A stretch of DNA of 19,505 nt, from the NCBI GenBank assembly GCA_046760225.1, contig JBHIDR010000015.1:1-19505 (forward strand), in the 5' to 3' direction. How positions within the stretch are numbered: the first letter of the stretch is position 1; every line of letters begins with the position of its first letter. The DNA comes from Candidatus Aenigmatarchaeota archaeon (GTDB lineage Archaea; Aenigmatarchaeota; Aenigmatarchaeia; Aenigmatarchaeales; JACQIB01). Below, in pieces: positions 1 to 19,505 of this stretch. The notes beneath the pieces were generated by a model. That model was given only the letters and a program-made list of their open reading frames with translations. It searched no databases and was not told the DNA's origin. The position numbers and the translations under genes are program-made.

Positions 1-560
1 GGGTTGTATATTATTTTTACGCCGTCCCCTGCTGCACCGGTTATCTTCTTAAGCACGTATGGATTGTTAAGCAGCTCCTCATTTCCCGATAATATCTCTT
101 CTAATGGCAGAATCTTTTTGTTTGGAGTATGTTCGGTTATGCCTTTGATACTGGCCTTACTATTCAGCTCGAATAGCATATCAGGTTCTACTGCACATAC
201 TGCTGGATCAATACAGTCATAGGGGTGCAGTATGTGCAATGATTTTGGTGGAAGCTTGTTTATTATATCTAAATATGTCTCAGGATCTTCATTGTCATAG
301 TACTCTATCTTAGCATCGTTCGGATTTAACCCGAAATTATCCTCCAGATATTTGAGCTGCTCCTTTGGCGCCTGTTTTGGCATCAAAAAATTTGCACCAG
401 TGATGACAGCAAGAGGCCAAGACCTCATTGTCTCGGCCACGATTACCTTGCTATTATATCCCCCTTCAGCGAACGGGTATTCAGGAATATTTCCCAAGTC
501 TTTGCCGTTGACAAGTTCAGGGTACTTGCTGAAAATATAATAAGAACTAAGCAGGCCTTT
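1..560 (-). CDS. ATP-grasp fold protein (putative amide/peptide ligase); 3' end runs off the window, start uncertain
   Basis: Not in the ORF track. Manual translation shows a stop-free minus frame from 560 to the window edge: KGLLSSYYIFSKYPEL...MRSWPLAV...MLFELNSK...NNPYVLKKITGAAGDGVKIIYN. The P-x-V-x-K-x3-G-x2-G-x-G-V segment matches the ATP-grasp B-domain loop. Candidate starts: CTG 554, TTG 497, ATG 428, ATG 383. Confidence 0.65.
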
Positions 561-668
561 CTAATCCACCCCTTTGGTTTGCTGTATCTTTCACCCCTAT
601 TACCTCTTATTAAAGTATTGGGCTTCGATAGGTATAAAGTTGATTCACAATTTTGGATAAAATAAGAC

Positions 669-699
669 ATAAATGTCCAATATAGAACATTTATATAAT
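669..699 (+). promoter_or_regulatory. Inverted repeat (candidate operator) overlapping the TATA box of the ACT-domain regulator gene
   Basis: ATAAATGT (669-676), 10-nt spacer, ACATTTAT (687-694) are perfect 8-bp arms. TTTATATAA (690-698) lies about 25 nt before ATG 719. No RBS is visible, consistent with a leaderless transcript. Confidence 0.5.
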
Positions 700-718
700 C
701 TCAATACAATCTAATTAC

Positions 719-1351
719 ATGAACATAACCAAAGCTACAAGGGAGTATATTGATCAGCATCCAAGCATAAAGGACTGCCTAAAGAAAGGAATAGTCAACT
801 ATTCTGCCCTTGCAAGGCACATTGCTGATGAACTGGGTGTCAGTAAGAAAAGGAACTTTGATGCCATACTTGTAGCATCCAGAAGGCATGCGAGGAAGCT
901 GAGGCATGTTGAGCAGGAAAAGAAGGTCCTAGGATTATTGAAGAGGAGCAAGGTCCATATCAAGACAAAAATATGCAGGCTGGCCCTGGAAAAGAACTAT
1001 TACACCTTCTCTGGACTGGCTAAATTGGCCAAGCTCCTCGAAGAAAAGCACTTGTTCCAGGTCGTCGAGGGAGAATCAGCAATAACCCTGATTATAGAGG
1101 AGGAAAGCCTGGAGAAGGCAAAGGATGTTCTGGAGGGAAACATAATCAATACAAAGAATAATCTGGCAGAAATTATAATAATAAGCCCAAGAGAGGCTGA
1201 AATCACAGTAGGCGTCACAGCTTATCTATCTTCCTTACTGTCGGACAATGGAATCAATGTAATCTCCACCATGGGCAGCTACAAAGATGATATCTTTGTA
1301 GTTGAAAGCAAAGACATAAGCAAAGTACTGGAAATTTTCGGTAAATTTTAA
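719..1351 (+). CDS. ACT-domain protein with N-terminal helical/HTH-like domain (putative amino-acid-responsive regulator)
   Basis: N-terminal PSIKDCLKKGIVNYSALARHI motif. C-terminal aspartokinase-like ACT repeats (FQVVEGESAITLII; GVTAYLSSLLSDNGINVISTMGSYKDDIFVV). Confidence 0.8.
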   Translation: MNITKATREYIDQHPSIKDCLKKGIVNYSALARHIADELGVSKKRNFDAILVASRRHARKLRHVEQEKKVLGLLKRSKVHIKTKICRLALEKNYYTFSGLAKLAKLLEEKHLFQVVEGESAITLIIEEESLEKAKDVLEGNIINTKNNLAEIIIISPREAEITVGVTAYLSSLLSDNGINVISTMGSYKDDIFVVESKDISKVLEIFGKF

Positions 1352-1759
1352 TTATCTTATCTTTCTGAGCCTTTCAAATAATTCTTCCATGCTTTCAAAT
1401 TCGATTATCTGGTCGGCTGTCTGGTGTATGAAAGTTGTTCTTATGCCTTTCCTTATGGCCAAGATGAACCTCTTGCCCTTTGCAAGGGCATAGCCGATTT
1501 CCAGCAGCATTCCCTCGCTTCTTTCCTCTGAGTTCACGAAAGCGAGAACAGCGTCTGATTTGTCCAACTCCTCAAACGCGTGTTCCAGTATCTGCTTTTT
1601 TGTAAAATTATTTTTCCTGTAATAATCTTCCTTCCAATATGAGCAGAAATGCTCATGGCCGGCTTTTTCCAAGCTGGAGCAGATTCCCTGTATGTTTTCC
1701 TTTAATTCCTTGTCATCTTCTCCTGTGAACCTGAACGCTATGAATATTTTCATAATCAT
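1352..1759 (-). CDS. Nucleoside 2-deoxyribosyltransferase (NDT)/Rcl-like N-glycosidase family protein
   Basis: KIFIA first strand; LDKSDAVLA; S-E-G-x3-E-I-G-Y-A-x-A-x-G-K motif containing the catalytic Glu. ATGA overlap with the upstream gene. Confidence 0.8.
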   Translation of the reverse strand: MIMKIFIAFRFTGEDDKELKENIQGICSSLEKAGHEHFCSYWKEDYYRKNNFTKKQILEHAFEELDKSDAVLAFVNSEERSEGMLLEIGYALAKGKRFILAIRKGIRTTFIHQTADQIIEFESMEELFERLRKIR

Positions 1760-2610
1760 CCGCCGCCGAATATGTAGCCGCCGCCCGGAGGTATGAGCTT
1801 CTGGATGTCTTCCAGAGGTATTTCCTCTATTAATGGGACGTCTTCTGGCATTGCCTTAATGAGAATCTTTTTCTTGATTTGTTTTGCAAGCTCTGCCTGT
1901 GAAATATCGCCTGGCTTTAATGTGACAAAGTATTCTGCGTTCTTGTTCACTGCCTGCACAGCACCGCATATGGGCTTTGCAATCCTCTTGCCTTCCTTGT
2001 CCTTTTGGAACATGATTCCTATTGCGATCTTTATTTCCATCTTCTTGAGGTAGTTCCTCTTGTGGAACATGAAAGAGCCCTTTGGAAGGTATTCGCCAGC
2101 AGGCGCTTTCTTGCTAACTTCATCATGCTTTGCAAAGAAGGCCCTCATGCTTCCAAGTCCCTGCTTCCATGCACTTGAGTAGGAAATTGCAAACTCTCCG
2201 GCCTCCCTCACAGCAAGGGGTGTTACTGGCTTTCCTTCTGATTTGATTATTGTCAGAGGTGCTCCAGAGATCTCAGCATGAAGAACTATATCACCTTCCT
2301 GCAGGTGCTTCTTGAAGAGCATCTCGTTCTGCGTTGCATCCCTTCCACCAATAACAAGAAAGCCATCGCTTGTGATCATCCAGCGGAACTTCTCGAACCA
2401 CTTGCCCCTTCTCCTCTTCCTCGGTGCTTTCTTCGGTTCTTTCTTCTTCAGGCCCTTCTTCAGTTTCCTTACCTGCCTCCTGGTCTTTTCCAGTGCCTTC
2501 TTTGTTGCCTCTATCTTGCTCTTTGCCCATTTGGCCTCCTCAAAATATTTCTCAGCATTCTCCTGCACTGTCTTCCTGAAATCAATCTCTACTTCTTTCT
2601 TTTTTGCCAT
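1756..2610 (-). CDS. rqcH: Rqc2/RqcH (NEMF, NFACT family) C-terminal half: second coiled-coil helix, NFACT-R and NFACT-C
   Basis: EIDFRKTVQENAEKYFEEAK, KWFEKFRWMITSDGFLVIGGRDATQNE, HAEISGAP, YSSAWK, VSKKAPAGEYLPKGSF and LKPGD are typical of archaeal Rqc2. It has its own RBS (AGGAGATCAAC-ATG). Confidence 0.9.
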   Translation of the reverse strand: MAKKKEVEIDFRKTVQENAEKYFEEAKWAKSKIEATKKALEKTRRQVRKLKKGLKKKEPKKAPRKRRRGKWFEKFRWMITSDGFLVIGGRDATQNEMLFKKHLQEGDIVLHAEISGAPLTIIKSEGKPVTPLAVREAGEFAISYSSAWKQGLGSMRAFFAKHDEVSKKAPAGEYLPKGSFMFHKRNYLKKMEIKIAIGIMFQKDKEGKRIAKPICGAVQAVNKNAEYFVTLKPGDISQAELAKQIKKKILIKAMPEDVPLIEEIPLEDIQKLIPPGGGYIFGGG

Positions 2611-3161
2611 GTTGATCTCCTGAAGAGCGGCAAATCATACTTGATTACAAGTGCTGCTGCAAAGAATGCAAGGCCTATGAAGAACACTATTGCCCATAAC
2701 CATTCCAGAATCATGTTCATGAAAGGCTCATAAGAAACTGGTGCTTCGGTTCCTGTGAATTCTGGTAGTGTCTTTGTTATTTCACCTGCTTCTATAGGTG
2801 TTGTCTGCCTGTATTCTCCTAATTGTGCTGGAACAAGTGAACTGTAAAGGTAAACAGACCCAACAAACATGAATATTACTCCCAAAGTAAGCATCACAGA
2901 GAACTGCACAGGGAACTTGGGCTTCACAAGGTTCCTTCCTTTCCTTGTAAGTTCATAATAAATCCATTTCCTCCCCGTGTGCCTTTTTTCTACCAGATTT
3001 GCTGATTTCAGTTGTTTCAGATGCCCAATAACAGTTGATGCTGCCAAATCCATCTCCTTGGAGAGCTCTGAAGGCATCTTTCTTCTCTCGGCCAGGCTCT
3101 TCATCATATCCACTCTTGTGTCTGATGAGAGTACTTTTATGGTCTTCTTGTCCAGCTTCAT
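2589..3161 (-). CDS. ArsR-family winged-HTH regulator with two C-terminal transmembrane helices
   Basis: KVLSSDTRVDMMKSL...SELSKEMDLAASTVIGHLKQLKSANLV...KWIYYELT is an ArsR-type HTH. Hydrophobic segments FSVMLTLGVIFMFVGSVYLY and WLWAIVFFIGLAFFAAALVI flank a loop of about 45 aa. Confidence 0.85.
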   Translation of the reverse strand: MKLDKKTIKVLSSDTRVDMMKSLAERRKMPSELSKEMDLAASTVIGHLKQLKSANLVEKRHTGRKWIYYELTRKGRNLVKPKFPVQFSVMLTLGVIFMFVGSVYLYSSLVPAQLGEYRQTTPIEAGEITKTLPEFTGTEAPVSYEPFMNMILEWLWAIVFFIGLAFFAAALVIKYDLPLFRRSTWQKRKK

Positions 3162-3277
3162 AATTAGGTTATTAGCTAATGGTAATTTAAATAGTTTCTT
3201 TTTGTTCGGTCTAAAGCTAACATTTTCATTGCCTTATAAAGTGGTGTTCTGGGCAGTCTTTAACTAGAGGTGATAAA

Positions 3278-4285
3278 ATGAAACTGAAGCATTTCATTGC
3301 TGTTCTTATGATAGGCATAATATCACTGGGGAGCACAGCAAGTGCTGCATTTGCAGAAGATACGCTAACCACAACCTGCGGCTACTATGATGAGAATGGT
3401 GACTGGCACGACGGAGGTTGCGACAGCCCTCTGATGGATGTGGTAATAGTTGTGGACAGCACAGGAAGCATGAGCGATGAGATAACACTGGTAAAGGCTA
3501 ACCTAGAAAACCTTGTGGAAGAGATTGCCAGTGGAAATCCAAGGCCTGATGTGAGATTCGGTATTGTGACATACAGGGACCATCCTCCTGAGGACAAGAC
3601 ATATGTGTACAAGAAACTCGACCTTACACATGATGTAGTTATTGTGACAGACTACATCAGAAGCATCAGTGCAAATGGGGGCGGCGACGGTCCGGAAGCT
3701 GTTGCTGATTCAATGCATGTTGCACTGGACATGGACTGGAGGCCTGATGCAAGAAAGATAGTTTATCTTGTGGGAGATGCTCCGCCACATGGGCTGAACC
3801 AGGACGAGCCCTGCCCTGATGGATTTGACTATATGGAAGAAATAAGCAGGGCGCAGGCAATGGAAATCACATTCTACACAATAGGCGCTAGCGGGATTGA
3901 TGGATATGCAAGGGGGGAGGACGTGTTCAAGGAAATAGCAGAACTCACAGGCGGAGAATATGAAAGGCTGACATACACCTACATGCCAGCAGAAGAGTAC
4001 TATGAGGAAAAGGGCCTGGATGAGAAAGAAATAGAAATAATAGAAGCTGATGCAAGCGTGTATGACAGGGAAACAGGTGAGGCTCTTGTTAGCACACTGC
4101 CTTCACTCATGGCTGGCTCAATGAAAGCAGAGGCAACAGCATTGGGAGTTGTGTATGACGATGTGGTTGACGACACAACCGATGACACAAAAGATGACGG
4201 GACAGTTGTGGACAAGAAACCAAAGAAAATGCACTTCAACCCGATTGCAGACTTCCTGAACTGGCTGTTTTCAATATTTGGTTAA
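3278..4285 (+). CDS. Secreted/surface von Willebrand factor type A (vWA) domain protein
   Basis: Signal peptide; MIDAS-like DVVIVVDSTGSM; VRFGIVTYRD; GGGDGPEA; LVGDAPPH; acidic linker; amphipathic C-terminus. RBS GAGGTGAT at 3267-3274. Confidence 0.9.
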   Translation: MKLKHFIAVLMIGIISLGSTASAAFAEDTLTTTCGYYDENGDWHDGGCDSPLMDVVIVVDSTGSMSDEITLVKANLENLVEEIASGNPRPDVRFGIVTYRDHPPEDKTYVYKKLDLTHDVVIVTDYIRSISANGGGDGPEAVADSMHVALDMDWRPDARKIVYLVGDAPPHGLNQDEPCPDGFDYMEEISRAQAMEITFYTIGASGIDGYARGEDVFKEIAELTGGEYERLTYTYMPAEEYYEEKGLDEKEIEIIEADASVYDRETGEALVSTLPSLMAGSMKAEATALGVVYDDVVDDTTDDTKDDGTVVDKKPKKMHFNPIADFLNWLFSIFG

Positions 4286-4324
4286 GAAACCGGAGATATC
4301 CGGTTTCTTTTTATCTCTTCTTTT
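4284..4324 (+). terminator. Stem-loop followed by a T-rich tract (intrinsic terminator-like)
   Basis: AAGAAACCGGA (4284-4294), loop GATA, TCCGGTTTCTT (4299-4309) form a perfect 11-bp stem, followed by TTTATCTCTTCTTTT. It begins at the vWA stop codon. Confidence 0.7.
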
Positions 4325-4335
4325 CGATTATTATT

Positions 4336-4941
4336 ATGATGATAAGGGCCATAGCGTTCGACATGGGCAGCGTGTATGTTTATGCGCCGAGCATGCTTTT
4401 TTACAAAGAAGCAGCCAAGTATTTTGGTATTTCAGCAAAAGAAATGAAGAAGGCCTTTCATGAGCAAAGAGATGACTTTCAGAAAGGCAAGATAAAGGAA
4501 AGTAAGTTCTGGGAGCAGTTCGCAGATGGCTATGGAAAGAAAGCTGATATGAAGGTTATCAGGAAGGCATGGAAAAGAATGACGGATAAAATGAGGGTCG
4601 ACCCTAGCATGGAAGTGGTGGTAAGAAAACTCAAAAAGAAGTACACAGTAGGTGTAATCTCAAACACGGTTGAGTATCATTATAATTTCATAAAGAGAAA
4701 GGGCTGGTACAAGCCGTTCAAACCAGTGATTTGTTCCTGCAAGGTCGGTTACAGAAAGCCTGAAAAAAAGATATACAAACTGTTCCTTCAGAAGGCAAAG
4801 GTCAAGGCAAGTGAAACAGTTTTCGTTGATGATAAGAAAGAATGTGTAGATGGTGCAAGGAGGGTAGGGATGAAAGCTATTTTATTTGAGAACGCACAAC
4901 AATTAAGAAGGGAGTTGGTAAAACTGGGTGTTGAGATTTGA
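4336..4941 (+). CDS. HAD-superfamily phosphatase (YihX/subfamily IA-like)
   Basis: Motif I IAFDMGSV, motif II VISN, motif III RKP, motif IV VFVDD, and GARRVGM. Confidence 0.9.
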   Translation: MMIRAIAFDMGSVYVYAPSMLFYKEAAKYFGISAKEMKKAFHEQRDDFQKGKIKESKFWEQFADGYGKKADMKVIRKAWKRMTDKMRVDPSMEVVVRKLKKKYTVGVISNTVEYHYNFIKRKGWYKPFKPVICSCKVGYRKPEKKIYKLFLQKAKVKASETVFVDDKKECVDGARRVGMKAILFENAQQLRRELVKLGVEI

Positions 4942-5474
4942 AAATACTCATATTGCTGGCTGTATTGGTTGTGTTTGCAGCAGGATGCGTGCAGCAAGAG
5001 GCAAGCACGTATTCTTGCGTATCTGACAGCGATTGCGTGAAGGTTGATGCTGGCTGCTGTGGATGCACTGCAGGCGGCAAGGCAACAGCAATAAACAAGA
5101 ACTTTGTTGAACAGTGGGACGCCAACCTGACAGGGAGCTGCAAGGACATAGTATGCGCAATGGTTATGTCTGATGACCCGAGCTGCTTTGCAGAGCCCAA
5201 ATGTGTGCAAGGGGAGTGTAAATTAATGGCTGCTGACTTGACTGCTGATATAATGGGTTCTTGCGAAGGAGTTGAAGAATGCCCTGAAGGATATGTTTGC
5301 TATTATTCAAAATATACGTTCCCAACGCCAGAAGGCGGATATATAGAAGGTCCACAGGAAGGAGACCTCATGTGCCATAAGCTGTGTGAAAGTGATGATG
5401 ATTGTGAAGGAAAATGTACTGAGACTGGAATGACAGTAGGAGATGCAATTACTACCCATAAAATATGCCGTTAA
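4938..5474 (+). CDS. Cysteine-rich lipoprotein
   Basis: TTG start overlapping the HAD stop; signal peptide with lipobox FAAGC; 18 further Cys in two clusters (10 and 8). Confidence 0.75.
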   Translation: MKILILLAVLVVFAAGCVQQEASTYSCVSDSDCVKVDAGCCGCTAGGKATAINKNFVEQWDANLTGSCKDIVCAMVMSDDPSCFAEPKCVQGECKLMAADLTADIMGSCEGVEECPEGYVCYYSKYTFPTPEGGYIEGPQEGDLMCHKLCESDDDCEGKCTETGMTVGDAITTHKICR

Positions 5475-5506
5475 TTATAAATGCGAGCTTGTCCAGAGTG
5501 AATAGC

Positions 5507-6010
5507 ATGGCTAAGAAAAAAGGAAAGAAGAAATATATTGTCCTGCTCATTGCACTTGTCATAATTCTGGCTGTGGCTTATGTTTATTTCTTCATAATAA
5601 GCCCCACATTTGTTGTAAAACCAGTAATAACAAAGACTGCACTTGGGGAAGACATAGGGGCCAGCAATGTGAACTGGATGGTGAACGAGCTCGGTGCATA
5701 CAAGCTGCATTCTGACCCTCTTAGCGGAGAGCCTGCTGTGATGGAAATCGAGATAACAGACACAGGAGAGAAGTTTGCTGTGACAATTGATGGCAATGTG
5801 CCATCAACTGAGGAGAGTGCTGCTGCGAGCCCTGATATCAGGATAAAGGTGGGAAGCGCGGACTTCACAGAGCTCTACAAATCAGAGGACATTGTCACAA
5901 AAGCAGTTGCAATGCAGAAACAAGGCAAGGTGCAGATAGAGCTTCTGAAGGGAATGGTAGAACTTGCAGCAAAAGGGTACAAGGCAATCTATGATGAGCT
6001 ACAGGTTTAG
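5507..6010 (+). CDS. Membrane-anchored protein with a possible SCP2-like (lipid-binding) domain
   Basis: Likely start is ATG 5507 (MAKKKGKKK followed by a TM helix), with TTATAAA about 26 nt upstream. C-terminal pattern FAVTIDG...PDIRIKV...DF...QGKVQIE resembles SCP2 by eye. Confidence 0.6.
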   Translation: MAKKKGKKKYIVLLIALVIILAVAYVYFFIISPTFVVKPVITKTALGEDIGASNVNWMVNELGAYKLHSDPLSGEPAVMEIEITDTGEKFAVTIDGNVPSTEESAAASPDIRIKVGSADFTELYKSEDIVTKAVAMQKQGKVQIELLKGMVELAAKGYKAIYDELQV

Positions 6011-7117
6011 AACAACTATACCTTCCTTTTCCCTTATTTCCTTTATTGCGCTTGCCTCAGGAGTTGTTTCTTTTTCCAGCCTTTCTTTTATTTCTTCCCA
6101 GCTCAGGCCCGAGTCCCTTGCCTTTTTTATTCCTGCAATTATGTTCTCAACCAGGCCATAATTGTTGTAGATGGCTTCTGCTTTTTTCCTGCTCTCCTTC
6201 TCTATCTTTCTCCATTTCTTTATTGCTTGCTTCTGTTCATCCACAATCCTTTCCAGCCTTTTCATTTCTTCTCCCATCTCTTCCTTCTTTTCCAGCTCTA
6301 TGCCAACTGCTTCCCTGTGCGTGAAATATTCATCAAGTGCTGTTGTGAATGAAGCAAAGCTCCTTGCTTCCTTTCCTTTGTAAAGTCTCATCTTTATTGG
6401 AACAATGTCTATTGGCTTTTTGTCCTCGAAGACTATCTGGGGATTGAATTCTTTTACTATAGAGTGTAAAGAAGAGAAAAGTGCCTTTTTCTCTTCTGCT
6501 GTCAGAGTATTGGAGATCTTTGTCTTTTCTATTCCTGCCCTCAAGCACAGCTCTTCTGCATAAAGGCCTGAGAATGACAAGTCAACCGCAAGAAATTTGA
6601 CAATTGGTTTCCTGCTAGAAGATATAAGGGATGCGAATTCCTGCGGACTTAATATAAAGGGGTTTGCAACAGCAGGAGGATAGTTGTACTTCTTTCTTGG
6701 TGTTATCTGCCTGTCCCTCCACAGCTGGACCTCTAGTGGCATTATTATCATGTAGTCCTTTTGGCAGAGGATTACATTGCCCTTTGAGAAGAGCTCGAAG
6801 ATAAGGATGTTGTTTTCTGTCTCCAGTTCAATTATCCTTTCAAAGCCTGGCTGGCGCACATCAGTTATAATCTGGCCAGAAATGTTTTTCCTCAGGTTCA
6901 TTGCAAAGCTTTCTGCCTCTCCTGCCACGCGCTTGTACTCAGAGATAAAGAGCTTTCCAGGAGCAAAATAAAGCTCGAAAGTGCCCTTGCCTGAAAGGAA
7001 GATCTCGAGCCTTATCTCCTTGTCCTTCTGGTAGGCTTTCTGTATTCTTCCTCCTATCAGGTTCTTGAGCTCATTCTTCAGAAACATCAGGTCCAGGCTA
7101 CTCAGTTCTGTTCGCAT
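5999..7117 (-). CDS. rqcH: Rqc2/RqcH (NEMF, NFACT family) N-terminal half: NFACT-N, HhH and first coiled-coil helix
   Basis: LSSLDL...GGRIQKAYQ, FAMNLRKNI, VRQPGFERII, LIFELFSKGNVIL, DRQITP..KY..PP, GLYAEELCLRAGI, SFTTALDEYF, AEAIYNNY. Ends at IKEIREKEGIVVLNL-stop, within the middle domain. Confidence 0.9.
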   Translation of the reverse strand: MRTELSSLDLMFLKNELKNLIGGRIQKAYQKDKEIRLEIFLSGKGTFELYFAPGKLFISEYKRVAGEAESFAMNLRKNISGQIITDVRQPGFERIIELETENNILIFELFSKGNVILCQKDYMIIMPLEVQLWRDRQITPRKKYNYPPAVANPFILSPQEFASLISSSRKPIVKFLAVDLSFSGLYAEELCLRAGIEKTKISNTLTAEEKKALFSSLHSIVKEFNPQIVFEDKKPIDIVPIKMRLYKGKEARSFASFTTALDEYFTHREAVGIELEKKEEMGEEMKRLERIVDEQKQAIKKWRKIEKESRKKAEAIYNNYGLVENIIAGIKKARDSGLSWEEIKERLEKETTPEASAIKEIREKEGIVVLNL

Positions 7118-7121
7118 ATAA

Positions 7122-7721
7122 TCACTTTTTGAATGTCATGAAAAACAGCGGGTCTTTGAATATGTCTTTGACATTGTTGAAAGCCTTTTTGACAACTTCT
7201 TCCTTAACTCTATGCTTTCCAGTAAGAGGATCGAATATCAGGAATTTGCTGTCTTTGAATCCTGCTATCACTATGAAGTGTAATCCTCTTTTACGACCTG
7301 TTAGAACACTTGAGTCAATCAAAGGAATAATAAAATCATTTTCCTTTACCGCTTTCTTCAGATGGTCGAAACTTATCTTCCTAGTGTAAATCTTTATACC
7401 AGTCTTCTTTGCCATTTTCTTGTAAAGGTCTCCCATATACATCATGTTTTTAACGTCTTTTTTGGAATAGCCCTGCTTTTTAGCAAACTTATAATGGGCC
7501 TTTCCACTCTTGTACATTTTCACTTTAATTTTATTTTTTGCAGCTATGTAACCCAGGGCATATGCTGAAGTATACCTATGTGGAAGTATTACTGCTTGGG
7601 TCCAGAACATGAACTCGTCCTCCCTCTTTAGCTTGAATTTCTGAGGATAGTAATGGTTCAGAATCATTAGCAAGCATGAAGGACCGCATGTATTATCCGT
7701 TGTCTGTTTGTACAGTCTCAT
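7122..7721 (-). CDS. Standalone peptidase C39-like (papain-fold) cysteine protease
   Basis: Likely start ATG 7721 after GGAAGGTGA. Q-x5-C (YKQTTDNTCGPSCL), His (GLHFIVIAG) and Asp (LIFDP) complete the triad. No signal peptide. Confidence 0.8.
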   Translation of the reverse strand: MRLYKQTTDNTCGPSCLLMILNHYYPQKFKLKREDEFMFWTQAVILPHRYTSAYALGYIAAKNKIKVKMYKSGKAHYKFAKKQGYSKKDVKNMMYMGDLYKKMAKKTGIKIYTRKISFDHLKKAVKENDFIIPLIDSSVLTGRKRGLHFIVIAGFKDSKFLIFDPLTGKHRVKEEVVKKAFNNVKDIFKDPLFFMTFKK

Positions 7722-8250
7722 TTTCCTTTTCACCTTCCTCTGCCTTTTCCTCTTCAGTGAGTTTTTCAAAGAGCTTCTTTGCTTCTTCAGGGCTCTCAAG
7801 GCCGAAGTACTCTGCAAATTCCTTTGTTGCTATGAGCTTTTTTGTCCTCCCGAACTTCTCTGTCTTTATCAGGCCCTTTGCAACCAGCTGCTTGACATAC
7901 TCGTATGTTCTGTTGCCTATTACCTTTACAATCTCTGACTGGGTAATGGGCTGCTTGTAGGCCACGAGCGCGAGCACGCGCAGCAGGCCCCTGCTGAGAT
8001 CTTGGTAAGGTGTTAGTGGACGTACAGTAGGCGCATAATCAGGCTTGACCCTTATCTGGAAGCCTTCTGCTGTCTCAATGAGCCTTATGCCATGCTCTTC
8101 AGAATCAAGCTCTTTCTTGTATTGATTTATGAGTTCAGCAGCCCTTTCCTCATCAATCCTCAGTATTTTTGAAATCTGTTTGAGTGTAAGGGGCTTGTTG
8201 CTCATGAAAAGCGTTGCTTCAAGCATTGCCCTCTTGTTCCTTCTCTTCAT
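7693..8250 (-). CDS. scpB: Segregation and condensation protein B (SMC kite subunit)
   Basis: LEATLFMSNKPL, GFQIR, LSRGLLRVLALVAYKQPITQSEI, GRT, TKEFAEYFGL; adjacent to scpA. Confidence 0.95.
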   Translation of the reverse strand: MKRRNKRAMLEATLFMSNKPLTLKQISKILRIDEERAAELINQYKKELDSEEHGIRLIETAEGFQIRVKPDYAPTVRPLTPYQDLSRGLLRVLALVAYKQPITQSEIVKVIGNRTYEYVKQLVAKGLIKTEKFGRTKKLIATKEFAEYFGLESPEEAKKLFEKLTEEEKAEEGEKENETVQTDNG

Positions 8251-8944
8251 TTTCCTCCTCCTTCCTGAGTTTCACGTATATCTCTTTGAATAGTTCTGGC
8301 TGCTCATATATAATTTTTCCTTCCTGGGAAAGATGGAGCATTGGTACAAGGGTCTTCACTATGTCTTCCCTTTCCCATCTGCTAAGCAGCTTTGAGAATT
8401 CAACACTGCCTTCTATGTCCTTCATTATGTCCTCTATATGGCTGAGGAGCCTGTCAATCCTCTCAGAGATGTCCTCTTCTGCTGGAGGCACTGCTTCCCT
8501 CACCCTTCTTCTTACCCTTGCTTTCCTCTCAATCCTCCTTTCCTTGACTTCAAATGCCTTTTTCAGTGCTGTCAGCAGTTCTTCAACTGATACAGTGGCA
8601 AGCGGCATTCTCTTAATAGGAGGCTCCAGGGGAGGCACTTTTGCCAGGGCCTGTAGAATAGGGCTGAGTGGTTTTTCAGACTCAGGGAGAAAGAGCTTCC
8701 TTTTCTTTTCAATCAGTATGTCTGACTTCATCCTGAGCAGGATGGCTGCTATGAGTATGAACCTTGCCGGAACCCTGAGGTCTGTGCGCTCCATCCTCGC
8801 CAGGTAATCGGTAAACGCATCAGCCAACCTTATCAGGTCTATTTTCCAGGGATCCATGCCTTCCTCTGCCACTATCTTTACAATCACGTCTTCCCAGCTT
8901 GGCTCATTTACCATCAGTTGTATGAGCTGTTTGTCTGTAAGCAT
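8219..8944 (-). CDS. scpA: Segregation and condensation protein A (kleisin)
   Basis: MDPWKIDL, FILIAAILLRMKS, VSVEELLTAL, and a C-terminal winged helix (LVPMLHL..EGKI..EQPELFKEI). Confidence 0.95.
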   Translation of the reverse strand: MLTDKQLIQLMVNEPSWEDVIVKIVAEEGMDPWKIDLIRLADAFTDYLARMERTDLRVPARFILIAAILLRMKSDILIEKKRKLFLPESEKPLSPILQALAKVPPLEPPIKRMPLATVSVEELLTALKKAFEVKERRIERKARVRRRVREAVPPAEEDISERIDRLLSHIEDIMKDIEGSVEFSKLLSRWEREDIVKTLVPMLHLSQEGKIIYEQPELFKEIYVKLRKEEENEEKEQEGNA

Positions 8945-8994
8945 ATTAACCCCTAGATATGATATTGTTGTAGAGTTTAAAAATAGGCCTTAAA

Positions 8995-9774
8995 TTACCT
9001 ATTGTATTCTATTAGGGCAATGGCTGAGAACCCTGTTGTATGGATGAGGTTATTCCCTCTACATTCTCCTCCATGGCACCAGCTACCATCTTCACTCTGG
9101 TTATTTGCTATCTCATGGATCCATTCACTCCTGACCTTCTCGGGATATCCTGTCATCAACAATACGGCTGTTCTCTCGGCAAATATGTCACTGAAAGACT
9201 CGCCTTCCTGGTCAGAAACAATGCGGTCACTCAGTACATCCATTGCATCCTCAAGAACTGCCCCATCAAAACATCCTCTTTCCTTAGCAAAATAAAGCCC
9301 TAGGAGGGCATGGGCAGTATCATATCCGCCATCATCTATGTTCTTTATATCATCTACATGTTTTGTTTCAAGAGGATAGTCATTACAATAAATCCCTCTC
9401 AGTACTGCGTTTCCGCTGGCCGTGCCAAGATATCCGCTGTTCTCGAAATCCTCCGCTCCATAAGAAGGGTCAAGCAGCTTCTTGTAAATTGAATCTGGCC
9501 CATTATACGTTTCGAATATGGCATCCATCTTTTGCCTGAGCTCCTGGCTGCCTGCTCTTTCTCCCACTTCACTCATCAAAAATATCGAAGCCATGTCCAT
9601 GCTCTCATACTCTGCTTCATACTGCAATAGAAAATCTAATGCCTTTTCCACATGGTCCTCAATGGTTTCTGGAGGAGCTATTATAAAGGCTGTAATCGGT
9701 GCTATTATAAAGACTGCGATGATTGCCGCCATTACAAGCACTATCATGGAAGAGAATTTCTTTGTATTTTTCAA
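8995..9774 (-). CDS. Membrane-anchored/secreted acidic helical protein with a QW-like (alpha/alpha toroid) motif, function unknown
   Basis: TTG start after GGTGAG; N-terminal TM segment; GYDTAHALLGL, DIFAERTAVL, NNQSEDGSW and HTTGFSAIAL resemble prenyltransferase/terpene cyclase-like helical repeats. Confidence 0.55.
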   Translation of the reverse strand: MKNTKKFSSMIVLVMAAIIAVFIIAPITAFIIAPPETIEDHVEKALDFLLQYEAEYESMDMASIFLMSEVGERAGSQELRQKMDAIFETYNGPDSIYKKLLDPSYGAEDFENSGYLGTASGNAVLRGIYCNDYPLETKHVDDIKNIDDGGYDTAHALLGLYFAKERGCFDGAVLEDAMDVLSDRIVSDQEGESFSDIFAERTAVLLMTGYPEKVRSEWIHEIANNQSEDGSWCHGGECRGNNLIHTTGFSAIALIEYNR

Positions 9775-9909
9775 TGACTCACCTATTAACTTTTTTACAA
9801 ACTAACCTTAAATATATATTGCTGTAGAGCTTAAAGGTAAGCATTCAATTCTTCCTGGCGATAGAAAACAATATATTCAGGGAGGATTCTAATTATATAG
9901 GGGTTTAGA

Positions 9910-11292
9910 ATGGCCAGGAAGAAGGTTAAGAAGAGAGCTGTTGCAAAGAAGGGCGCCAAGGATGACAAGAGGAAGAAAGTAATAATCATGGGTGCTGCGG
10001 GCAGGGATTTCCATAACTTCAACATGTTCTTCAGGAGTAACAAGAAGTACAATGTTGTGGCTTTTACAGCTGCACAGATACATGGAATCGCAGGAAAGAG
10101 GTACCCGCCTGAACTGAGCGGAAGGCTTTACCCGCAAGGAATACCAATATATTCAGAAGAGAGGCTGGTTGACCTGATAAGGAAGGAGAAGGTGGACAAG
10201 GTTGTGCTTGCATATTCTGATTTGAAATATGATGAGGTAGGACACAAGCTTTCTGCAGCATTAGCAGCAGGCGCTGACTTCATGCTCCTGGGCCCGAAGA
10301 GTACAATGCTGAAGAGCAAGAAGCCTGTGATAGCTGTGTGTGCTGTGAGAACAGGCTCGGGCAAAAGCCCTGTGGTAAGGAACATTGTTGACATAGTAAA
10401 GAGCGTGAATGTGAACACAAGAGCTGTTGTTGTCAGGCACCCGATGCCGTACGGAAGGCTGGCGAAGCAGGCTGTCCAGAGGTTCGTGAGGATAGAGGAC
10501 CTGGACAGGCATGGCTGCACAATAGAAGAAAGGGAGGAATATGAGCCCCATATAGAAAGGGGGACAATTGTTTATGCTGGAATTGATTATGAGAAGATAC
10601 TCAAGCATGCTGAGAAGGAGGCTGACATAATAATATGGGATGGAGGAAACAATGACCTGCCGTTCTTTTATCCTGACCTGCACATAACAGTTGCTGATGC
10701 AAGAAGGGCAGGGGACGAGGTTGGCTCCTATCCAGGTGAGGCCAATCTCAGGATGGCTGATGTTGTTGTAATAAGCAAGGTGGCAACTGCGAACCCAAAG
10801 GACGTGGAGAAAGTAATAGAGAACACCCAGCTGCTGAACCCTAAGGCTGCAATAATAAAGGCAGCGCTTGTTGTCAAGACCAGCAAGCCTGAGATGCTCA
10901 GGGGAAAGAGGGTGATTGTTGTTGAGGACGGGCCCACGCTCACGCACGGTGGCCTGTCAACAGGTGCAGGCACAATTGCTGCGAATTCGTTCGGAGCATA
11001 CACAGTGAATCCCAGGCAGTTCGCTGTTGGCTCAATAAAGGATGTGTACAATGAATTTCCGCACCTTGGTGCTGTGCTTCCTGCAATGGGATATTCTGCA
11101 AAGCAGATATCAGAGCTGGAGCAGACAATAAACAACACACCAGCTGATGTTGTTGTGATAGGCACGCCAGTGAACCTTGAGAAGTTCCTGAAGCTCAACA
11201 AGCCAGCTGTGAGGGTGACATACAAGATACAGAGCCTGTCAAAACCAAACCTCCATGATGTTGTGGCTGGTTTTCTTAGGGGAAGGAAATAA
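9910..11292 (+). CDS. COG2403 P-loop NTPase (cyclic 2,3-diphosphoglycerate synthetase-like; probable arginine synthetase ArcE-type)
   Basis: MGAAGRDFHNFN, LAYSDL, AVRTGSGKS (P-loop), RHPMPYG, TIEEREEYEPH, WDGGNND, YPGEANLR, VEDGPTLTHGG, LPAMGYS. Confidence 0.85.
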   Translation: MARKKVKKRAVAKKGAKDDKRKKVIIMGAAGRDFHNFNMFFRSNKKYNVVAFTAAQIHGIAGKRYPPELSGRLYPQGIPIYSEERLVDLIRKEKVDKVVLAYSDLKYDEVGHKLSAALAAGADFMLLGPKSTMLKSKKPVIAVCAVRTGSGKSPVVRNIVDIVKSVNVNTRAVVVRHPMPYGRLAKQAVQRFVRIEDLDRHGCTIEEREEYEPHIERGTIVYAGIDYEKILKHAEKEADIIIWDGGNNDLPFFYPDLHITVADARRAGDEVGSYPGEANLRMADVVVISKVATANPKDVEKVIENTQLLNPKAAIIKAALVVKTSKPEMLRGKRVIVVEDGPTLTHGGLSTGAGTIAANSFGAYTVNPRQFAVGSIKDVYNEFPHLGAVLPAMGYSAKQISELEQTINNTPADVVVIGTPVNLEKFLKLNKPAVRVTYKIQSLSKPNLHDVVAGFLRGRK

Positions 11293-11304
11293 AGGCGTAG
11301 CAAA

Positions 11305-11790
11305 ATGCACAAGATAACAACTCTTACAAACCCCAGGCAGGTTGTGCTCATAACTTCCAGATGGAAGGGCAAGGACAATGTAATGACCGCGGACTGGCAT
11401 ATGCCTCTATCTTTTGGTCCGATGATGTATGCTGTGGCAATAGGCAAAACAAGATACAGCCTTGAATTAATAAGGAAATCTGGCTGCTTTGTTGTCAATT
11501 TCATACCAAAGGAAATGGAGAAGCAGGCTGTTTACTGCGGCTATCATACAGGCAAGGACAAGGACAAGTTCAAGGCATCCGGGCTTGGGAAGGAAGAATC
11601 TGAGTCAATAGACTGCCCGAGAATAAAGGGAGCGCTGGCCTGCCTTGAATGCAAGGTTGAGGAGGAAAAGGAAGTTGGGGACCACATCTTATTCATAGTC
11701 TCAGTAAGTGCAACAAAATTCGTTAAGAGGGGCCTAAGGCTTTTCCATCTCTGGGGCAAGAACTTCACAACAACGGAGCGGTTTAAATAA
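11305..11790 (+). CDS. Flavin reductase-like FMN-binding protein (flavoredoxin/DIM6-NTAB family)
   Basis: PRQVVLITS, NVMTADW, FVVNF, CGYHTG...DKF, CPRI...LECKV, GDHILF. Confidence 0.9.
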   Translation: MHKITTLTNPRQVVLITSRWKGKDNVMTADWHMPLSFGPMMYAVAIGKTRYSLELIRKSGCFVVNFIPKEMEKQAVYCGYHTGKDKDKFKASGLGKEESESIDCPRIKGALACLECKVEEEKEVGDHILFIVSVSATKFVKRGLRLFHLWGKNFTTTERFK

Positions 11791-11791
11791 A

Positions 11792-14700
11792 CTACGGCAT
11801 CCTGATGCCAACGAGCTTTGATTCTCCTGCTTCCATTGACACGCCGTACACGCAGTCAGCAGCCTGGATTGTGGTGTCGTTGTGGGTGATTACCACGAAC
11901 TGGGCCATCTCTGAGTGCTTTCTGAGGAAGTCTGTTATCTTTAATGTATTCACCTTGTCAAGTGCTGCGTCTATCTCGTCCAGCACATAGAAGGGAGCTG
12001 GCCTGAATTTCTGGATTGCAAAAAGGAAAGCAAGTGCTGTTAGTGTTTTTTCACCGCCTGACATTGCATCAATGTTCAGTACCTTCCTTCCTGGCGGGCT
12101 TGCCTCGATTATGAGGCCTGAGTCTTCTAAGACTTCACCTTCTAATCTGAGGCTTCCTTCGCCCCCGACAAGGTCATGGAAAATCAGCTTGAACTGCTCG
12201 GAAACAGCGTTCATTGTCTCAAGGAATGTTTCCTTTCTCCTTCCCTCTATCTCAGCAATGACCTGGAGCACCTTGTCCCTTTCACTTGTGAGCTTGTCCA
12301 CCTTGTCCTTGAGATCATCATAGACCTTTTTCAGCTGCTTGTGCTCCTCAACTGCCTTCTGGTTAATCGGCCCAAGTGAGTTTATCTTTGTGAGAGCGTC
12401 CCTTATCTTTGCCTGGAGCGTGCTGACAGCAAGGTCGTAAAGCTCTTCTTCCTTGAACTTCCTTGTCTCGCCGAACTCCTGTTTGAGGTTCTCGAGCTGT
12501 GCCTCCAGCCTTGCACGGTTTATCTTCAGCCTGTTCAGCTCCTCGTGTGCAGTAAGCTTTTTCTCATTCAATGACCTCCTCCTTTCCCTGAGGTCGCGCA
12601 GCTGCTGCTCTGTCTTCTGCTTCTTCTCTTCTGCTTTCCTTATCTCTTCTGAGCCTGCCTTTTCCTTGCTTAACATCCTTTCTAGTTCCTTCTTCAGCTT
12701 GTCTGTTTCCTCAGCCAGTACCCGGTTGTCCTCCTCTATTGCCTTTATGTTCTGCTCATACCTCCTTATCTCGCCTGTCTGCGTGAACACTGGTTTCTCC
12801 TTCCTGAAGAAGCCCCCTATCACAGCGCCTCCCCTTTCAACTAGGTCACCATCAAGAGTGACCATCCTGAGTTTTCCGAACCCTATCCTCTTTGCAGTGT
12901 CAATGTTGTTGACAACAAGCGTGTCTCCGAAAACATGGGAGAATGCGTGCCAGTACTTCTTGTCAAAATCTACCAGGTTTATTGCAAAATCAACTGCGCC
13001 CTTCTCCTTCAGGTATTTCTTCAGCCTGCTGTTGTCCCTTTCCCTTATCCTGTCAAGGGGGAGGAATGTGGCCCTGCCAATCTTGTTCTTCTTCAGGTGC
13101 TTGATGCATTCAACTGCTGTTGAGGAATCAGAAACAACCAGGTCCTGCATGTGGTGCCCTGCTGCAACAGCAATCGCGGTGCTGTACTTTGACGGCACCT
13201 TTGACAGTGAGCCCACTGTCCCAAAGACATCAGGATGTTTCAGCTTTAATACCTCCTGCACTGCCCTGCTCATTGCCAGCTGCCTTTGCTTTTCCTCGAC
13301 TGCGCGCAGCTTCTGTATCATGTCCCTGTACCTTTCAATGGACATGCGGTTGCCCTCTATCTTGTTCTCCCTGTTGTATATCTGGGCACGCAGCTGCTCA
13401 ACCTTCTTTATTATTTCAACGTCCTTTGTCCTGTCAAAGAGCCTCTGCCTTATCCTCTCTATGCTCTTCTCGTCCTTGTCCAGCTGAGACTCTATTTTTT
13501 CCACCTGAGTGCTGAACTTGCCGAAGTCCTCATCCTTCTTCCTTATCTTGTTGTCCAGCTTCTGCATCGCTTTCTCAGCTTCGTTCAGCTTCCTGGTTGC
13601 AAGCGATGCCCTCAGCTTGTCAAGGTCATTCGCATACTTGCTGTATTCCTCAGCAGCTATCCTTTCAACTTCCAGCTTTTTCAGCTGGGTCTCCTTTTCA
13701 TTCAGGATTATTGATGATTCCTTGAGCCTTTCCTCCACTGTGAGCAGTTCTCTCTGGGCCTTGTGCCTCTTTTCCTCGAACTCAGATATGCCAGAAATCT
13801 CATCTATTATCTCCCTCCTCTCTATCGGGCCCATCTCTATCACTTCTGTGACATCTCCCTGGAGAATTATGTTGTGGCCATCAGGCCTTATATTACCGGC
13901 ACGCAATACTTCCAGTATCTTTTCCCTTGTCACAGTCTTTCCGTTCAGCTTGTATATTGAGACCCCTCTTCTGTTCACTTTCCTTGACACTGATATTACA
14001 TCCTCTTCAATCGGAAATACCCTGTCCTTGTTGCTGAAATATATCTTTACCTTTGCGAATTCAGCAGGCTTCTTGCCCTTGCCTCCGTTGAATATCATAC
14101 CTAGCATCTTCTTTGCCCTCAGGCTCTTTGCAGATGTCCTTCCGAGCACAAAGCATATTGCATCGAGGATGTTGCTATTGTGTACGAAAATACCATTGCC
14201 TATAAAATTATGGCAATTTGGTATTGTTAGGTCGTATACCCATTTCTCACCTTTAACTTTCTCTATCTTTTCTATCTTATCCCAGAAAATATCAGAATTC
14301 GCCAAAAGTTGTAAAGTCTTCATTATCTTCTTGGACTCTGAGAGCTTTTCTTCTATTTGAGATTTTACAAACTTGAACAGTTTTTCAAGATTTTCTGGCT
14401 TAGGACCATATTTGCCGTGTGCCCAATTAGAGTTGATGGTATCAGGATGTAGACCAATTGCAATACTAGCATCAGACCTTTTGATTTTTAGCTTGCGCAT
14501 AAATTTTAGTAAAAGTTTTTTGTCCTTCTTAAGGTTCTTCTTTAAACTTTTAATATCCTCGATATGCGCTCTAAATATCGAAAATGCTTCCTCAATACCT
14601 TCTCGCGTAGGACAGCATCGATTTTCATTATAAGCAGCAAACCTTGGGTACTTCTTTCTTAAAGATTTGTATTCGATACCCAATAGATGTCTACATTCCT

Positions 14701-15907
14701 TTATCAAGATATTTACATCTTGTGGCAGAACATCTAAATTAGGATTAGTGATGATATTTTTATTTGCCCACATTCTCAATCGTTTCTTTTTATGTTCACA
14801 TCTCAAGGGAATAGCTTCATAGAAGGCTTTTAATTTCTCTTTACCTTCGATGACAATATGATAATATTTTCTTCTGGTTTTGTTCTTCGTATTTGTTGCA
14901 TATTTCATTTTTGCCTTTTTTCTTGCAACTATGCCAAATCTTAAGAGAGACAACTGTACCTGGTCTGCCAATTTTGGGCTATTTGTTACGTATTCAAGGG
15001 TAGGGTTGTCCTTCCTTATGGATGCATCACAATCAAACAACGCAGCCAGGAAGTTTGCCAAGATATATTTTTGTGAAAATAATATCTCTTTCGGTATGTG
15101 TTTATTCTTGCCTTTGTACCTTTGATTGAAAAGCGTTGCTAATGACTTCACCAACATCCTTGAATTAAGGCACACCAACGTTGCCTTTCCTCTATAGTCA
15201 TAATTGTGCAATATTGGCTTATAACCCAAATTTTTGGATATGAAAACAAAATCCCTAATCAATTCCTTATCGGCGTTGACAAAGTCGCATCTTCTGCAGT
15301 TTCCTTGAACCTTGATATGTCCGTCACTTACCATATAACCTAGGAATCTTGCAAACTCCGGACTTAGAGTCCAAGGTATACCTGATATTTCCAGTCTGAA
15401 TTTTCTTTCAGGCAAGTCTAGTTTGTTGGGTGTTGCAATAAGTTCCCCTTTCTTAAGGGCATTGACAACTTCTGATCGAACCTCCCCGTTTTTATAAATC
15501 ATAACCGGGTGACAACCAGTCGTTGTGACACGCTTTCCGGTCCTCGTTTTTATCTCATATAAGTAGGGCTCGCCTTTCCTTTTGATGAAGGCAGATATAT
15601 TCTTTTCGACTACTTTCATAGAATTCGGATCGAGCCCCCATGTCTTAAGGCCTTCTGGATTCTCGAGCGTATATACACCGTCATCCATTTTTAACTTATT
15701 TTTGCATTGATTAAGAGTAGTATCTACTATTTCGCCCAATGGCCTGATTGTGCCATCACTTAATATCACTTCAGTATCCCATTTTGCACTCTTCCCGCTG
15801 CCGTTCGGGCCACATACGATTGAGAAGTCGCTCGGGAAGAGTATCGCTGTCTTCTTTGCAAAGGACTTGAACCCCTGCATCTCGAGCTTCTCTATCCTTG
15901 TTTTCAT
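11792..15907 (-). CDS. smc: Chromosome segregation protein Smc (intein-containing precursor, 1371 aa; 833 aa after splicing)
   Basis: GFKSF; Walker A GPNGSGK/SNILDAI interrupted by an intein; Q-loop ILQG; hinge GRATFLPL and GX6GX3GG (GDLVERGGAVIGG); LGPIN; signature MSGGEK; Walker B/D-loop YVLDEIDAALD; H-loop VITH. Confidence 0.97.
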   Translation of the reverse strand: MKTRIEKLEMQGFKSFAKKTAILFPSDFSIVCGPNGSGKSAKWDTEVILSDGTIRPLGEIVDTTLNQCKNKLKMDDGVYTLENPEGLKTWGLDPNSMKVVEKNISAFIKRKGEPYLYEIKTRTGKRVTTTGCHPVMIYKNGEVRSEVVNALKKGELIATPNKLDLPERKFRLEISGIPWTLSPEFARFLGYMVSDGHIKVQGNCRRCDFVNADKELIRDFVFISKNLGYKPILHNYDYRGKATLVCLNSRMLVKSLATLFNQRYKGKNKHIPKEILFSQKYILANFLAALFDCDASIRKDNPTLEYVTNSPKLADQVQLSLLRFGIVARKKAKMKYATNTKNKTRRKYYHIVIEGKEKLKAFYEAIPLRCEHKKKRLRMWANKNIITNPNLDVLPQDVNILIKECRHLLGIEYKSLRKKYPRFAAYNENRCCPTREGIEEAFSIFRAHIEDIKSLKKNLKKDKKLLLKFMRKLKIKRSDASIAIGLHPDTINSNWAHGKYGPKPENLEKLFKFVKSQIEEKLSESKKIMKTLQLLANSDIFWDKIEKIEKVKGEKWVYDLTIPNCHNFIGNGIFVHNSNILDAICFVLGRTSAKSLRAKKMLGMIFNGGKGKKPAEFAKVKIYFSNKDRVFPIEEDVISVSRKVNRRGVSIYKLNGKTVTREKILEVLRAGNIRPDGHNIILQGDVTEVIEMGPIERREIIDEISGISEFEEKRHKAQRELLTVEERLKESSIILNEKETQLKKLEVERIAAEEYSKYANDLDKLRASLATRKLNEAEKAMQKLDNKIRKKDEDFGKFSTQVEKIESQLDKDEKSIERIRQRLFDRTKDVEIIKKVEQLRAQIYNRENKIEGNRMSIERYRDMIQKLRAVEEKQRQLAMSRAVQEVLKLKHPDVFGTVGSLSKVPSKYSTAIAVAAGHHMQDLVVSDSSTAVECIKHLKKNKIGRATFLPLDRIRERDNSRLKKYLKEKGAVDFAINLVDFDKKYWHAFSHVFGDTLVVNNIDTAKRIGFGKLRMVTLDGDLVERGGAVIGGFFRKEKPVFTQTGEIRRYEQNIKAIEEDNRVLAEETDKLKKELERMLSKEKAGSEEIRKAEEKKQKTEQQLRDLRERRRSLNEKKLTAHEELNRLKINRARLEAQLENLKQEFGETRKFKEEELYDLAVSTLQAKIRDALTKINSLGPINQKAVEEHKQLKKVYDDLKDKVDKLTSERDKVLQVIAEIEGRRKETFLETMNAVSEQFKLIFHDLVGGEGSLRLEGEVLEDSGLIIEASPPGRKVLNIDAMSGGEKTLTALAFLFAIQKFRPAPFYVLDEIDAALDKVNTLKITDFLRKHSEMAQFVVITHNDTTIQAADCVYGVSMEAGESKLVGIRMP
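14177..15790 (-). mobile_element. Intein (538 aa, precursor residues 40-577) with LAGLIDADG homing endonuclease domain
   Basis: Block A SAKWDTEVILSDG; block B VTTTGCHPV (TxxH); LAGLIDADG-like FLGYMVSDG and FLAALFDCDAS; blocks F/G WVYDLTIPNCHNFIGNGIFVHN with +1 Ser. Excision restores GPNGSGKSNILDAI. Confidence 0.95.
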
Positions 15908-16194
15908 CTCTTTCTCCTCCCTTTCTTTGCATTTTCTATTTTATTAAACATGTCAGTGAGTGCAGCACATATGTTGTTTTTGCTGTTCAGCTTGCACAGC
16001 TTCATGTTCCCCCTCTTATAAACATCTATTACCTTTTCCTTTTCAAGGATCGAGACTGTTTTGGATACCATTGACTTGTCCATGTGCAGTTCCCTGGCTA
16101 GCTCAGCTATGCTGAAGTCCCTGTCAGGGTTTTTGCACAGGTGCTTGAGCATCACTATCCTTGTCTTTGAGCCTATCAGTTTCTCTACTTTCAT
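15904..16194 (-). CDS. Small winged helix-turn-helix DNA-binding protein
   Basis: LIGSKTRIVML...FSIAELARELHMDKSMVSKTVSILEKEKVI...GNMKLCKLN; ATGA overlap with the smc start. Confidence 0.85.
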   Translation of the reverse strand: MKVEKLIGSKTRIVMLKHLCKNPDRDFSIAELARELHMDKSMVSKTVSILEKEKVIDVYKRGNMKLCKLNSKNNICAALTDMFNKIENAKKGRRKR

Positions 16195-16209
16195 TTTTCA
16201 TCATCTTTT

Positions 16210-16226
16210 GTTGAAGATAGTTCAAC
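16210..16226. promoter_or_regulatory. Palindrome upstream of the wHTH-smc unit (candidate operator)
   Basis: GTTGAA-GATAG-TTCAAC, 15 nt upstream of the wHTH start codon and downstream of TATA-like sequences (minus-strand TTTAAATAAA at about 16252-16261). Confidence 0.4.
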
Positions 16227-16275
16227 GAATATGGAACTTATAGAATTTTGATTTATTTAAAGGTATGGTATGTCC

Positions 16276-17460
16276 TTAAAGAAGGTGCCTTGCCAGGGCA
16301 ACCAGCCTGGGGTTCTTCATGAGGACCTTTGCAAGAACAGAGAACCTCTTGCCCCTGCTCATTTCCATGAGGTCTTCTCCTGTTATTCCTGAATCTGCAA
16401 GCTTGTTGAAATCATCATCAGAGAGCTTTTCTACAACTTCCCTGAGCTTCTGCACCCTCTTGAGCTCGTTTCCCCTTGTCTCCCACCATCTCTTGTTGTA
16501 AAGGGAAAGGGCTGATCGGGAAACATCACCTTTCTGTATTGCCTGTGCAATCACTTCTCCTGCTATTCTTCCTGCAATTGTTGATTCCTTCATGCCACCG
16601 CCATGTATTGGATTGACCTGGTGAGCTGCATCACCAACAGCTAAAAATCCGTTCAGGACCATGTTATCCAGAAGACCACCGACCGGTATTCCACCTGCAT
16701 TTACTTCTATTATGCTTCCCCTGCTCAGGGTCGGCTCCTTCTTCACGAATTCTTCCAGATAGTATCTTGCAGGCTTTTCGCAGAGTGCAACACCCACGCC
16801 CACGTTTGCAACATCCTTTCCCTTGGGGAACAACCAGACATATCCTCTAGGTGCTATCTTGTTGCCGAAGAAGAGGTGGATTTTGTGGGGGTCAGAAATC
16901 TCTATGTTGGACATCTCGAACTGGTACCCAGAATCAATGTTAACAAGCTTATTTGTTGTGTTAAGGCCAGCCCACCTGCTCACCCTTGATTCAACTCCGT
17001 CTGCTGCAACAACTATCTTTGCCCTTGCTTCAAAAGGCTCAGCCTGGAACTCTGCTCTGACTCCCTTGATGAAACCGTCTTCCCTTATCAGCCCTGTTAC
17101 AGGCGTCTTTGCCTGGAAGTAGGCGCCTGCACGGCTTGCTTCCATTGCAAGCCATTTGTCAAAGTACTTTCTCTCAAGTATGTAGCCGGCTGTCTTGCCG
17201 AAATCAATAACAGCCTGCTTTCCATTGGGAGCATATATTATTGCACCATCTATTGTCTGAGCTATTGCCTGCTTAGGGATGTTCAGGCCCAGCCTGTCTG
17301 CTGCCAAGGAAGAAAGGCCCTCACCACAGCGTTTTTCCGAGCCAATGCTCGGCCTTTTCTCGAACACTGCAACAGAAAGCCCGAGCTCAGCGCACTTCTT
17401 TGCAGTAGCTGATCCACCCGGGCCCGCGCCAACAATTATTACGTCATATTCATTTCTCAT
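16276..17460 (-). CDS. Geranylgeranyl reductase family (digeranylgeranylglycerophospholipid reductase-like)
   Basis: GAGPGG FAD motif, CGEG, R..FD..L, AADG..S, PRGYVWLFP (PxxYxWxFP), GDAA, NPIHGGG. Confidence 0.92.
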   Translation of the reverse strand: MRNEYDVIIVGAGPGGSATAKKCAELGLSVAVFEKRPSIGSEKRCGEGLSSLAADRLGLNIPKQAIAQTIDGAIIYAPNGKQAVIDFGKTAGYILERKYFDKWLAMEASRAGAYFQAKTPVTGLIREDGFIKGVRAEFQAEPFEARAKIVVAADGVESRVSRWAGLNTTNKLVNIDSGYQFEMSNIEISDPHKIHLFFGNKIAPRGYVWLFPKGKDVANVGVGVALCEKPARYYLEEFVKKEPTLSRGSIIEVNAGGIPVGGLLDNMVLNGFLAVGDAAHQVNPIHGGGMKESTIAGRIAGEVIAQAIQKGDVSRSALSLYNKRWWETRGNELKRVQKLREVVEKLSDDDFNKLADSGITGEDLMEMSRGKRFSVLAKVLMKNPRLVALARHLL

Positions 17461-17633
17461 TTAACCACCTTTATTGCAGCAACCGGGCAGAACTTCTGGC
17501 ATATGCCGCAAAGAGTGCACCTCTCCAGATCATTTTCCAGGCCATTTTCCTTGAGGTCAAGCGTGTTGAAAGGGCAGACCCCGACACATCCCCCGCAGCG
17601 CATGCATTTCCTGTTGTCAACTGACCATGCCAT
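17457..17633 (-). CDS. 2x[4Fe-4S] ferredoxin
   Basis: CMRCGGCVGVCP and CTLCGICQKFCP; likely start ATG 17633 after GTGAT; ATGA overlap with the GGR gene. Confidence 0.92.
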   Translation of the reverse strand: MAWSVDNRKCMRCGGCVGVCPFNTLDLKENGLENDLERCTLCGICQKFCPVAAIKVVK

Positions 17634-17688
17634 AATATCACTATTATCTTGTGTAACCTTATTATATGACAATATTTAAATTAATTTT

Positions 17689-18645
17689 ATGGGGTCAGAT
17701 AAGAATAAAGCCGAGCCTCTTGATATAATCGGAAAGCTGTTATCTATAATTCTATTTATCGTAATTTTATCGATTCCAGTATCCTTGGGAATTCTTTGGG
17801 TCCGTGGAGAAATCACGTTACTAAATGCTGTAGGTTTTGTAATAATATTCTTGGGGGCTTTGGGTTACTGGGACGTTTTCAGATATTTCAGGACTAACAA
17901 GACATATCAATCTATCCCTGCAATAGCAATCGAAGGCATAGCAATGGGGCTAACAAAAATAAAAGGTAGGGTTGCTCCGTTCCCAAAAGAGAAGCTTATG
18001 ACAAGCCCGATGGGCAGGAAGAAGTGTGTTTACTTCCTAATAGAAGAGTGCGATAGGGAAGGGTGCAGTACTGTCAACGAAAAGAGAATAAAGTTCTACC
18101 TGAAGGACAGGACAGGCCAGGTTCTTGTTGATCCAAAATGGTCATCTATTGGTCTAAAAGGACAGAAGTTTACCAGCCTCAAACTCATCTTTCGGGAAAA
18201 AATAGGAAAATACAAAGAACCTAAATTAAGTGCATACGAATACCTCTCTAATTATACAGGCTACCCGAAAGGAAAAAGACCCAGTTTCAAAAACTTCAAG
18301 AAAAAGGAGACCGGTGCTGCCTTGAAGTTCTCATCCCGTGAAAGGACATATATCGAACGCATCATAAAACCGGGCGACAAACTTTTTATATTCGGGACAG
18401 CAAAGGACAATCCTTTTGTTAAGGAAACAACAGCAATCAAGGCTGTGAGAGACATAATGATACAGAGTGGGAAAAAACATATTTTCGATTCATATCCACC
18501 ATATTTTATAACTCATTGGCCAATAAAATGGGGCGGTACTAGACCCTTGCCAATCAACTGGTCCGGTCTTATTAGCAGCATAATAATGATACTTGTGGGT
18601 GTTGTCATGGTGAGCATAAATCTGGAATTTGGTCCCCTTATTTAA
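17689..18645 (+). CDS. Membrane protein with a GIDE-like domain (no RING finger)
   Basis: Two N-terminal TM segments and one C-terminal TM segment; G..KIKGRV, SP.GRKKCVYF, FYLKDRTGQVLVDP and ERIIKPGDKLFIFG resemble the GIDE domain. Confidence 0.65.
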   Translation: MGSDKNKAEPLDIIGKLLSIILFIVILSIPVSLGILWVRGEITLLNAVGFVIIFLGALGYWDVFRYFRTNKTYQSIPAIAIEGIAMGLTKIKGRVAPFPKEKLMTSPMGRKKCVYFLIEECDREGCSTVNEKRIKFYLKDRTGQVLVDPKWSSIGLKGQKFTSLKLIFREKIGKYKEPKLSAYEYLSNYTGYPKGKRPSFKNFKKKETGAALKFSSRERTYIERIIKPGDKLFIFGTAKDNPFVKETTAIKAVRDIMIQSGKKHIFDSYPPYFITHWPIKWGGTRPLPINWSGLISSIIMILVGVVMVSINLEFGPLI

Positions 18646-19505
18646 CTATTCGTACGGCACGTCCTTTCTCCAGTCACGCTTGTCGTACGGTTCAAAGAGA
18701 AGCTCTGCCTCCTTTTCCCCGAGCGGAAGACGGACCTTGTTCTTGGCAAGCAGGTTGCAGAAGTCCGTGCTTGTATAAATGCCAATGCACTTCTTGTCTA
18801 CTGGATACATCTGGAGCGCATCAGCCAACTGGTAGCTGAAGTCCCTTGTGTTGTCAGAGACTATGCTGACATCAAGGTCTGTGGACTCCAAGATCCTTAA
18901 TGCAGTAAATATGAGCGCCCTGTCAGCGTCATCGCTGCCAAGATAGGATGAAATATCTTCCCATGCTTTCTTCTCGTATTCTGTAAGATGGTTGTTGATA
19001 TGGTAGTTCAGCATCCTGTTGTTCAGCCTTTTTCCGAACGGGGTATAGAGCTTTACAAACAGCCCATCAGAACCCCTTGCAACCTCTCTGACCCAGCGCC
19101 ACATCTTTTTCCTTTCGACATACTTGCATGAATCATTGTTTTTCCTGTAGTGGTCTATAAACCTGTGAAAATTCTTTTCCATAGCAATTCCCATCTCATC
19201 AAAGATAAAGTCAGGTATTGCCAGTATTATGTCAATCTTTTCCTTGCCCCAGTCCCTCATGACATCTGTTATCTTCATGCTATGGGTGCAGAGGGTATTG
19301 TACACGAAGCTTGCAAGATCATTCAAGCCGTTTGTAACAAAAGAATAGGTTCTTGCGCCATCACGTACCCTGTATATTGTCCCTTTTTCCTCATGCTTCC
19401 ATTTCAGCCAGTCCTTTATTCCGTCCTCTCCCAGCTGGTACAACGAGAGCCCTGCAAACGGTATGTTGGTGTCTACGAGCACGACTTCCCTATAGCCGTT
19501 CTCCT
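18646..19505 (-). CDS. Hypothetical protein with PIN-like motifs, probably 5'-truncated by the window edge
   Basis: The frame stays open past GTG 19482 to the edge (..ENGYREVVLVDTNIPF). hhhDTN, DDADRALIFTA and IVSDNTRDF resemble PIN acidic motifs. Confidence 0.5.
   Translation of the reverse strand, partial: ENGYREVVLVDTNIPFAGLSLYQLGEDGIKDWLKWKHEEKGTIYRVRDGARTYSFVTNGLNDLASFVYNTLCTHSMKITDVMRDWGKEKIDIILAIPDFIFDEMGIAMEKNFHRFIDHYRKNNDSCKYVERKKMWRWVREVARGSDGLFVKLYTPFGKRLNNRMLNYHINNHLTEYEKKAWEDISSYLGSDDADRALIFTALRILESTDLDVSIVSDNTRDFSYQLADALQMYPVDKKCIGIYTSTDFCNLLAKNKVRLPLGEKEAELLFEPYDKRDWRKDVPYE

Follow-up and report, generated by a model that had tools for sequence, protein, structure and literature searches.

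The window, by which we mean the whole stretch of 19,505 nucleotides analysed here, raises the question of whether the gene for the ribosome quality-control factor RqcH (Rqc2/NEMF) can exist as two genes and, if so, whether their products still form one protein. The answer we favour is that rqcH of this Aenigmatarchaeota-like DPANN archaeon is genuinely split, encoding two separate polypeptides that most likely reassemble non-covalently.

Both genes are located on the minus strand. The rqcH-N gene (5999..7117; ATG start, 372 aa and a stop codon) encodes NFACT-N and HhH, followed by coiled-coil helix 1 and the initial portion of the M domain, with a translation ending in KEGIVVLNL ahead of the stop. 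The rqcH-C gene (1756..2610; ATG start, 284 aa and a stop codon) opens with MAKKKEVEIDFRKTVQENA and supplies the third strand of the M domain, followed by coiled-coil helix 2, NFACT-R and a C-terminal domain. The initial annotation had described two intact, collinear genes with precisely these termini, and our translations reproduced both of them.

The two products share out one archaeal RqcH between them. On the NCBIfam profile RqcH_arch (NF041120, 645 positions), the N-half matches positions 1-376 (299 bits) and the C-half positions 380-641 (317 bits), i.e., the two matches are directly adjacent, do not overlap and leave out three profile positions at most, which bears out the earlier proposal of one full-length archaeal Rqc2 without overlap or loss. 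The equivalog cut-off of this profile is 400 bits for the whole protein; each half stays below it, and the domains are divided over two ORFs instead of being carried by a single polypeptide. The Pfam NFACT_N profile is likewise divided, with positions 4-364 of 456 in the N-half (E 1.7e-48) and 368-418 in the C-half (E 5e-5), and an alignment with NEMF assigns residues 1-403 to the N-half and 461-661 to the C-half (E 2e-40 for the latter). Among the features of the NFACT family, NFACT-N and HhH are hence present in the N-half, and NFACT-R (NFACT-R_1, PF05670, residues 74-183, E 7.7e-34) in the C-half. RqcH_arch coverage extends to position 641 of 645 at the C-terminal end of the C-half, where Pfam gave no NFACT-C match at E≤0.01.

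As a structural reference for mapping the break, we used the AlphaFold model of a fused relative, P0017 (mean pLDDT 88.9), which is 58% identical to the N-half and 54% identical to the C-half. By fold, the model is similar to chains of NEMF, Rqc2 and RqcH from B. subtilis (9gy4_Z, 8aaf_a, 8s1u_H, 7aqc_R and 7as8_0; E 5e-40 to 1e-22). The model comprises a helix (256-317), two strands (356-360 and 365-368), a loop (369-373), a third strand (374-377) and a second helix (382-418), and the two helices map without gaps onto residues 257-318 of the N-half and 15-51 of the C-half; in the window, they belong to two chains. From profile coverage and the secondary structure of the model, the NFACT-N and HhH region occupies approximately residues 1-256 of the N-half (6350..7117), followed by coiled-coil helix 1 (6164..6349) and the N-half share of the M domain (6002..6163), which is made up of two strands (358-362 and 367-370) and a pair of short helices; two residues past the second strand, the chain terminates. 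The C-half resumes with the third M-domain strand, EIDF (residues 7-10; 2581..2592), and continues with coiled-coil helix 2 (2458..2568), the NFACT-R domain (2062..2391) and a C-terminal region in the NFACT-C position of archaeal RqcH (1759..2043), all on the minus strand. In alignments with fused relatives, the N-half end and the C-half start flank a turn of 2-4 residues. Read on the model, the cut is in the loop that connects beta strand 2 to beta strand 3 of the small M domain, where the antiparallel coiled coil has its distal end. The break at the middle domain suggested by the initial annotation can thus be specified as lying in the M-domain hairpin turn, between profile positions 376 and 380.

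The gene neighbourhood separates the halves further. They are 3.4 kb apart with five ORFs in between, as had been noted, four of which are on the plus strand (3278-6010): a VWA ORF (3278-4285) and a HAD ORF (4336-4941), each with a family match, and two ORFs (4938-5474 and 5465-6010) for which searches of Pfam and NCBIfam returned no family match. The fifth (2589..3161, minus strand) is upstream of the C-half gene, overlaps it by 22 nt and encodes an ArsR-type HTH protein (Pfam HTH_5, E 1.1e-10; NCBIfam ArsR/SmtB) with two hydrophobic segments, seen in hydropathy windows at about 82-112 and 146-180; TATTTAAATT is found at 3184-3193, about 27 nt upstream of its ATG. The start signal of its own that had been attributed to the C-half corresponds to a Shine-Dalgarno-like GGAGAT (2615..2620, minus strand), 4 nt ahead of the C-half ATG and within the overlapping end of the ArsR-like ORF, and is a putative ribosome-binding site. 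On the other side, the start of a nucleoside 2-deoxyribosyltransferase-like ORF (1352..1759, minus strand) overlaps the C-half stop by 4 nt.

Upstream of the N-half, also on the minus strand, are scpA (8219-8944) and scpB (7693-8250), followed by a C39-like peptidase ORF (7122-7817) whose stop is 4 nt ahead of the N-half ATG; all three were assigned by Pfam. In the nearest fused locus (L001), smc, scpA, scpB and rqcH are contiguous on one strand. The scpA-scpB pair precedes fused rqcH also in loci L066, L040 and L073, with smc upstream of scpA in L066 as in L001, and in the split locus L002, scpB is directly ahead of the N-half. This comparison shows that the N-half retained the ancestral position behind scpA-scpB, while the C-half now stands 3.4 kb away behind the gene of an ArsR-type membrane protein. 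The halves of the window lie in different transcription units, in agreement with the operon contexts described initially, and gene order and strand suggest that they would be under separate transcriptional control.

Two-gene rqcH is common in DPANN-type archaea and not peculiar to the window. N-only proteins (330-400 aa) account for 83 of the best 119 N-half relatives; 88 of the best 119 relatives of the C-half are C-only proteins of 240-300 aa, most of which begin at the third M-domain strand. A survey for the same break in related genomes, for which 80 loci were kept, yielded 33 in which the ORF covers the N-part only and terminates at the same strand, i.e., at the hairpin turn, and 40 with a fused gene; five loci run off the contig and two are irregular. 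Irregular copies include L079, with two in-frame stops in the M domain, and L025, whose N-half is broken further into ORFs of 130 and 187 aa. The break is at the same M-domain turn in two loci from MAGs labelled Nanoarchaeota (L052 and L025). Non-DPANN sequences in the tree are fused throughout (25/25). The statement that RqcH is normally one chain holds outside the DPANN group, but overstates the case for DPANN-type archaea. The nearest relatives of the window halves are 83% (N-half) and 86% (C-half) identical, which indicates about equal divergence, and the two-piece form spans relatives from 87% down to about 35% identity. Both halves co-occur in the window, in L025 and in eight pairs of N- and C-relatives matched by equally long longest contigs. 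The two genes are usually unlinked, given that a C-half is nearby in none of the 16 N-only loci whose flanks extend 7.6 kb or more in both directions; equal dosage is not guaranteed.

Trees of the N-part and of the C-part are congruent and recover the same groupings (support values are SH-aLRT from quick searches only). The window sequences pair with P0003 and with P0122, and a split pair (P0018/P0157) is sister to the fused P0021 in both trees, with supports of 99 and 100. On either tree, split and fused forms interchange at least four times, from which it is evident that fission of rqcH is tolerated and recurrent in DPANN-type archaea and is not a product of decay. Purifying selection acts on split N-halves in relatives, with dN/dS values of 0.13 (L028/L029, dS 0.55) and 0.26 (L031/L074, dS 0.08); the dN/dS check proposed earlier is favourable for the N-halves of relatives, to which these values pertain. 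Residues that never vary in the fused family are unchanged in split halves, too (e.g., R94, G113, N114, D107, H111). The window C-half and its closest relative, P0122, deviate from the consensus of the family along a conserved segment of NFACT-R and have one residue missing further on, a change that could alter function.

The reading that best accommodates these data is a heterodimer most likely formed through the coiled coil, as judged from the model of a different, fused relative (P0017). Since RqcH has the shape of a hairpin, cutting it at the tip would leave two chains that run alongside each other over the full length of their contact. Helix 1 would pack against helix 2, and the three-stranded sheet would be completed in trans. 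The halves would reassemble non-covalently into a normal RqcH, which would bind the large subunit carrying peptidyl-tRNA with NFACT-N and HhH contributed by one chain and NFACT-R by the other. A literature search for archaeal Rqc2, RqcH or NEMF found no paper.

It is unlikely, albeit worth weighing, that the halves form no stable heterodimer and are independent proteins, the C-half acting alone on the large subunit and the N-half alone as a tRNA-binding factor. Each half retains a long coiled-coil helix and a share of the M-domain sheet that have no obvious role alone, the two trees are congruent while close lineages switch between split and fused forms, and new domains were seen on neither half. 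Independence would, however, agree with the different operons in the window, the absence of linkage in all 16 well-flanked loci and the lineage-specific change in the window NFACT-R. Moreover, NFACT-R is known from stand-alone architectures (Burroughs and Aravind 2014), CCDC25 (coiled coil plus NFACT-R) is among the fold matches of the P0017 model, and a B. subtilis class with little NFACT-N/HhH density is described as still 50S-bound (bioRxiv 2020.09.03.281279).

Three further explanations carry even less weight. That the halves are pseudogene pieces, remnants of a decaying gene, is very unlikely: DPANN genomes are reduced, the irregular copies L079 and L025 exist and each half scores below the RqcH_arch cut-off, but both ORFs are full length over their share of the profile, the two-piece form is kept over the identity range given above, and both the dN/dS values and the shared invariant residues speak against decay. 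Rejoining to one chain by split inteins or RNA trans-splicing is highly improbable. It draws on the smc gene of the same window, which contains an intein that looks functional and includes a LAGLIDADG domain, and on Nanoarchaeum, which joins tRNA halves in trans (Podar 2013); yet both rqcH genes come with start and stop codons of their own, and no intein family of Pfam or NCBIfam, the libraries that do find the smc intein, matches either half. The RqcH profile match extends through the final residue of the N-half and picks up again at residue 6 of the C-half, which leaves split-intein pieces no space at the broken ends, and the initial remark on missing split-intein motifs stands. Finally, an assembly or sequencing artefact of the contig is exceedingly improbable in view of the 3.4 kb with five intact ORFs between the halves and of independent records that are in two pieces as well, among them halves that lie on other contigs and share 83% and 86% identity with those of the window, and the 33 genome loci.

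In comparison with known systems, the novelty of a two-gene rqcH is limited. Table 1 of Podar 2013 lists a "predicted RNA-binding protein" as split in both nanoarchaea, at a site common to the two (NEQ438/NEQ506 of Nanoarchaeum equitans and Nst1_176/Nst1_251), and the supplementary files (2 and 6) of that paper assign both Nst1 pieces to arCOG01695, equated with COG1293, the RqcH family; the two-gene form was, thus, tabulated for Nanoarchaeota in 2013 under an old name. The window halves, which match RqcH_arch, share family and two-gene form with that case, but are found in an Aenigmatarchaeota-like genome as part of a split widespread in DPANN-type archaea. The 80 loci surveyed do not include the N. 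equitans sequences. Single-chain archaeal RqcH (NF041120), as in P0017 at locus L001, has the same domains in the same order behind the same smc-scpA-scpB genes; in the window, the turn of 2-4 residues in this 647-aa chain is replaced by a stop codon, an interval of 3.4 kb with other genes, and a second start. B. subtilis RqcH, yeast Rqc2 and human NEMF, which have been solved on the large subunit, have the same fold and domain order and are all single chains, whereas ribosome binding and tailing by the archaeal halves are predicted. Other split DPANN genes (reverse gyrase, alanyl-tRNA synthetase, Dph2, PheT) are divided between structural units and occupy separate loci, with post-translational assembly presumed; in contrast, rqcH is cut inside the hairpin turn of a small domain, and split and fused forms alternate among close relatives. 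Stand-alone NFACT-R proteins of the CCDC25/Jlp2 type resemble the C-half in combining a helix with NFACT-R in the absence of NFACT-N. They are reported to have arisen by partial duplication and to coexist with a full NFACT protein (Burroughs and Aravind 2014), while the C-half is the only visible NFACT-R carrier here and is paired with an N-half.

If RqcH indeed works as two chains, the M-domain turn need not be continuous, and a ready-made system would be at hand for examining the contribution of each half on the large subunit. The coiled coil with the M domain reaches the uL11 stalk base (bioRxiv 2020.09.03.281279). We suggest tentatively, and with somewhat more doubt than confidence, that fission at one hairpin turn occurred, or was reverted, several times independently in DPANN-type archaea, in which case covalent continuity at the stalk-base-touching tip of the coiled coil would be dispensable for ribosome quality control. 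Recurrent fission of this kind would provide a natural heterodimeric RqcH with separately dosable halves, and the two-chain form could probe the proposed scissor-like opening of the coiled coil. A gene that changes back and forth between the two forms at a single permissive site in closely related lineages is a clear example on which to study how gene fissions reach fixation in reduced genomes; the known workings of ribosome quality control are left unchanged by these results. In the source records, the halves of relatives are named only "NFACT family protein", "DUF814 domain-containing protein" or "hypothetical", and since each half also falls below the RqcH cut-off, surveys may score many DPANN archaea as being devoid of RqcH.

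The minus-strand ORFs at 5999..7117 (N-half; 372 aa) and 1756..2610 (C-half; 284 aa) are, judging from their profile and structural coverage, complementary parts of one RqcH/Rqc2 with no loss between them. In Pfam, the NFACT_N profile is covered over positions 4–364 of 456 by the N-half and over 368–418 by the C-half, which additionally carries the full NFACT-R domain. The initial annotation had proposed that the joined halves make up a full-length archaeal Rqc2, and this is borne out by the NCBIfam model RqcH_arch (NF041120; 645 positions), of which positions 1–376 are found in the N-half (299 bits) and 380–641 in the C-half (317 bits), each half scoring lower than the whole-protein cut-off of 400 bits. 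Among solved structures, human NEMF aligns with the N-half over residues 1–403 and with the C-half over 461–661 (E 2e-40), the latter half also being aligned with residues 503–706 of yeast Rqc2. Both translations quoted initially, the end of the N-half and the start of the C-half, match exactly; the observation made on the window holds up, and the gene anatomy agrees with the initial description.

Aligning the halves to fused relatives and other split pairs locates the break precisely. The N-half ends (...GIVVLNL) two residues past a β-strand, and the C-half starts a few residues ahead of the next strand (EVEIDF); in fused proteins, the turn between these two strands comprises only 2–4 residues. 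A fused relative of 647 aa (P0017; 58% identity to the N-half and 54% to the C-half) was modelled with AlphaFold2 from an alignment of 26 sequences (mean pLDDT 88.9, pTM 0.67), yielding a long helix (256–317) followed by two short helices, strands 356–360 and 365–368, a loop (369–373), a third strand (374–377) and a second long helix (382–418). The structures that this model matches best are NEMF (9gy4_Z, E 5e-40), Rqc2 (8aaf_a) and Bacillus subtilis RqcH (8s1u_H, 7aqc_R, 7as8_0). Mapped onto the window, helix 1 corresponds to N-half residues 257–318, the third strand to C-half residues 7–10 and helix 2 to C-half residues 15–51, while the cut falls into the loop. Because this loop lies between M-domain strands, the middle domain was correctly named as the place of the split, which the model refines to a hairpin turn within the M domain, at the most distal point of the hairpin-shaped protein.

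The same division is common among the nearest relatives, the named sources of which are Aenigmatarchaeota, Altiarchaeota, Woesearchaeota, Nanoarchaeota and Diapherotrites; there, the halves are labelled “NFACT family protein”, “DUF814 domain-containing protein” or “hypothetical”. Among the best 119 other hits of the N-half, 83 are 330–400 aa long and contain the N-terminal family only, the remainder being fused proteins of 560–700 aa (32), shorter (3) or intermediate (1). For the C-half, 88 of the best 119 other hits measure 240–300 aa, and the majority start right at the third strand. A genome scan with one genome per species returned 554 confirmed relatives, the best 80 loci of which were analysed: 40 contain an uninterrupted fused gene, five run off a contig end and two are irregular. 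The recurrence of the break in related genomes, suggested initially as a check, is seen in the other 33, in which an N-only ORF terminates at the same β-strand and the locus contains no C-half. Where at least 7.6 kb were available on both sides (16 of the 33 N-only loci), no C-half was found near the N-only ORF.

Of the irregular loci, L025, from a Nanoarchaeota-labelled MAG, has an N-half that is further divided into ORFs of 130 and 187 aa (locus span 1218–4407); downstream of these come a cysteinyl-tRNA-synthetase-like gene (466 aa) and, on the same strand, a C-half of 253 aa. Like the window, it has collinear halves with gene material inserted between them. The other, L079, holds a fused-type rqcH with an in-frame TGA and then TAA inside the M domain (1790–2100), 18 and 12 codons ahead of the usual break; the gene may be a pseudogene or freshly split, or the stops may stem from erroneous sequencing. 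Split N-halves from five loci labelled “uncultured Methanosarcinales” (L012, L023, L036, L042, L068) are nested among Woesearchaeota, and that of L074, on a “Njordarchaeota” contig, is 96% identical to the N-half of an Altiarchaeales MAG; the taxon labels or binning of these six look doubtful.

A tree of the N-part from the loci was computed by a quick IQ-TREE search, with SH-aLRT as the only tree support, and comprised the window together with 40 fused and 33 split loci (74 rows in all; the five cut-off and two irregular loci were excluded). A single branch (support 98) sets apart 25 non-DPANN rows, every one of them fused, and the remaining 49 rows consist of 34 split and 15 fused ones. The split/fused label requires at least six changes on this tree, at least four of them forced by supported branches, and none of 500 shuffles needed as few. 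In a denser N-part tree around the window (68 rows; P0049 and P0051 dropped as partial), the window joins the N-half relatives P0003 (97) and P0004 (99) in an all-split group of 15 rows within a wider 58-row clade of 33 split and 25 fused members, and at least four changes are again forced. The C-part tree (66 rows) mirrors the N-part tree and unites the window with the C-half relative P0122 (100); hence, the halves evolve together, and the state switches within lineages and not via transfer of one half, fission and re-fusion as directions of the switches being inseparable by these trees. In both trees, the split pair P0018/P0157 groups as sister (99 and 100) with P0021, a fused protein of 644 aa, which marks a recent change of state; P0018 and P0157 share the same longest-contig size, 740,627 nt. 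Nei–Gojobori dN/dS was 0.13 for the split N-halves L028/L029 (dS 0.55) and 0.26 for L031/L074 (dS 0.08), out of nine locus pairs tried, four of which were saturated at synonymous sites and three more had dS >2.

The N-half starts 4 nt past the stop codon of an ORF encoding a C39-like peptidase, ahead of which scpA and scpB lie on the same strand. In the nearest fused locus (L001, 225–5784), smc-scpA-scpB-rqcH are contiguous on one strand; L066, another fused locus, also groups these four genes on a single strand, scpA-scpB are upstream of rqcH in the fused loci L040 and L073, and scpB is immediately ahead of the N-half in the split locus L002. Given this shared scp neighbourhood upstream, the N-half of the window has kept the ancestral position and the C-half is the displaced piece. 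A Mut7-C/AMMECR1 neighbourhood has been reported for archaeal NFACT genes (Burroughs and Aravind 2014); it was not seen in the window. The C-half is preceded by GGAGAT at 2620–2615, its start shares 22 nt with the 3′ end of a gene for an ArsR-type HTH protein with two hydrophobic segments, and its stop is overlapped by 4 nt by a nucleoside deoxyribosyltransferase-like ORF. Since four of the five ORFs between the halves are on the opposite strand, the gene layout makes their co-transcription unlikely.

A mobile-element signature around the 3.4-kb interval was considered and rejected, as there are no repeats at either break point; a search of 1500–7300 gave only short, chance-like repeats, none flanking 2610 and 5999. 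Neither tRNA or tmRNA genes nor Rfam families were detected in the window. The longest ORFs of scpB (7693–8250) and of the C39-like peptidase (7122–7817, TTG start) overlap by 125 nt, and the true start of the latter is probably further downstream. Five ORFs of 178–318 aa have no convincing Pfam/NCBIfam family, two of them between the rqcH halves (4938–5474 (+) and 5465–6010 (+)) and three elsewhere (8995–9774 (−), 17689–18645 (+) and 18646–19482 (−)).

Most probably, the two genes encode a two-chain RqcH, the halves of which would be bound to each other, and the heterodimer proposed initially is a reasonable hypothesis. The two chains would reassemble via their antiparallel helices, the M-domain sheet would be completed in trans between N-half and C-half, and the reassembled protein would act on the large subunit as RqcH does. 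In B. subtilis, the CC-M tip touches uL11/H44 at the stalk base, the A-site finger is contacted by NFACT-R, and the coiled coil opens scissors-like during the cycle (bioRxiv 10.1101/2020.09.03.281279). Intein families matched neither half, in agreement with the claimed lack of split-intein motifs, and the same libraries do detect an intein in the smc gene of the window. The main rival, namely that N-half and C-half now act separately, draws on their unlinked loci and on the existence of stand-alone NFACT-R proteins, but the halves have retained the helices and sheet pieces and their trees are congruent, which argues against this rival.

In Table 1 of Podar et al. 2013 (PMC3655853), a “predicted RNA-binding protein” is listed as split, with a shared break site, in both N. 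equitans (NEQ 438-506) and Nst1 (176-251); the two Nst1 pieces are assigned to arCOG01695, which is equated with COG1293. COG1293 bears this name for a fibronectin-binding protein (PMC9670130), and RqcH sequences were drawn from this COG (bioRxiv 10.1101/2020.09.03.281279). Because the tabulated gene traces to COG1293/RqcH, a split gene of the NFACT/RqcH family has been documented in the literature since 2013, and the window is a further case, in an Aenigmatarchaeota-like genome, of a split class already tabulated for Nanoarchaeota. The split gene reportedly figures in Waters et al. 2003 as well. A DPANN review (PMC6349945) and an Altiarchaeales paper (PMC4975002) describe, in the portions of text available, other split genes and not rqcH, and the word “split” does not occur in the main text of Burroughs and Aravind 2014. 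Searches of a limited literature collection found no paper on archaeal or split Rqc2/RqcH/NEMF and none naming NEQ438 or NEQ506. Possibly new are how widely the split occurs in DPANN-type archaea, where exactly the cut lies (at a hairpin turn), and that split and fused states have replaced one another repeatedly.

Two further features of the window deserve mention. At about residues 153–183 of the C-half, SMRAFFAKHDEVSKK replaces the usual S-DVYWV-PEQVSKT of a conserved NFACT-R stretch, and the protein is also one residue short in FMFH-KRN, both deviations being common to the window and P0122 (about 86–87% identical); a frameshift was rejected as the cause of the deviating stretch, since P0122 has the same stretch and neither the aromatic nor the flanking residues have been lost. 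The smc gene (11792–15907 (−), 1371 aa) contains its intein at about 14177–15769 (residues about 47–577), inserted near the N-terminal ATPase motif and equipped with a LAGLIDADG endonuclease domain; GC falls to 0.36 in 14001–15000, and the smc of L001, the nearest relative, aligns across the insertion site without an intein.

Follow-up and report, generated by a model that had tools for sequence, protein, structure and literature searches.

A single intein-interrupted smc gene with predicted half-length arms in an Aenigmatarchaeota genome

Short arms among described Smc proteins

Canonical Smc, as represented by the Pyrococcus structures (5XEI, 5XNS, 4I99, 4RSJ) and by the B. subtilis protein, has a split ATPase head, a joint and a hinge, with scpA and scpB nearby, and all these features are shared by the protein described here. 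Arm strands of ~340 aa (an arm of ~47-50 nm) are a further feature of prokaryotic Smc, which this protein does not display: each of its arm strands is ~165-170 aa shorter than in canonical Smc, and the hinge-proximal half of the arm is missing.

The arm-length study of Bürmann et al. 2017 (PMC5344682), in its available parts, equates an arm of 344 aa with 47 nm and reports natural arm-length modes at 163, 238 and 341 aa (the 163-aa one as a possible minor mode), a period of 91 aa, and a superhelical estimate of that period of 99 aa. In engineered B. subtilis Smc the functional windows are 253-267 and 321-373 aa, the shortest functional arm being 253 aa; arms of 167, 169, 171, 173, 175 and 177 aa (all six looked up in the same source) gave zero colony area, so an arm of this length is not generically permissive. 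The engineered Mini-Smc resembles the protein studied here in carrying the hinge and a short coiled-coil stub on a truncated head-proximal arm. It is unlike it in that function extends only down to 253 aa, whereas the natural arm is kept at ~160-175 aa.

Natural short Smc proteins are also present in the supplementary table of that work, where the four shortest among 3,337 prokaryotic entries have mean arms of 159, 160, 173 and 193 aa. One of these four (GI 339756830, HeadN_start 574, HeadC_end 1372) has domain coordinates that fit a combination of a roughly 540-aa N-terminal insertion with short arms, as in the present protein. The accessible portion of the source gives these entries no lineage assignment or further discussion, whereas here the short arm is seen as a rule of a whole phylum. 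The earlier note on this DNA had accepted that novelty would fall if the length class was already catalogued for the lineage, and novelty is indeed lowered by the 163-aa mode, by the four Smc below 200 aa in the available tables and by the build being normal for the whole phylum. An earlier description of short Smc in Aenigmatarchaeota was not found in the portions of the literature returned by searches on the phylum or DPANN with Smc, and on arm length. Searches on inteins with Smc gave nothing relevant, and those on Aenigmatarchaeota with chromosome segregation gave no literature. A further group, hinge-less short SMC proteins (20 loci seen), is likewise shortened and stands in place of a normal smc, but has no recognisable hinge, unlike the protein described below.

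Precursor, intein and genomic setting

The window, i.e. the whole stretch of 19,505 nucleotides that was analysed, carries the smc gene and the genes of both partners on the reverse strand:

11792..15907 (-), ORF of the smc precursor (1371 aa and a stop codon)
15791..15907 (-), N-extein (residues 1-39), comprising the first head strand and the part of Walker A that ends with GPNGSGK; aligns with residues 1-39 of P0003, a homologue that lacks the intein
14177..15790 (-), intein of the LAGLIDADG type within the loop of Walker A, 538 aa long (residues 40-577) and matched by Pfam and TIGRFAM families
13784..14176 (-), remaining N-terminal head half, residues 578-708 (spliced 40-170)
13247..13783 (-), N-terminal arm strand, residues 709-887 (spliced 171-349), 179 aa
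12809..13246 (-), hinge dimerisation domain, residues 888-1033 (spliced 350-495)
12383..12808 (-), C-terminal arm strand, residues 1034-1175 (spliced 496-637), 142 aa
11795..12382 (-), C-terminal head half, residues 1176-1371, with the signature motif SGGEK, Walker B and the H-loop
8219..8944 (-), scpA (kleisin), 241 aa, PF02616 at 54.3 bits (cut-off 24.6)
7693..8250 (-), scpB (kite subunit), 185 aa, PF04079 at 135.5 bits (cut-off 27.4), overlapping the end of scpA

The 1371 codons of the precursor are translated without an internal stop. The Pfam family SMC_N (PF02463) matches it with 213.6 bits, split over both head halves, and SMC_hinge (PF06470) is found at precursor residues 892-1008 with 110.4 bits (cut-off 22.5). 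The score for TIGR02168 is 583.6, above the cut-off of 567.35, and that for the archaeal Smc equivalog TIGR02169 is 706.9, slightly below the cut-off of 729.4, as is expected with half of the arm absent. The head motifs are complete (Walker A GPNGSGKS, split by the intein; QGD; SGGEK; Walker B LDEIDAALD; H-loop HN) and are invariant across 71 aligned sequences, so the full motif set and canonical hinge claimed in the earlier note were recovered from the translation and the hinge score.

The intein is recognised by Intein_splicing (PF14890, precursor residues 47-577, 99.5 bits), by the homing-endonuclease domain LAGLIDADG_3 (PF14528, 78.4 bits), and by TIGR01445 and TIGR01443. Its ends are those expected of a predicted intein: Ser40 at the start and His-Asn577 at the end, followed by Ser578 as the +1 nucleophile. 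Removal of the 538 residues leaves 833 aa (1371-538), and residues 578-1371 align with residues 40-833 of P0003, itself 833 aa long, at 73% identity with 0 gaps. The predicted excision thus restores exact collinearity with P0003, in agreement with the spliced length proposed before. In the spliced numbering, ISEF is placed at 169, SRAV at 342 and LGPIN at 640.

The scpA and scpB genes are located ~3 kb downstream of smc on the same strand; Smc and ScpA are a textbook binding pair. A second full-length smc, which could have been the real partner of ScpAB, was not found in the host assembly (a metagenome-assembled genome, MAG, of 83 contigs and 0.85 Mb, 83% complete), which contains only one hinge domain; the other SMC_N matches in the genome are a Rad50/arcadin-like ORF on contig C13 and RLI. 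A 96-aa winged-helix ORF on the upstream side, overlapping the start of smc, was considered as a conserved partner and rejected: it is found beside smc in only one genome of the same genus, and its remaining matches are generic paralogues at other places. With its adjacency unconserved, it is not counted as part of the Smc system.

Arm length, register and conservation

The arms were measured between three profile landmarks, identical for the protein encoded here, the short class and the full-length relatives. On this scale the N and C strands are 179 and 142 aa long (mean 160.5 aa), which becomes ~167 aa per strand with boundaries of the type used in the Pyrococcus head constructs. The short class (n=148) has N strands of 175.9±3.6 aa and C strands of 138.3±3.1 aa, and the full-length class (n=91) averages 344.7 and 303.1 aa, respectively. 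The N strand of the short class is thus reduced by 168.8 aa and its C strand by 164.9 aa. The hand counts of the earlier note were close to these values. Its N-arm of ~170 aa is measured as 173 aa (ISEF 169 to SRAV 342), while its ~135 aa from the hinge to LGPIN is slightly low, the distance being 142 aa from the hinge boundary at spliced 495. The proposed symmetric shortening of ~160-175 aa per strand is borne out, at ~169 aa (N) and ~165 aa (C) against the 91 full-length relatives. The protein fits the natural short-arm class (mean ~160-190 aa, strands similar), and its match to the 163-aa mode holds within ~±15 aa, as the boundaries of Bürmann et al. differ by 10-50 aa.

The position of the loss was obtained with hhalign. 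Residues 1-160 of the short N strand correspond to the head-proximal residues 1-162 of the full N strand (score 174, the runner-up alignment scoring 58), and residues 14-142 of the short C strand to residues 183-311 of the full C strand (score 99.5 against 48); sliced arm profiles of the two classes map collinearly. Judged from these profiles, the hinge-proximal half of the arm is absent on both strands and the losses are in register, with the antiparallel strand pairing taken from the strand lengths and profile alignments. The asymmetric or out-of-register deletion considered in the earlier note is therefore not what is seen. A deletion site read from the MAFFT E-INS-i alignment alone (gaps at spliced ~323-338 and ~504-542) was set aside, since coiled-coil columns are unreliable in such an alignment, and the deletion was placed by profile-profile alignment instead.

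The AF2 model of the spliced protein (mean pLDDT 82.5) shows long helices of paired length flanking the hinge. The helices of the N strand are predicted at spliced 169-282 and 293-340, and those of the C strand at 506-540, 554-608 and 623-639; the loop of the joint lies at 609-622. Two breaks of low confidence are present, at spliced ~283-292 and ~541-553. In Foldseek searches (TM-scores normalised by target length) the model is matched by Pyrococcus Smc head structures that include the coiled coil and its joint (5xei, TM 0.68; 5xns, TM 0.72) as well as by hinge structures (5h69 and 3nwc, both TM 0.75).

The short build is not restricted to this genome. The best 120 homologues (the protein itself included; source names mostly Aenigmatarchaeota; 50-100% identity) are all 797-857 aa long, or 1299-1389 aa with an intein. 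The hinge family is present in 283 of 301 Aenigmatarchaeota genomes and in all 98 high-quality ones. Among 150 listed hinge-bearing frames from the 301 genomes, 119 have 790-890 aa and 14 have 1300-1400 aa, and none falls within 1100-1250 aa. Arm identity to the present protein averages 42% for the N strand and 32% for the C strand, with only 14-21% in the most distant members, and despite this low identity the standard deviation of arm length is 3.3 aa (N) and 2.7 aa (C). Throughout the phylum, then, arm length stays the same even as the sequence of the arm diverges, and this implies a constraint on length itself. The claim of a selected and functional half-length condensin, as opposed to decay or an assembly error, stands in its second part, where the phylum-wide recurrence of the length excludes decay and misassembly; selection and function are retained as the interpretation discussed below.

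A convergent origin of the class was considered because two of the 43 short proteins fell outside the principal short clade in a preliminary quick tree. In the AU test, a single clade for all 43 short proteins is not rejected (p 0.64), the constrained tree being 13 log-likelihood units better, and hence convergence is not claimed. One of the two outlying proteins bears the source name Naiadarchaeales. Short Smc proteins are also encoded on contigs labelled bacterial, at two loci of Bipolaricaulota and one of 'Thermotogae'. These fall on the archaeal side of the bacteria/archaea split with 100% support, which speaks against an independent bacterial shortening and suggests gene transfer or mis-binning.

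Proposed function and alternative explanations

The protein is very probably the single canonical Smc of the Aenigmatarchaeota (DPANN), made as an intein precursor, equipped with half-length arms that are constrained in length, and serving in Smc-ScpAB. The product of splicing would be an Smc of 833 aa in which the ATPase heads and the hinge are normal and the head-proximal coiled coil contains its joint. With the two strand losses in register, the hinge would sit on an arm stub, resembling the engineered Mini-Smc. Scaled from the 47 nm given for 344 aa in the available part of PMC5344682, the arm would be ~23-25 nm long, against the normal ~47-50 nm. The protein would dimerise at the hinge, bind the neighbouring ScpA and ScpB, and form an ordinary Smc-ScpAB ring, DNA-entrapping or loop-extruding, with a smaller lumen and reach.

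The constraint on arm length may plausibly be the rule that Bürmann et al. describe for superhelical phase, with its period of ~91 aa. A bolder reading, somewhat less likely than not, is that a fully functional Smc-ScpAB operates on a ~25-nm arm in Aenigmatarchaeota and a few other lineages of the same build, the loss of exactly the hinge-proximal half of both strands preserving the superhelical phase from head to hinge.

A possible, though on the whole unlikely, alternative is that the arm was shortened in this lineage by a single event, became fixed and has been inherited since. The coil would still have to be continuous and paired, but its length would not be tuned to a whole number of superhelical periods, and the two-period match would be coincidental. 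This alternative would account for the mean strand loss of 167 aa, which equals 1.83 periods of 91 aa (1.7 periods of 99 aa), so that the earlier description of the loss as close to two periods is only approximate. It also agrees with the continuous spread of the longer-armed relatives (~287 to 340 aa on the landmark scale), with the compatibility of the 43 short proteins with one origin (as shared descent could explain part of the narrow length), and with the lack of a functional B. subtilis window at 167-177 aa in the available data. This history is harder to reconcile with an arm-length standard deviation of ~3 aa in a class whose most distant members share so little arm sequence. Moreover, the classes on the scale used here (157, 222 and 324 aa) sit 6-17 aa below the natural modes of 163, 238 and 341 aa in the accessible part of Bürmann et al., and the functional windows given there, when extrapolated by us one period down, reach ~162-176 aa.

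An improbable explanation is that the short arms are a by-product of genome and cell-size reduction in DPANN, a small chromosome needing a smaller ring. The size of the host assembly (0.85 Mb) and of the sampled genomes of the phylum (~0.3-1.9 Mb, mostly 0.5-1.2 Mb) would fit, but among the named GTDB loci of other DPANN that were measurable, mean arms of 311-325 aa are found in 4 Micrarchaeota, 1 Iainarchaeum, 1 Nanoarchaeota and 9 of 10 Woesearchaeota, and this sample already points to the lack of a correlation between arm length and genome or cell size. The mean arm at the tenth Woesearchaeota locus is 204.5 aa.

Identification of the ORF as an SMC-like paralogue (Rad50, an archaea-specific SMC-related protein or SMC5/6-like) or as a decaying or misassembled gene, in place of the working condensin Smc, is scarcely credible and is already contradicted by the present data, since the slightly low TIGR02169 score, the oversized-looking ORF and the fragmented MAG are outweighed by the canonical hinge (110 bits), the TIGR02168 score, the Pyrococcus Smc proteins as top structural matches, the nearby scpA/scpB, the short build of all the best 120 homologues, the 1371 open codons and the presence of the Rad50-like gene as a separate ORF.

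The value of the half-length Smc lies in the natural resource and the lineage assignment, since proteins of this length class could already be seen in the 2017 supplementary table. What length of arm an SMC motor requires, and what causes the discrete arm-length classes, is an open mechanistic question, and a phylum whose sole Smc is of this kind, with half-length arms, a normal hinge and normal ScpAB partners, is a natural control for the Mini-Smc experiments. If the phase-preserving proposal is true, the Aenigmatarchaeota protein would naturally fill a permitted window of arm lengths that lies two steps below the standard arm and in which the engineered B. subtilis protein failed. It would then offer a ready-made system for testing whether the step size of loop extrusion and the capture of DNA depend in scale on the length of the arm.

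The smc gene, its intein and its neighbors

By Pfam, the smc precursor has an SMC_N head in two separate parts (213.6 bits), with the SMC hinge matched at 110.4 bits (residues 892-1008); its intein splicing domain scores 99.5 bits (residues 47-577), and a LAGLIDADG endonuclease domain is also present. With the NCBIfam models, the protein scores 583.6 bits for TIGR02168 (SMC_prok_B), above the cut-off of 567.35, and 706.9 bits for TIGR02169 (SMC_prok_A), slightly below the cut-off of 729.4. It is a canonical Smc and a member of a known, little-noticed short-arm class. The gene and the other features of the window discussed here are as follows.

11792..15907 (-), smc precursor, open for 1371 codons
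14177-15790 (-), Walker A intein
15904-16194 (-), winged-helix (MarR/HVO_A0114-like) ORF, 96 aa, 4-nt overlap with the smc start codon
8219..8944 (-), scpA, 241 aa
7693..8250 (-), scpB, 185 aa
5999-7117 (-), NFACT_N ORF
1756-2610 (-), NFACT-R ORF
12072-15125 (+), several antisense ORFs inside smc, up to 344 aa

The intein starts at Ser40, immediately C-terminal to GPNGSGK, and ends at His-Asn577, followed by Ser578. Removal of residues 40-577 leaves 833 aa (the spliced numbering used below); residues 578-1371 align with residues 40-833 of P0003, an intein-free homologue of 833 aa, at 73% identity and with 0 gaps, and residues 1-39 with its residues 1-39. The intein and ORF arithmetic of the earlier note, and its coordinates, are right, and the intein masks the true size of the short-arm Smc here. 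The Walker A intein is sporadic among Smc relatives. At this site, 14/148 short-arm and 12/91 full-length proteins carry an insertion of >100 aa, and the intein is absent from the closest relatives, P0003 and P0004 (73-74% identity). The homologues P0129 and P0234 are among the few relatives with N-terminal-end insertions of just ~160-190 aa. The antisense ORFs are taken to be shadows of purine-rich coiled-coil codons.

The scpA and scpB genes overlap each other and lie ~3 kb downstream of smc on the same strand. A homologue of the winged-helix ORF adjoins smc only in the one genome of the same genus (G109); the remaining matches in the class are paralogues of ~200 aa located elsewhere. The NFACT_N and NFACT-R ORFs share a strand and are separated by ~3.4 kb containing unrelated genes; NFACT, a ribosome quality-control protein, appears to be encoded in two pieces. 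A second full-length smc, against which the earlier note had warned, was looked for in the genome assembly (851 kb, 83 contigs, 83% complete), and just one hinge domain is present. The window makes up the entire contig C15 (19,505 bp) of this assembly. The other SMC_N matches in this genome are a 790-aa Rad50/arcadin-4-like ORF (contig C13:3879-6251; locus L007:25-2397) and the ABC protein RLI (contig C76). The 790-aa ORF scores about equally with the Rad50 and arcadin-4 (Rkd4) models, all far under the cut-offs; its arcadin-4 match reaches 151 bits over almost the full length.

Arm lengths, register and predicted structure

Landmark profiles (head N 41-170, hinge 350-495, head C 638-833, spliced numbering) were built from the short Smc family and run on 270 proteins, with all three landmarks present in 261.

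Arm strand lengths between landmarks
Protein or class; n; N strand (aa); C strand (aa)
Smc of the window; 1; 179; 142
Short class; 148; 175.9 ± 3.6; 138.3 ± 3.1
Full-length class; 91; 344.7; 303.1

Three of the 261 proteins have a mean arm of ~222 aa, and 19 have arms between 250 and 305 aa (mostly 287-305). The N-minus-C offset (38 aa in the short vs 42 aa in the full-length class) is an artefact of landmark choice and is alike in both classes; the loss in the short class is therefore 168.8 aa for the N strand and 164.9 aa for the C strand, in agreement with the symmetric shortening of both arms described in the earlier note.

In profile-profile alignments, the short N strand (1-160) matches the full N strand at 1-162 (score 174 vs 58 for the next alternative), and the short C strand (14-142) matches the full C strand at 183-311 (99.5 vs 48). 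Slices of 50-60 residues of the short strands are collinear and fall at the same full-strand positions, and with such sliced profiles the hinge-adjacent ends are matched only by the last ~19 N-strand and the first ~13 C-strand residues. It is thus the hinge-proximal half that is absent from both strands. With alternative boundaries estimated after the Pyrococcus head constructs (roughly spliced 182 and 661), the head-proximal arm kept is ~150 aa (N) and ~152 aa (C). Judged from the profile alignments, the two losses are in register, within an uncertainty of roughly ±15 aa, rather than out-of-register deletions.

In the AlphaFold2 model of the C-extein (71 aligned sequences, mean pLDDT 82.5), helices lie on the N-side of the hinge at spliced 169-282 and 293-340, and on its C-side at 506-540, 554-608, 623-639, and 647-709. 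The loop at 609-622 is the joint. Beyond it, the modeled arm has two facing low-confidence breaks, at ~541-553 (window about 12640-12680, (-)) and ~283-292 (about 13420-13450, (-)); Gly547, located in the former, is kept by 63% of family members. The facing breaks may mark a hinge-like interruption of the short arm. Among the best Foldseek matches are 5xei (TM 0.68) and 5xns (TM 0.72), structures of the Smc head from Pyrococcus yayanosii that include coiled coil and joint, and hinge structures are matched with a TM of 0.75 (all scores normalised by target length). We infer that the N and C arm strands pair.

Distribution and origin of the short class

The best 120 homologues show 50-100% identity to the C-extein (the top one being the window's own protein), and every one has 797-857 aa, or 1299-1389 aa with an intein; their source names are mostly Aenigmatarchaeota. 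A hinge search of 301 genomes of the phylum matched 283, including 98/98 of high quality. Frame lengths were taken from the 150 hinge matches listed (136 further matches were obtained): 119 frames have 790-890 aa, 14 have 1300-1400 aa, 14 have <790 aa (several on very short contigs), and three have 924, 998, and 1022 aa. None of these 150 has 1100-1250 aa. The short-arm build is neither an artefact nor a one-off, and the earlier note was correct in setting aside an assembly error, as the same lengths recur throughout the phylum. Across an alignment of 71 family members, the arms are on average 42% (N) and 32% (C) identical to those of the Smc of the window, with length standard deviations of 3.3 and 2.7 aa, respectively; it is therefore the arm length that is conserved, not the sequence.

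A scan of named GTDB contigs kept 77 loci, of which 52 were measurable. At short-class loci with the label Aenigmatarchaeota or "uncultured archaeon", the mean arm is 142-160 aa; arms of 311-325 aa are found at the Micrarchaeota-, Iainarchaeum-, Nanoarchaeota-, and Methanosarcinales-labelled loci and at 9/10 of those labelled Woesearchaeota (the tenth has 204.5 aa). A small DPANN genome does not by itself go with short arms. Three bacterial-labelled loci (L021, L049, and L063; two Bipolaricaulota and one "uncultured Thermotogae") belong to the short class (mean arm 153-165.5 aa) and group in the tree with archaeal, not bacterial, Smc (split support 100%); they could reflect transfer or mis-binning. 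Naiadarchaeales is the source name of one short protein, and Heimdallarchaeota that of one cluster member.

In the tree of head and hinge columns, 41/43 short proteins form a single group with 100% support. A constraint placing all 43 together is not rejected (AU p 0.64), with a higher likelihood for the constrained tree, so one origin is possible; a convergent origin is unsupported by this test.

At 20 loci with frames of 950-1137 aa both Smc head halves match and the hinge profile does not, meaning that the hinge is either missing or has diverged strongly. Their labels comprise Iainarchaeum, Treponema/Spirochaetota, some Woesearchaeota, Omnitrophota, and others.

Loci without a hinge match
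L035, L037, L041, L045, L051, L052, L054, L056
L065-L069, L074, L077, L080, L083, L085-L087

Arm period and function

Arm lengths were estimated for 3,337 prokaryotic Smc by Bürmann et al. 2017 (PMC5344682), with natural modes at 238 and 341 aa and a possible minor one at 163 aa. The classes found here (157, 222, and 324 aa) are 6-17 aa shorter than these modes, the domain boundaries being different. In the four bottom rows of the table the arms average 193, 173, 160, and 159 aa; GI 339756830, the one with 173 aa (HeadN_start 574, HeadC_end 1372), matches the Smc of the window in combining a large N-terminal head insertion with short arms. No assignment of the short class to Aenigmatarchaeota was found in the literature searched, and one may exist beyond it.

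According to the same source, the functional arm period in B. subtilis is 91 aa, the functional windows are 321-373 and 253-267 aa, the shortest functional arm in the screen has 253 aa, and constructs with arms of 167-177 aa gave zero colony area in 6/6 cases looked up. Shifted one further period down, by our own extrapolation, the windows would give about 162-176 aa, and the short class would fall inside on the Bürmann scale; this length range is empty in the B. subtilis data consulted. The loss proposed by the earlier note, close to two periods, holds approximately: the mean of 167 aa corresponds to 1.83 periods of 91 aa, or to 1.7 of the 99-aa superhelical estimate from that paper. The long-armed relatives in our sample cover the range of about 287 to 340 aa without a break, and arm-length quantisation is therefore not strict. 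Tuning of the short arm to a whole number of periods is proposed only tentatively, and with some doubt.

The observation of a short, symmetric Smc made in the earlier note is confirmed, and its interpretation is just partly supported. The protein is very probably a functional half-arm Smc, as predicted, with a constrained length. It is a new, lineage-level example of the already known short-arm class, and of moderate interest because it parallels in nature the engineered Mini-Smc.
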